A DNA stretch of 63,668 nucleotides, the filler included, from a bacterium (GTDB taxonomy: Bacteria > UBA9089 > CG2-30-40-21 > SBAY01), in NCBI GenBank assembly GCA_040757115.1. It is 13 parts of 13 records of this genome, joined end to end, with 100 filler letters (N's around TTAATTAATTAA, not from the genome) between each part and the next. Parts side by side here need not be neighbours in the genome. Positions count along the whole stretch, not along the records: positions 1 to 23,235 come from JBFLYA010000042.1; 12 more parts are not named here. One strand, given 5' to 3'. Below are positions 1-63,668 of this stretch, in pieces (positions within the stretch are counted from its first letter, which is position 1; every line of letters starts with the position of its first letter). Made by a program: the position numbers and the translations under genes. The notes beneath the pieces were generated by a model. That model was given only the letters and a program-made list of their open reading frames with translations, did no database searches and was not told where the DNA came from.

Positions 1-124
1 AGTAAATTTCGTGTCTTCACACTATTTCTACTATCGGCAAAAGACCTTTCTTTATTTAGCTAATTCGTGCCAAAAACTTCTATCATATTGAGTCCTATCC
101 AAAAACTTGAACATCGAGTAATAG
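1..124 (-). mobile_element. IS terminal (left-end) segment, DDE IS701/IS4-like, inserted into the HEPN gene
   Basis: Near-identical to 60866-60989, where the same sequence leads into a minus-strand transposase-like start (MFISKKILPFIKNYVEELNK). The shared sequence ends at ...CATCGAGTAATAG in both copies. Confidence 0.7.
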
Positions 125-648
125 CAATAGCGTTTATCTTTACCTTGATGGAAAATCTTCGTAACTATCTCTTTCAAAGATACACCGGTGTAATGCTCAA
201 AAAGATAGATGGGAAATTCAAAGCATTCAACGAGTATATCAAAATAAATCCCGAGTTAGAGAAACGACTACAACAAAAGAATCTGCAGTATGAGAATAGT
301 CCTAATAGGATTGTCTTACTTGAGATTTTAAAATGGAAGAATGAAGAGATTAAAGACGATTCTCTTACAAATATCCTGAAATTTATTGAAGACCTGGAAA
401 GGGAAAAAGAGACTTCTAATTATGGCAAAATCTCTCTGTCAGATTTAAGGAACAATGGACCTCTTGCTCATGGAACTAAGGGTATATCAGAACAACTGCT
501 AAAAGAGATTTATCCACCTTACGGAAAGGATGGATTATTTAATGATACCAAAACCTTCTTGATAAAGATTTGTGATTTTAAAGGGGAGTGGCATAATCCT
601 TATGATATGATAAATCAGAAAATAATTGAATTGATGGAGCAACAGTAA
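125..648 (+). pseudogene. 3' fragment of a CRISPR-associated HEPN ribonuclease (Csx1/Csm6-like, probably CARF-HEPN), truncated by an IS
   Basis: HEPN Rx(4-6)H motif LRNNGPLAHG. Stop lies 10 nt before the RT-primase gene. The first ~19 codons of the track ORF (67..) derive from the IS end. Confidence 0.6.
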
Positions 649-658
649 CGGATAAAAA

Positions 659-3523
659 ATGGCAGGAGACAAAATAATTAGTTCATCCCTTTGGCATAAA
701 CTTATTTCTGAAGATAACCTCTACTCTGCCTGGCTTAAGGTAGCCGGGAATATGGGCGCAGGAGGAATAGATAGGGTTAGTATAGAGGATTTTCAACTAA
801 ATCTCCATGAAAATCTTGAGATTATCAAAACCCTGCTTGAGAAACAAGGGTATAACTTCTTACCCTTAATTAGGTTTGAAATAGATAAACCTTCCGGTGG
901 TAAACGACCTTTAGGCATACCCGCGGTAAGGGATAGAATTGTTGAACAGGCTTTACTGATGGTGCTTCAACCAGTATTTGATAAAGATTTCCTCAATTGC
1001 AGTTATGCCTATAGACCAGGTAAATCTCCACATAAGGCGCTAAATAGGGTTGAGCAGTATCTAAAAAATGGCAATCATTGGATGGTAGATGCAGATATTG
1101 ACTCGTTCTTCGAGACTATTGACCATAATCTGTTGATAAAATTTATTGAGCAGAAGATAAGTGATTTTAGAATAATTGAGCTTATAAAAAGGCTACTTAC
1201 AAAAACAGGAGAGATAGAAGATAAAGGCATATCTCAAGGGGCAGTCATCTCACCATTATTGGCTAACATCTATCTTCATCAATTTGACTTAAAGATTACT
1301 GGATATGGATATAGGTTAGTAAGATATGCTGATGATTTCTTAATTCTATGTAAATCTAAGAATGAAGCAGAAGAAGCCTTTAATCTGGCGGCTCGCACTT
1401 TGGAGGAATTGCATCTAAGAATTAATGAGGCAAAGACAAAGATACATAATTTGGAGGATGGATTTATATTCCTGGGATACCAATTTAGCCCAAAAGGGAA
1501 AAGTCCTTCCCCAAAAGCAGTGGAAAGACTCAAAAATAAGATTAAAACGGAGGCTAATCAATTGAATCCATCAAAGGAACGATTGAGGAGTATTATTTGT
1601 GGTTGGAGAGGCTACTTTAAACTTGACCCAGAAAGAGATACGGATTTGATAAAGGCACTTGAGGAAATTTTAAACACAGAACCACAATCTATCCCTGCTC
1701 ATTTAGCTCTCGCCGCTTGTGCTATAGAGGCTGGAGATATTAAAAAGGCTTATGAAATTGCCTCAAATAGAACAAAGTTGCCAGCTTCAGATGCCCCTGA
1801 AACTCATTATCAATGGGGTGTGGTTTATGATGAATTAGATAAGCCTGAGGAAGCCGCTGAAGAGTTCTTTAATACCCTGAAACTCAATCCACAACATAAA
1901 GATGCCTTTTATAGCTTAGGCTTACTTTATCTTAACCAGAAAAAGGTTGATAAATCTATTCGCTACTTTCAAAAGGCAATTCAGATTGACCCTGAGTTTG
2001 CCCTCTCCTATTATGGGCTTGGGTCAGCATTGGAACAATGGGGACTTCGTGGAGCTTCTGCAAAGGCATTTAAAAAGGCTTTTGAACTCAATCCAGAACT
2101 TAAAGAAAGTAGATGCATTAAAGAAGTAGAAAAAGGTAAAGAAAAACTACCATACAACGGATTGGATTTTAGCCTATTTTTAAATCTGTTTATGGGCAGA
2201 GAAGGGGTTTATGCTAAACAATGGGTTGATAGTGGTGGTAAAACAGGATATTTACCCGTAAGAAGTCCTTTAGGCGAAAAGGAAATTAAAGCACATTTAT
2301 CTGGCGAGCAAACTATAGGAATGTATCTTATAAGAGCAGATAATACTGTCAAGGTAATGGTGATAGATATTGATGTAAATAAAAAGATGATACTCAAGTA
2401 TAGCCTCGATGAGGAAATGATGAAAACATTTGATAAAAAGACACAGGAAGATGCTAATAAAATTAGTAGTTTTTGTAATGAATTGGGAATCAATGCCTAT
2501 ATTGAGGATAGTGGTTATAAAGGGAGACATTGCTGGTTTTTCTTTAAACAGCCTCTACGGGCTTCAGAGGTAAGGGAACTTGGGATGATTATTATGAAGA
2601 AGGTTGGTGAACCCGCAGAGGGTATTCATCGAGAACTCTTTCCTATACAAAATATGGTTTCTTCAGATGGCTTAGGTTGTCTGATTAAACTCCCATTAGG
2701 GAAACACAGGGTAACCCAAAAGCGTGCTCTATTTGTAGATTATAAGGGTATCCCTTATTCAGACCAGGCAGAATTTATAAAGGGAATAAAGTTGATAACC
2801 AACGAGGATATTAAACAGGCTATTGAAAGATTACATCTCGAAGTTCAACAAAAAGAAGAGATTTTAAAAGAGGAACCCCAAGATGAATCCATTCAGAAGG
2901 TCATTCAAGGATGTAATGTATTGAGATTTCTGGTTAATAAGGCAAAAGAAACAAAAGACCTTAATCACTACGAAAGATTAGTGCTACTTTATTCCCTGGG
3001 ACATTTAGGTGATGAAGGCAAAAGATACATCCATTATGTTATGAGTCATTGCTTAAATTATAGTTTTCATATCACCCAGCGGTGGTGTAACCGACTTCAG
3101 TATTCTCCTATAAGTTGTCCCAAAATTAGAGACTGGTTATCTAATATTACGCCAGCCATAGGTTGTTACTGTGAATTTAAATTACCAGAAGGCGGCTATC
3201 CCTCACCAGTTCTTTACGCTAATCCCAATGCTACAAAACAAATGGGGATGAAAAAAGACGCTATAGTTAGTCAACATCAACCAGTTTATATTAAAGAAGA
3301 AAAACCAACAGCACTGGCAGAAGGAGAATCTATTGATGAGATAGTGAAAAGATATATTGAGCTTAAAAAACACAAAAGAACAATTGAATTAGACCTGCAA
3401 AAACAAGAGCATAGACTTAATTCGCTATTTGATACAAAAAAGACTGATTCTATCTTGACTGAATTTGGTGTATTAAATAGAATAAACCAGGAAGACAAAA
3501 CTATTTGGATGATTGAGATTTAA
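659..3523 (+). CDS. Reverse transcriptase - TPR - AEP primase-polymerase (CAPP-like) - PriL-like Cys domain fusion, CRISPR-associated
   Basis: RT motifs GAGGID, RPLGIPAVRDR, SYAYRPGKS, DADIDSFF, GISQGAVISPLLANIYL, YADD (1325-1336), FLGY and GWRGYF. About 4 TPRs. AEP motifs DID (2366-2374), SGYKGRH (2510-2530), ELFP and LIKLPLG. Cys cluster GCNVL/HCLNY/PISC/CYC. Confidence 0.9.
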   Translation: MAGDKIISSSLWHKLISEDNLYSAWLKVAGNMGAGGIDRVSIEDFQLNLHENLEIIKTLLEKQGYNFLPLIRFEIDKPSGGKRPLGIPAVRDRIVEQALLMVLQPVFDKDFLNCSYAYRPGKSPHKALNRVEQYLKNGNHWMVDADIDSFFETIDHNLLIKFIEQKISDFRIIELIKRLLTKTGEIEDKGISQGAVISPLLANIYLHQFDLKITGYGYRLVRYADDFLILCKSKNEAEEAFNLAARTLEELHLRINEAKTKIHNLEDGFIFLGYQFSPKGKSPSPKAVERLKNKIKTEANQLNPSKERLRSIICGWRGYFKLDPERDTDLIKALEEILNTEPQSIPAHLALAACAIEAGDIKKAYEIASNRTKLPASDAPETHYQWGVVYDELDKPEEAAEEFFNTLKLNPQHKDAFYSLGLLYLNQKKVDKSIRYFQKAIQIDPEFALSYYGLGSALEQWGLRGASAKAFKKAFELNPELKESRCIKEVEKGKEKLPYNGLDFSLFLNLFMGREGVYAKQWVDSGGKTGYLPVRSPLGEKEIKAHLSGEQTIGMYLIRADNTVKVMVIDIDVNKKMILKYSLDEEMMKTFDKKTQEDANKISSFCNELGINAYIEDSGYKGRHCWFFFKQPLRASEVRELGMIIMKKVGEPAEGIHRELFPIQNMVSSDGLGCLIKLPLGKHRVTQKRALFVDYKGIPYSDQAEFIKGIKLITNEDIKQAIERLHLEVQQKEEILKEEPQDESIQKVIQGCNVLRFLVNKAKETKDLNHYERLVLLYSLGHLGDEGKRYIHYVMSHCLNYSFHITQRWCNRLQYSPISCPKIRDWLSNITPAIGCYCEFKLPEGGYPSPVLYANPNATKQMGMKKDAIVSQHQPVYIKEEKPTALAEGESIDEIVKRYIELKKHKRTIELDLQKQEHRLNSLFDTKKTDSILTEFGVLNRINQEDKTIWMIEI

Positions 3524-3524
3524 A

Positions 3525-4520
3525 ATGGCTACCTTATATTTAACCGAACAAGGTTCTGTAGTAAAGAAAAAGTCACGACGATTGGTAGTGGCTAAAAAAG
3601 AGGAGATTTTGGCAGAAGTTCCTACCTTCAATCTCGAAAGGGTAATTATCTATGGGAATGTCCAGATTACTACGCAGACATTAAACTTCCTTTTAGAATC
3701 AGGGATTGAAACAAGTTTTATGTCAACTCATGGGAAATTCCATGGCAGGCTTGCACCTATGGAATCAAAGAATATTCTATTACGAATTGCTCAGTATGAG
3801 CGATACTTAGATGAAGAGTTTCAAGTAAATCATAGCAAGAGAATAGTAGAGGCAAAGATAAAGAATGGGAGGACAATTATTCAGCGGTATATATCTAATC
3901 ATCCAGAAGTAGATTTTGGAAATGTGGTTGAGGAACTTGCTCAGTCCTTAAAAAGTCTTCAAAACAAAGAAAGGGTTTCAACTATATTAGGCGTAGAGGG
4001 ACAATCTACCGCTAACTATTTTCAAGCCTTTGGGAAAATGTTTAGAGGAGATCTAAAGTTTGCGGGGCGATGCCGGCGTCCCCCTAAGGACCCCATTAAT
4101 GCCCTATTAAGTTTTGGTTATATGCTGATTACTAATGAAATATTATCCATCCTTTGCGCTATAGGTTTTGACCCTTATATTGGGTATCTTCATGGCATTG
4201 ATTATGGTCGGCCATCACTTGCCCTGGATTTGGTTGAAGAATTTAGACATCCAGTAGTTGATAGATTTACCCTGAATTTGATTAATAACCATATCCTCTC
4301 TGAGGATGATTTTGAAAATAAGGGAGAGGAAGGAATCTATTTGAAAAAAGAAGCTCTGACAAAATATTTTGCTCAATATGAACAGATGATAACTCATTCA
4401 TTTACAGATTTTTCTTCAAATGAAAAGATAAATTATAGACTCTTATTTAAAAATCAGGCTTATAAATTGGCTAAAACTATTCAGACAAAAGAACCTTATC
4501 AACCTTTTTTAGTGAGATAA
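3525..4520 (+). CDS. cas1: CRISPR-associated endonuclease Cas1
   Basis: MATLYLTEQGS start, GVEG, RRPPKDPINALLSFGY, GYLHG, SLALDLVEEFR. Confidence 0.97.
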   Translation: MATLYLTEQGSVVKKKSRRLVVAKKEEILAEVPTFNLERVIIYGNVQITTQTLNFLLESGIETSFMSTHGKFHGRLAPMESKNILLRIAQYERYLDEEFQVNHSKRIVEAKIKNGRTIIQRYISNHPEVDFGNVVEELAQSLKSLQNKERVSTILGVEGQSTANYFQAFGKMFRGDLKFAGRCRRPPKDPINALLSFGYMLITNEILSILCAIGFDPYIGYLHGIDYGRPSLALDLVEEFRHPVVDRFTLNLINNHILSEDDFENKGEEGIYLKKEALTKYFAQYEQMITHSFTDFSSNEKINYRLLFKNQAYKLAKTIQTKEPYQPFLVR

Positions 4521-4524
4521 AAAG

Positions 4525-4800
4525 ATGTTTATAGTTGTTTCTTATGATGTCAGGAATGATAAAAAAAGGAATAAGATTGCTAATCTTATGGAAGATTATG
4601 GGACAAGAGTCCAATATAGCGTCTTTGAATGCCATTTAAATCAAAAAGTATTTGACAGGATGGTAAAGGATGTGTTAAAATATCTTCAGATTGAGAAAGA
4701 TAGTCTGCGAATCTATAAGATTTGTGAAGATTGTATTTCAAGGATAGAGGTTTACGGCGTGGGCAGAGTAACAGAAGATGAAGAAGTAATTATTATTTAA
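4525..4800 (+). CDS. cas2: CRISPR-associated endoribonuclease Cas2
   Basis: VVSYDV, YGTRVQYSVFEC, DSLRIY; 91 aa directly after cas1. Confidence 0.97.
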   Translation: MFIVVSYDVRNDKKRNKIANLMEDYGTRVQYSVFECHLNQKVFDRMVKDVLKYLQIEKDSLRIYKICEDCISRIEVYGVGRVTEDEEVIII

Positions 4801-4992
4801 AAACTGAGAATGGGGTTAGTGAAAAAATTGGTCCACCGAGAGGAACCTTGAAAAATAAGGGGAAATTGAGGTAAGTGGTGTTAAAAACAAGCAAAAATTT
4901 GTTTGATTGGAGGTAATTTTTTAATGAAAAAAAGGAGGTTATCGGAAAGTGGGTTATAAGTCTAATAGTATCAAGGGCAAAAACACACCGCA
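4801..4992 (+). promoter_or_regulatory. CRISPR leader
   Basis: AT-rich non-coding stretch between cas2 and the first repeat; degenerate repeats lie at the far end of the array. Confidence 0.75.
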
Positions 4993-6741
4993 GTAGGAAA
5001 ATAAGACCTGATGAATAAGGGATTGCGACTAATGATAAATTATCGTAGATGGAGGCTTCAAAAAGTAGGAAAATAAGACCTGATGAATAAGGGATTGCGA
5101 CATAAGTAAGAAAATTATCAACATCTTGACTATATTTCGTAGGAAAATAAGACCTGATGAATAAGGGATTGCGACTTATCAATAGTAACAGTAGCTGCGG
5201 GTGGTGAAACTGATGTAGGAAAATAAGACCTGATGAATAAGGGATTGCGACATACCTAAATCCAGGTTTATAGCCTGGAGCTTTTTATAAGTAGGAAAAT
5301 AAGACCTGATGAATAAGGGATTGCGACATAATTCTAATATATGCTCCATTTTTATACCTTCCATTTTTAGTAGGAAAATAAGACCTGATGAATAAGGGAT
5401 TGCGACTGTTATAAATGCTATCCAAGAAAAGTTCGGAAGTCAAGCGTAGGAAAATAAGACCTGATGAATAAGGGATTGCGACTGTGGCACGGGAGGATGA
5501 AGAATCGTGTCACGGTCTGTAGGAAAATAAGACCTGATGAATAAGGGATTGCGACGTTGACCTCGACCAAAAAAAATAGCCCTCATTTGTTAGTAGGAAA
5601 ATAAGACCTGATGAATAAGGGATTGCGACACTCCCGAAATGCCTGCTACCGCTATTTTTCTCATACTGTAGGAAAATAAGACCTGATGAATAAGGGATTG
5701 CGACAATACCATCGCAATTCTAAATTTTTTCATTTTACTTGTAGGAAAATAAGACCTGATGAATAAGGGATTGCGACACATAAAGGAGCACTACAGGACA
5801 TTCTACTTTTGCGTAGGAAAATAAGACCTGATGAATAAGGGATTGCGACAAATGGTTGCGGTCCCGTAGATTTTCTTATCCGAGGTGTAGGAAAATAAGA
5901 CCTGATGAATAAGGGATTGCGACATTTTTTGTCATCCATTCTTTAATTCGAGCAATTTTTTCGTAGGAAAATAAGACCTGATGAATAAGGGATTGCGACT
6001 TCTTCTATTTCTTGTTCTAATCCATATATATTCAGTAGGAAAATAAGACCTGATGAATAAGGGATTGCGACCTCCGTCTGCCGAACCAGATGAATTACTA
6101 TTTCTTGAGTAGGAAAATAAGACCTGATGAATAAGGGATTGCGACGATATGAAGAATGGTCGTTTAGAGTAACTTCTCCTTGGTAGGAAAATAAGACCTG
6201 ATGAATAAGGGATTGCGACGTAAAAATCTGTCTTCATTATTTATTAACCTCTTGATGTAGGAAAATAAGACCTGATGAATAAGGGATTGCGACANNNNNN
6301 NNNNNNNNNNNNNNNNNNNNNNNNNNNNNNNNNNNNNNNNNNNNNNNNNNNNNNNNNNNNNNNNNNNNNNNNNNNNNNNNNNNNNNNNNNNNNNAGTAAC
6401 TTCTCCTTGGTAGGAAAATAAGACCTGATGAATAAGGGATTGCGACGTAAAAATCTGTCTTCATTATTTATTAACCTCTTGATGTAGGAAAATAAGACCT
6501 GATGAATAAGGGATTGCGACATTTTAATTCTCCTATATGTCCTCAATTTCATTTCTTGTAGGAAAATAAGACCTGATGAATAAGGGATTGCGACAATTAA
6601 AGAGAGGATTCGCTGCGAATCGGTTTCTCCGTAGGAAAATAAGACCTGATGAATAAGGGATTGCGACTCTATATAATAGATGATAAGAAAAAATTTTTTT
6701 ATTTGTAGGAAAATAAGACCTGATGAATAAGGGATTGCGAC
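4993..6741 (+). CRISPR. CRISPR array, 37-bp repeat GTAGGAAAATAAGACCTGATGAATAAGGGATTGCGAC, 23 full repeats (about 21 after removing assembly overlap), 20 unique spacers of 35-42 nt; type III-like
   Basis: Identical repeats from 4993 to 6741 with an internal N gap at 6295-6394. Degenerate repeat remnants at 7182-7206 and 7295-7319. Confidence 0.98.
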
Positions 6742-6797
6742 GAAGAAAACGGGGCTCGGGACTCGGGACTCGGGACTCGGGGAAAAAGGAGGGTGAA

Positions 6798-7154
6798 ATG
6801 AAAGATTATAAGGAGTTAGAAGTATGGCAGAAAGCTACTGATTTAGTAGTAGAAATATACAAGGAAACGAAATCTTTTCCTCAAGAGGAAAGGTATGGAT
6901 TAACCTCACAGATGCAAAGGGCAGCCATTTCAGTTTCAGCAAATATAGCTGAAGGGTGGGCTCGAGGCTCAACGAGAGAATATATTCAATTTTTGATGAT
7001 AGCCAGAGGTTCTCTGATGGAATTAGAAACACATCTGATTATCTCTAAAAGATTAAGTTACATTCAACCTCAGGTTTTAGAGGGGATGGAAAAAAGGATA
7101 GTGAGTATTTGTATGATGTTGAATCGTTTGATTCAAAGTCTCAAGAAACATTAA
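6798..7154 (+). CDS. Four helix bundle protein (23S rRNA IVP/S23-like, Avd-like fold) inside the CRISPR trailer
   Basis: MKDYKELEVWQKA...FPQEERYGLTSQMQRAAISVSANIAEG...FLMIARGSLMELET; GGAGGG RBS upstream. Confidence 0.9.
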   Translation: MKDYKELEVWQKATDLVVEIYKETKSFPQEERYGLTSQMQRAAISVSANIAEGWARGSTREYIQFLMIARGSLMELETHLIISKRLSYIQPQVLEGMEKRIVSICMMLNRLIQSLKKH

Positions 7155-7172
7155 TTTCTCTTCCCGAGCCCC

Positions 7173-7319
7173 GAACTTAACGACCTGATGAATAAGGGAT
7201 TGCGAGAAAGAAAACGGGACTCGGGGTCCGGGACTCGGGACTCGGGGGAAATTCCCCGTGCCCCGAGCCCCGCGTCCCGTGTCCCGAACTTAACGACCTG
7301 ATGAATAGGGGATTGCGAC
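7173..7319 (+). repeat. Two degenerate CRISPR repeats flanking an empty GGGACTC/CCCGAGC hairpin cassette
   Basis: GAACTTAAC-GACCTGATGAATA(A/G)GGGATTGCGA occurs twice; the intervening heptamer inverted repeats match those flanking the four-helix gene. Confidence 0.85.
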
Positions 7320-7384
7320 AAGAAAAACAAAAATGAAAATTTTTCGACCTGTGCAGGTAGAAAATTAAGGAAGCAGATTTTTAA

Positions 7385-7665
7385 TAGTAAGCGGGTGGAT
7401 TTAGTAAGCGGATTTAACGGATTTAGCGGAAAAAGAAATAAAAAAAAATCCGCTCAATCCGTTTAATCCGCTTACAATAAAAAAATGTAATCTGTTTAAT
7501 CAGCTTACAAAAAAATTCGACCTGTGAAATAGAAATATTTGTGTAAGAAGGGGGATAAGGGGATAAAGGAGATATGGAGATATCAGAGCTAAAGAAAAGG
7601 CAGATTTTAGAAAAGTGGAATTAGAATAATATCCCCTTATCTCCTTAATCTTCCTATCTCCTTTT
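7385..7665. repeat. Two hairpin-type dispersed repeats (GCGGATTTA-like and GGGATAAGG-like periodic inverted arrays)
   Basis: GTAAGCGGATTTAACGGATTTAGCGGA ... TCCGCTCAATCCGTTTAATCCGCTTAC; GGGGATAAGGGGATA ... TATCCCCTTATCTCC (related copies near 15351 and 57758). Confidence 0.7.
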
Positions 7666-7796
7666 CGGACACCAAGTAGTGGAGTATAATTTTGTTTTCC
7701 CATGTCGATTTTTTTTATTCTGAGATAAACATTTTACTTGCAAATTTTTAATTTATATGTTATTATTAATCAGATGACTAAATAGTTACATTAAAT

Positions 7797-8004
7797 GTAA
7801 CTATTCACCACGAAGGGTACGGAGAGCACGAAGTGAAATTTGATGAATTATCGAATAGAGTCATTGGATGCGCTATAGCGGTGCATCGAACTCTTGGACC
7901 AGGTTTGCTTGACACCGTGAAGAGTGATAATTCACAATTGACAATTCACCATTCACCATTATTAAGGAAATTTAGGGAAAAAATTGTGAATGGTGAATAG
8001 TTAC
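7797..8004 (+). mobile_element. MITE-like element with a GxxExxY N-terminal fragment
   Basis: TIR GTAACTATTCACCA/TGGTGAATAGTTAC, flanking 8-bp direct repeat CATTAAAT; encodes (M)KFDELSNRVIGCAIAVHRTLGPGLL. Confidence 0.85.
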
Positions 8005-8016
8005 CATTAAATCAAT

Positions 8017-8092
8017 GTCCCCATCGACTAGAGGCCCAGGTCACCACCCTTTCAAGGTGGCAGCGGGGGTTCGAATCCCCCTGGGGACACCA
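8017..8092 (+). tRNA. tRNA-Glu (TTC)
   Basis: GTCCCCA/TGGGGAC acceptor stem, anticodon arm CCACC-CTTTCAA-GGTGG, GGTTCGAATCC T-loop, encoded CCA. Confidence 0.97.
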
Positions 8093-8116
8093 GTTTTATC
8101 TTAAGGTAAAAATGAA

Positions 8117-9655
8117 ATGATTAAGGTTAAACGAGCATTAATTAGTGTTGCAGATAAACAAGGATTACTTAATCTGGCAAATTACCTGGTCCAGATAAAT
8201 GTTGAGATTATTTCCACAGGTGGCACTTCTAAAACCCTGCAAGAGGCAGGAATACCTGTTATTCCTGTTTCAGCAATAACTAATTTCCCGGAGATGTTAG
8301 ATGGAAGGGTAAAAACATTACATCCTAATATCCATGCAGGAATTTTAGCTCAACGCACATCAGAACATCTTAAACAACTTGAAGAACACAATATTAAACC
8401 AATTGACTTAGTTATTATTAATCTTTATCCCTTTGCCAAAACCATTGCTAAACCCAATGTTACCTTAGAAGAAGCCATTGAAAATATTGATATTGGCGGT
8501 CCAACGATGATTCGTGCTGCGGCTAAAAATTATAATTATGTCGGCGTAATCACCTCTCCTGAAAGATATGAAGATGTTCTTATGGAACTTAAGAAAAATG
8601 ATGGTTGTTTATCATTAGAATTAAGTTATAAATTAGCCTGTGAGGCATTTGCTCACACCGCTCAATATGATGCCATTATCCATCAATATTTAGAAAAAGA
8701 TTTATTCCCTCAAACCTTAAATTTAACTTATCAAAAGGCACAATCCTTAAGATATGGTGAAAATCCTCATCAGCAAGCCGCATTCTATAGAAATCCACAA
8801 AACACTATCCCGGGAGTCAGTAATGCAAAACAACTGCACGGCAAAGAACTCTCTTACAATAATCTCTTAGACCTTGATTCGGCATTAGAATTGGTCAAGG
8901 AATTTGAAGAAGATTTTGCCTGTGTTATCGTCAAACATAATAATCCTTGTGGAGTAGCGGTAACAGATAATCAACTCACAGCATATCAACTTGCTTATGA
9001 AACAGATTCAACATCTGCTTTTGGGGGAATAATTAGTTTTAATCAAGGTGTAGAAAAAGATACCGCAGAAGAATTGGTTAAAACATTTATTGAGGCAATT
9101 ATTGCCCCTGGATTTACGAAAGAGGCACTTGAAATCCTTAAAACAAAAAAGGACTTGAGGCTTTTGGAAGTAGCTCCCTGGCAAAGAAATCCCTCATATC
9201 CACTTCACTTAAGAAGTGTTGTTGGTGGATTACTTATCCAGGAGTCTGATGTCCAAAAAATCACAGCTCAAGATTTTAAAGTAGTCAGTAGACGACAACC
9301 TACACCACAAGAAATAAAGGCAATGCTTTTTGGTTGGAAGGTAGTAAAGCATATCAAATCTAATGCTATCGTTTTATGCAAAGGAGATAGAACTCTGAGT
9401 ATAGGTGCAGGTCAAATGTCAAGAGTAGATTCGGTGAAAATTGCTATTAATAAAGCAGGAAGTAACGCCTTTGGAAGTATTATGGCTTCAGATGCCTTTT
9501 TTCCTTTTAGAGATGGAATTGACCTATCTGATAGAGCGGGTGTTAGAGCCGTAATTCAACCCGGCGGCTCCATTAGAGACGAAGAAATAATCAAGGCAAT
9601 AGATGAATATGGTATGGCAATGGTATTTACTGGTGTGAGACATTTTAGACATTAG
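8117..9655 (+). CDS. purH: Bifunctional AICAR transformylase/IMP cyclohydrolase
   Basis: RALISVADK, STGGT, GRVKTLHP, IDIGGP, LRYGENPHQ, KHNNPCG, ASDAFFPF, RHFRH. Confidence 0.98.
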   Translation: MIKVKRALISVADKQGLLNLANYLVQINVEIISTGGTSKTLQEAGIPVIPVSAITNFPEMLDGRVKTLHPNIHAGILAQRTSEHLKQLEEHNIKPIDLVIINLYPFAKTIAKPNVTLEEAIENIDIGGPTMIRAAAKNYNYVGVITSPERYEDVLMELKKNDGCLSLELSYKLACEAFAHTAQYDAIIHQYLEKDLFPQTLNLTYQKAQSLRYGENPHQQAAFYRNPQNTIPGVSNAKQLHGKELSYNNLLDLDSALELVKEFEEDFACVIVKHNNPCGVAVTDNQLTAYQLAYETDSTSAFGGIISFNQGVEKDTAEELVKTFIEAIIAPGFTKEALEILKTKKDLRLLEVAPWQRNPSYPLHLRSVVGGLLIQESDVQKITAQDFKVVSRRQPTPQEIKAMLFGWKVVKHIKSNAIVLCKGDRTLSIGAGQMSRVDSVKIAINKAGSNAFGSIMASDAFFPFRDGIDLSDRAGVRAVIQPGGSIRDEEIIKAIDEYGMAMVFTGVRHFRH

Positions 9656-9732
9656 ATTATTAGTTTCCTTATCCCCTTTATTTCCCTTTTCTGATTTTAA
9701 GCACTAAGCAAAGGAGGTGATAAAAAAAGTAT

Positions 9733-10220
9733 GTAAGAGTTCAGATAGGATAAATAGGGCTTCACGAAATTATAAACTAAGTAATCGGTTAAATGGTAAC
9801 TGGTAACTAATTACCATTCACCAGTTACCAATTACCAGAAATAAGGAGAAAGGGAGAAGATGGAGAAGTGGAGAAAAGAAGAGTTAAGTGATAGGATTAT
9901 TAATGCCTGTATTAATGTCCATAAAAAGTTAGTCTCGTGTTGAACAAATAACGCACGGAATTTGATTCTGGTAACTGGTGATTGGTAACTGGTAATTAAA
10001 TACCGTTCGGCTGAGCTCAGGACGAAACTATTTAACCAATTACCAGTTACCAATTATCCGTTTGCAGGTTACGAAACCTGATGATGCCCCGTGCAAAACT
10101 TACTCAACACGACATCAGGATTGATGTCCGAAGGGTGGAGCAAGAAAAAGTTTGAGCCAATTCTCCCTTTTCCCCATTTCTCCTTGTTTACACTTCTAAT
10201 GTATAGCCCTGAACGGTTAC
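9733..10220 (+). mobile_element. Composite MITE: internally deleted GxxExxY gene with a nested second element
   Basis: Termini GTAAGAGTTCAG / CTGAACGGTTAC. MEKWRKEELSDRIINACINVHKKL (9860) and RIDVRRVEQEKV* (~10116-10154) are separated by an element with TCGTGTTGA..GCACGG / CCGTGC..TCAACACGA ends. Confidence 0.7.
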
Positions 10221-10328
10221 AAAAATATTTTCAATAGGACTTCACGAAATTAAAAGCAAGTAACTGGTAAATGGCAACTAATTACCATTCACCAATTACC
10301 AATTACCAAATAAAAGGAGGATAAAAAA

Positions 10329-11819
10329 ATGTTAAAAAGAATAAGTATCTTTTTAGGAGTAGTGATTTTAAGCGGGTTTATTGGGATAGCAAATTTAGAG
10401 GCACAAGATTATGGAATCGATATCTCCACAAATCAATCGGGTTATACCTCAGGGGATACCTTGATAGAAAGTGCCCATCTATGGAACTCAACTTTAGAAA
10501 ATAAAGTTGTAGATATAAAAAATTGGGTTAGTTGTCCTTCACCAGTGGGATTAATCTCAATTCATAACATTCCGGGGTTTTCATTACCCGCTGGGTTTGA
10601 TTTCACCGGGGATGTATTTTCCTATGTATTTGGAGGTTCTGAGCCAGAAGGAACATACAGTCTGGGAGCAAGATTAATTCATTCTGTTACTGGTGATATT
10701 TTAAGTCAGGATTTTGCCCCATTTAGTTTTGGCCCTGTTGCTATGAAGGAATGGACCTATCTGGTCTATATTGCGGCGGATAATAATTTAGAAGATGCAG
10801 GGATTGATGATTTTCTTGAAATGGCAACAGTTGGCTCGAGTGATGATGTAAATATAGTTGTTCAGTTTGACCGTATTTCCGGGTATGATACAAGTTATGA
10901 AGATTGGAAAACTACAAAGAGATTTTTAATTACGCCGGGTATGACGCCGACACCAGCAAATGCTTTAATGGACATAGGTGAGGCAAATATGGGCGATATG
11001 CAGGTATTAAAAGACTTTGTGGAATGGGGAATGACCAATTATCCTGCAAATAAATATGCCCTTGTGCTCTGGAATCACGGCAGTGGCATATTGCCAAAAT
11101 TGGGAGAACAAGCAGTCAGAGGTGTATGCTGGGATGATACAAATGGTGGTTATTTAACGATGGATGAGGTAGAAACAGCACTCTCTGGCAAAATGATGAA
11201 TTTCTTAGGTTATGATGCGTGTTTGATGGCGATGATTGAGGTTGCTTATGAACCTAAAGTCTCATCAGAGATAATGGTGGGTTCGGAAGAAACCGAGCCA
11301 TGGGATGGTTGGCCATATGACCCAATTCTGGCACAACTGGTTGTTAATCCGGGTATGGATGCCGCTTTCTTAGGTTCAATTACGGTAAGAGAGTATATTA
11401 ATTCTTATGCAGGGGATCCTTATGTAACATTATCTGCGATCCAGACTACAGCCGCTCTGGATAATTTAGCCACTGCGGTAAGTAACCTGGCAGATGCGAT
11501 GGTTGCCTGCGGACAATGGACTAACATTAAAGCCGCTCGCTTAGCCGCAGAAGACTTTGGAACTGGCGTTGACCTCTATGATTTTGCCGAAGAGATTTAC
11601 TATCGAGTTACAGACCCTACGGTTCAAAGTGCCGCAATAGCGGTAGGAAATGCGATTAATAATGCGGTCATTGCCGAAGCACATTACTCAGGTCATCCAG
11701 GTGCCCATGGGATAGTTATATATTTCCCAACCACCGGTCCTTCAGCAAGTTATCTTTCGACTAACTTTGCAATTAATACAACCTGGGATGAATTTTTAGC
11801 TGAATACGCAACCCATTAA
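10329..11819 (+). CDS. Secreted clostripain-related cysteine peptidase (family C11)
   Basis: Signal peptide; WTYLVYIAADNNLE, LVLWNHGSG, GYDACLM, GSEETEP..GWPY. Confidence 0.9.
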   Translation: MLKRISIFLGVVILSGFIGIANLEAQDYGIDISTNQSGYTSGDTLIESAHLWNSTLENKVVDIKNWVSCPSPVGLISIHNIPGFSLPAGFDFTGDVFSYVFGGSEPEGTYSLGARLIHSVTGDILSQDFAPFSFGPVAMKEWTYLVYIAADNNLEDAGIDDFLEMATVGSSDDVNIVVQFDRISGYDTSYEDWKTTKRFLITPGMTPTPANALMDIGEANMGDMQVLKDFVEWGMTNYPANKYALVLWNHGSGILPKLGEQAVRGVCWDDTNGGYLTMDEVETALSGKMMNFLGYDACLMAMIEVAYEPKVSSEIMVGSEETEPWDGWPYDPILAQLVVNPGMDAAFLGSITVREYINSYAGDPYVTLSAIQTTAALDNLATAVSNLADAMVACGQWTNIKAARLAAEDFGTGVDLYDFAEEIYYRVTDPTVQSAAIAVGNAINNAVIAEAHYSGHPGAHGIVIYFPTTGPSASYLSTNFAINTTWDEFLAEYATH

Positions 11820-11837
11820 TCAATACAAAGTAAAAAT

Positions 11838-12083
11838 GTAACCGTTTAGGTAATCCTTTACCGCAGAGACGCAGAGAAACAGAGAGGAAAATATCTTTTT
11901 TTCGTGTTTATCGCGTTCTTCGGTGTTTAAAAAGGCTTAAAAACAGTTAGTCAAAAGTAAGTATTAAAAGATTAATAAACAACGAAAGCCTCGAGAGGCA
12001 CACAAAAAAAGGAAATTTCTGTCTCTGGTGAATAGATTTTAATTTTTTCTCTGCGTCTCTGTGTCTCTGCGGTGAACAGTTAC
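11838..12083 (-). mobile_element. GTAAC-family MITE (inverse copy of 59421-59656)
   Basis: GTAACCGTTTAG...TGAACAGTTAC termini; internal CCGCAGAGACGCAGAG inverted repeats. Confidence 0.8.
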
Positions 12084-12183
12084 CCATCTCCTTTCTTACG
12101 CTTAAGAAAGACTTCTCTAAAATCCTACTTCTTCCCATTCCTGAGATAGAGTTATTATTTACTTAAGGAGTAAAAAATAAATC

Positions 12184-13503
12184 ATGAGGTATCATTTTGT
12201 CGGTATTGGTGGAAGTGGAATGAGTGCCTTAGCCCAAATACTTTCCGACGCTAATGTCTCAGGCTCGGATAGATATTATGATTCAGGCATTAATACCGAA
12301 CTTTTTGATAAACTTAAAACTGCAGGAATCTCTGTATTTAAACAAGATGGTTCTGGAATTAAAGAAGATGTTAATAAAGTCATAGTCTCTACCGCTATTG
12401 AAGATGACAATCCTGATATTAAAAAAGCCAGAGAGAAAAATATACCTGTTATGAGGCGGGCAGAACTATTAGCTGAGATTTTCAATGCCAGTAAGGTAGG
12501 AATTGCCGTTACCGGCACAAGTGGGAAAACAACTACTACGGCAATGATTGGCTTTATCCTGCATCAACTTGGGTTAGCACCAACGATTATCAACGGCGGG
12601 ATAATGAAAGATTTCAACAATAATTGTTTGAAAGGTAATTCAGAATTAATGGTCATCGAGGCAGATGAAAGCGATGGTTCTTGTGGTTTATATAAACCAA
12701 CTATTGGCGTGGTGACAAATATTCACCTTGACCATAAATCCTTAGATGAACTGGAAGTTATTTTCTCCAAATTTGCCACAAATGTTAAAGAAACGCTTAT
12801 TTTAAATGCAGATTGTCATCCAGATTTAAAATCAAAAACGAGTTTTGGCATTGAAAAAAAGGCAACCATTCATCCAACAAAATTAAAATTATACCCACAA
12901 AAATCTCATTTCTCCCTTGAAAATACCCAATATATCCTTCCCTTACCGGGAATTCATAATGTTTATAATGCTTTAGCGGCTATTGCCGTGGTTAAGACTT
13001 TAGGTTTTAGCAACAAAGAAATAAGTGAAGCGTTGGGTAAGTTTAAAGGGATAAAAAGGCGATTTGAGATAGTCGGCAAAAAAAAGGGAATTACGGTCAT
13101 AGATGATTATGCCCATAATCCGGACAAGATTAAAGCCACACTTATTACCCTTAAAGGACAGTTCCCAAAAGTTATCGTTATTTTCCAACCACATGGTTTT
13201 GGTCCAACTCGATTATTAAAACAAGGATTTATCCAGGTATTTAAAGAAGAATTAAGACCACAGGATATTTTATATATGCCAGAGATTTACTATGTCGGCG
13301 GCACAGTGACAAAGGATATTTCTTCAAATGACATTATTATCGCTTTGCAAAAAGAGGGTTTACAGGCAATCTATTGCCCGGAGCGAAGAAAGATAATTCC
13401 TCAGGTTATTGAAAAGGTTTCATCTGGCGATGCGGTAATCATTATGGGAGCACGGGATGATACCTTATCTAAATTTTGCCTGGATATTTTAGCGGAATTA
13501 TAG
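12184..13503 (+). CDS. murC: Mur ligase, UDP-N-acetylmuramate--L-alanine ligase family
   Basis: HFVGIGGSGMSALA, GTSGKTTT, EADESDG, DDYAHNP, FQPH. Confidence 0.8.
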   Translation: MRYHFVGIGGSGMSALAQILSDANVSGSDRYYDSGINTELFDKLKTAGISVFKQDGSGIKEDVNKVIVSTAIEDDNPDIKKAREKNIPVMRRAELLAEIFNASKVGIAVTGTSGKTTTTAMIGFILHQLGLAPTIINGGIMKDFNNNCLKGNSELMVIEADESDGSCGLYKPTIGVVTNIHLDHKSLDELEVIFSKFATNVKETLILNADCHPDLKSKTSFGIEKKATIHPTKLKLYPQKSHFSLENTQYILPLPGIHNVYNALAAIAVVKTLGFSNKEISEALGKFKGIKRRFEIVGKKKGITVIDDYAHNPDKIKATLITLKGQFPKVIVIFQPHGFGPTRLLKQGFIQVFKEELRPQDILYMPEIYYVGGTVTKDISSNDIIIALQKEGLQAIYCPERRKIIPQVIEKVSSGDAVIIMGARDDTLSKFCLDILAEL

Positions 13504-13557
13504 CAGTTATAGTGGTTATTAGTCAAAATCTCTATGAGAACTTTTTGTTAATAACTA

Positions 13558-14565
13558 CTATACTTTCTCTTCAGGATACCCATCGTGTATTTCTCCGACT
13601 ATTTCTTCTAATAAATCCTCCATAGTGACTATTCCAACTATTTTTTTAGATTCATCTTTGACAATAGCCAGTTGGAGATGCCTTTTCTGAAATTCTTTAA
13701 GCAGGTCGTTGATTTTTTTAGAAGGCAAGACAAAATAAGCCGGTTTAATTAATTTTTGCCAGTTAGTCTGATTTTTAAGGCTGATTAGAAAGTCTTTAAC
13801 ATGAAGGATGCCGATAATTTCTTCTCCTTTATAAACAGGCATTCTCGAATGGCCTTCTTTAATCATCAAGGATAAGATTTTATCTGTGGAGTCTTCGTCT
13901 ATTTTCACACAAACCATCTTATTTTGTGGCGTCATTACTTCCTCTACCTTATGGTCACCAAATTCAAAGATAGAATGAATTAGTTTTTGTTCATGTGCCT
14001 TTAACACCCCTTCTCTTGCCCCAATGTCAACTATTGTTCTAATTTCTTCCTCAGTCAACTCCTTGTCTTTAATAAAAAATTTATGTTTTTCTATTAACAG
14101 AATGATTAAATGAGTTAGCCAGGATAAGACTATTTTCAATGGAGCTAAGAGGATGGAGAAATACCGCAGAGGATATGTAACCCAGGGGGCAATTTGAGAG
14201 GATTTTGTAGCGCCAAGTGTAATTGGGACAATCTCACCAAAAAATAAAATTAAAATTGTCATCACAAAAATAGCCAATCCGGTGGCTATTACCTCGTTAA
14301 TGCCAATTTTCCCACATAAATTAATGGCGATAAATGTCGCTATGGATGAGGCAGTAATATTAACCAGAGTAGTTCCGATTAGAAGGGTTGTCAGAAGTTC
14401 TTTGGGATTTTCTAATAACCTTGAAATTCTCTTTTGTGCCCTATCACTTAGCTGTTTTATTTTTAACTTTGATAGAGCAAAAAGAGCCGCCTCTGCCCCG
14501 GAAAAAAAAGCGGATAAACATAAGAGTATCCCTATACAAATCAGGAATAAGATTAAATTATCCAA
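13558..14565 (-). CDS. Hemolysin-family CNNM/CBS transporter (CorC/TlyC-like)
   Basis: SAFFSGAEAALF, GEIVP, CBS pair, MEDLLEEIVGEI. Confidence 0.9.
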   Translation of the reverse strand: MDNLILFLICIGILLCLSAFFSGAEAALFALSKLKIKQLSDRAQKRISRLLENPKELLTTLLIGTTLVNITASSIATFIAINLCGKIGINEVIATGLAIFVMTILILFFGEIVPITLGATKSSQIAPWVTYPLRYFSILLAPLKIVLSWLTHLIILLIEKHKFFIKDKELTEEEIRTIVDIGAREGVLKAHEQKLIHSIFEFGDHKVEEVMTPQNKMVCVKIDEDSTDKILSLMIKEGHSRMPVYKGEEIIGILHVKDFLISLKNQTNWQKLIKPAYFVLPSKKINDLLKEFQKRHLQLAIVKDESKKIVGIVTMEDLLEEIVGEIHDGYPEEKV

Positions 14566-14568
14566 AAA

Positions 14569-15273
14569 TTATCCCACCCCACAGATTACAAAGATTAAAA
14601 GTGTAATTAATCCGCCAACTAAAGCACCAATAACTACTTCTTGCAAGGAATGAATTCCTGTTTTCCATCTAGTGTGACAGAGTAAAATCGCAACAATCAG
14701 CACCAGTAAAGAAATAAATATATTTCTACTAACAAATGTAACAATTACCCAGATACAAAAGCTAACCGCACTATGACCTGAAGGCATTCCACCTCTCAAA
14801 AAAGTTCCTTTGCCAACACAGGCTTTAATTGCAACCACCGCGATTAAGACTAAAGATAAACTGACAAAGGACAGATGTATGGGATTATATTCTGTTCTTA
14901 TTACCACTGGAGAAGGAAGATGTATTCGATTGTATAAGATTAAATAACCAATAGATAAAGCAATTATCGAGGCAATCAATACTGCTCCGGCACCAATATC
15001 TTTAGCCGTGCCTGCGACTTTATGATGGGTATCAATAATTAAATCAACAATGGATTCTATTGCGGTATTGAGCATTTCACTAATTAACACTAAACCAATG
15101 GCAAAAAAGATTGCCACTAATTCAATTCGAGTTAAATCTAAGAATAAACTTGCCAGTAAAACAAGCACCATTACGGAGACATGCAATTGCATATTGCGTT
15201 GTGTCTTTAATCCATGAATAATGCCTGATATGGCAAAATTAAAGCTATCGGATAAGCCTTTAAATAGTTTCAT
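14569..15273 (-). CDS. dgkA: Diacylglycerol/undecaprenol kinase fused to a PAP2 phosphatase domain
   Basis: EMLNTAIESIVD, AKDIGAGAVL; C-terminal GGMPSGHS and R..TGIH. Confidence 0.85.
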   Translation of the reverse strand: MKLFKGLSDSFNFAISGIIHGLKTQRNMQLHVSVMVLVLLASLFLDLTRIELVAIFFAIGLVLISEMLNTAIESIVDLIIDTHHKVAGTAKDIGAGAVLIASIIALSIGYLILYNRIHLPSPVVIRTEYNPIHLSFVSLSLVLIAVVAIKACVGKGTFLRGGMPSGHSAVSFCIWVIVTFVSRNIFISLLVLIVAILLCHTRWKTGIHSLQEVVIGALVGGLITLLIFVICGVG

Positions 15274-15323
15274 TTTTTTATCTCGCCCTATTTTGATAAT
15301 TGGTAAATGGTAATTAAATATCG

Positions 15324-15642
15324 GTAACCGTTCAGGCTATATATCAAAAGTGTAAGAAAGGGGATAAGGAGATAAGAGTGATATGGAGATAAGATAATAG
15401 AAATAGATTGAAATTTATAGAAATAGGTAGAAATTGATTGTGGAAAACAACAAATTTCCATAAATTTCTATTAGTTTCTATTAATTTCAATTTTTTTAAT
15501 AATATCTCCCTATCTCCTTAATCTCCACATCTCCTTTTGTTACACCACCTGAACGCTTACAAAAAAAGGAAATTTCTGTCTCTGGTGAATAGATTTTAAT
15601 TTTTTCTCTGCGTCTCTGTGGCATCTTGCGGTGAACGGTTAC
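15324..15642. mobile_element. Tandem GTAAC-family MITEs between ybeY and dgkA
   Basis: GTAACCGTTCAGG...CCTGAACGCTTAC (15324-15560; copies at 57758-57966 and inverse 62289-62412) plus a partial element ending GTGAACGGTTAC. Confidence 0.8.
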
Positions 15643-15663
15643 GCCATTTTAACCAATTACCAA

Positions 15664-16113
15664 TTATCCGTTTGCTGTAACCAATTTAAGTATTTCTTCC
15701 ATTCTCACAACCATTGGTTCTTCTGGTAAATTCTGCGGGCTATGGTCATAGCCTAAAATATGCAATATCCCATGAATTAAAAGGATAGTCAGTTCTTTTT
15801 CAAAACTATGTTTATATTCCTTTGCCTGGCGCAAAACGGCATCCAGAGAGATAATAATTTCACCTAATAAGAGCCTATCCAAAAAGTTGATGCTTCCATT
15901 AATTTTTCCATAGCCAAAGGCTAAAACATCTGTTGGTTTATCTATCCGGCGGTATTCTTTATTTAACCTTTGAAGCAGTTCATCATCTCCTAAGACAATA
16001 CTTACCTCGCCATTTGAGATGCCTTCATATTTCAGGGCAGTTTTAACTATCTGTTTAATCCAATTTGCCTTGAACTTCTTGTTTATCTTGTTGAGAATTG
16101 ACACCTTTAACAT
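15664..16113 (-). CDS. ybeY: rRNA maturation endoribonuclease YbeY
   Basis: LNKEYR..DKPTDVLAF, LGEIIIS, HGILHILGYDH. Confidence 0.95.
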   Translation of the reverse strand: MLKVSILNKINKKFKANWIKQIVKTALKYEGISNGEVSIVLGDDELLQRLNKEYRRIDKPTDVLAFGYGKINGSINFLDRLLLGEIIISLDAVLRQAKEYKHSFEKELTILLIHGILHILGYDHSPQNLPEEPMVVRMEEILKLVTANG

Positions 16114-18367
16114 CTTGAGTTTGCTCCGTAAATAGTGGAGATGGTTGTTGTTCCTTTTCTGGATATTCTACTCTGGCATGAAACAAGGTGATTAGAACCC
16201 TGGTGAATGCCTGGCTAATCTTATTTAAGTCTTTTAAAGTCAAGTCACATTCATCCAATTCGCCACTAATAAATCTATCATCAATGATTTTTTTAACCAA
16301 TTTTTCAATTCGGGATGTTGTTGGTTTTATCAAAGTTCTGGAAGCGGCTTCGCAGGAATCAGCCAACATCACAATTGCCGCTTCTTTACTTTGAGGTTTT
16401 GGACCTAAATATGAGAATTCTGTCTCCTTAAATTCTTGTTCTTCGGTTGTCTCTTTTTCCCTTGCCTGATGATAAAAATAAGCCATAACCGATGAACCAT
16501 GATGTTGTTGAATAATTTCGATAATTTCGTGCGGCAGACGATTTCGTTTAGCCACTTCAACACCGTCTTTGATATGGGAACGCAGGACTGAGGCAGAGAG
16601 TGTCGAACGCAGGACTTCATGGCGATTTCGTTCGAATTCTGTCTGGTTTTCTATAAAATACTCTGGTCTAATCATTTTACCAATATCGTGGTAGTAAGAT
16701 GCGACTCGGGTTAATAAATAGTTAGCGCCAATAGCATTTGCTCCAGATTCAGCTATATTTCCGACTAAAAGGCTGTGGTGATAAGTTCCCGGGGCTTTCA
16801 ATAGTAAATTTTTTAGAAGTGGGGCATTTAAGTCTGAGAGTTCAAATAAGGTAAAATTAGTGGCAATATTAAAAATACGCTCTAAATATAATAGTGACCC
16901 CATAGCAATAATAGTGGCGATAATTCCATTAGCTAAACTACCCAAAAGAAGATTTTGCTGGAGTAGTCCAAATGACTCCTGCCGAAACAGGCTATAACTA
17001 ACAATGATTACACCCTGAGCAATTGCGGCGGCCACGCCAGCTCGAATAAGGTCACCCCTTAACTTTAATTGTGATGTTGTATAGACAGCGGCTAAACTAC
17101 CAGCAACAAAAAGCAAGACAAATTCCATCCGCTCACCGACTAAAAGACCCACGCAGATATTTAAAATGACGGTGACAAATATCGCTATTTCCTGATTAAG
17201 TAAAACAGATAAAAGAATGGCAAAGGCACTCATTGGCATAAGGTGAAAAGGTAGATTAGTTGTTGAAATAACCTTAGCCAGGGCTATTGCCGTGATAATT
17301 ATTAATCCAATCAGGCTTAAGTTTTTATTACGGATTAAAAGTTGGGATTGATATTTATAAAGGTAGATAAACGATAAGATTATCAATATGTATATCAATA
17401 AGATAAATCCTAAATTCCTTGTTGTTATCGCCGCACTGCGGTGTTTGGACAATTCGGCTAATTTCATCGCCGCATCCCTATCTACTTTCTCTCCTTCGCC
17501 AACAATCTTCTCCCCTTTACTTACCTTGCACCGGATAGGTTTCACGCCTTTAATTGCCTCTTTAGAGGCTTTTTTCGTCTCTTTTTCATTAAATTTTAAA
17601 TTTAGCACAAGATAATTTTTAGCCAATTCAAATACCCCATCTTGAACTTTAGAAGAAGATATTCTCTTTGGATATAGTGGTGAAGATTCAGGTAAATCAT
17701 TCAGGAAAAAGAAGTTTTCCGTTGTCTCAACTAATTTTTCTGATGTTCCATCTGTGGCAAGAATTCTTAATCTGATTCCAATAATAGTGTCTTTTGATAA
17801 TTTATCTTTCGGGATATTGGTTATTCCATAGGTTAGCCAGGTTTTTAATAGTAAAGTTATATCTTCTTCTATTTCAGAAAGTTCTGGGTAATTTAGAATA
17901 GCCTTTAAATTTTTATCTGAAAGATTGATATTTGGGAATTTTTCTCTAAATTTTAAGCAGGTTTTTTCTAATTCAAACTTTTTTTCCTCCTTTATTTTTC
18001 TTGTTTCTTCAAATAAATTCTTTATTTTTGGAAGGACAGATGGGATAACTTTCAGGTCTAAGTTATAAACAGGATTAACCTTAGCCACAGCGGATTCCCT
18101 TGCCACTTTAGTCATAAAGGTATTCTCATATAAAAAGTCATAAGGGGCTTTAATAAGATTTGGACTGACTTCTGTTTCTTTAGGGTAGGGGGTGATAATT
18201 AAATTAGGGGTGATAAGTAGCGATAAAATGCCCAATATCAATATGATTAATAGAGTCCTGCCTGTTTTTTTACCTAAAAAAACTGATTTTAACAGGGGAA
18301 TATATTTTGAAACCCTTTCTTGTTCAAATATTTTATGTCCCTTTCTTCGCATCTTCAAACTCCTCAT
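16055..18367 (-). CDS. 7TM-HDIG membrane HD phosphohydrolase (cyclic-di-AMP phosphodiesterase PgpH-like)
   Basis: Extracellular domain, 7 TMs, APGTYHHS, YYHDIGK, QHHG, MLADSCEAA; phoH-ybeY context. Confidence 0.9.
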   Translation of the reverse strand: MRSLKMRRKGHKIFEQERVSKYIPLLKSVFLGKKTGRTLLIILILGILSLLITPNLIITPYPKETEVSPNLIKAPYDFLYENTFMTKVARESAVAKVNPVYNLDLKVIPSVLPKIKNLFEETRKIKEEKKFELEKTCLKFREKFPNINLSDKNLKAILNYPELSEIEEDITLLLKTWLTYGITNIPKDKLSKDTIIGIRLRILATDGTSEKLVETTENFFFLNDLPESSPLYPKRISSSKVQDGVFELAKNYLVLNLKFNEKETKKASKEAIKGVKPIRCKVSKGEKIVGEGEKVDRDAAMKLAELSKHRSAAITTRNLGFILLIYILIILSFIYLYKYQSQLLIRNKNLSLIGLIIITAIALAKVISTTNLPFHLMPMSAFAILLSVLLNQEIAIFVTVILNICVGLLVGERMEFVLLFVAGSLAAVYTTSQLKLRGDLIRAGVAAAIAQGVIIVSYSLFRQESFGLLQQNLLLGSLANGIIATIIAMGSLLYLERIFNIATNFTLFELSDLNAPLLKNLLLKAPGTYHHSLLVGNIAESGANAIGANYLLTRVASYYHDIGKMIRPEYFIENQTEFERNRHEVLRSTLSASVLRSHIKDGVEVAKRNRLPHEIIEIIQQHHGSSVMAYFYHQAREKETTEEQEFKETEFSYLGPKPQSKEAAIVMLADSCEAASRTLIKPTTSRIEKLVKKIIDDRFISGELDECDLTLKDLNKISQAFTRVLITLFHARVEYPEKEQQPSPLFTEQTQDVKGVNSQQDKQEVQGKLD

Positions 18368-19298
18368 AGGCTTTAATTATATCCGAGACAAGGCGATGTC
18401 TGACAACATCAGTTTTATCAAAATAAACAAAACTAATTCCCTCAATTGCGGACAAAATAGTTTGGATTTCAACTAAGCCGGAGATTGAAGTTGACGGCAG
18501 GTCTATCTGGGTAATATCTCCGGTAATCACTGCCTTAGAGTCAAAACCTAATCTTGTCAAAAACATCTTCATTTGCTCATGTGTTGTATTTTGTGCCTCA
18601 TCTAAAATCACGAATGAGTCATTAAGAGTCCGTCCTCGCATAAAGGCTAATGGTGCGACTTCAATCACCCCTTCATTTAATAAATAATGGAATTTCTCTA
18701 TCCCAATCATATCAAAAATGGCATCATACAAAGGTCTTAAGTATGGGTCAACTTTATCCAGCATATCCCCGGGTAGAAATCCTAATCTTTCTCCAGCCTC
18801 AATTGCTGGTCGAGTCAGGATAATTCTTGCCACCTCTTTTTTTAACAAACTTGAGACCGCCATCGCCACGGCTAAATATGTTTTACCCGTGCCCGCAGGA
18901 CCTATGCCAAAAACAATATCATATTGTTGAATTGCCTCGATATACCTTCTTTGTCCCAATGTTTTTGGTCTAATTGGCTTTCCTCGTTCAGAGACATATA
19001 TTGCCTCCTGAAAAACAGAGACAAGGTCTATATTTTTACTCTGGCTGAGCATTTTTAATGAATATTTTATCTCAGGTGTGCGGACAACATGGCCTGAGTG
19101 AAAGATTGATAACAGATCTTCCAATAGTTTCTTTATTGAATGAACATCTTTATTTTCTCCTTTAATGATTAATTCATTGCCTCTTGAGATGATTTTAGTT
19201 GTTGGAAATTCCTCCCGAATGAGGCGTAAATTCTCATCATTTCTACCTAAGATGTTCACTACTTCTTCATCATTGGCAAAGATAATTTTTTCTTCCAT
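18333..19298 (-). CDS. phoH: PhoH-like ATPase
   Basis: GPAGTGKTYLA, RPAIEAGERLGFLPGD, FMRGRT, DEAQN, VVRH. Confidence 0.95.
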   Translation of the reverse strand: MEEKIIFANDEEVVNILGRNDENLRLIREEFPTTKIISRGNELIIKGENKDVHSIKKLLEDLLSIFHSGHVVRTPEIKYSLKMLSQSKNIDLVSVFQEAIYVSERGKPIRPKTLGQRRYIEAIQQYDIVFGIGPAGTGKTYLAVAMAVSSLLKKEVARIILTRPAIEAGERLGFLPGDMLDKVDPYLRPLYDAIFDMIGIEKFHYLLNEGVIEVAPLAFMRGRTLNDSFVILDEAQNTTHEQMKMFLTRLGFDSKAVITGDITQIDLPSTSISGLVEIQTILSAIEGISFVYFDKTDVVRHRLVSDIIKAYEEFEDAKKGT

Positions 19299-19304
19299 CG
19301 TCCC

Positions 19305-20339
19305 TCATTCTCTCACCTTCATTCCCTCTTTTAGTTTAAGACTTCCAGCAGAGAGAATTATCTTATCCTGCGGTGTGAGACCAAAGATTATCTCTGTTTG
19401 ATTTTGATTAGTTATGCCTATGCGGACAACTCGTTTTGTGGCAACTCCATCTTTATAAAGATAGACAAAACTTTGCCTGCCTTCTTTAAATATTGCCTCA
19501 GAGTCTAAAAGAACAACATTCTCTTTATGCTCGGTTAATATTTTTACTTCTACCCGTTTTCCTAATTTTATTTCAGGTAGTTTTTTAGAGGTATCCAATT
19601 CAATTATAACTTTAGAACTTACTTCTTCAGGTTGAATAGACTTGACATATCCAGACAATTCTAAATCCTCAAGTTTAATGGACGCATCCTGACCTAACTT
19701 TACCCTTCTCGCATCAATACTTAAGAGATTGACAGATACCTGCAATTTCTCTAAGTCAACTATTTTCATTAAAACTTCATTTTGGAGAACATACTGCCCT
19801 GGTAAAACTCTTTTTTCTATAACTGTTCCTGAATGAGGGGCTAAATAAATTAAGTTATTTAGTTGTTCTTGAGCAAGTCTCAGGTTTTCAAGAGATATAT
19901 TTTTTTCGACTAAAGCCTTTTTATACGCACTTTCACTATTTTTAACCTCGTCTTCTAATACCTCTTGTTTTCCATAAAGCCCTGTAGTTGTTATTAATAA
20001 TTGTTCTGCCTGTATCAGTATCCTTTTTGTTAGGTCTAATTGTGATTGTGCCTCTTTAACCATTTTTTCTGCCTCCTGTTGATTAAAGATAATAAGTTCC
20101 TGTCCAGAGGTAACATTATTATTTTCCTCAACCAAAACTTTATCTACCACGCCCTTAGCCTTCGCACAAATTTCTGTTTTAAGTTGGGCATCTATAGTTC
20201 CGGTGGTTAAGAGGCAAGAATCTATTTTACTGATAGTTGGTGTAATTATTCTTACCTTTGGAAATTTTACTCCTCTAAAAATCACCAGACAAATTATCAC
20301 GCAAGTAGCAATAAAAAACAGCCCGATAAGTTTTTTCAT
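19305..20339 (-). CDS. Efflux RND/ABC periplasmic adaptor (membrane fusion protein)
   Basis: N-terminal anchor, lipoyl halves (AKGVVDKVLVEENNNV; APHSGTV), coiled coil, C-terminal GL..QDKII. Confidence 0.85.
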   Translation of the reverse strand: MKKLIGLFFIATCVIICLVIFRGVKFPKVRIITPTISKIDSCLLTTGTIDAQLKTEICAKAKGVVDKVLVEENNNVTSGQELIIFNQQEAEKMVKEAQSQLDLTKRILIQAEQLLITTTGLYGKQEVLEDEVKNSESAYKKALVEKNISLENLRLAQEQLNNLIYLAPHSGTVIEKRVLPGQYVLQNEVLMKIVDLEKLQVSVNLLSIDARRVKLGQDASIKLEDLELSGYVKSIQPEEVSSKVIIELDTSKKLPEIKLGKRVEVKILTEHKENVVLLDSEAIFKEGRQSFVYLYKDGVATKRVVRIGITNQNQTEIIFGLTPQDKIILSAGSLKLKEGMKVRE

Positions 20340-20376
20340 TATTTCCCCTTTTTACAGATTTTCAGACAGACAGATT

Positions 20377-20874
20377 CTAACTTCTCGCCTCTGTCTTTAG
20401 AAATGCCTCTTTAAACTTCTTCAGCGTTTCATTTGGGTCTTCGATAATGACTCGTGCCTTACCTACAATATCAATAAGTCCAATCTCATTTCTGTATCTT
20501 GGAATGATGTGAAGATGAAGATGTTCAATACTTGCTCCACTGACATAACCTATGTTATAACCAACATTAAATCCTGACGGAGAATAAAGTTTTTCGATAA
20601 TATTTAATGTCATCGTTGTTAAATTATTAAGTTCTAATACCTGGTCATCGCTGAGTTGTCTTGGGTCGATTAGATGCTTTTTCGGGAAAATCATTAAATG
20701 TCCTGGATTATATGGATAGAGATTAAGCGAGATGATAAAATGCTTTGTGTGATAAATATCAAGTTTCGTTACCTTTGGGTTTCTTTTATTAATCGCACAT
20801 AAGATACATTTTACCTTTGGTTTATTTCCTTTTACATAGGATAGTTTATCCGGGATAAATAGATGTGTTTCCAT
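20377..20874 (-). CDS. HIT family nucleotide hydrolase
   Basis: CILC, NLYPYNPGHLMI, HLHLHIIPR. Confidence 0.92.
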   Translation of the reverse strand: METHLFIPDKLSYVKGNKPKVKCILCAINKRNPKVTKLDIYHTKHFIISLNLYPYNPGHLMIFPKKHLIDPRQLSDDQVLELNNLTTMTLNIIEKLYSPSGFNVGYNIGYVSGASIEHLHLHIIPRYRNEIGLIDIVGKARVIIEDPNETLKKFKEAFLKTEARS

Positions 20875-20985
20875 TTTTTTCTATTTAAGATTATACCATT
20901 TAAGACAAGAAAGTCAAGAAAAATTTAAGTAATTATTTACCCGGGTGAAGTGAGACAGACTTTTTTACACAATTTCTGCCATAAT

Positions 20986-21277
20986 GTAACTATTCACCGC
21001 AGAGACGCGGAGACACAGAGAAAAAATTAAAATCTATTGGCTATACGCTTAATTCCATCTCTTAGAACAGAAACATTAAAATTGATCAATAAACCTATCC
21101 TTTTATTCATCATTTTTAGATAGGTTAAAAGTTGAGCTTCGTGAATCGGAAGTAGTTGCTCGACTGCTTTTAATTCTACGATAACTTTTTCTTCAACTAA
21201 AAGATCTATCCGGTATCCACAATCTAATTTAAATCCTTTTTTCTCTGTTCCTCTGCGTCTCTGCGGTGAATAGTTAC
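20986..21277 (-). mobile_element. MITE-like element with the C-terminal half of a GxxExxY gene
   Basis: TIR GTAACTATTCACCGCAGAGACGC, 8-bp flanking direct repeat GCCATAAT; minus strand encodes LDCGYRIDLLVEEKVIVELKAVEQLLPIHEAQLLTYLK...GLLINFNV. Confidence 0.9.
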
Positions 21278-21295
21278 GCCATAATTATAAAATTC

Positions 21296-21325
21296 TTGAC
21301 AATTTAATTAATAATGTGATATAAT
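21296..21325 (+). promoter_or_regulatory. Sigma70-type promoter
   Basis: TTGACA-18nt-TATAAT with extended TG, 20 nt upstream of the J-domain gene. Confidence 0.7.
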
Positions 21326-21345
21326 AAATACTGAAGAGAATAATA

Positions 21346-22044
21346 ATGATAAAGAGTAAATCAGCGTATTATAAGGTATTAAACTTAAATCCTATGGCTA
21401 ATTTAGAGGAGATAAAGAAGGCTTATCGCCAATTAGCCAAGGTCTATCATCCTGATTTAAATCCAGGCAGGGAAAAGGTTGCTGAAGAGAAATTTAAAGA
21501 GATAGCCGAGGCGTATGATGTTTTAAAAAAGTCTGCACCATCTGAAGTAGGTATTCCTCGATATACAGCACCGCAACCTCCACCAACACAAGAAAAATAT
21601 CCATTTGAGCAAGATGCTTTTACTAATTTTGCTTATTATCCAACAACCTCATACCGCGATATATTTATAAATGTCTTCCTGACATTTAATTTCTATTTAA
21701 GTCTGGGGATTTTGGTATCTGCACCTTTTTTACCTTTACCTGGTGCGGGAAGTGAAACAGTGTATTCATTGTGTGGCTCTTTAATCGTATTATATCTATT
21801 TTTTACCTATCAAGGATATTTTATTACCGGGTGGTTTTTTGGGATATTGGCATTATTGGGTTGGTTACCGGTGGTTCTGGGTGAGTGTTCGTGGAAGGTA
21901 GGAATCTTTGCCTCAGCCGCTCCACTTGGCGCGATATGTAGTGCAAGCATTACAGGCATACTTTATCTTTGCTTTAAACTTACTCAAGCGGCTATCGAGG
22001 GGGCTAAAAATGTCTACTTTTACCTCGCTTTACCAAAGAAATAA
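21346..22044 (+). CDS. DnaJ-domain membrane protein
   Basis: YYKVL...[17 protein letters not shown]...[11 protein letters not shown] followed by hydrophobic helices. Confidence 0.85.
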
Positions 22045-22045
22045 A

Positions 22046-22233
22046 GTAGTTATTCAGCCACGGATTAGCACGGAGAAAGAGCAGAGGGCAGAAGGCAGAG
22101 GGTAGAGGGCAGAAGGCAGAGGGCAGAGGACAACAGGAGGAAAAACCTTCAGCCTAATTACGGACACGGATACCGGACACGATTTACGAATTTTCAGTGT
22201 TTCATCTGTATCCATTTGTGGCTGAACAGTTAC
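22046..22233 (-). mobile_element. GTAAC-family MITE (related to 31470-31743, 54122-, 56668-56945)
   Basis: GTAGTTATTCAGCCAC...GTGGCTGAACAGTTAC; AGAGGGC heptamer run. Confidence 0.75.
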
Positions 22234-22395
22234 AGATAATTTTACATTTTGATATGTAATTTTTATATTTGCTTTTTGCATTTTTATCTTTGGAGGAAAT
22301 TGATAAAAATAGAGGTTTTAAATACCCGCTTAAAAACTACAGTTTCCTATTTTTGCAGAACTCTACAACCTTAACAATAATGGAGGTGATGACCA

Positions 22396-22908
22396 ATGCT
22401 ATGTGATGTCTGTCAAAAAGAAGAAGCAACGATATTTTATAAAGAAATGGTTAATAATAAATATTCAGAAATGCACCTATGTGAAAAATGTGCCTATGAA
22501 CAAGGGGTAAAAAAATTCCAACTCCCTTCGGCAATTACTAATCTCCTTTCGGCTCTAACTGAATTAAGTCCAGAGGCATTACCCAGGCAAATGGTAGAGA
22601 AAAAATGCCCGGGGTGTAATTCTACTTATTCAGATTTTCGTGAACGAGGAAAGTTAGGTTGTAGTCAGTGTTATCAAGCATTTAATGAACCATTAGCAGA
22701 TATCTTACGAAAGATTCATGGCAATATTCAACACATTGGTAAATCACCACTTAAAGTCGCGGTAACACAAACACAAGATATGACTAAAATAAAAGAGATT
22801 GAGGCACTCCGTAAGGCGTTAGATGAGGCGGTTAAAAGAGAAGAATATGAAGAGGCGGCTAATTTACGAGATAAAATTAGAGATTTAGAAAAAGAAATAG
22901 CATCTTGA
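22396..22908 (+). CDS. mcsA: Protein-arginine kinase activator McsA (UvrB/C motif)
   Basis: CDVC, CEKC, CPGC, LGCSQCY, IHGNIQHIGK, EEYEEAANLRDKI. Confidence 0.9.
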   Translation: MLCDVCQKEEATIFYKEMVNNKYSEMHLCEKCAYEQGVKKFQLPSAITNLLSALTELSPEALPRQMVEKKCPGCNSTYSDFRERGKLGCSQCYQAFNEPLADILRKIHGNIQHIGKSPLKVAVTQTQDMTKIKEIEALRKALDEAVKREEYEEAANLRDKIRDLEKEIAS

Positions 22909-23491
22909 TTATAGCAAGGAGAAACGGACATGAGCCAAGGCTCACAAAGGGCAATGAAAATGGGAGAAGGACAACCCCCTAACCCCCTTTATTAAGGGGG
23001 AATATGTGTTCTAAACCAGAGGATACGAGTCTGTGGATACTATACTAATTCGCTAATCTCTAATTCACTAATTCGCTATTTTCAGGGGAAACGGGCATGT
23101 TCACAGGAGTGGACACAAAGTCTTATGGTGAAATGTCAAGTAAAAAATTAAGTTTTTTTAAAAATATTTTTCTTGACTTATATCCCTAAAAAGGCACAAA
23201 AATAGTATGTTCGGATACAAGTGAATTTTTTAAATNNNNNNNNNNNNNNNNNNNNNNNNNNNNNNNNNNNNNNNNNNNNTTAATTAATTAANNNNNNNNN
23301 NNNNNNNNNNNNNNNNNNNNNNNNNNNNNNNNNNNCTCTCTTTGCTTTTTTAATTGACAGAGTGCAGAATTTATGGTAATATTGTAATAATATTTGGACG
23401 CAGATTTACAGGATTTTTAGGATTAAGGGAAAAAATATTTTTTTATCCTGGTAATCTGCCTTCCATAATTAGTTAAGGAGATAATCCATCT

Positions 23492-26400
23492 GTGTATATC
23501 AGTGAAAATCAGTGTCTCATTAGAAAGATAATTACTTTCGTCATCTTCTTATTTTCTCTCCATTCCCTAACTTATGCCGCATCTACCTGGCTACCATTTA
23601 AACAAGAGGTTACTTTACCTGCAAAACCAGAGTTTAAAATACTAAAAGAAGATACAACCGGGATTGTATTAGAGACAACTATCTCTGGGATGAATGTTGA
23701 GGAGAAGACAGATGACAGAAGAGAGGATGAAGAAACTCGGGTATTTCATTTGGCAAGTATTCCAGGGTATGAGTATAGTTTTACTCAAGAGGTTGGCAAA
23801 CCCAAACTACCCGTTATCTCAGTCCAACTCGCTATCCCGGATGGTGTAGAGATTAAGGTTTCCTATGACGGGTCTAAAGACCCTCACTACATTCCCACTA
23901 AATCCGAAATCCGAAATCCGAAATCCAAAATCAAAAATTACTTAATCTATCCTGTCCCCAGACAAGATAAAGACTACCCCTGAAGGTTACAAATACATCG
24001 CTGAGGAGTTCTACATAGATGAAGACTTCTACCAGCAAGACATCTGGTACCCGCAAGAGGATAAAGTTATCACTTATCATACCAGTTATCTTCGTGACCA
24101 GCGGATACTTCACTTACAGATTCATCCTGTCCAGTTTAACCCCGCCAGGAATCAGCTTCAAGTCTATTCTAACCTTAAGATAGAAATAAAATACGGTAGG
24201 TTAACCGTCTCGGTTGACAAAAAAGGTATTTCACTGAAACAGGCAAAGATGGCAACCCCTTTTGCTAATGCATTGAGAAGGACAGTATTGAATTACCCAG
24301 GCTACGGGTCTAAAGACCCTCACTACTTTCGTGCACCTAAAAGGGTAGGCACGGTTACTTACCCCAGTATCCTTAAAAGCCCCAATAACTCTGCAGATTA
24401 TTTGATAATTACCTCTCCTGATTTTTATGATAATGCTGACTTGAAAAGATTAGCCACTCATCGAGTAGAATATAACGGCTTTGATGTAGCAATAGTTAGT
24501 ACCACTAATATCTATAATGAGTTTCCTCCACCTCAAGGAACAGGAACCCAGGATATCTCAATCAAAAATTTCATAGAATATGCTTATAACATCTGGAAAG
24601 CATCTTCAATGGCAGATAACCATCTGGGTTATGTCCTTATCTTTGGAGATGCTGAACTTGGACCAAATCTCTTCCCGCCTGGATATGTTCCAACACATAG
24701 AGGAAGCGGATATAGTGGAATACCATGTGCCAGTGATATTTGGTATACTTACCTTAATGAGAGTGACTTAACTGAGGGATATTTATTACCAGATATAATG
24801 CTTGGGAGACTACCATTACAGATGGGCACAGAAGCAAAAATACTTGTAGATAAGATAATTCAATTTGAGAAGAACCCTGTTCTAGGTCAGTGGCAAAATA
24901 GAGCTTTATTAGTTGATGGAGTAGAATCTCCTTGGGTTACTCGAAATTATGTAAAAGATAATATTCTTATACCTGCAGGATTTGAGGTTACTGTAATCGA
25001 TGGAGACCAGGGAGGAAATGGAGATGATGTATATAATGCAATTAACAATGGTCAACTCCTTGTAGCTTACCAAGGTCATGGTAATTTCTTGGGATGGGCG
25101 GTTCAGTTCGGAGTTAATGTTAGTTTTTGTCATAGACATGTCGAGAAACTTTCTAATGGAGGGATGTTACCAATTATCTTTGCTGTTGCCTGTGACACCG
25201 CTTGTTTTAATGATGTGGATGATTCCCTTGGTGAACTCTTTATTAAGAAAGAAAATGGTGGAGGAATTGCGTATTGGGGGGCCTCTACAATAAGCGGTCC
25301 ATACGAAATCTGGATAAAAGAGGCGTATGATTTTATGGCAGAGAACAATCCCTATACCTTTTGTCTCGGCGAGGTAGTTATCAATGCCTATATTCGCCTT
25401 CACTTATTGTATGAGGAATTTAATCTATTAGGTGAGCCGGCGGTAACTACTGCAAGGGTTCCTCCAGAACAAGATAAGGCAGAGTTAGAGATTCAGCCAA
25501 CTGATGTTTGTTTTATTCCTCCATATCCAAAACCAGGACAACTAACTACCATTACTACTACTATCCATAATTATGGGGGTATAGATGCAGGAAATGTATT
25601 GGTTAAATTTTTCCTTGATGAACCCAAAAACGGAATAGAGATAGGTTCTAAAACAATAACTACTATTAAGGCGAAAGACAAAGGAATAGTAGATATAAGT
25701 TGGACTCCTGACCTACCTGTAGGTGAATATAAATTCTATGTAGTAGTTGACCCTTATGATACTATCCCAGAGGCAGGAACGATTAACAATATTGCCTATA
25801 AACCTTTAGAGATAAATTATTATCAAGATGGTTGGCCTAAATATCTACAAGGGATTTCCTTGCTATCTCAGGCAGTAGGCGATATAGACGGAGATGGAGA
25901 CTTAGAGATTGTAGCCTTAGATAGGACTTGTCTATTATATTTCTGGCATCATGATGGTAGTCTTCAACCAGGCTGGCCCAAAAAAATAGTAGGAGAAGAA
26001 AAAATCTCACAGATTATATTAGCTGATATTGATAATGATGATAGGTTAGAAATTGTAGTTAGTGGAGATAAGTTATATGTGTGGAATGACGATGGTAGTG
26101 ATGTGCCTGGTTTTCCAAAGGAAATGGAATGTTCCTCATCACCAGCAATAGGAGATATAGATGGAGATGGAGAGTTAGAGATTGTAGTAGAGTTGAAAGA
26201 TAATGGAGATAATAAGTTGTATGCATTCCACAATAATGGAAGCATAGTATCCGGTGATTGGCCCAAAGACGATAATTATAATTATCCTATTGTAGTAAAT
26301 CTTGATGGCAAGCAAGGAGATGAGATTATATCTTCAAAAGTAGGACACCTATATATCTGGGATGGGACGGGTAAGATACTCCTTGATTGTCCAAAATCTA

Positions 26401-29400
26401 TTAGTGACAGGGCAGTCGGAAATCTTGATGAAGATAAAGAACCAGAGATTATAGGTTCAACTTATGACTATTATGAGGGATATAAGGTATATGCCTTAAA
26501 TTATGATGGTAGTGACCTACCAGGGTGGCCAAAGAAGATAGATGGCAACCAAATCCTGGAGATTATGCTGGGAGATATAGATAATGATAAAGATATGGAA
26601 GTGATTGTTTCCGCTGAGGATCCTAATAAACTTTATGTATTTCATCACAATGGTAGTGATGTAGTCGGTTGGCCTAAAGAAGGTATTATTGGAAGAAATG
26701 ATTTTGGTAAATTGGCAGATGTTGATATGGATAATAAACCAGAGATTATCACACCTAACGGTGGGACAATAACTATTTGGGAGGATACTGGTAACATTAA
26801 AGCAAGTTTATTTACCAGACCAACTGATTATATAATCTCTTTTATCACCATAGCAGATATTGATGCGGACGGGGATATAGAAATGATAGGTATGGGGAAA
26901 GAACCAGAGAATGAGAGTGTATGGCGCAAGCTTTACATCTGGGACTACTGGGGCAGTTGCACTGCCGGGGCACTGGAATGGCCGATGGCAAATCACGATA
27001 TGCGCCGGACTAATTGCTATAATACAGATATTGTCCCCTCTTCTCGCATAACTGACCTTAAGGCTCTTAATCCCAAACCTACCTCTATTGACTTAACCTG
27101 GACGGCACCTGGTGATGACAAAGATAAAGGCTCTTCTACCTGCTACTACATCCGCTACGCTACCTTTACCATTACCCCACAAAACTGGCACCTGACTAAT
27201 AAAGCTACATCCACTATTGTTCCCAAAGATGCTGGCTCTCCTGAATCTTTTACCGTAACTAACCTTTCCCCAACTACCACCTACTACTTCTGTATTCGCG
27301 CCAGGGATGATGACTTCAATACTTCACCGTTATCTAATAATGCTACTGGAATTACACTTTCTCCTGCGGTAATTACACTCATTAGCCCAATCTACGGACC
27401 CGTAGGTAGTCTTGTGACGATTAAAGGAGCTAATTTCTATCCTACTGAAACCATCAGGATAAGTTTTGGTAATACTATAACTATTGCACTTACTACGGCT
27501 GAAAATGGCAGTCTTACTACTACCTTTACCGTAGATGACCAGGGGTTTGGCACGATTACTATAATTGCGTATGGATTGGATTCAGAATATATTGCTACAG
27601 GTTACTTCGTTATCCCACCTCCAGAATACTTTAAGATTGGTACGATTTCATCTCCGCAAATAGCAGGGCAAGGATTTAGTATTAAAATCACTGCCTATGA
27701 TGAACATGGTGATATAGTGCAAAATTTTAAGGAAGCGGTTTTGCTTTCTGACCTTTCTCAAACCATCCAACCTACTATCACCTCTAACTTCACTGGTGGC
27801 ATCTGGGATGGCACTGTTAGTCTCACCAGAGCGAGCACAACCGCGATTACTGCAGGTTACCAGGGTAAGACAGGCACAAGCAATCCATTTTATGTCCGTC
27901 CAGGCGAGCCATTTAAATTCATCGTCTATCCTGAAAATCCTGTCTACATTCTGGCAGGGGGTTCGGTAAGCATCACTGCCCAATTAAGCGATGTTTATGG
28001 TAATGCGGTTGGGTCTGCAGGGGTTAGTTGTAATTTAGAGGTAGTGGTGCTTTCTGGTAAACCAGGAACACTATCTGCCACCACTTCTACAACCACCAAT
28101 ACCGGTCAGATAGGCACGATTACCTACTGGGTTTCACCTAATGCCAACGATAAAGTTAGGATAAAACTCCTATCTACTCTACCACCTGCTACATCCGGCA
28201 CTATTACCACCACTTCTGGCGAATTAGCAATGTTCACCTTCGATATTATTGCTACCCAGACTGCGGGGATGAATTTCCCGATTAAAATCACCGCCAGAGA
28301 TGCCTACGAAAATCCTATCCCTTTTACCAGGACAGTAACGCTAATTGACTTGAGTAACAGCCTTAAACCTACTCAGACTACTTCATTTATAGATGGTATG
28401 TGGGATGGATCTGGGTCTATCACAGTAAGAGGCACTACCAGTATTACTGCCATTTATGGGCATATTCGAGGCACAAGTAACACCTTCTGGGTCTGTGGCG
28501 GCGAGGTAGAGTATTTTGTCATTAGCACCATCACTCCTCAAACCGCAGGTATTAGTTTCCCAGTCAGCATCAATGCCTATGACCGCTGGAGAAATATCGC
28601 TGATATGTTTAACTCATCCGCCACACTAACTGATACCAGCCGCACCATTAGCCCGCCTAAAACCACAAACTTTAGCCTGGGCATCTGGGATGGCACAGTT
28701 AGTATCACCAGAGCAGGCACGAGCGCGATTACGGCAAGTTACCAGGGTAAAACAGGCACAAGCAATCCCTTCTTAGTTAACCATAACAGCCTTGCCCATT
28801 TCCTGATTGGGACTATGAGCAATTGTGTTGCAGGCGTTCCTTTTCCCATAACCATTATAGCCCAGGATGCCTATGGTAACACGGTGCTTAACTTTAGTGA
28901 TAAAGTCCAGTTAGAGGATAGCTCGCTGACCTTAAATCCGAAGCTAACCACCAACTTTATGGCAGGTATCTGGGATAGTATTGGCTCTATTACCAGAGCA
29001 GGCACTACCTCGATTACAGCAAGTTACCAGGGAAAAACAGGCACAAGCAATCCCTTCTTAGTTAGCCATAACAGCCTTGCCCATTTCCTGATTGGGACTA
29101 TTAGCAATTGTCTTGCGGGTGTAAATTTTGCCATCAGGATTATGGCACAAGATTCTTACGGTAACACTATGCTTAACTTTAGTGATAAAGTCCAGTTAGA
29201 GGATACCTCGCTGAGCTTGAATCCGAAGTTAACCACCAACTTTGTGGCAGGTATCTGGAATGGCATTGGCTCTATTACCAGAGCAGGCACAACCGCGATT
29301 ACTGCAGGTTACCAGGGAAAAACAGGCACAAGCAATCCATTCTTAGTTAGTCATAACCGCCTTGACCATTTCCTGATTGGGACTATTAGCAATTGTGTTG

Positions 29401-31465
29401 CAGGCGTTCCTTTTCCCATAACCATTATAGCCCGCGATGCCTATGGGAACACGGTGCTTAACTTTAGTGATAAAGTCCAGTTAGAGGATACCTCGCTGAC
29501 CTTAAATCCGAAGATAACCACCAACTTTATGGCAGGTATCTGGGCTGGCATCGGCTCTATTACCAGAACAGGCACTACCGCGATTACGGCAGGTTACCAG
29601 GGAAAGACAGGCACAAGCAATCCATTTTTAGTCCAGGCTGGCAGTCTTTCCTTGATTAAGGTTATGCCAGAAAGTGTAACCTTGCTGCCTGATAAATCAC
29701 AATTATTCACCACCAGAGGCTATGATAGCAATGGGAATGAGAAAGAAGTGGGAGATGGGAAATGGGAAGTAGGAAAAGAGATAGGGAATTTGAGTAATAT
29801 TTTCGGCACAATGACCACATTTACTGCTGGCACAAAGGCGGCATCAGGCATCATCAAGGTAAGTGCAGAAGGAGTCATTGGCACGGCTAATATCCGAATT
29901 GTGCCAGGAAAACTGGCAAAGATAACCATTCTGCCCAAAGATGTGGTGGTAGAGGTAAGCGGGACTTCCACATTTACCGCTTATGGATATGACAAATATG
30001 GGAATGAGAAAGAGGTGGAGAATGGGCAGTGGGAAGTAGGAAGTGAACTGGGCGAGTTGACCAATGTTATTGGCACAAACACGACTTTTGTCGCCGGGAC
30101 AAAACCAGGCAAAGGCACACTTACCTACACAGTAAGAGAAGTGGTTATGAACCTTCATCTCACAAATGAATCTGTCCCCCTCGGGATGTGGATTAAGGGG
30201 GAGGAAAGAAATAATCTCCCCGAGCCCCGAGTCCCGAGCCCCGAGCCCCGAGCCCCGAATCCCGAACCCCGAACCCCGAGCCCCGAGTCCCGAGCCCCGA
30301 NNNNNNNNNNNNNNNNNNNNNNNNNNNNNNNNNNNNNNNNNNNNNNNNNNNNNNNNNNNNNNNNNNNNNNNNNNNNNNNNNNNNNNNNNNNNNNNNNNNN
30401 CCCGAGCCCCGATTTTCAGAGGAGATAATTGGAACAGCCAGCATAACTGTCAGGTCTGGTAGAGTGAGTCGATTTGACTTTGACCCGATTAACCATCAGA
30501 TTATCAACACGAAGTTTGGCATTAAAGTAACTGCCCGGGACAGGTATGGCAATCTGGCAAGTGATTACAACCAGACAGGTTCTCTTACAACTAACTTTGG
30601 TCAAATAAAACCTGCCTTTATTACCTTCAAGAACGGTATATCTACCGGCACAGTAATGATTGAAACTAACAAGGCAGGACCTGATGTCCGTATCAGTCTT
30701 AGAGCCGAGGCAATAGAGTCTCAGAGTAATAATTTTGCTGTTTTATACGATGATGGAAGTGATGTCCGGATTGAAGAGGAAGGCTTGAAGATAGACATTA
30801 AGTCTCATAGTGTAAGTAAAGATTATTACCTAAAGATAGATAAACGAGGTCTGGATGAGGATGAAATTAAGATAGCGAATTTGCGGATGAATCATTATAA
30901 CCCGGGATTTTGTCTGCTAACTGATACCATTATCCGCATAGCAGCTAAAGATGGGGATAAGAAACCGATAGAAGGAGATTTTGGGACACGAACGACCAGA
31001 GTGGCGATTTATTACTATCAGCCACCAAAGAATGTAGCCGAGGAGACATTGAAATTATACATCCTGGATGAGGAATCAATTGAATCGAGGTGGGTGGAGG
31101 TAGCCAATGCACAGGTCTTAATCGGAAGTAATTTTATCTATGGCAATATACCGCATTTTGGGACATTTATCTTGATTGGGGAAGGGATACCGGCGGGTTT
31201 TGATGCGGTTGTGGTCTATCCGAATCCGTTCAAGCCAAGCCGCGGGGATGAAAATATCGTTTTTGAAGGGTTACCAGAGGATACCCAGCTCCGCATCTAC
31301 GACATCTCAGGTAGTTTAGTCAGAGATGAAGAAGGCAAACGCGCCACCTGGATTTGGGATGTTCGGGATAATTATGGGAAGAAGGTAGATAGTGGGGTGT
31401 ATATTTATGTGTTGACTACTGACGATGGGAAAAAGAAGATAGACAAGCTTGCGATTATCAGGTAG
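23492..31465 (+). pseudogene. Large secreted gingipain-like (C25) peptidase with propeptide, CARDB, FG-GAP, FN3, Ig-like repeats and a C-terminal FlgD/T9SS-like domain; interrupted by a frameshift (~23967) and a MITE (~30141-30424)
   Basis: Propeptide GKPKLPV, LRDQRI, PVQFNP; C25 motifs DYLIIT, MLGRLP, YQGHG, VACDT, NLLGEP; GDIDGDGDLEIV repeats; C-terminal VYPNPF...SGVYIY. Track ORFs 23492-23983, 24249-30428 and 30464-31465 are parts of one gene. Confidence 0.8.
28680..29630 (+). repeat. About 3.3 tandem 285-bp (95-aa) intragenic Ig-like repeats
   Basis: ACCAGGG(T/A)AA(A/G)ACAGGCACAAGCAATCC at 28741, 29026, 29311 and 29596. Confidence 0.9.
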
Positions 31466-31469
31466 AGAA

Positions 31470-31743
31470 GTAATTATTCAGCCACAGATGAACACGGATG
31501 AAACACTGAAAATTCGTAATCCGTGTCCGTTTTCCGTGTCCGTAATTAGGCTGAAGAGTTTTTCTCCTTCTGACTTTTATCTTCTATCCTTCTTGATTCT
31601 CTGTCAGTGGAGGAAATTTCCACCCCCTAACCCCCGCCAGCGGGGGACAACCTGGCTATGACCTCTGTCTTCTGTCCTCTGCCTTCTATCGACCTCTGTA
31701 TTTATCCGTGCTAATCCGTGTTAATCTGTGGCTGAATAGTTAC
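31470..31743 (+). mobile_element. GTAAC-family MITE
   Basis: GTAATTATTCAGCCACAGAT...ATCTGTGGCTGAATAGTTAC; near-identical to 56668-56945. Confidence 0.85.
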
Positions 31744-31751
31744 TAATTTTC

Positions 31752-32546
31752 TTAATTTTCCTTCAACATCTTCTCTATCTTTTCCTTACCAAGAAGTTTT
31801 ATAAGATCTCTTTGTATTTTCTCTTCCCCAATGCTACGAATTACCTCTTTTTCTCCAATGCTACGAATTACCTCTTTTTCCCCAATGCTACGAATTACCT
31901 TCTCCTCTCCAATCCCTTGCACAAATTTGTCAATCCCTACTATATCGACAAGCTCTCTCATTATATCTGGTCTATCCGCTAATGTCTGTGGCATCAATTT
32001 TACCTCCTCCTTGAATTCATCAGGATGTAAATATAATCCTGTTTCGAGCAACTCTAATAGTAACCGTTCACCGCAGAGACGCAGAGACGCAGAGAAGAAA
32101 ATTAAAATTTATTGATAACTATTCAGCCACAGATGGACACAGATGAAACACTGATTTTATTTTTTTATCCATGCTAATCCGTGTTAATCAGTGGCTGAAT
32201 AGTTACTTTATTTCTATGTCTTCTCTGTTCCTCTGCGTCTCTGCGGTGAAGGACTACCTGAACGGTTACTCTTAAATAATAGCACATAAGCAAATAATCG
32301 GTCAAAATCATTCCGGGTGAATCTATCCCCAGGTGATTTATATTCAATAACATTATAATCAGTAAATGATTGGAAGACAAGAGGTAAAGACTTAACATCC
32401 GCATCCTTGCCCTTTCTAATGACCACAATATCTATCCTTAATGGCATTTTGCCAACTTCAACCTCAGTTTCAACCGTAAACCCTTTAGGTTCGAGTAAAT
32501 GTTTTAATACATTTGAGAAATACGGATGCCATTTCTTCTTCATCAT
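31752..32546 (-). pseudogene. PD-(D/E)XK-like hypothetical protein gene split by nested MITEs (32060-32269)
   Basis: N part: EVEVGKMPLRIDIVVI...IEYKSPGD...YVLL. C part: ETGLYL... with 27-bp GEKEVIRSI repeats. Confidence 0.65.
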
Positions 32547-33275
32547 CTATAAGTATATACTAAACTTCTATCTTTGTCAATAAATTTTTGCACGAAAATG
32601 TAATCCCTCAGTTATTGGTGGGAGAAAGGAACAAAGATTAAATTTCTCGCCAGGGCGCAAAGAACGCAAAGTAGTCAGAAATTCCAAATCACAAATTCCA
32701 AATTCTATTTAGTGAATTAGTGAATTAAGCGAATTAGCGAATTAGTAAAATCTAATCTCTAATTCGCTTTTTGGTATGTGGAATTTGGTGTTTATTTGAG
32801 ATTTGGTGCTTGGGATTTGGGATTTTTCCCTTATCCACTCTGAGTAAAATTTTGACTAATAACTGCTATATTTCTTCTGTGTTCTCTATGACTCTGTGGC
32901 TATATCCCTGAACGGTTACAAATTTACGAAAGTCCAGATAATTAGAATTGCTGTAAAAAATCAAATTCCTATTGCCAAAAGGGGAAAAGTGTGCTATAAT
33001 TAAAATGAGGGTAATTAGTTACCCACAAACGGATAATTGGTAATTAATTACCATTCACCAGTTACCAATTACCAAATTAGGGAGGGACAGGAAATGCTCC
33101 TGGTAATAAAATCAACACAAAGAATAATGAAGATTAGAACGCAAGATTTTTTCAGGACTTTTCAGACTTAACGCAGATTTTTATTTTTATGACAAAGAAT
33201 AAGCGAGACGCCTGACCTACCAGCGTTTTTTCTTTCATTAAAATTTGTGAAAGTCTGTATTATTAGAGATAAGGA

Positions 33276-36200
33276 ATGATAAAAATGAAGCGTCTCAACT
33301 TATTTGTCAGCATATCTATAATTTTCTTTAGCCTGACTAAACTCTGTGAGGCAAGCCTGCCGAAAGAAATACGAATTACCAATGTTACGGATAGCCAGAT
33401 TATTGTCTCATGGATAACCGATGTTGAGGAAACCTGCCAGGTCAACTATGGCCTTACCCATGCCACTGGTTTAACCGCTTACGATGTGCGTGGGCTACTG
33501 ACAAGTGATGATACTCATTATGTGAAAATCACTGGTTTAAATCCTGAAACTATATATTATTTTGAACTCGTCTCTGGCGCCACTGTGGATAATAATAATG
33601 GTATGTATTATCAGGCGAAAACCGGGGCAGATATTAAGCGGTCTGGACTTGATTTTGCCTACGGCAGGGTATTTAAGTCTGACGCCGTCACCTATGCCAC
33701 TGGCGCTATTGTTTATTTCTATCTCAAGGATGGGAATGCACAGGATAGTCCCGGTAACTCCGCCCTCTGGTCAAGTTTAGTCGATAGCAATGGTTATTGG
33801 TCTGAAAATCTAATTAATCTGAGAACACAGGATGGTAAAGAATTCTTTGAGTATTCTGTTGATGGTGGAGATAATCTCATTCTCTATGGAGAAGGAGCAA
33901 AAGAGGGAACGGCATCATTGACTATCTTTACCAATCAGGATTCACCTGCCCCGGATATGATTCTCACCTCAGACCGAATCAAACCTTCAGCCATTACTAC
34001 ACTAACAGTCAAACAGGTTACTTCTAATTCCATTTTCTTGAACTGGATTGCCCCGGGCGATGATGGAAATTCGGGACAGGCATCTTTATATGATTTAAGA
34101 TGGTCTTATGCGGAAATAAATGAAGGCAATTTCAAGAATGCTACACCAGTCCCAAATCTCCCGACGCCTTTACCTGCAGGTAATCAACAGGAATTTGAAG
34201 TCAAAGGGCTTTTGCCCGATACGCTTTATTATTTTGCCATTAAAACCCGTGATGAAGCTGGGAACTGGTCTAATTTATCCAATATTGTCTCTGGAAAAAC
34301 ATTGCCGCCACCTACCTCAATGTTAGCCTGGACAGGAGAATATAATTTTGTTAAAGATGCTCTACGATTAGATTTTGGCACACTGGGAACTAACTTTGTT
34401 TATATGGTTAAGTATATTCATCCGGGAAATCTTGCTCCACAAAAAGGTGAGCCAAAAATCATCCTTTACAAAGAGACAATTCCCATAGGCACATATTCGT
34501 TAACTTATGTCAACGGCACTTTTTCTACCGGAGCAATCTACACCTATTCCAGAGTCTTTCCAGAGAAAGGTGAATACAGTTATAAATTCTATTGTCAGGG
34601 TGCAGATGGCGAACCAACTCTTTTAACTAAAGGACCAATAGTTAGTGACATAGAGACTGGGGTGCGAATAACAAATCAAACCGATGCCCAATTTACCGTC
34701 TCCTGGAGGACTTCACAATCTACAACAGGATATATAAAATATGGCACAAATATTGCAGACCTGAATAAAATTGGGGATGATGACCGTGGTCAGAGTTTTA
34801 GCGGACAAACACACCATGTTACAGTTAAAGGGTTAGAGCCAGAAAAGATTTATTATTTTGATGTTGTCTCAGGCGGCGTGGTTGATAACAATTCTGGAAA
34901 CCACTACATTGCCCAGACAGGTCCGTCAGTTCTTGCCTCAGGAAGCGATTTGGTTTATGGACAGGTATTTAAACAAGGAGGAGAGGTTCTGGCGAAAAAT
35001 AGTATTGTTTATCTTGAATTAAAAGATAATGATGGTCAGGATAGTCCGCTTAGTTCAGCCATTGCCTCTGCACTGGTGCAGGATAATGGTTACTGGATGG
35101 CAGATTTAGTCAATTTCCGCACCCTAAACTTATCCGCACCATTTGAATACTCACCAACGGATGATTTGCTCTGTATATTTGTCCAGGGGGCAAATGAAGG
35201 CATTGGCAGTGAAATAGTGTTGACCGCGAATGATTCGCCAGCATCACCTGTAGAACTTTGCCTTGATACCGTTGCTCCGGCATCAATCACGACCCTTCAG
35301 GTAATAAAAGCAGGCATAGGCTCTATTACCTTAAAATGGCAAGCCACTGGTGATGATAAAACCATTGGCACAGCAACAAGTTATGACATAAGATATGCTA
35401 CCTTTACGATTACCGAGTCCAGCTGGGGATTGGCTAATGAAGTCCAATTAGAGCCTGCACCTGCCTTGCCAGGCGTTTTTCAGGAATTTGTCGTCAAAAA
35501 CCTTAACACCGCCACGACTTATTATTTTGGAATAAAGGCAATCGATGAAGTGTGGAATATCTCTGAATTATCCAATATTGCCATTGGCTCAACTACCCCT
35601 GAAATAAAACATCCGCCAATACTTGATTGGGTGGGTGAAGAAGAGTATTTAAAAGATGGTGTCTATCCCGATACCGGTAATAATGATATGAAATTTACCT
35701 TTCAGGTAAAATATATCGATTTAGACAATGATGCCCCAAAATCAGGTGAGCCAAAGGTGATTATTAAATCTTTTGGCACCTACACGATGAATTATGTAAA
35801 AGGCACATATTCTACCGGGGCAATTTATAAATATACGACATTTCTTCCATCACCAGGGACTTACACTTATCGGTTTTTCGCCACAGATGCCTCTGGTAGC
35901 CCTACTTTTACTATGGAAGGACCAATTGTTACGGATATTCCATACCGTGAGACGAATATTACTGACTCACAATTTACTATCTCCTGGCCATCGACTAAAT
36001 TAGAAATCGGCACGGTTAATTATGGCACCAATCCGGATTCTTTAATCTTATCCTTTAGTGATAATCGGGTAGATGATACCCATCATATTGATGTTACTGG
36101 TCTTACGGCAAATACTTTATATTATTATGATGTTGTCTGTGGTGGAGTAAAGGATGATAATCAAGGGTTCCATTATAAAGTCCAGACAGGTGCCTCGATT

Positions 36201-39200
36201 ATTCCCACGCCTGACTATCAAATGGTCTATGGCAAGGTTTATAAACAGGGTTGTTTTGAATATGCCGATGGCGCCATTGTCTATATTCAATTGCAGGATA
36301 AGGACAACAAAGGTGATTTGGGTAATTCTGCCTGGGCATCAGTTTTAGTCAGAGATGGAGAATGGAGATATAATCTGGTAAATCTCCGAACGGCTAATCA
36401 TCAATCTTTTTTTGATGACTGGAGCGGGGATAAAGATGAACTTTATTTATTTGCCGAAGGGGCGTTGGAAGGCACGGATACACTCACCATTTTCCCAATC
36501 AATGGCACTCCTGCTGAATATATGGAGTTATCGCGTGATATTACCCTACCGGGAACAACCACCTTAATTGCAACTAATACCACGCCGTTTTCCGTAACAT
36601 TGTTCTGGAGAGCCGCAGGCGACGATAAAAAATTAGGGACAGCAACCAGTTATGATATTCGCTACTCAAAAGGAGTCATAGATGAAGATACCTGGGCTAC
36701 CGCAAACCAGGTAATAGATGAACCCAAGCCTTTAGTCGCCGGAACAGAACAACAACTGATGATTACAGACTTAGAGCCAGATACCCTTTATTACTTTGGA
36801 TTAAAAAGCATAGATGAGGCAGGCAATGCCTCATCTATAAGTATTGCCACAGCAACGACAAAACCTCACCCTCCACCTGCCCTCAAATGGATAAATGAAC
36901 CTAACTATCAAGAAGACGGTTTAGAGCCAGAAAAAGGGTCTGTGGAGACTGTTTATACCTACTATGTTGATTATTTTCATACCGATAATCTTGCCCCGGC
37001 ACCTGGTTTTCCCAAATTACATATTTTAGCAGATGTTTATACAATGGTTGCAGATAACCCGGCGGATACAAATTACAGAGATGGCAAACGATACAAATAT
37101 ATTAAAATCTTTACCTTGCCCGGGACATACACCTACTCTTTTGAGGCGAAGGATACGGCTAATGTTCTGGCTCAAGGCACACCAACTCAAATTTCATCAG
37201 GGCCGGTGGTTGGTGTTATTCCTGTTTTAACATGGACTAAAGAAGAAGGATATGGAACAGACGGTCTTGAACCCGAAATAGGTGCTCCAAACACAACCTT
37301 TACTTATCGAATAAATTATCTCCATAGCCAGAATATCCCGCCAGCACAGGGTTATCCAAAGGTTTATATTTCAGGGCCTGTCAATCAATCTTTTTCTATG
37401 CAAGAGGTTGATTCGCAAGATACTGACTACACCAATGGAAAATTTTATACCTTCTCCATTGCGTTAACCACGATGGGGAAATATTATTACCATTTTGAGG
37501 TAAAAGATACAAATGATTTTCTGGCGACAACTCAAAAAATGACAGGACCTATTATTGCCAATGCACCAGTATTAAGTTGGGTTGATGCCGATGGCTATAA
37601 AACTGATGGCGTAGAACCAAACACAGGCAATAATAAAACCATATTTACCTATAAAGTCCGATATTGCGATGTGGATAATAATCCACCGGATTTATATTAT
37701 CCAAAATTATATGTGCTTCGTGGGGGCGAGATGGTGTATGAAAGGAAGATGTATCGAATCGAAGGAAATGATTATGTGACGGGCATAGTCTATTGTGTTC
37801 AATTACCACTTATTATCGCCAGTGATTACTATTCTTATTATTTTGAGGCAAAGAATGCGAGAGGGGTGTTGGCTGTGGGCACGCCAACGAATATTCATCC
37901 AGGACCTTTAGTTAATGGTCCCAATTATCCACCACGACTTCAATGGGTTGGCAAGGGTGAGTATATTGCGGATGGTCTTAACCCGGAAACCGGAACCGTA
38001 GGCACGACATTTACTTATCAGATTAAATACTCTGATATGAATGCCGACCCTCCTCAATCTGGATACCCATTAGTTTATCTCTACCGTGGGGAAACTCTTT
38101 CTGGAACAAAGACAATGAGTTATCTTTATGGGTCATTTACCAATGGTGCGGTATTCGAGGCAACTTATACCTTTAAATCAACAGGTATTTACAAGTATAA
38201 ATTTGAGGCAAAGGACAAAAAGGGTTTACCAACTTACATATCTTTTAAAATAGGTCCTCTAATTAGCACCGCACCGACATTGGAAAGGGGGACTGTCACA
38301 CCAGCGGTAGGCACGATAAATCTAACTACCTTTACTTACAAAGTTACCTATAAAGATGCCGATAATGACCCGCCAAATGCTCTATATCCAGTAGTGCATA
38401 TATTTAAAGATAGCAAGGAAATCATCGGCAGCCCCTGTCGGATGGAACCAGAAAACCCAGCGGACATTACTTATAATGATGGCAAGGTGTATAAATTCAC
38501 CAGGATTTTTGACCAGGCAGGCTCATTTACATATCAATTTGAGGCTTATGATTGTTTTGGAGTAAAAGCCACTGCCCCACCAATGGCACCGGGCCCTATT
38601 GTCCGCAGTGCACCTACATTGAATTGGACTTATGAACCAGGCTATTTGAATGATGGTCTTGAGCCTGAAGGCGGAACAATTCAAACCATATTTACCTATC
38701 GAGTCAATTATACTGACCTGGATAACCAACCACCTTTATCGAACTATCCTGTGGTTCATATTCTAAAAGGAGGTTATGAAATTCTCAACAGCCCCTTTGT
38801 GTTAGAGGAGGTAGATACATTAGACACCATTTATAAAGATGGGAAATTATTTACTCTGTCATACTCATTTTCAGGAATTGGCACATACTCGTATTATTTT
38901 GAGGCTTATGATTCTTTAAATATTAAAGGTGAAGGACCCGCAACAGGTACCAAAACAGGTCCTTCAATCATTGAGGGACCGATATTAAAATGGGCAAATG
39001 AGGAAGGCTACATTAATGATGGGATTAACCCTAGCACAGGCACAAGATATGTAACTAATTTTACCTACAAGGTAACTTATCAAGACCCTACGGGTTATCC
39101 TCCGGCAACAGGCTATCCGCGGGTGCATATCTTTCGCGGCGGTAATCCTGAACATATAGGTGGTCAGCAGATGTTCATTAAAGTTGGTGATGATTATAAA

Positions 39201-42200
39201 ATCGGGGTAACATACACCTTTGCCACTACCTTTCCAATTGGCGGCAAACATTACACCTATTATTTTGAGGCAAAAAATACCAAAGGGATATTTGCTTCAG
39301 GAGAACCAACAAATGAACAGGAAGGACCAATAGTTGAAGGACCTAATTTTAAACCAACACTTTTCTGGTCGCAAAAACAAGGTTTTATTTCAGACGGCAT
39401 TGACCCGAATTTCGGCACGCTCAAAACTGATTTCACTTATCAAATATTATATCAGGATACAAATGGTGACCCACCGGCAATTGGTTATCCAATAGTTTAT
39501 ATCTACAAACAAGCAAACTTAATCGCCACCGCCACGATGAATTTTGTTGACGGAAATTGGGCAAAAGGGGCAAATTACGCTTATTCAACCACACTCCCTC
39601 AAAAAGGTGAATATCAATATCAATTTAAGGTCAAAGATGAGCCGGGAGAAGAGGTAATATTTCCGCCATATTCCTTTGCCACAGGTCCAAAAATTAGCGG
39701 TAGTCCACAATTATGGTGGACTCAAGAGGTAGGATATACTTCTGATGGATTAGAACCCGAGACCGGCACCAAAGGAACGATTTTTACCTACCGTGTGGTC
39801 TATGTTGACGAGGATAACGAACCGCCGGGGGCATTGTTTCCTAAATTACACATCTTAAAGGGTGAGGTAGAAATATTAGCTCCAAAAATGTGGGAAGCAA
39901 ATCCAGCAGATACAAAATATGATGATGGGAAGATTTATAAATATTCTATCTCATTGACCTCGCCAGGAACTTATACTTACCGATTTGAGGCACAGGATAT
40001 CAATGGGCTATTGGCTGTGGGCACCCCGACGATACTTCAGCGGGGTCCAAAGGTTATACCTCTCCCATTTTTAGACTGGGTAGGGGTAGGGCAGTTCACT
40101 TCAGATGGTTTAGACCCGGAGGCAGGCACACCGGGCACTAAATTCACATTCAGGATAAAATATATTGACCTCGATAATCTTCCACCAGGAATTGGCTCAC
40201 CAAAGGTAGTTATCTTTTCAAACCAGCCACCTCATACTTCCTCTGTGATGCAAGCTGAGGATATTTATGATGATAACTATACTGATGGCAAACTGTATGG
40301 TATTTCTATCTTCATCCCCCAGGGAACATATACCTATAAATTTGAGGCAGAAAATATTGAGGGTGGCAAAGCGATTGGTCTGCCAGCACAATGGCAATAT
40401 CCCGGCCCACAGGTAAGTAATGCCCCGCAAGTAATAAATGGTCGGGTTAATCCAGGCACCGGAACCAAAGATACCTTGTTCACCTACATTGGAGAATACA
40501 AAGATATTGATAATGACCCACCGGCAACAGATTATCCAAAAGTTTGTATTCTGAAAAACGGTAAAGAGATTGCGGGAAGCCCATTTAAAATGAATGCCGA
40601 TGGCAATGAATACAAATTTTCTACCTACCTGCCAGCAGGGATAAATTATAGTTATCGATTTATCGCAAAAGATATTTATGGTGTAGAGGGTATGAGCCAG
40701 GATTATGGAGGACCATTTGTAAATAACATCCCTGTTTTACTCTGGGCAGGTGATACAGGATATACCGCAGATGGGCTTGAACCAGAGGTAGGCACGACCG
40801 GGACTATGTTCACTTTTTTAGTTAAATACAAAGATATTGACAACGACCCACCAGGCACAGGCTCTCCAAAGGTGCATATCTTTAAAGCAGACCAAACCAT
40901 TCCCGGAAGCCCTTTTGCAATGACCGCGGTTAATCCTGAGGAACACTATTTTAATGGTAAACGATATAAATTAGTAATTGCCTTTAACGAAAATGGGTCA
41001 TATAGTTACAGATTTGAGGCAGAGGATATGTATGGCAGTCCGGCAATTGGCGAGCCTGTTCAGAGGGTATCATCCGGGCCACAGGTCAGTATTCAACCTT
41101 CTTTAGATTGGCTTGGACTGGAAGACTACATCACCACTGGTGTCAGCCCCAATACCGGCACAATTGGCACAGAATTTGTTTATATGATAAAATATACCGA
41201 CCTGGACAATGACCCACCTGGCACGGATTCTCCAAAGGTAGATATTTTTAAAAATCAGGTTAGAATTGCGGATAGCCCATTTAAGATGGACGAAGTTTAT
41301 CCAGCAGATACGGATTATACAGATGGGAAATGGTATAAATTTACGAAAAAACTACCGTCTTGCGGAACTTATTCTTGTAATTTTATTGCCCGGGATAACA
41401 AAGGCCTTTTTGCCAGCGGCGAACCAACAATTATCAAAGAAGGACCAATAATTACTGGCCAGCCTATTTTAGAATGGACAGGTAAAGTAAATTATATAAC
41501 CGATGGCGTTGACCCGGATCCAGGTCTTACCTCTACCTATTTTACTTATCAGGTGAAATATATTGATATTAATAACTCAGCGCCCCAGCCGGGTTATCCA
41601 AAATTATATATATTAATGGATGGGCAGATATTTTCTCCATATCCATACGGTGTCACAATGTATCGAAAAGAAGGCTATAATTACCAGGAAGGGGTAATTT
41701 ATACGACACCATCGATAAGACTTCCATTTGCCAGCACAAAGTATGGTTACTATTTTGTGGCGAAAAATACGGAGGGACAACTGGCAAAAGGCACACCGAC
41801 TCTTCCTCAAACAGGTCCTACGGTTACTGGCGATAATAATCGACCAATGCTTTTATGGGCAAATCAGTCAGGATATATTTATGATGGTTTAGAACCCGAG
41901 GCAGGCACCTCTGGCACAATATTTACCTATTTAATCATCTATAGAGACTTAAATGGTGATGAGCCTTTTCCCGGCAATCCTCTTCTTCATATCTACAAAG
42001 GAGATATATTCTTCACCTCAACCACGATGAAAAAAGAAAATGGTGATTTTTATAATGGGGCGTTGTATAGTTATTCAACGGTTTTTGAGCAAAACGGCAA
42101 TTACAAATATAAGTTTTCTGCAAAGGATATTTATGGGGTTGATTGTTATCCATCTGCACCAACTAATTTTAAATCAGGACCTAATGTTGGTGCGGCACCT

Positions 42201-45200
42201 AAATTAATGTGGATTGGAACTGGCAGTTTTCAATCAGATGGGCTTGACCCGGAAACCGGCATCGTTTATGAAACAATCTTTACTTATAAAGTCAAGTACC
42301 AGGACGATAAAAATACCCCACCCGCTTCAGGTTATCCCAGAGTCCATATCCTTAAAAAAGGTATGGCGATAGACAATAGCCCTTTTCCAATGACACCAAT
42401 TGAAGGCGGAGATTATCAGACAGGCAAGGGATATCAATTTTTCAAGAGACTTGTTGTGGCAAGTGCAGAATATACTTATTATTTTGAGGCAAAAAATACC
42501 TCTGGAATTTATGCGATTGGAACTCCCACCGTTTCAATAAATAGCCCTGATGTTACCGGAGAACCATTACTTATCTGGTGTGGAGATAAACCTGAATATC
42601 TAACCGATGGATTAGACCCTGAATTTGGGACTGAGGGGACAAGGTTCACCTACCGCGTTTCTTATCGTAATGCTAATAATGACCCACCCGACGCAGATTC
42701 ACCCCGAGTGCATATTTTTAAACAGGGTGTAGAAATACCCAATAGTCCATATTTGCTGGTAGAAGAAAATCCTGCAGATACAGATTATGAAGACGGTAAA
42801 TTATACAATCTTACGCTCACGCTTGTGGTTGGCACATACACCTATAAATTTGCCGCAGAAAGTAATCACGGCATATCGGCTACCGGCACCGCTACATTTA
42901 TTAGACAGGGTCCTCAAGTTACTTTAGCCCCACAGTTAACCTGGGTAAATAAAGAAGGGTATATCACGGATGGACTTCATCCTGAGACAGGCTCGGCCAC
43001 CACACCTTTTGTCTATCGCATCATTTATACGGATAACGAGCCGCCGTCAGCCGGTTATCCTGTCGTTCACATCCTTAAGGCACACAACGAGATAAGCGGA
43101 AGTCCTTTTGTGATGAAACAAACTAATCCGGCTGACCTGATTTATAACGATGGTAAAGAGTATGAGTTCACCGCAACCCTCACCGCGAGTGGCAAGGATT
43201 ATGAATATTTCTTTGAGGCAAAGGATATAGTTGGTATTTCTGCCCAAACATCAAAAATAAATGCACCGGTCGTTACAAATCCCCCAGAATTAAAGTGGGT
43301 AGATGAAGATAATTATCGCACCGATGGACTTCACCCAGAGTTGGGCACCTGGAGCACAGAATTTATTTATAAAGTCCGATACCAGGATGCTAATAATGAT
43401 ATGCCAGCCGCAGGTTTCCCAAAGATTCACATTCTCAAAGGTGGAACTGAGATTTCAGGCGCTCCATTTCCAATGTTAGCCGTAAATCAATATGATACAA
43501 ACTGTGTAGATGGTAAAGATTATTATTTTAAGAAAACCCTGTCCGCCACGGGTAAGGATTACACTTATTTTTTTGAGGCAGAAGATGAATATGGTATCAA
43601 GGCAGAAGGGACGGCAACCACAAAAAAGGATGCACCAGATGTCAGTCGAGAACCAATATTATTATGGACGGGTAATGCGGGATTTATTGAAGATGGCGTT
43701 GAGCCTGAACTCGGCACAACAGGCACTAAATTTACCTACCAGGTCAAATATTTTGACCCGGATAACGACCCACCAACATCAGGTTTTCCAAAACTACATA
43801 TCTATCGGGAGGCGACATTTATTGGTTCATTTACTATGAATCCGGTGAATACGATATATCAATATGAAACTACCTTACCGCTGGGTAATTATTCATATTT
43901 TTTTGAGGCAAGGGATAACTATGGGATTTTAGCCGTGGGGACACCTACTTCACTTAAAAATAAACCCGTTGTTACAGATGCACCAATTTTAGACTGGGTT
44001 GATGAAGAGGGATTTAAAACCGACGGTGTTAAGCCAGATTCCGGTAATACAGACATTAACTTTACCTATAAGATAAAATATATAGATAGCAATAATAACC
44101 CACCTATCACTGGTTATCCAAAGGTAGTTATTTTTAAAAATGTTCTGGTATTGGGCTCATTTACTATGAAAGAGGTAGATGTAGAGGATATAACTTATAC
44201 TGATGGCAAGTTGTATTATTTTAACCTTCAATTTGCAGAAAGTAGTATTGATTACCTATATAAATTTATTGCTAAAGATTCTAATGGGATGGATGCGGTT
44301 GGTAAAATTGAACTTATGAACGGACCACAGGTCAATAATCCACCAGTCCTCGATTGGACAAAAGAAAGTGGGTATGTATCCGATGGAATTGACCCTAATT
44401 TTGGGACAACAAAGGAAAAATATATCTATCGAGTTAAATATACGGATAAAGATAATCATCCACCGTCTGCCGGGTATCCTAAATTATATATCTATTCTCA
44501 AGATGTGCCAATTCAGGATAGTCCGATAACGATGAATCCTGTTGATACTCAGGATGGGACTTATACCGATGGAAAATTGTACACCTTTGAGACTACTTTT
44601 GAAGAAGGCACATATACCTATAAATTTGAGGCAAGAGATATTTATCAAGCAACCGCAACAGGTGTAGCAACAGCCATTCAATTTGGTCCAACGGTAAATG
44701 ATGCCCCAGAACTAATCTGGGTAGATGCCGATGGATTTAGAACAGATGGCGTTGACCCGAACATAGGCTCAACAAATAGTAGATTTACATATAAAGTGCT
44801 CTATAAGGATGTTAAGAATATCCCTCCAGCACCGGGTTATCCTCGGGTGAATCTCTATATGGGAGGAATTTTCATCACGCCATCGTCTTTACTCATAAAG
44901 GAAAATGAAAATGATAACGATTATACAGATGGGGTAATTTACGGGATTTATGATGTTAGATATTCTTATGCCAGTGATGCGTATAGCTATCGCTTTGAGG
45001 CTAAAAACAATAATAATGTCGAGGCAATAGGTGAGGCAACAACGATTCATTCAGGACCTAAAGTTGAAGGGGTGAATTATTCACCATTACTCCTCTGGAC
45101 TGGCGAAAGTGATTATACAGATGGTTGTAATCCCGATTCCGGGGCGCCAGATACCCCTTTTACCTTTCATACGGCATATCTGGATATTAATGTTGACCCA

Positions 45201-46130
45201 CCGGCTCCAGACTATCCCGCTGTCCTTATTTATAAAGACGATAAGCCTTATGGAATCGGAACCTACACAATGGATTATGTCAATGGAAGTTATTTTAAAG
45301 GAGCTACTTATTCCAAAACCATCTTTTTAAATGCTACGGGAACCTATAAATATAAGTTTTATGCTAAGGATAATAAAGGGGAAGAGGCAAGAGGACCATT
45401 TACTATTCTGAGAGTGGGACCAAAGGTCAGTCATACCCCAAAGTTAGAATGGGCTGGACAGACAGGTTTCCAAACCGATGGATTAGAGCCACATGAAGGT
45501 ATTGTTCGAGAGACATATTTTACATTTAAAGTAAAATATAAAGATGAAGATGGCGATGCACCTTTGACTGACTATCCTAAAATTTGTATTCTTAATAATG
45601 ATAAGTTAGTCGGAAAGGCTAAGATGGTCGTTGAATCCGGGAATGATTTCAAGACAGGCAAGATTTATTTTTGTATCTTTAGACTAAATGAGGTAAGTGA
45701 TAAATACGAGTATTACTTTGAGGCAAAGGATGCAATGGGTGTAGTTGCTACAGGGACACCAACCTATGAACATCCAGGTCCAAAGGTGAAAGAAAAACCT
45801 CCTTCTTCCCCACAATTTGACCCATTACAAACCCTTGAGTTTCTTGAGATATTCAACTATCCAAATCCCCATACAGGGAAAACCACGATTTGTGCCAGGA
45901 CTAACTTGAATAATGTGCCAGTAACGATGCAAGTTGAGGTATTCAACATTATTGGCGAACTTATCTGGCAAATAGAAAAAAACATAGTTGTGGATAACGA
46001 CGGCATAGCCCAAATTGAGTGGAATAGCCAAAATGAGCAAATAGCCAGCGGTATTTACATTTATAAACTCAGGCTAAGCTATAACGGTAAAACAATGCAA
46101 AAAATAAACAAGATGGGAATAACACGCTAA
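33276..46130 (+). CDS. Giant 4284-aa secreted surface protein: FN3-type domains, about 27 copies of a ~115-aa beta repeat, and a C-terminal FlgD/T9SS-like domain
   Basis: Signal peptide; repeated LxW..GY..DGLEPE.G...FTY.V.Y.D.DN.PP..GYP; C-terminal NYPNP...ASGIYIYKL. Confidence 0.9.
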   Translation: MIKMKRLNLFVSISIIFFSLTKLCEASLPKEIRITNVTDSQIIVSWITDVEETCQVNYGLTHATGLTAYDVRGLLTSDDTHYVKITGLNPETIYYFELVSGATVDNNNGMYYQAKTGADIKRSGLDFAYGRVFKSDAVTYATGAIVYFYLKDGNAQDSPGNSALWSSLVDSNGYWSENLINLRTQDGKEFFEYSVDGGDNLILYGEGAKEGTASLTIFTNQDSPAPDMILTSDRIKPSAITTLTVKQVTSNSIFLNWIAPGDDGNSGQASLYDLRWSYAEINEGNFKNATPVPNLPTPLPAGNQQEFEVKGLLPDTLYYFAIKTRDEAGNWSNLSNIVSGKTLPPPTSMLAWTGEYNFVKDALRLDFGTLGTNFVYMVKYIHPGNLAPQKGEPKIILYKETIPIGTYSLTYVNGTFSTGAIYTYSRVFPEKGEYSYKFYCQGADGEPTLLTKGPIVSDIETGVRITNQTDAQFTVSWRTSQSTTGYIKYGTNIADLNKIGDDDRGQSFSGQTHHVTVKGLEPEKIYYFDVVSGGVVDNNSGNHYIAQTGPSVLASGSDLVYGQVFKQGGEVLAKNSIVYLELKDNDGQDSPLSSAIASALVQDNGYWMADLVNFRTLNLSAPFEYSPTDDLLCIFVQGANEGIGSEIVLTANDSPASPVELCLDTVAPASITTLQVIKAGIGSITLKWQATGDDKTIGTATSYDIRYATFTITESSWGLANEVQLEPAPALPGVFQEFVVKNLNTATTYYFGIKAIDEVWNISELSNIAIGSTTPEIKHPPILDWVGEEEYLKDGVYPDTGNNDMKFTFQVKYIDLDNDAPKSGEPKVIIKSFGTYTMNYVKGTYSTGAIYKYTTFLPSPGTYTYRFFATDASGSPTFTMEGPIVTDIPYRETNITDSQFTISWPSTKLEIGTVNYGTNPDSLILSFSDNRVDDTHHIDVTGLTANTLYYYDVVCGGVKDDNQGFHYKVQTGASIIPTPDYQMVYGKVYKQGCFEYADGAIVYIQLQDKDNKGDLGNSAWASVLVRDGEWRYNLVNLRTANHQSFFDDWSGDKDELYLFAEGALEGTDTLTIFPINGTPAEYMELSRDITLPGTTTLIATNTTPFSVTLFWRAAGDDKKLGTATSYDIRYSKGVIDEDTWATANQVIDEPKPLVAGTEQQLMITDLEPDTLYYFGLKSIDEAGNASSISIATATTKPHPPPALKWINEPNYQEDGLEPEKGSVETVYTYYVDYFHTDNLAPAPGFPKLHILADVYTMVADNPADTNYRDGKRYKYIKIFTLPGTYTYSFEAKDTANVLAQGTPTQISSGPVVGVIPVLTWTKEEGYGTDGLEPEIGAPNTTFTYRINYLHSQNIPPAQGYPKVYISGPVNQSFSMQEVDSQDTDYTNGKFYTFSIALTTMGKYYYHFEVKDTNDFLATTQKMTGPIIANAPVLSWVDADGYKTDGVEPNTGNNKTIFTYKVRYCDVDNNPPDLYYPKLYVLRGGEMVYERKMYRIEGNDYVTGIVYCVQLPLIIASDYYSYYFEAKNARGVLAVGTPTNIHPGPLVNGPNYPPRLQWVGKGEYIADGLNPETGTVGTTFTYQIKYSDMNADPPQSGYPLVYLYRGETLSGTKTMSYLYGSFTNGAVFEATYTFKSTGIYKYKFEAKDKKGLPTYISFKIGPLISTAPTLERGTVTPAVGTINLTTFTYKVTYKDADNDPPNALYPVVHIFKDSKEIIGSPCRMEPENPADITYNDGKVYKFTRIFDQAGSFTYQFEAYDCFGVKATAPPMAPGPIVRSAPTLNWTYEPGYLNDGLEPEGGTIQTIFTYRVNYTDLDNQPPLSNYPVVHILKGGYEILNSPFVLEEVDTLDTIYKDGKLFTLSYSFSGIGTYSYYFEAYDSLNIKGEGPATGTKTGPSIIEGPILKWANEEGYINDGINPSTGTRYVTNFTYKVTYQDPTGYPPATGYPRVHIFRGGNPEHIGGQQMFIKVGDDYKIGVTYTFATTFPIGGKHYTYYFEAKNTKGIFASGEPTNEQEGPIVEGPNFKPTLFWSQKQGFISDGIDPNFGTLKTDFTYQILYQDTNGDPPAIGYPIVYIYKQANLIATATMNFVDGNWAKGANYAYSTTLPQKGEYQYQFKVKDEPGEEVIFPPYSFATGPKISGSPQLWWTQEVGYTSDGLEPETGTKGTIFTYRVVYVDEDNEPPGALFPKLHILKGEVEILAPKMWEANPADTKYDDGKIYKYSISLTSPGTYTYRFEAQDINGLLAVGTPTILQRGPKVIPLPFLDWVGVGQFTSDGLDPEAGTPGTKFTFRIKYIDLDNLPPGIGSPKVVIFSNQPPHTSSVMQAEDIYDDNYTDGKLYGISIFIPQGTYTYKFEAENIEGGKAIGLPAQWQYPGPQVSNAPQVINGRVNPGTGTKDTLFTYIGEYKDIDNDPPATDYPKVCILKNGKEIAGSPFKMNADGNEYKFSTYLPAGINYSYRFIAKDIYGVEGMSQDYGGPFVNNIPVLLWAGDTGYTADGLEPEVGTTGTMFTFLVKYKDIDNDPPGTGSPKVHIFKADQTIPGSPFAMTAVNPEEHYFNGKRYKLVIAFNENGSYSYRFEAEDMYGSPAIGEPVQRVSSGPQVSIQPSLDWLGLEDYITTGVSPNTGTIGTEFVYMIKYTDLDNDPPGTDSPKVDIFKNQVRIADSPFKMDEVYPADTDYTDGKWYKFTKKLPSCGTYSCNFIARDNKGLFASGEPTIIKEGPIITGQPILEWTGKVNYITDGVDPDPGLTSTYFTYQVKYIDINNSAPQPGYPKLYILMDGQIFSPYPYGVTMYRKEGYNYQEGVIYTTPSIRLPFASTKYGYYFVAKNTEGQLAKGTPTLPQTGPTVTGDNNRPMLLWANQSGYIYDGLEPEAGTSGTIFTYLIIYRDLNGDEPFPGNPLLHIYKGDIFFTSTTMKKENGDFYNGALYSYSTVFEQNGNYKYKFSAKDIYGVDCYPSAPTNFKSGPNVGAAPKLMWIGTGSFQSDGLDPETGIVYETIFTYKVKYQDDKNTPPASGYPRVHILKKGMAIDNSPFPMTPIEGGDYQTGKGYQFFKRLVVASAEYTYYFEAKNTSGIYAIGTPTVSINSPDVTGEPLLIWCGDKPEYLTDGLDPEFGTEGTRFTYRVSYRNANNDPPDADSPRVHIFKQGVEIPNSPYLLVEENPADTDYEDGKLYNLTLTLVVGTYTYKFAAESNHGISATGTATFIRQGPQVTLAPQLTWVNKEGYITDGLHPETGSATTPFVYRIIYTDNEPPSAGYPVVHILKAHNEISGSPFVMKQTNPADLIYNDGKEYEFTATLTASGKDYEYFFEAKDIVGISAQTSKINAPVVTNPPELKWVDEDNYRTDGLHPELGTWSTEFIYKVRYQDANNDMPAAGFPKIHILKGGTEISGAPFPMLAVNQYDTNCVDGKDYYFKKTLSATGKDYTYFFEAEDEYGIKAEGTATTKKDAPDVSREPILLWTGNAGFIEDGVEPELGTTGTKFTYQVKYFDPDNDPPTSGFPKLHIYREATFIGSFTMNPVNTIYQYETTLPLGNYSYFFEARDNYGILAVGTPTSLKNKPVVTDAPILDWVDEEGFKTDGVKPDSGNTDINFTYKIKYIDSNNNPPITGYPKVVIFKNVLVLGSFTMKEVDVEDITYTDGKLYYFNLQFAESSIDYLYKFIAKDSNGMDAVGKIELMNGPQVNNPPVLDWTKESGYVSDGIDPNFGTTKEKYIYRVKYTDKDNHPPSAGYPKLYIYSQDVPIQDSPITMNPVDTQDGTYTDGKLYTFETTFEEGTYTYKFEARDIYQATATGVATAIQFGPTVNDAPELIWVDADGFRTDGVDPNIGSTNSRFTYKVLYKDVKNIPPAPGYPRVNLYMGGIFITPSSLLIKENENDNDYTDGVIYGIYDVRYSYASDAYSYRFEAKNNNNVEAIGEATTIHSGPKVEGVNYSPLLLWTGESDYTDGCNPDSGAPDTPFTFHTAYLDINVDPPAPDYPAVLIYKDDKPYGIGTYTMDYVNGSYFKGATYSKTIFLNATGTYKYKFYAKDNKGEEARGPFTILRVGPKVSHTPKLEWAGQTGFQTDGLEPHEGIVRETYFTFKVKYKDEDGDAPLTDYPKICILNNDKLVGKAKMVVESGNDFKTGKIYFCIFRLNEVSDKYEYYFEAKDAMGVVATGTPTYEHPGPKVKEKPPSSPQFDPLQTLEFLEIFNYPNPHTGKTTICARTNLNNVPVTMQVEVFNIIGELIWQIEKNIVVDNDGIAQIEWNSQNEQIASGIYIYKLRLSYNGKTMQKINKMGITR

Positions 46131-46175
46131 AAATAACCAACCACAGAGACTTAAAAAAAGTCTGTGTGAAGATAT

Positions 46176-46477
46176 TTAATTAATACCCTTGATTTCCTCT
46201 ATTGTTAATCCCGTTACCTGTGATATTTTTTCAACTTTCTCTCCTGATTTCAAAAGACTTTTCGCTACTTCTATTTTGCCTTGTTGTAGCCCTTGTTGTA
46301 GCCCTTGTTGTAACCCTTGTTGTAGCCCTTGTTGTAGCCCTTGTTGTAGCCCTTGTTGTATTCCTTGTTTTAACCCTTTTTGTATTCCTTTTTCTATTCC
46401 TTGTTTTAACCCTTGTTTTAAGGCAAACTCTATCGCACCTCTTTGCATTCGGATAAAATCGTGCCGCTTATATTGAA
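46176..46477 (-). CDS. C-terminal fragment of an Rpn/YhgA-like PD-(D/E)XK protein with QQGL repeats (cut by gap)
   Basis: 12-bp tandem repeats encoding GLQQ followed by KIEVAKSLL...ISQVTGLTIEEI. Confidence 0.75.
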
Positions 46478-46577
46478 NNNNNNNNNNNNNNNNNNNNNNN
46501 NNNNNNNNNNNNNNNNNNNNNTTAATTAATTAANNNNNNNNNNNNNNNNNNNNNNNNNNNNNNNNNNNNNNNNNNNN

Positions 46578-47639
46578 ATATTAGGATTAGGACCTATTGA
46601 GCCGTTGCTAAAGGACCCATCTATTTCTGAAATTATGGTTAATGGTCCCAATCAAATCTATGTCGAACGGCAAGGAAAAATAGAACGCACAAAGGTTACC
46701 TTTAATGATAATACACATCTTTTACATATAATTGACCGAATCGTATCACCTATTGGACGACGGGTAGATGAATCAGTTCCTTATGTTGATGCTCGACTTA
46801 AAGATGGTTCACGGGTGAATGTGATTATTCCTCCTTTATCTCTAAAAGGACCTATTTTAACCATCCGTAAATTTTTTAAAGAAAAGTTAGAAATTGGTGA
46901 TTTGATTAGATTTGGCACATTAACGCCCAATATGGGAGAATTCTTGAAGGTATGTGTTGGGGCAAGATTGAATATTATTGTTTCTGGTGGAACAGGCTCA
47001 GGAAAAACAACTACTTTAAATGTTTTATCATCGTTTATACCTGCGGATGAAAGAATTGTGACGATTGAGGATTCTGCGGAATTACAACTTCAACAGGAAC
47101 ATATCATTACACTTGAGACGCGTCCTCCTAATATTGAAGGTAAAGGTGAAATTACCACACGGGATTTAGTGCGTAATGCGTTAAGGATGCGGCCGGATAG
47201 AATTATTGTCGGTGAGGTCCGCAGTGGTGAGGCATTAGATATGTTACAGGCAATGAATACCGGCCATGACGGTTCACTGACTACGGTTCATTCTAATTCC
47301 CCAAGAGATACATTATCCAGAATAGAGACAATGACACTTATGGCAGGTATGGAGTTGCCGGTCAGGGCAATTCGAGAACAAATTGCATCAGCAATTGACT
47401 TGATTGTCCACCAGCAAAGACTCCAGGATGGCAGTAGAAAGATAACTAATATCACTGAAGTTCAAAGTATGGAAAATGATGTCATTGTGCTCCAGGATAT
47501 ATTTGTTTTTGAACAAAAAACAGTAGATGAAAAAGGTAAAGTCATTGGTGAGTTAAAACCGACTGGTATTAAACCTAAATTTTATCCGGTATTTGAAGAA
47601 AGAGGTATTAAACCACCAGCGGGAATATTCATTAAATAA
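46578..47639 (+). CDS. cpaF: Tad/Flp pilus assembly ATPase CpaF/TadA (5' truncated by contig edge)
   Basis: [49 protein letters not shown]. Confidence 0.92.
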
Positions 47640-47773
47640 ATTGTAATCAAGTAGGTAAGGAGCAAAGGAGGTTATTTTGTAGTTACATAGATAAAAAAAA
47701 TTAAAGAATGCTTATTTTATAAGGGTTTTGGATAAATTAGTAAAATAATTTGCTGAAAATGGCAAAAATGACC

Positions 47774-47802
47774 TTGACAAATTTAAAATTTTGTGGTATA
47801 TT
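47774..47802 (+). promoter_or_regulatory. Sigma70-type promoter
   Basis: TTGACA-17nt-TATATT. Confidence 0.65.
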
Positions 47803-47839
47803 ATCTCTTGTAGAGAATTAAGGTATGAGGAGAAAAAAG

Positions 47840-47881
47840 ATGAAGGAACAAATTCCTATCTATCGTTTTTTTGTGTTCTAA
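47840..47881 (+). CDS. Putative Phe-rich leader peptide MKEQIPIYRFFVF
   Basis: GAGGAG RBS; lies between a promoter and an intrinsic terminator. Confidence 0.45.
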   Translation: MKEQIPIYRFFVF

Positions 47882-47936
47882 AGTCAGGGTTAAACAAGTA
47901 TGGCTTGCCAACCACTATCCTTACGAAGAAAGATAC

Positions 47937-47985
47937 AAAGGCGTGTTTGCGTGAGAAAATAATCAACGCAAAACACGCCTTTTTT
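47937..47985 (+). terminator. Intrinsic terminator/attenuator hairpin
   Basis: AAAGGCGTGTTTGCGT...ACGCAAAACACGCCTTTTTT. Confidence 0.75.
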
Positions 47986-48356
47986 GTTGAAGGAAAGATT
48001 GGAGTCAGACTGACCCCAATACTTCTACCTGTGCTGATTGCCGAATGTTCAGCAGGCAAGTCTGTGTTCTCTGTGGTTAATTTTTGACATTACCGAAAAA
48101 ACTTTNNNNNNNNNNNNNNNNNNNNNNNNNNNNNNNNNNNNNNNNNNNNTTAATTAATTAANNNNNNNNNNNNNNNNNNNNNNNNNNNNNNNNNNNNNNN
48201 NNNNNACGAGCAAACTATGATTTGTAAGTCTATGAAAATCAAGGGGTTATACAACAGGAGGGCAATAAGAAAAAAGTGTATTTGTAACTTCTTGTTAATC
48301 AAGGAGTTATGAATTTCGTGAAAGGCACAATTACCAAAAGGAAGGAGGGTTAAAAG

Positions 48357-48701
48357 ATGTTAGGTCCAGGTGATTACTTAAATCAGGCAGAAGAAGAATT
48401 AAATATTGCCAAAGAACGATTGAAGATGAAGGATTATGATTGGACATTGACTCGAGCTCAGCTCAGTCTTATTAATGCTTTTAAGGCATTGATTGACTAT
48501 AAAGGTAGCCGTCACCGTAGCAATACTCTTACGGGTTTGTTGAATGAAGTTCAAATAGTATGCGATATTCCTACTGATATTTGCCATGCAATTAACGCCG
48601 TAAATACTAAAATGAGTATGCCCAGTGAACGAATTGCCAGATTTGTTACTATGCAAGCAGAAACAGTTTTAGGCTGGGTGATGAGTATGATGGGATACTA
48701 A
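48357..48701 (+). CDS. HEPN domain protein
   Basis: YLNQAEEELNIAK...DYDW...AQLS...AFKALI. Confidence 0.7.
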   Translation: MLGPGDYLNQAEEELNIAKERLKMKDYDWTLTRAQLSLINAFKALIDYKGSRHRSNTLTGLLNEVQIVCDIPTDICHAINAVNTKMSMPSERIARFVTMQAETVLGWVMSMMGY

Positions 48702-48847
48702 GAAAAGACCATAGACCATAGACTATAGACCAAAAACAGAAAATAAGAGGATAGAAGACCATTTCGATTTTTGGGTGTCGATTCGTGAACTTGTCAGGAA
48801 CAGGTTTTATCCGAGAGCGTTCAATTTAAAAAAGGAGGTGAGATAAT

Positions 48848-49327
48848 ATGCCAAAGGTATTAGTTGTTTATTCTTCTAAGAGTAATAATACTAAAAGATT
48901 AGCTCAGGCTATAGTTGATGGAGTGAATGAGGTTGGAGGCGTAGAAGGTGAAATAAAACGGGTAAGTGAAACCTCAAATCAAGACTTAGTGTCAGCAGAT
49001 GGAATTATCGTTGGTTCACCGGTATATTTTGGTAGTATGTCTGCAGAGGTAAAGGAGATGTTTGACAAAAGTGTTGCTATAAGAAGAAAATTAGAAGGTA
49101 AAATAGGAGCGGCATTTACTACCTCAGGACATCATACCGGCGGTAAAGAAACAACTATGTTTTCCATACTTCAAGCAATGCTTATTCATGGGATGATAAT
49201 AGTTGGAGACCCAATTAGTGCAGGTGGCCATTATGGCGTAGCCTGTGTTGGCAGTCCTGATACGGATGGAATAAATTCGGGCAAGGCACTGGGCAAAAGG
49301 GTAGCAGAAATTACAAAAAAATTGTAA
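48848..49327 (+). CDS. Flavodoxin/WrbA-family NAD(P)H-dependent oxidoreductase
   Basis: VYSSKSNNTKRLA, GSPVYFG, GKIGAAFT, GGKETT. Confidence 0.9.
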   Translation: MPKVLVVYSSKSNNTKRLAQAIVDGVNEVGGVEGEIKRVSETSNQDLVSADGIIVGSPVYFGSMSAEVKEMFDKSVAIRRKLEGKIGAAFTTSGHHTGGKETTMFSILQAMLIHGMIIVGDPISAGGHYGVACVGSPDTDGINSGKALGKRVAEITKKL

Positions 49328-49559
49328 CTATTTAGCCACTGATTAACACAGATTGACACGGATAAAATAGAAGGGGTTTAAAATATGAGAAAATTACAGA
49401 AGAGATTATCAAAGTAGCATTTAAACTGGACAATATTTTCTCTTATGGGTTTTGAAAAAAAACTTTATCAAAAAGCCCTACAGAACATTACAGGTTGAAT
49501 TATTACAAAGGATTAAAAATCAGTGTTTCATCCGTGTCCATCTGTGGCTGAATAGTTAC
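49324..49559 (+). mobile_element. GTAAC-family MITE with a decayed GxxExxY fragment
   Basis: GTAACTATTTAGCCAC...GTGGCTGAATAGTTAC; encodes YEKITEEIIKVAFKLDNIFSYGF..KLYQKAL. Confidence 0.75.
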
Positions 49560-49830
49560 TAATTACAAAAACTTTAATGCCGCCTTGATTAATTCCTCAA
49601 TACTATAGCACTTATTAATCGAAATTTGACATAGATATGGCTCTGAAATTCCAAATCACAAATTCCAAATTCCATTTAGTGAATTAGTGAATTAAGCGAA
49701 TTAGCGAATTAGTAAAATCTAATCTCTAATNNNNNNNNNNNNNNNNNNNNNNNNNNNNNNNNNNNNNNNNNNNNTTAATTAATTAANNNNNNNNNNNNNN
49801 NNNNNNNNNNNNNNNNNNNNNNNNNNNNNN

Positions 49831-49883
49831 GAATTTGGTAATATCTTTGCTTCAAGTATTTTAACGCTGAAAGGAAAGAGATA
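49831..49883 (+). pseudogene. 3' end of a four helix bundle gene (also at 54635-54721)
   Basis: EFGNIFASSILTLKGKR* followed by periodic T-rich repeats. Confidence 0.55.
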
Positions 49884-50164
49884 ATTTTACATTTTGATAT
49901 GTAATTTTTATATTTGCTTTTTGCATTTTGATCTTTGGAGGAAATTGATAAAAATAGAGGCTTTAAATACCTGCTTAAAAACTACACAGTTTCCTACTTT
50001 TGCAGAACTCTATTCTAATAATGAGATAGGGAGAATTACTGATAACACTATTAGCCCCATTGATTTCTTCTTAATTCTGTATTCCATCAATGTTCGACCC
50101 TAACTCACTCTACTATTTGCAATGAATGTACTATTCATATATAAGGTCAGACCTCGAAACTATC

Positions 50165-50887
50165 TTACTTTTTCTCTCTTCGTTTTTTCCTCTCAAATAA
50201 TACCGCTATCCAGGTACTAATTTCAAGTAAAAAAACTAATGGTATCGCCATTAAAATTTGGGATATGACATCAGGTGGAGTGAATATCGCCGAGATGATA
50301 AAGATAAGCAAGATGGCATATTTTCTATTGTGCCGCAGGCTTAAGGTGCTTAGCCATCCAACTTGTGTTAAAAATAAAATCACTATTGGCAATTGAAATA
50401 CTATCCCAAATCCTAAGAGGAACATACCCGCAAAAGAAATATATCGGCTAACAGTAATCATTGGTTCTAAAAAATCCGTTTGAAAACCTAATAAAAACTT
50501 TACTCCAATTGGCAATACCACAAAAAACGCAAAGGCAACGCCACAAGCAAATAGAAAAAAAGAAATTGGTGCATAGATTAAAAGAGATTTTCTTTCGTGT
50601 TTTAGTAAACCAGTAGCCATAAACCTCCAGATTTGAAAAAGGATAATAGGAGAAGAAACAAACAACCCTACCCAAAAAGATAGAAACATATATGAAAGAA
50701 ATGCCTCCTGGGGACTGATAAACACAACTTTTCCTATTGGTTTAACGACATAGCCTAATATCTGTTTACTAAAGAAATAAGAAATACAAAAAAAGACAAA
50801 AACAGAAATCAGACATTTAATAATTCTTATCCGTAATTCTTCTAAATGTTCAATAAAACTCATTTTATTTCCATTTTCATTATCCAT
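50165..50887 (-). CDS. tatC: Twin-arginine translocase subunit TatC
   Basis: MSFIEHLEELR, SPQEAF, QIWRF, FQLP, TPPD. Confidence 0.95.
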   Translation of the reverse strand: MDNENGNKMSFIEHLEELRIRIIKCLISVFVFFCISYFFSKQILGYVVKPIGKVVFISPQEAFLSYMFLSFWVGLFVSSPIILFQIWRFMATGLLKHERKSLLIYAPISFFLFACGVAFAFFVVLPIGVKFLLGFQTDFLEPMITVSRYISFAGMFLLGFGIVFQLPIVILFLTQVGWLSTLSLRHNRKYAILLIFIISAIFTPPDVISQILMAIPLVFLLEISTWIAVLFERKKRREKK

Positions 50888-51874
50888 TTCCTGATTAAGA
50901 TACACTATAAACTTATATTTTGTCAAGAAAAAAAGCATTACGAGCGTCTTGTTTTTTTCTTGACAACAGTAGATAATTAGTGTATATTATAATCTAAAAT
51001 TGGTAACTGGTAACTAATTACCATTACACCAGTTACCATTTACCAAGAAGCCTCTCGGATAAAAATAGGAAGTAAGAAATGGGAAATAGGAAGTAAATAA
51101 AACAAAATTCCTACTTTCTACTCTCTACTTAAAAAGTGGGGGTGAAGGAAAAATTTGCGGTGTGCGAAGGCTAATAAAATTACCGCTTAATTTTATCCGA
51201 GAGCGTTCTTACCAAATAGGGCTTCACGAAATTCCCTCTCACCCAAATATAGAAAAGATTAGAGGTGGAGGACAGATATTCCCCCTTAATAAAGGGGGTT
51301 AGGGGGTTGTAAGTATATAAAGGGGGTTAGGGGGTTGTAAGTANNNNNNNNNNNNNNNNNNNNNNNNNNNNNNNNNNNNNNNNNNNNTTAATTAATTAAN
51401 NNNNNNNNNNNNNNNNNNNNNNNNNNNNNNNNNNNNNNNNNNNCTCAAATACCAGGGTAAGGCAAGGTGCTTCAATTAAGACCTCCGTATGTTAATGTTA
51501 TAAAAAAAGCGCTTGACTAAAATAAACCAGGGGTTAGGGGAGATTTTATAAATCATAACTGTTTTAGGCTTTTATTATACGAAAGCATAGTTACTGCCAG
51601 GAGTTTTCAAATCCCCCCTCGCCCCCCTTTGCTAAAGGGGGGATAATAAGGAGCATGCCCTTAAGAGCATTTTATCCACACTCTTGCACGATGAGCCATT
51701 TTTCATGGCCGACCGACCTGCCTATGGCGTAGATAAGAGAACACAAATTTCAAACTTTCAGCGATTCCGCCTCAGCGGACCAGCAAAGACCAGAGATAGA
51801 CAACACATTAAGCTGAAAGCTGATAGCTGAGCGCTGACCGCTTCGGCCGGAAAAACGAGGTTATTGGATGGAGG

Positions 51875-52144
51875 CTATTTAAACGTATAAACCTTCCGTA
51901 TGGGTTCGATCACCTTCCAGGTGCATTTAAGCCCCTTGGGAAAGGTAACCAGGTCTCCCTTGTTGATCTCAACCGTGCCTGACGGGGTTTTCACCTCTAC
52001 TCTGCCTTCAAATACATAGGCCGTCTCTTCAGAGTCGTACTCCCAGTCAAAGGCGCTCGGTTCACATGACCAGGGGCTCCATTTATCTATACCCAGGGTA
52101 TCCAGCTCTTCCTTAGATGGTTTTTTGATTTTTATCTCAGACAT
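51875..52144 (-). CDS. Cupin-3 (DUF861) family protein
   Basis: WSPWSCEPSAFDWEY, GDLVTFPKGLKCTW. Confidence 0.9.
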   Translation of the reverse strand: MSEIKIKKPSKEELDTLGIDKWSPWSCEPSAFDWEYDSEETAYVFEGRVEVKTPSGTVEINKGDLVTFPKGLKCTWKVIEPIRKVYTFK

Positions 52145-52737
52145 GATATGACCTCCATTTTCTTAGGATCAAAACTTTATTATTACTCCGGCAATTAAAA
52201 AGCCTAAATCCCCCCCCTCACCCCCCTTTAGAAAAGGGGGGATGGGGGGATTTGGCAAGCTTATGTATGCATTTAGATGCCGTTGTAATATAATCCTATA
52301 CGCCATATTTTTAAATGAGGCATAATTATTTTGCAATCGCAAAATCAGGAATGTGATTAACACATAACTTAGCCAATGATACTTAACCAGGGAGGAGGAC
52401 AGCGGACTACTTGGGCGGGCCTTTTGCCTCTTTGATGGTAAGGCTTTTGCTGTGCAGGAGACCGATTCTTAGCTTGGAGTTTTCTCATAAAATGCTGAAG
52501 GGATTTTGAGCATTCGGAGTTATCCCAACAACGTGTTAACATTACAAATTGAATGATATACAGAAAGGAAATACGGAAATAAAAAAGCTTGTCAAGGATA
52601 TTTTAAATGGAATATAAATACCTTACGCTAAATACTGAGTGATTTTGGCAATACGGAGGTGCCGGAGGGTTCCCTTCAACTTCCGGAGATATACAGAAAC
52701 TGTAGAATAACTTGTTGTGTTCTCAATAATTAAATAA

Positions 52738-52943
52738 GGGTCATAACTAGAACAGCACTTTAAAAAGTGTGCTAACATCTGGTTATGACGTTAAAAAATA
52801 GGTACGCAAATCGTTTAAAAAATTCAGAGGCTAAAATCCGTCAAATCGTGAACCTTTTTTCACTGGATTTGAATGCCTCTCAGATTACTCAAATCACCGG
52901 TCTTAACCGGAATACTATCAACCGATATCTCTCGGAAATTCGA
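52738..52943 (+). mobile_element. IS1595-family element left end and transposase start
   Basis: MTLKNRY...SEAKIRQIVNLFSLDLNASQITQITGLNRNTINRY (HTH); cut by gap. Confidence 0.75.
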
Positions 52944-53043
52944 NNNNNNNNNNNNNNNNNNNNNNNNNNNNNNNNNNNNNNNNNNNNTTAATTAATTAAN
53001 NNNNNNNNNNNNNNNNNNNNNNNNNNNNNNNNNNNNNNNNNNN

Positions 53044-53389
53044 CTACATTCTCTTTATCTATGGTAAAATCTGTTACCCAACTGTTGTGATAAACCACCT
53101 TCCCCTTATCTTTTATCCAAAATTCAAAATAATTGACCTCAATACTACCCTCCTTCCCATTAATAGGAACCTTGTTTATCCATTCATAAATCAATTCCCG
53201 ACCCTTTGAATCCTTTGTCTCATACCGATTCATCTCTCCCATATCCCTTAACTCTTTTACCCACTCCATCAACACCTTGTGATCACCAGGTTTTACTACT
53301 AAAATAAACCTCATCCCTTTGTCTCTAAGCTTTGTTATGAATGGCTCATCAGAATAAAGTCCATCCCCAACTATAATGCTTCTCTTCAC
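53044..53389 (-). mobile_element. DDE transposase internal fragment
   Basis: IIVGDGLYS, FILVVKPGDHK, NSWVTDF. Confidence 0.75.
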
Positions 53390-53939
53390 ATTCCAGTCCC
53401 AAACTATGGCGGTGGCTTATCATGAGGACTATCCAGCACATTACGATGAGTTTATCAATGACTTTGCCGAGATTATTACCTCCAAAGACGAGGAGGCCAT
53501 CAAGGCAGTAACCCAAACGCTCAGGAGCCAGAGGGGGATCCCTATAGTAGTGGTTACTATTGGCACTATTCATGACTATACCTCTGGGCATAATACAATC
53601 GAGGGCTTTGCTACAGGTCTCTTTAACAATTGGGGGATAGGTTCCAGGGAAAAGAATATGGGCATATTGCTTCTGGTGGCAAAGGAGGACCGAAAGCTCA
53701 GGATTGAGCTTGGTGCTGGATATGGAAGAAGACTGGACAGGGAATGCAAAGCTATCGTGGATAAGGTTATTGTTCCCCAATTTAAAAAGGGTGACCTTAG
53801 CGGAGGGATAGTCTTAGGTGTCAAGGCGATTGATCAAATGCTAAGGGGGAAGCCACCAGTGCCCCTTACCCAGAAACAGCAGATAACGCATTTTATTATA
53901 GATGTGGTCCTTCTCATTACAGTAATCTCACTAGTATAG
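53390..53939 (+). pseudogene. TPM-domain (DUF477) protein, probably truncated
   Basis: INDFAEII, FNNWGIG, GILLLVAKEDRKLRIELGAG; abuts a transposase fragment and ends at a repeat. Confidence 0.75.
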
Positions 53940-54120
53940 CGTTCTCTAAATACATATAATAGTTATTAACGAAAATTTCTCATAGAACAGATATAGCAAC
54001 AGGGTTGATAGTTTATAGTTTCATAGACTATCAACCATCAATCATCAACTATCAACAATACTAATGTGAACTTTTGGTTAATACTTACTATAATATTGTT
54101 ATATCTACTTAGAGAACGCT
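53938..54120. repeat. MITE-like element with AGCGTTCTCTAA termini and an internal GATAGTT heptamer hairpin
   Basis: AGCGTTCTCTAA ... TTAGAGAACGCT. Confidence 0.65.
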
Positions 54121-54889
54121 CTACTATTCAGCCACAGATGGACACGGATGAAACACTGAAAATTCGTAAATCGTGTCCGTAATCAGGTTGAAGGCTGAAG
54201 GGTTCTTCTCCTTGTAACTTTTATTTTCTATCCTTCTTGATTCTCTGCCACTGGAGGAAATTTCCACCCTCCTAACCCCCGCCAGCGGGGGACACCCCGC
54301 CTCTGACCTCGTACCTGTTTAGCGTGGTCAGAGAGCACAAATGAATGGTACTGACTTAGTACGAAACCACTTCAAACACAACAAGTTGTGTAATACAAAA
54401 TCAAAATTTAAATATTAAAATGCAAAATGACATATCAAATATCATATCAAAAATCAAAGAGCAAATATCAAAATTAAGGAATTCTTTTATTCTTATTTTT
54501 GATTTTTAATATTTAATATTTGATTTTTTTTATTNNNNNNNNNNNNNNNNNNNNNNNNNNNNNNNNNNNNNNNNNNNNTTAATTAATTAANNNNNNNNNN
54601 NNNNNNNNNNNNNNNNNNNNNNNNNNNNNNNNNNGAGGAAGTAGCAGGGTTTCTCAAAGAGTTGGAGGAATTTGGTAATATCTTTGCTTCAAGTATTTTA
54701 ACGCTGAAAGGAAAGAGATAATTTTACTGAACTTTGGCAAAGATAGTTTATAGTTGATAGTAGATAGTTGATAGTTGAAGGACTATAGACTATAAACTAT
54801 AAACCATAAACTATAAACGAGTTTTGCATTTTGCTCTTTGGAGGAAATCCCTTTTGGACACCAAATCTGCATAGATTTCACTATTAGAG

Positions 54890-55154
54890 TTATTTTCAGA
54901 CACCACCGTTTTTTCCGGGGCGATTAGATTAACAGCAGCGTATAGTCTAAAGATAAGTATAGCTCCTTTCTGGATGTTGCCATTACTTTATGATGAATTA
55001 CTTGAGAAGATAGCCAATTCGGAAGTTCGATATCGTCCGAATAGAATTGAGCCGAGATTAAAGAAACGAAAGAAGAAAGATTATCCAACATTGAAAATAT
55101 CTCGTGGAGAATGGAGGGCTCTCAATGGTCTCGTTGCTTAAGTCAGTGCCATTC
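54890..55154 (+). mobile_element. IS4-family transposase 3' remnant with right TIR
   Basis: RPNRIEPRLKKRKKKDYP; TTAAGTCAGTGCCATTC end; the inverse end GAATGGTACTGACTTA occurs at 54343 on another contig. Confidence 0.7.
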
Positions 55155-55167
55155 CGGTCTGACCCTA

Positions 55168-55668
55168 ATGGCATCCCTCTCTGAGATAATAAAGGAGAAG
55201 ATTGATTCAGTCTATCAAGTTGATTTGCCTGCGGAAGGGGAAGGTGCTAATAGGAATGAATCCTTGAAGGTATTCCTTTCTCTCCATAATGATGAGAGGA
55301 TGAGTATCACCTTAGCCGAGCCTAATCTACCCCAACAAGACTGCCATAAGATAATTACCAGGTTTATCCAGACTATCTATAAGGGAGTAATGAATGAGGA
55401 ATTACCAGAAGAGTCGGTAGAACTGGTTAAGGTAGGTGAATTTAAGGCTACCTCCTGTCAATTGTGTAATGCCTCTATATTCATTGGTTTTTCAGCCTAT
55501 TACTGCCCGATATGTGGGAAGAATTACTGTTTTAAGCATAGGCACACGGATAAGCATCACTGTAGCCAGGATAGGGATAAAAGCAAACCCATCGAGATTA
55601 ATGATAAGAATACTGTCTCCAAACACATAAAACCTACGGTAAGGGTTATTCAGAGCCTTTGTGGGTGA
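55168..55668 (+). CDS. AN1-type zinc finger protein (possibly 5' truncated)
   Basis: CQLC...YYCPICGKNYCFKHRHTDKHHC. Confidence 0.6.
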   Translation: MASLSEIIKEKIDSVYQVDLPAEGEGANRNESLKVFLSLHNDERMSITLAEPNLPQQDCHKIITRFIQTIYKGVMNEELPEESVELVKVGEFKATSCQLCNASIFIGFSAYYCPICGKNYCFKHRHTDKHHCSQDRDKSKPIEINDKNTVSKHIKPTVRVIQSLCG

Positions 55669-56209
55669 TATGAATTTCGGGGACATAATACTAAATTTTG
55701 CTTTTTCTTCCAAAAATACCCTGTCAACTTAAATTTAATATTGTGTCCCCTAAATTTTCAGCAATTCTAATTATGAGCCTGGGGAAAGGATATATCCTGC
55801 CTCCTGGCAATATCATTTACAGAAAGCCACCCATTTCCTCCGTAAAGTGCCATATCCAACATAAGCCTCAAACCATACCTGCGTTTTGTTGAAAGCTTCA
55901 TATTAATTACCTCCTGACTTTCTTTACCGTACAGAGACACATCCCTCCATATAGTTTATAACTATAATATATATATATTTTTCTAAACTTTTGCGTTTTT
56001 TAGAGAGTTGTCAACACAGAATCAATAGATTTTCCGGTTTTGCCTTGTTGATAACTCCAGATTAAAAGCTCTTTGAAAAACAGTTGTCTGACCCAATTGC
56101 AAATTTCTCNNNNNNNNNNNNNNNNNNNNNNNNNNNNNNNNNNNNNNNNNNNNTTAATTAATTAANNNNNNNNNNNNNNNNNNNNNNNNNNNNNNNNNNN
56201 NNNNNNNNN

Positions 56210-56462
56210 CATCTCTTTAAGATAATAAAGGCTATATCTTTTAAGAGAAAGATAAAGTGGTTGATGCCCTATGCCAAAAAAGTCGGCTAACTGCTTCGGA
56301 TTGTAAAACCCAAAGAAATGAGCTAATGATAGAAACCATAATTGTTTCAAAAGCTATCCGTTGCTTCTGGCGAAATTTTTCCTGAAATACAACAAAAAAC
56401 CAAGTGAAATTTTCAGTTAAACACTTTTTGAGATAATAAGTTGATTCTTTACTCCTTTGCAT
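56210..56462 (-). mobile_element. Transposase N-terminal fragment (frameshifted, cut by gap)
   Basis: GGAGG RBS, MQRSKES..., FGFYNPKQLADFFGIGHQPLY at the contig edge. Confidence 0.45.
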
Positions 56463-56667
56463 ATTTCTTTGCCTCCTCCCTGTTTTTTTGGATAGTTTTG
56501 TTATCCTTTATCCATTATAACATAGGAGGCAAAGAGTTACAACTACTTTGTTTATAAATGGTTATACCCTTGTTCCTCAATAGTTAAGCATTTTCATTTG
56601 AGTTAATCTTTAACTCTATATGCTTTAATCTGTTTTGTAAATTTAGGAATTATCAGATATCAAAATG

Positions 56668-56945
56668 GTAACTATTCAACCACAGATGGACACGGATGAA
56701 ACACTGAAAATTCGTAATCCGTGTCTGTTTTCCGTGTCTGTAATTAGGCTGAAGAGTTTTTCTCCTTCTGACTTTTATCTTCTGTCCTTCTTGATTCTCT
56801 GCCAGTGGAGGAAATTTCCACCCCCTAACCCCCGCCAGCGGGGGACAACCCGCCTCTGACCTCTGTCTTCTGTCCTCTGCCTTTTATCTTCTGACCTCTG
56901 TATTTATCCGTGCTAATCCGTGTTAATCAGTGGCTGAATAGTTAC
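56668..56945 (+). mobile_element. GTAAC-family MITE
   Basis: Near-identical to 31470-31743. Confidence 0.85.
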
Positions 56946-57125
56946 ATACCCAAAACACTCAAAAAAGCAATTTCCTATCAGTAGAAAAATGCTAAAAAAA
57001 AACAGAAAAATGCTACACTTTTTTTTGTTGACATGTGAATAATTATTTTGTATATTAAATTCAAGATACTAAAAATTCAGAAGTATGATTAGTGGGTAAT
57101 GTTTTTTTAAGGAGAAGGAGCAAAG

Positions 57126-57555
57126 ATGTTACCTTCGATGAGTAAAAATATCCTCATAGTAGATGGTGATACTAGTATCCGTGAAGAATTAACCAGTGCT
57201 TTAGAAGATGAATATATAGTATTGGATGTAGGAGAAGGAAAAAAAAGCCATTGAGATTATAAAGAAAAAGTTAATAGATGTAATTCTGCTGGAGATCAAA
57301 TTACGTGATCTATATGGACTTGAAGTCCTTCGGCAAATAAAAGAAATAGAACCCCATATAATCGTTATTTTAATGAGTATTTCCTGTTCAAAGGAAATAA
57401 TAATTCGTGCTTTACAGTTAAAAGCAGATGATTATTTTGATAAGCCAATTGATATAAAAAACATAAAAACAAGAATAAGAAGTTTATTAGAATTAAAAGA
57501 AAATCCATATAATTTTAGAGAATATCTGATAACTAGCAGCACATCGTGCACCTGA
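57126..57555 (+). pseudogene. Atypical response regulator receiver domain with a +1 frameshift in an A8 tract
   Basis: KNILIVDGD...GEGKK/AIEII...DVILLEIKL...ADDYFDKP; A8 at 57239-57246. Confidence 0.75.
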
Positions 57556-58219
57556 ACATCGTGCACTCCTAATCCTCTATTTTGTAGCAGGACATCGTGC
57601 ACCTTTATTTAGCTCTTTGACATTAATATCTGTTATAATTAACCTCAAAAAGNNNNNNNNNNNNNNNNNNNNNNNNNNNNNNNNNNNNNNNNNNNNTTAA
57701 TTAATTAANNNNNNNNNNNNNNNNNNNNNNNNNNNNNNNNNNNNNNNNNNNNAAAGTGTAAGAAAGGGGATAAGGAGATAAGGGTGATATGGAGATAAGA
57801 TAATAGAAATAGATTGAAATTTATAGAAATAGGTAGAAATTGATTGTGGGAAACAACAAATTTCTATAAATTTCTATTAGTTTCTACTAATTTCAATTTT
57901 TTTAATAATATCTCCCTATCTCCTTAATCTCCACATCTCCTTTTGTTACACCACCTGAACGCTTACAAAAATAGATTATAGAAAAAATCAGCGAAAATCC
58001 GTTAAATCCGTGTCATCCGTGTTCTATTCTTACGGCTATTTTCAGGGGAAACGCTCATGAGCCTGCGGCACACAAAGGGGGATGAAAATTGAGCATAGAG
58101 ATTAGAGATTGGAGATTAGAGATTAGCAAGAGTGCAGGTTCTAATTCACTAATTCTCTAATCTCTAATTAACTATTTTCAGGAGAATCTTTGTGTCCTGG
58201 TGCCCTGGGGGCTGAATAG

Positions 58220-58954
58220 TCACTTTTTAATAGGGAGGAATTTAGATAAGGTATTTGTAATAAATTTAACCAGTGGAATAATATGAGCGTAAGGCATTCT
58301 TTTTGGGCCTATAATTCCAATGGCACCTCCGGGCTCATCCTCTATTTTATAAACCGCAGTGATAACACTACATTCATAAAAATCTTCGTAGTGATTTTCA
58401 TGTCCAATAGTAATAGATACTTCCTCATCCTCTAAATGCTCCATTAAAACCTCACACAATAGGGATTTATTGTCGTATATTTTAAACAATCTTTTTAGCA
58501 ACTCAATGTTCTCAAACTCAGGCTGATTGACTAAATTACTAAATCCTTCAAGATATACCTTTTGGAGTTGCGGGATGAGGCATAATCCAACATAATGAGA
58601 GAATGTAGATAGAAGATGTGAGGTCTTTTGAATTATCTCTTCCTCTTGCTCAGTCTTTTCATAGCCTTGAATAATCTCCTCTTCTTCTTTCTTATCTAAA
58701 GAGTCATTTTCCATTAACGAATTTACATATAACCTGTATCCTTTATCCGTAGGTGTTCTACCGGCAGATGGATAAGGTTGGGTGATATATTCAGTTCGTT
58801 CTAAATCTGCCATCACATTGCGAATCGTGGCGGAGGATAAACTAAATATATCTGACAATGCCTTTGAGCTAACCGGCTTACCTGTCAAGATAAAATCCTC
58901 AATAATTGCCTTTAAGATTTCTTTATTTCTTTCTTCATAAGATGGGGTTTTCAT
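58220..58954 (-). CDS. hrcA: Heat-inducible transcription repressor HrcA (short form)
   Basis: ILKAIIEDFI..GKPVSS, SSATIRNVMADLE, SAGRTPTDKGYRLYV, GIIGPKRMPY. Confidence 0.9.
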   Translation of the reverse strand: MKTPSYEERNKEILKAIIEDFILTGKPVSSKALSDIFSLSSATIRNVMADLERTEYITQPYPSAGRTPTDKGYRLYVNSLMENDSLDKKEEEEIIQGYEKTEQEEEIIQKTSHLLSTFSHYVGLCLIPQLQKVYLEGFSNLVNQPEFENIELLKRLFKIYDNKSLLCEVLMEHLEDEEVSITIGHENHYEDFYECSVITAVYKIEDEPGGAIGIIGPKRMPYAHIIPLVKFITNTLSKFLPIKK

Positions 58955-59420
58955 TGTAAATCCTCCCTCCCATTTTTTTTCGGGTAACCGTTCAGCCACA
59001 GAGGCACAGAGTTCACAGAGAATTAGAGAAATTAGCCACATAAGGACATGAATTAACCTGTGACATTCGATAAATGTAGTGCGAACCTTATGGTTTTTGC
59101 AAAATTAACTTCCACTTTTCTGGAATACCATAAAATAAATTAAAAATCAAACATCAAAATGTAAAATTACAAATCANNNNNNNNNNNNNNNNNNNNNNNN
59201 NNNNNNNNNNNNNNNNNNNNTTAATTAATTAANNNNNNNNNNNNNNNNNNNNNNNNNNNNNNNNNNNNNNNNNNNNACACAGAGACAGAGGAGAAAGAGG
59301 AGATAGATTTGAAAAGGCAGAAAAAACTTTCAGATTTCTCGCAAAGGCGCAAAGGACGCTAAGAAAAGCCCCCATTGGCGACCTTTGCGTCCTGGCGAGA
59401 GCATGGCAAGAGAAAATTTC

Positions 59421-59656
59421 GTAACCGTTCACCGCACAGACACAGAGACGCAGAGAAAAAATTAAAATCTATTCACCAGAGACAGAAATTTCCTTTTTTT
59501 TGTGCATTTCGGGTCTTTCGTTGTTTATTAATCTTTTAATACGGACTTTTGACTAACTGTTTTTAAGCCTTTTTAAACACCGAAAAACACGAAAAAAAGA
59601 TGTTTTCCTCTCTGTTTCTCTGCGTCTGTGCGGTAAAGGATTACCTGAACGGTTAC
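59421..59656 (+). mobile_element. GTAAC-family MITE
   Basis: GTAACCGTTCA...TGAACGGTTAC; inverse of 11838-12083. Confidence 0.85.
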
Positions 59657-59775
59657 GAATTTTTAATCAACTTTAGTAAGTTTTACCAAAATAGTAGAAG
59701 ATATTTTTAAAAAATTCTCGGTCAGCCTCTTGACAAGTTCAGATATGTATGATAATCTTTATTGAGGAAGAAAAT

Positions 59776-60687
59776 ATGCACAAAAAGTTCATCCTCGGAT
59801 TTATATGTGGGATAATTGTGGGTGTGCTACCTTTGGGAATTAAATTTTGGCTACATAAAGAGGCTGAACAACCGAGTTTTACTCATCTGCAAATTTCAAA
59901 AGAACCACTAAAAAAAGGGATAGTAGAAATTTTTTATCCTGAAGAAAATGCTACTCAAAAAAAACTCGCTCATCAAATATTAGAAATTTTAGTCAAAGAG
60001 TATGAAATGATAGAAAAGGTTCTAGAAATTCCTCAAGAGAACCTTTTATCATATCAACCTTATGGACTGGTTTTTTGTGAAGACATAGATGATATATTTT
60101 TAAAATATACAAATAAGGGTTTAGTTCTGGTAGATGGGATATTATGTTATCCCGTTGTTGCAGAGACAATCTTTCCCTTTCGTGAGTCCAAAACTCGGCT
60201 TCGACTTGTCTATACCTTGCCCAAAGAATTGGTTAAAGGTATCATAAAAGAAAAATTAAAATTAAAAGAGGATGGAGTTTGGTTTGCCGAAGGGATAGGT
60301 GGGTATATTGGATTTTTATGCTGGCAAAGATTTGACCGATATGCCTTTTTTAATTATGAATATCCGAGAATACTTAAATTATACGCTAATAAAAAACCAG
60401 GTCAGGAAACGATAGACCTGACAGATTACCAAATCTCCAAAGAATTGGAATATTTCTATACTCCTGCCTCTACCTTTATTATAATTGACCTGGTAAATCG
60501 ACATGGTCGAGGGATTGTGGCTAAAATTATCTCTAAATTGACAACCTCCAATAATAAAATTGGCTCTAAAGAAATAGCCCAAACTATTAAAGAATTAACT
60601 GGTGATGATATACTTTCAGGATTAAAGGTAGTCTCTTTAGAGAAGGTTGAGGAAAGATTTAAATCATTGAAGTTAAAATTATTGTAA
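59776..60687 (+). CDS. Membrane-anchored hypothetical protein with a degenerate zinc-metallopeptidase-like motif
   Basis: N-terminal TM; TLPKELVK...WFAEGIGGY. Confidence 0.6.
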   Translation: MHKKFILGFICGIIVGVLPLGIKFWLHKEAEQPSFTHLQISKEPLKKGIVEIFYPEENATQKKLAHQILEILVKEYEMIEKVLEIPQENLLSYQPYGLVFCEDIDDIFLKYTNKGLVLVDGILCYPVVAETIFPFRESKTRLRLVYTLPKELVKGIIKEKLKLKEDGVWFAEGIGGYIGFLCWQRFDRYAFFNYEYPRILKLYANKKPGQETIDLTDYQISKELEYFYTPASTFIIIDLVNRHGRGIVAKIISKLTTSNNKIGSKEIAQTIKELTGDDILSGLKVVSLEKVEERFKSLKLKLL

Positions 60688-60787
60688 NNNNNNNNNNNNN
60701 NNNNNNNNNNNNNNNNNNNNNNNNNNNNNNNTTAATTAATTAANNNNNNNNNNNNNNNNNNNNNNNNNNNNNNNNNNNNNNNNNNNN

Positions 60788-60989
60788 ATTTATTAAGCTC
60801 CTCAACATAATTCTTAATAAAAGGTAATATCTTCTTGCTAATAAACATCTGGTCCCCTCCCGAATAGTAAATTTCGTGTCTTCACACTATTTCTACTATC
60901 GACAAAAGACCTTTTTTTATTTAGCTAATTCGTGCCAAAAACTTCTATCATATTGAGTCCTATCCAAAAACTTGAACATCGAGTAATAG
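60788..60989 (-). mobile_element. IS left end plus transposase start (same element as 1-124)
   Basis: GGAGGGG RBS, ATG at 60848 on the minus strand; 60866-60989 matches 1-124. Confidence 0.75.
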
Positions 60990-61498
60990 GTATTGTGATA
61001 ATCATGGCCACAGCAAAAAAATCTGACTTTCCAAATGTACCAAAGCCTGATGGACTATCACAGACACTCGGTATAATGGGAATCTACAGGGAGCAATCCC
61101 TCGGAAAAGATATTGAATGGAATATCCATCGTACACTTCCGGGGTTGATTCTATTTATAGTTATCGATGTAATGGCAGGTATGTTTGGTCTTGGCGCCGG
61201 GTGGGCAAATGTTCCAGTTTTGAATCTCCTTATGGGAGCGCCTCTTAAGATATCTGTTGCTACAAGCAAGTTTTTACTCTCCATAACTGATACCTCGGCT
61301 GCATGGATTTATCTCAATTCGGGTGCAGTGCTTCCGATGATAGTTATTCCATCAGTCGTTGGAATAATGCTCGGCTCTATCGTTGGCGTCAAGATACTTG
61401 CAAGGACTAAGCCAAAGGCAATTAAGTGGATGGTTATAGGTCTTTTGCTATTTGCAGGAGTGAGGGCTCTTCTAAAAGGGCTTGGATTATGGAACTAA
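60990..61498 (+). pseudogene. Sulfite exporter TauE/SafE family, 3' part after IS insertion
   Basis: AGMFGLGAGWANVPVLNLLMGAPLKISVATS; followed by a DUF1634-like gene. Confidence 0.8.
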
Positions 61499-61590
61499 GG
61501 CAAATTCTAAATCCTAAACACGAAATTCTAAACAAATCTCTCAATGATTTAAATTCTAAACTGTTTAATTAACAAGGAGGTAGAAATAAG

Positions 61591-62010
61591 ATGGTTGATG
61601 ATAGAACAAAGGCATCAGAAGAGCAGATAAGATACGCACAAATATTAGATATTGGAATGTACCTGGGATTTGCCCTTATTGTGGTGACCTTTGTAGTGTA
61701 TATGTCAGGGATGCTATCGTCATTTATTCCTCCTCAGGAAATACCTAAATACTGGGGTATGGCATCAAAAGATTTTATACATAACTTTCAGGCCCCTACA
61801 GGATGGGGATGGTTAGCAATGGTAGGTAAAGGAGATTATCTGACTTTTGTAGGTATAGCCCTCCTTGCAGGGCTTACAATCTTATGTTATCTGGTGATAT
61901 TACCTATTCTCATTAGAAAAAAGGATACTCCTTATGTGGTAATAGCAATTCTTGAGGTTGCTGTTTTAGTCTTAGCCGCAAGTGGAATCTTAAAATCAGG
62001 AGGGCACTAA
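61591..62010 (+). CDS. DUF1634-like membrane protein
   Basis: EQIRYA, PTGWGWL, GDYL, VLVLAASG; typical TauE partner. Confidence 0.75.
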   Translation: MVDDRTKASEEQIRYAQILDIGMYLGFALIVVTFVVYMSGMLSSFIPPQEIPKYWGMASKDFIHNFQAPTGWGWLAMVGKGDYLTFVGIALLAGLTILCYLVILPILIRKKDTPYVVIAILEVAVLVLAASGILKSGGH

Positions 62011-62037
62011 TAGCTGGAGTTTCGTGAATTTTCTATG

Positions 62038-62188
62038 ATTCTCCTGAAAATGTCTGTAAGTTATTGTAATTGCTTGATTTACAAAACTACATTTTCATCG
62101 TCCTCGTATAATATATATTGTTGGTCATTTTGAATGCCACAATCCTAATTCCTTATTAAAGCCCCCAAGATTGGGGGGTGGGGGTTGA
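62038..62188. repeat. Dispersed repeat duplicated at 63519-63668
   Basis: TTCTCCTGAAAATGTC...GCCCCCAAGATTGGGGG, near identical; both copies at contig ends. Confidence 0.85.
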
Positions 62189-62439
62189 NNNNNNNNNNNN
62201 NNNNNNNNNNNNNNNNNNNNNNNNNNNNNNNNTTAATTAATTAANNNNNNNNNNNNNNNNNNNNNNNNNNNNNNNNNNNNNNNNNNNNTTTTCCACAATC
62301 AATTTCTACCTATTTCTATAAATTTCAATCTATTTCTATTATCTTATCTCCATATCACTCTTATCTCCTTATCCCCTTTCTTACACTTTTGATATATAGC
62401 CTGAACGGTTACACAAATTTAAAAAGGGAGTGATGAAAA

Positions 62440-62703
62440 ATGTGGGTAGAAAAAGCACAGGTGCCAGTTATTCTTTTTACGCAATTTCAACGAATAGAAG
62501 CATATATGTATACTTATAAGGATGCCAGGATATTGGATGAGTTAAACGCGGGAGCGAAAGATTATATCGCCCTTACAAATGTCAAAGTATATTCTATTGA
62601 GGGGAAAAAACCAATGTATGAAGTAGATTTTATGGCAATTAACAAAAAACATATTGTAAATTTAATGCCTCAAGGCGAATTTAGCGAAAAAGAGTTATTT
62701 TAA
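62440..62703 (+). CDS. Small conserved hypothetical protein
   Basis: GGGAG RBS; RILDELN, YIALTNVKV, FMAINK. Confidence 0.7.
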   Translation: MWVEKAQVPVILFTQFQRIEAYMYTYKDARILDELNAGAKDYIALTNVKVYSIEGKKPMYEVDFMAINKKHIVNLMPQGEFSEKELF

Positions 62704-63417
62704 CTTCCTTTGTTTAACTATTTCGTAGCAAAAGATAGCACAACTAAGAGACACATTGAATGAAAGTTTAGCCCCTTCCATTGGAATACGCACCTTTATA
62801 TCAAGATGTTTTTGTATTCCATAGCGGATTCCTTTTCCCTCAGAGCCTAAAACAAATCCTAATGGAAACAGTAAGGGGATTTTGGTTATATCACAAGCAT
62901 CATCACTGACCTGGGCGCCAATAATCCAATATCCACATTCCTTTGCCAGAACTATTGCTTTGGGAAGATTAGCTACTAATGAGATTAATATATAATTTTC
63001 GCCTCCAGAGGCTACATGTAGAACCGTTTCATTGACTTCACACGCCTCAAATTGAGGAATAATAATCGCAAATTTCCCAAAACAAGCGGCGGTGCGGATA
63101 ATCGCACCTAAGTTCTGCGGGTCATATATCCTGTCTAAAAATATAAGTGTCAATTGGTTAGCAGTTGAATAACTCAACAAATCCTCAAAAGAAGTATAAG
63201 CATACTTATCTACTCTGGCAATTATACCTTGAGTATTTGTCTGGGGTTTAATTTTAATTAATTCATCTGAAGATAAACGCTCTAAAGAAATATTATTTGC
63301 TATTATTAATTTCTCGATATGTGGTTCATTAAAATTATCTTGCAAAAATACCTTTTTTATACTTTTAGGCTTTGTTTTTAGTCTTTCTAAAACAGAATTT
63401 TTCCCATACAAAAGCAT
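62695..63417 (-). CDS. rlmB: TrmH/SpoU family RNA 2'-O-methyltransferase (RlmB-like)
   Basis: LYGKNSV, QGII, LDRIYDPQNLGAIIRTA, LGSEGKG, IPM...SFNVS. Confidence 0.85.
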   Translation of the reverse strand: MLLYGKNSVLERLKTKPKSIKKVFLQDNFNEPHIEKLIIANNISLERLSSDELIKIKPQTNTQGIIARVDKYAYTSFEDLLSYSTANQLTLIFLDRIYDPQNLGAIIRTAACFGKFAIIIPQFEACEVNETVLHVASGGENYILISLVANLPKAIVLAKECGYWIIGAQVSDDACDITKIPLLFPLGFVLGSEGKGIRYGIQKHLDIKVRIPMEGAKLSFNVSLSCAIFCYEIVKQRKLK

Positions 63418-63668
63418 TAAATTTCTCCTGAAAATAGGTTATGGGACGCAGATTTTCGCAGATTATCAGGATGTATATTTAAAAATCCTGAAAATCTGCG
63501 TTTATCTGCGTCCCATACTTCTCCTGAAAATGTCCGTAACCTATTGTAATTGCTTGATTTACAAAACTACATTTTCATCGTCCTCGTATAATATATATTG
63601 TTGGTCATTTTGAATGCCACAATCCTAATTCCTTATTAAAGCCCCCAAGATTGGGGGGTGGGGGTTGA

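Follow-up and report, generated by a model that had tools for sequence, protein, structure and literature searches.

A small gene for a four-helix-bundle protein was found in the trailer of a CRISPR array in the window, that is, in the whole stretch of 63,668 nucleotides (filler included) that was analysed. On balance we think that this gene belongs to a generic passenger cassette, which would have lodged in the last repeat of the array, be co-transcribed with the pre-crRNA and have spread by way of its flanking homology. A CRISPR array is usually regarded as a list of short spacers that encode no protein; in this one a protein gene is present, and elsewhere relatives of this gene and empty hairpins are found in a repeatable arrangement, with the junction at one repeat base.

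The CRISPR locus and the anatomy of its trailer

The features of the locus are as follows, with profile matches in brackets.

659..3523, + strand: adaptation-module protein of 954 aa, a fusion in which a reverse transcriptase (RT) of the group II intron type is joined to TPR repeats and to a CRISPR-associated primase-polymerase (RVT_1 5.1e-36, AEP-TOTE 3e-51, group_II_RT_mat 1.4e-94, PrimPol_Msp 8e-122)
3513..4520, + strand: cas1 (PF01867 2.1e-95; TIGR00287 3.3e-87)
4525..4800, + strand: cas2 (PF09827 2.2e-24)
4801..4992, + strand: array leader, with a GGAGGTTA..GGAAA motif ~60 nt upstream of the first repeat
4993..6741, + strand: CRISPR array with a 37-nt repeat, 23 full copies as assembled (repeat search)
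6705..6741, + strand: last full 37-nt repeat, the left border of the cassette (direct reading and repeat search)
6742..6781, + strand: left end of the cassette, linker GAAGAAAAC (6742-6750) followed by ~4.6 tandem heptamers of the GGGACTC type (~6750-6781; direct reading, TRF)
6786..6791, + strand: AGGAGG ribosome-binding site, 6 nt upstream of the ATG at 6798
6798..7154, + strand: gene of the four-helix-bundle protein, 118 aa (PF05635, NF008911, TIGR02436 and PDB 2GSC; values below)
7163..7181, + strand: short right arm (7163-7173, 11 nt, complementary to the left arm) and linker AACTTAAC (7174-7181; direct reading, alignment)
7182..7205, + strand: 5'-truncated repeat, repeat positions 13-36, 24/24 bases identical, stem-loop and most of the 8-nt handle kept
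7206..7294, + strand: ORF-less copy of the cassette, made up of a linker (7206-7215), an arm of 33 nt (7216-7248), a 5-nt loop, a second arm of 33 nt (7254-7286) and a linker (7287-7294)
7295..7319, + strand: second 5'-truncated repeat, repeat positions 13-37, 24/25 bases (one mismatch)
7320..7328, + strand: AAGAAAAAC, likely the left-linker remnant of a third unit that is interrupted there by unrelated repeats

A stretch similar to the leader motif precedes the first repeat in other arrays of the same repeat family when compared by eye. Since the leader is on the cas2 side, the cassette lies at the trailer end of the array. Inside the array, the block 6395-6521 duplicates 6168-6294, with an N gap between the two. 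No cas6 gene was identified within the window; csm1-csm5 in the nearest genome, G001, suggest that the array is of type III-A.

The order given in the initial annotation (repeat, heptamer arms, ribosome-binding site, ORF, partial repeat, gene-free copy, second partial repeat) is exactly what we read, and on either side of the gene there are indeed repeat copies with the stem-loop and 3' handle retained. The left arm (6750-6781) was scored by TRF as a period-7 array with 96% matches, and the same linker and arm also occur 3' of repeats in G001. According to the repeat search, 7182-7251 is 90% identical to 6717-6786. A CRISPR spacer would here be an insert of ~35-40 nt between two full repeats; the insert between the last full repeat and the truncated repeat measures 440 nt, and 12 nt are missing from the 5' end of the repeat downstream of it. 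What is present are the hallmarks of a heptamer-armed cassette, namely inverted 7-8-nt tandem arrays, a ribosome-binding site of its own, and a gene that runs in the direction of the array. In total, the window contains 62 period-7/8 arrays and 16 inverted pairs of them.

The ORF-less unit is predicted to form a near-perfect hairpin (−53.8 kcal/mol, z −5.4; 0/200 shuffles as good). The loaded unit has only the 11-nt right arm of its own, and the long partner of its left arm is 7254-7286 in the ORF-less unit; since these two pair in the predicted fold, the loaded and ORF-less units may work together as a single structure. Both truncated repeats retain a predicted 3-bp CCU/AGG stem, and thereby the sequence features of a Cas6 substrate (stem-loop and 8-nt handle), with a stem that is predicted to be weak (−3.0 and −2.4 kcal/mol).

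That a repeat misassembly joined the cassette to the array, or that the resemblance arose by chance, is very hard to credit. N gaps are present in the window, the duplicated block flanks one of them inside the array, and no contig bridging 6748-6753 was found in the run contig sets examined. However, an independent 617-nt contig (run X1) spans 6753-7369 with zero differences and at single-copy depth (284, against 288-315 in the single-copy flank), and the same junctions are present in G001 and in many other assemblies. Three DNA contig sets and no RNA run matched 6400-7700, the three sets being all from one groundwater study; in these runs no contig joins across the cassette, a result that does not speak for the absence of such strain variants.

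The four-helix-bundle protein and its cassette family

The protein matched PF05635 over profile positions 1-105 of 106 (136.8 bits, cut-off 33.8, E 4e-40), TIGR02436 (133.6 bits, cut-off 24, 3e-39) and NF008911 (150.9 bits, cut-off 137, 1.9e-44), and residues 3-117 matched PDB 2GSC (E 8e-26), the solved pentameric four-helix bundle of XCC0516. Its assignment to the 23S-rRNA-IVS/Avd-like four-helix family, made from the sequence in the initial annotation, is borne out by these matches. The accessible text of Zhang, Doak & Ye 2014 (PMC3936711) gives GxxRxxxSxxxNxxE as the motif of 23S rRNA-IVS proteins, and we counted it as present in the window protein, which reads Q38..R41...S45...N49..E52 and so has RxxxSxxxNxxE with Q in first position. 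In an alignment of 30 sequences S45 and E52 were invariant and Q38 nearly so. The Avd models stayed below their cut-offs (NF033474, 29.2 bits vs 80; PF22296, 19.7 bits vs 40); weak homology to Avd was nevertheless seen (bAvd 0.0012, DivGenRetAVD 8.6e-07), with 6.7e-14 for the C29 cassette of G001. By analogy with XCC0516 and Avd, the protein is probably a pentameric barrel.

The ORF belongs to a large family of small, dispersed cassettes, in each of which a four-helix gene with its own ribosome-binding site stands between inverted 7-8-nt tandem arrays. Genome-wide counts refer to G001, the nearest genome, and not to the window's own genome. PF05635 was matched 39 times there, 27 times above the cut-off. 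Flanks were read for the 17 long matches and not for the other 22, which are short or truncated; 7-10-nt tandem arrays were present in the flanks of all 17. Fifteen of these 17 lie at loci without a CRISPR repeat, usually directly upstream of a co-directional host gene. Among the 80 nearest metagenome relatives of the window protein (39-64% identity), none had the repeat core within 800 nt; an array of period 6-10 stood in a flank at 39/60 distinct loci vs 3/77 control windows. As none of these 80 lies in an array, they offer no comparison of loaded and empty sites for the window's cassette type. The family is apparently mobile and widespread. The initial annotation had named two findings that would count against its reading, no transcription or processing past 6741 and the same cassette at many unrelated loci without repeats. 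Half of this is what we observed, in that the cassette type is generic and mostly found at repeat-free loci, both in G001 and among the metagenome relatives.

The cassettes outside arrays in G001 resemble the window copy in their gene family, inverted 7-8-nt arrays, own ribosome-binding site and direction shared with the host transcript, and a genome carries many such copies, whose heptamers differ from copy to copy. The window copy differs from them in its position in a CRISPR repeat, the 25-nt duplication of that repeat and the ORF-less twin in tandem.

The side-by-side loaded and empty units had initially been read as a hint of cassette gain or loss at CRISPR repeats. Gain at a site that was vacant before was not upheld. 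The G001 orthologue is this cassette with ~310 nt deleted from its interior, as seen in the alignment; the last ~11 codons of the gene remain, and the arms and repeat pieces are retained. The ORF-less unit of the window aligns both with the loaded unit and with this remnant. In cassettes of the GCAGAGG type, ORF-less copies have collapsed at a 7-nt microhomology. Because of the G001 deletion and these collapsed copies, we regard empty copies as decayed loaded ones. In the window, unequal recombination between the two direct repeat copies would have given a tandem second unit, from which a deletion between the arms would then have removed the ORF.

Recurrence in other arrays and the site of insertion

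A 24-nt repeat core was found in 54 stretches of 41 assemblies; viral contigs gave no exact match to it. The arrangement recurs in the arrays of many bacteria that are not related to one another: hairpin elements abut a repeat copy in 9/41 other assemblies with at least 1 kb read, and in 6 further assemblies a hairpin stands beside a repeat on contexts of 46-70 nt only. An intact four-helix gene adjoins a truncated repeat in 5/41 assemblies, in the window and twice in G001, and all eight of these array-embedded genes are co-oriented with their array. The genomes that carry such a gene have 4-20 PF05635 matches each, with exactly one in the array. Arrays of this repeat family thus appear to be a recurrent niche for hairpin elements, though not necessarily one in which they are enriched over other intergenic DNA.

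In the tree, five array genes, each from a different genome, group in a clade that contains no other genes (support 94/89); the window protein lies outside it. In this clade the amino-acid sequence is conserved over saturated silent sites (pN 0.09-0.36, pS 0.70-0.95), a substitution pattern by which it is under purifying selection and which makes a dedicated relation to arrays possible. The protein could be imagined as a domesticated accessory that partners the RT-PrimPol or the type III system in the manner of Avd, and whose placement in the array couples its expression to that of crRNA via Cas6. The co-orientation in 8/8 cases, the purifying selection on the array-only clade and the homology of the family to the Avd of diversity-generating retroelements (DGR), although by weak matches, are in line with such a role, as are the eighteen 23S_rRNA_IVP genes in cas loci mentioned in the accessible text of PMC3936711. 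We nevertheless consider it improbable. G001, the nearest relative, deleted this very gene and retained the arms and repeat pieces, the window protein is not a member of the array-only clade, and the same genomes have 4-39 other copies far from any RT. The likeness to DGR Avd lies in the homologous four-helix-bundle fold and a nearby RT gene; unlike Avd, the window protein scores below the Avd cut-off (29.2 bits vs 80), the neighbouring RT belongs with those of group II introns (1.4e-94) and not with the DGR type, and there are dozens of paralogues without an RT. A complex prediction with four copies of the protein and RT residues 1-330, based on shallow alignments, gave a score of 0.00 and is not evidence either way. 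We infer that the protein serves the cassette and not the CRISPR system.

The cassettes in arrays duplicate a repeat segment of 17-25 nt that includes the stem-loop. This segment measures 25 nt in the window type and in clade A, 21 nt in the GCAGAGG type and in L073/L089, and ~18-20 nt in L084 and L063. Where an array or genome carries 3-5 insertions of a single type, the length does not vary among them, and two lengths coexist in G001 on the same repeat core. The right-hand boundary, in turn, falls on one and the same base, repeat position 13, in four cassette types whose ends are unrelated. In the window, where the cassette would have lodged in the last repeat, its far side carries a second copy of repeat positions 13-37. 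Once in arrays, the elements most likely move from repeat to repeat through the homology of their flanking repeat pieces, a mode of spread supported by the way in which the duplication length tracks the cassette type. The shared position-13 boundary points to a site-determined step; chance insertion followed by spread through homology does not explain it.

An alternative explanation is capture by the adaptation machinery. Cas1-Cas2, possibly together with the RT-PrimPol acting on cassette RNA, would have integrated the cassette as a giant 'spacer' out of register; one cut would lie at the usual border of repeat and spacer, the second at position 12|13 of the repeat, which would leave a 25-nt rather than a 37-nt duplication. 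A partial repeat is indeed directly duplicated around the insert, as a staggered integrase cut would leave it, and the boundary common to four types with unrelated ends suggests that the target and not the element sets the site. In addition, an RT or PrimPol gene lies beside cas1-cas2 in 10/16 loci of the repeat family with a cas1 or cas2 match, and 23S rRNA IVP is named among adaptation-module associations in the legend of Fig. 6B of PMC10910872. We still judge capture to be unlikely, since the duplication length (25, 21 or ~18-20 nt) follows the cassette type or lineage and not the host. Among 426 repeat cores in arrays, 400 had a normal 5' part and no truncated core followed a normal-sized spacer, which argues against a general habit of out-of-register integration. 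Furthermore, the cassette of the window occupies the trailer end of its array rather than the leader end, the insert exceeds the spacer length more than 10-fold, and most cassette relatives are far from any CRISPR.

Equally doubtful is the wider proposal of dedicated protein-coding 'spacers'. It would make position 12|13 an attachment site used by Cas1-Cas2 and the RT/PrimPol, and the stem-loop a Cas6 signal for the mRNA; one lineage would have been kept in arrays of several phyla for long enough to saturate its silent sites, where the phylum labels are those of metagenome bins and array contigs are easily mis-binned, and the Avd-like protein might feed RNA or cDNA to the adaptation module.

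Expression of the cassette and comparison with known systems

With regard to the preferred reading of a passenger cassette, the release of an mRNA from the array transcript had been suggested at the outset. Gene and array share one direction, both being on the + strand, and no promoter-like or terminator-like sites were found on the + strand between 6600 and 6800. Together with the retained stem-loop and the recurrence in other arrays, this makes read-through and repeat-directed processing of the cassette plausible. The cassette would have no promoter of its own, and transcription coming from the leader would carry it along within the pre-crRNA. Two enzymes could free its mRNA, Cas6 at the flanking repeat copies and/or RNase III at the stem of the arms, and the freed mRNA would be translated from its own Shine-Dalgarno sequence.

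ORF-bearing intervening sequences (IVS) were reportedly described by Ralph and McClelland in 1993 in the 23S rRNA of Leptospira and Coxiella. The window cassette shares with these the PF05635 protein, the small ORF between complementary arms and the sense placement inside the gene of a transcribed non-coding RNA, with removal expected at the RNA level. It differs in that the host transcript is the pre-crRNA and the cassette lies in a CRISPR trailer instead of a 23S rRNA helix, in that its arms are tandem heptamers and a duplicated CRISPR-repeat piece flanks the insert, and in that excision by RNase III would here act on predicted stems.

Integron cassettes, in which an ORF and an attC hairpin are arranged in an array, are a second parallel. 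They are likewise promoter-less small genes in series that are expressed from an upstream promoter, with a structured, recombination-prone site after each and with loaded and decayed units side by side. In contrast, the 'site' is here a piece of CRISPR repeat, and cassettes of the window type have long inverted arms of their own.

A link of 23S_rRNA_IVP genes to CRISPR-Cas neighbourhoods, including adaptation modules, is reported in the accessible text of Zhang, Doak & Ye 2014 (PMC3936711) and Altae-Tran et al. 2023 (PMC10910872). These genes belong to the same family and are likewise near CRISPR-Cas. Unlike the window gene, they are placed among cas genes, and a position in the array interior, truncated repeats and heptamer arms are not described in that text. 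The array-embedded layout was found in no paper, though the supplements of PMC3936711 and PMC10910872 may list such loci, and our literature search found no paper on heptamer-armed four-helix-bundle cassettes.

If it were true that array enzymes insert or process these cassettes, the machinery of adaptation and crRNA maturation would be put to a new use, and there would be a first functional handle on the four-helix-bundle (IVS/Avd-like) family beyond diversity-generating retroelements. If the cassettes are passengers only, the repeat family would be a hot spot for hairpin elements, 'solitary' and truncated repeats would be accounted for, and array-finding software and spacer catalogues would face a pitfall.

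Two other candidates were dismissed. A gene for a RAYT (REP-associated transposase) inside the G001 array was considered as a mover of the cassettes and found no support, its flanking GTAG-type hairpins being unlike the cassette ends. Finally, TTCGACCTGTG at 7343 and 7516 had been considered as further decayed truncated repeats; this 21-nt motif occurs 52 times in G001 (at most 1 mismatch), often as inverted pairs 130-200 nt apart, and is therefore a separate dispersed repeat.

Array, cassette and encoded protein

The cassette, a small four-helix-bundle gene between inverted arms of tandem repeats, lies at the trailer end of the CRISPR array and, when its sequence was re-read from the last full repeat onward, proved to be laid out unit by unit as the initial annotation had described.

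Features of the adaptation module, the array and the cassette (positions in the window)
67-648: Csm6-like ORF, weak, at the window start
659-3523: fusion protein of 954 aa, group-II-intron-type reverse transcriptase (RT) + TPR repeats + CRISPR-associated primase-polymerase (PrimPol)
3513-4520: cas1
4525-4800: cas2
Between cas2 and array: leader
4993-6741: CRISPR array, 37-nt repeat
6705-6741: last full repeat, left border of the cassette
Directly 3' of the last full repeat: linker GAAGAAAAC
After this linker: left arm, about 4.6 tandem heptamers of GGGACTC type
Between left arm and ORF: AGGAGG ribosome-binding site
6798-7154: ORF, 118 codons
3' of the ORF: complementary right arm, 11 nt
Between right arm and first truncated repeat: linker AACTTAAC
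7182-7205: first truncated repeat, last 24 nt of the repeat (first 12 nt missing)
7206-7294: ORF-less second unit, same frame as the loaded unit
7295-7319: second truncated repeat

By profile search the encoded protein is a full-length member of PF05635/TIGR02436, and its match to XCC0516, a four-helix-bundle protein of solved structure, has an E-value of 8e-26. The ORF-less unit is predicted to fold into a near-perfect hairpin (−53.8 kcal/mol, z −5.4). A 617-nt contig in a public run was identical to the window over 6753-7369, with a depth corresponding to a single copy. We therefore regard the cassette as confirmed, and an assembly artefact as extremely improbable.

Members of this family are already known from cas loci: PMC3936711 lists 18 23S_rRNA_IVP genes from several types of cas loci, frequently with cas4 or cas6 close by, '23S rRNA IVP' is named among new adaptation-module associations in the legend of Fig. 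6B of PMC10910872, and the likeness of PF05635 to Avd has been discussed (PMC10053308). A gene inside the array, truncated flanking repeats and heptamer arms appear to be new, as our literature search returned no description of them; the supplements of PMC3936711 and PMC10910872 may bear on this point.

The RT, TPR and PrimPol parts are joined in one ORF directly 5' of cas1-cas2; in the adaptation modules of the other stored loci with this repeat family, either an RT or a TPR-PrimPol is present, and no single ORF combines the two. Inside the array, the stretches 6168-6294 and 6395-6521, which flank an N gap (6295-6394), are 100% identical over 127 nt. Judged from the sequence, they are probably an unmerged scaffold overlap, in which case the true array would be shorter than assembled by two repeats and spacers.

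Decay and dispersal of the cassette

The initial annotation had taken the empty copy as one half of a gain/loss pair. The nearest genome, G001 (34% of sampled words in common with the window), carries not a vacant site but an internally deleted orthologue, on contig C761. Linker, arms, 3' untranslated stretch and right linker are all the same, and in the alignment with the window cassette about 310 nt are gone, so that the last ~11 codons are all that remain. A second type, with GCAGAGG arms, is present in loaded form on another G001 contig (C29) and at a contig end in the further genome G021, and three times without ORF in G021, the start and stop regions of these copies having collapsed onto a common 7-nt stretch. 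From this decay series we read the empty copy as a decayed loaded one. The pair in the window is best read, on sequence grounds, as a tandem duplication followed by loss of the ORF from one unit: unequal recombination between two direct repeat copies would have duplicated the unit, one of the two tandem units would then have lost its ORF, and a third unit would survive as the stump AAGAAAAAC behind the last truncated repeat. A domesticated accessory role for the four-helix protein is improbable in our estimate, since deletion of the orthologue in the nearest relative argues against a needed host function for the window copy.

The sequence at 7343 and 7516 was considered as further decayed truncated repeats and ruled out; it is part of a separate dispersed repeat, whose end motif is TTCGACCTGTG..TAGAAA and which was found twice in the window (7336-7545) and 52 times in G001 (at most one mismatch), often as MITE-like inverted pairs 130-200 nt apart. 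Contig depth at this repeat in the window was about 15x that of the flanks.

As a kind, the cassette is mostly found outside CRISPR arrays. PF05635 gave 39 matches in G001, 27 of them above the cut-off. Flanks were read for the 17 long matches, the 22 short or truncated ones being left out, and tandem 7-10-nt arrays, their unit differing per match, flanked all 17, the usual site being just upstream of a co-directional host gene. Among the 80 metagenome proteins closest to that of the window (39-64% identity), none had the repeat core, the conserved 24-nt part of the repeat, within 800 nt, and an array of period 6-10 flanked 39 of 60 distinct loci versus 3 of 77 control windows taken at a distance of 1.2 kb. 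Because of the multiplicity in G001, the repeat-free loci of the relatives and these flanking-array counts, the opposing possibility raised at the outset, a cassette that turns up at numerous unrelated loci without a link to the repeat, largely holds for the cassette as a kind, but the location in arrays recurs. The window itself has 62 arrays of period 7 or 8, 16 inverted pairs and a single gene of the four-helix family, that of the array cassette.

Several related structures were seen. A truncated ORF at 7833-8000 weakly matches the start of the GxxExxY/PDDEXK_3 family (E 1.4e-4 and 5.3e-4) and runs into AATTCAC heptamers arranged as an inverted pair; probably a heptamer-armed cassette of a second kind has decayed here. 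A run of CCCCGAG heptamers, at least 12 in tandem and complementary to the cassette left arm, lies at 30218-30412 beside an N gap, inside a giant surface-protein reading frame (>2000 codons) that a hairpin element may interrupt here. Three places in the window (15358-15536, 57764-57942 and 62298-62378) carry one and the same nested pair of hairpin arrays, with AAGGAGAT outside and ATAGAAATAG inside. In another layout, seen in the stored stretches L003/L032 (G001 C29, 9400-9950), L002, L011, L018 and L019, the gene is not in a hairpin loop; it lies between two direct copies of the whole hairpin or of one arm, as direct repeats of 17-34 nt.

Array-embedded cassettes and their junctions

The second array of G001 (C761), which lies behind csm1-csm5 and is therefore of type III-A, mixes spacers with long inserts: a 3' cas2 fragment with a leader copy, a four-helix cassette with a truncated repeat behind it, a REP-associated tyrosine transposase gene and the remnant orthologue of the window cassette. 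Over 7340-9320 of this stretch (L031) a second leader copy is also present, and the transposase gene is flanked by GTAG-type hairpins.

The exact 24-nt core was found in 54 stretches from 41 assemblies, by record title Brocadiaceae/Planctomycetota, Nitrospirota, Thermodesulfobacteriota, Zixibacteria, Nitrospinota and others, these labels being those of metagenome bins, in which array contigs are often mis-placed. The last 25 nt of the repeat are conserved and the first 12 vary between lineages. A hairpin element adjoined a repeat copy in nine assemblies with at least 1 kb read (L039, L052/L062, L063, L069, L073, L083, L084, L088, L089; L052/L062, with the same layout as the G021 contigs, counted once) and in six more on contexts of 46-70 nt only (L037, L047, L054, L059, L067, L074). 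Five of the 41 assemblies had an intact four-helix gene beside a truncated repeat; that of L057 was not counted because it lies 600 nt past the array, on the other strand, without repeat flanks. Genomes with an array-embedded gene have 4-20 PF05635 matches each, one of them in the array. Gene and array were co-oriented in all eight loaded cases (the window, two in G001, five others), which represent about four independent cassette types and thus carry small statistical weight.

A tree was built from 53 distinct four-helix proteins of the window, G001 and five further genomes (58 matches minus identical C-terminal 100-mers; proteins >125 aa cut to the last 122 residues). Five array-embedded genes from five genomes formed an exclusive clade (support 94/89), and the label 'array' required 4 changes versus a shuffle mean of 7.6, with 0 of 500 shuffles as low. 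Within this clade pN was 0.09-0.36 and pS 0.70-0.95 (saturated), which indicates purifying selection on the protein and an old association with arrays. The window protein falls outside it, alone in an unresolved part of the tree. By eye, members of the clade have small GC hairpins at both cassette ends, directly against the repeat copies: one directly before the truncated repeat (L031 8360-8375; likewise L088, L039, L037, L069, L083) and its mirror image after the upstream repeat. Their stems show paired changes between genomes, such as CCAGC/GCTGG, CCGGC/GCCGG and AGGCC/GGCCT, again as judged by eye.

On either side of every element lay one copy of a directly duplicated repeat segment, in which the stem-loop was always included.

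Repeat positions duplicated, by element type
13-37: window type and array-only clade (clade A)
13-33: GCAGAGG type and L073/L089 type
About 13-15 to 32: L084 and L063 types

The length was fixed within a type, over 3-5 insertions per array or genome, and varied between types, with two lengths side by side in G001. Among 426 repeat cores in arrays, 400 had a normal 5' part and no truncated core followed a normal-sized spacer; truncation is therefore tied to long inserts. The right-hand boundary at position 13, common to four types with unrelated ends, is the strongest argument for an enzymatic step directed by the site, for example Cas1-Cas2 integration out of register, and it speaks for capture of the cassette by the adaptation machinery, which we nevertheless hold to be rather unlikely. 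Once in a repeat, an element most likely reaches other repeats or arrays via homology of the flanking repeat pieces; such spread does not explain position 13 of the first insertion. ORF-less heptamer hairpins sit in four to five different repeats of one array in L063 (5650-7250) and L084 (6800-7350, reverse strand), with identical junctions every time, which looks like spread within the array.

Possible expression of the cassette

We favour, with moderate confidence, a model in which the cassette is a passenger of the array. Lacking a promoter of its own, it would be read through from the leader; a scan of the + strand over 6600-6800 gave no promoter-like or terminator-like site. Cas6, acting on the flanking repeat copies, whose truncated form keeps stem-loop and handle, and/or RNase III, acting on the arm stem, could release the mRNA, and translation would then start from the cassette's own ribosome-binding site. 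When the fold of 6705-7330 is predicted (−185.4 kcal/mol, z −3.7), the loaded unit pairs its long left arm with the empty unit's far arm, so that both units may be parts of a single nested structure.
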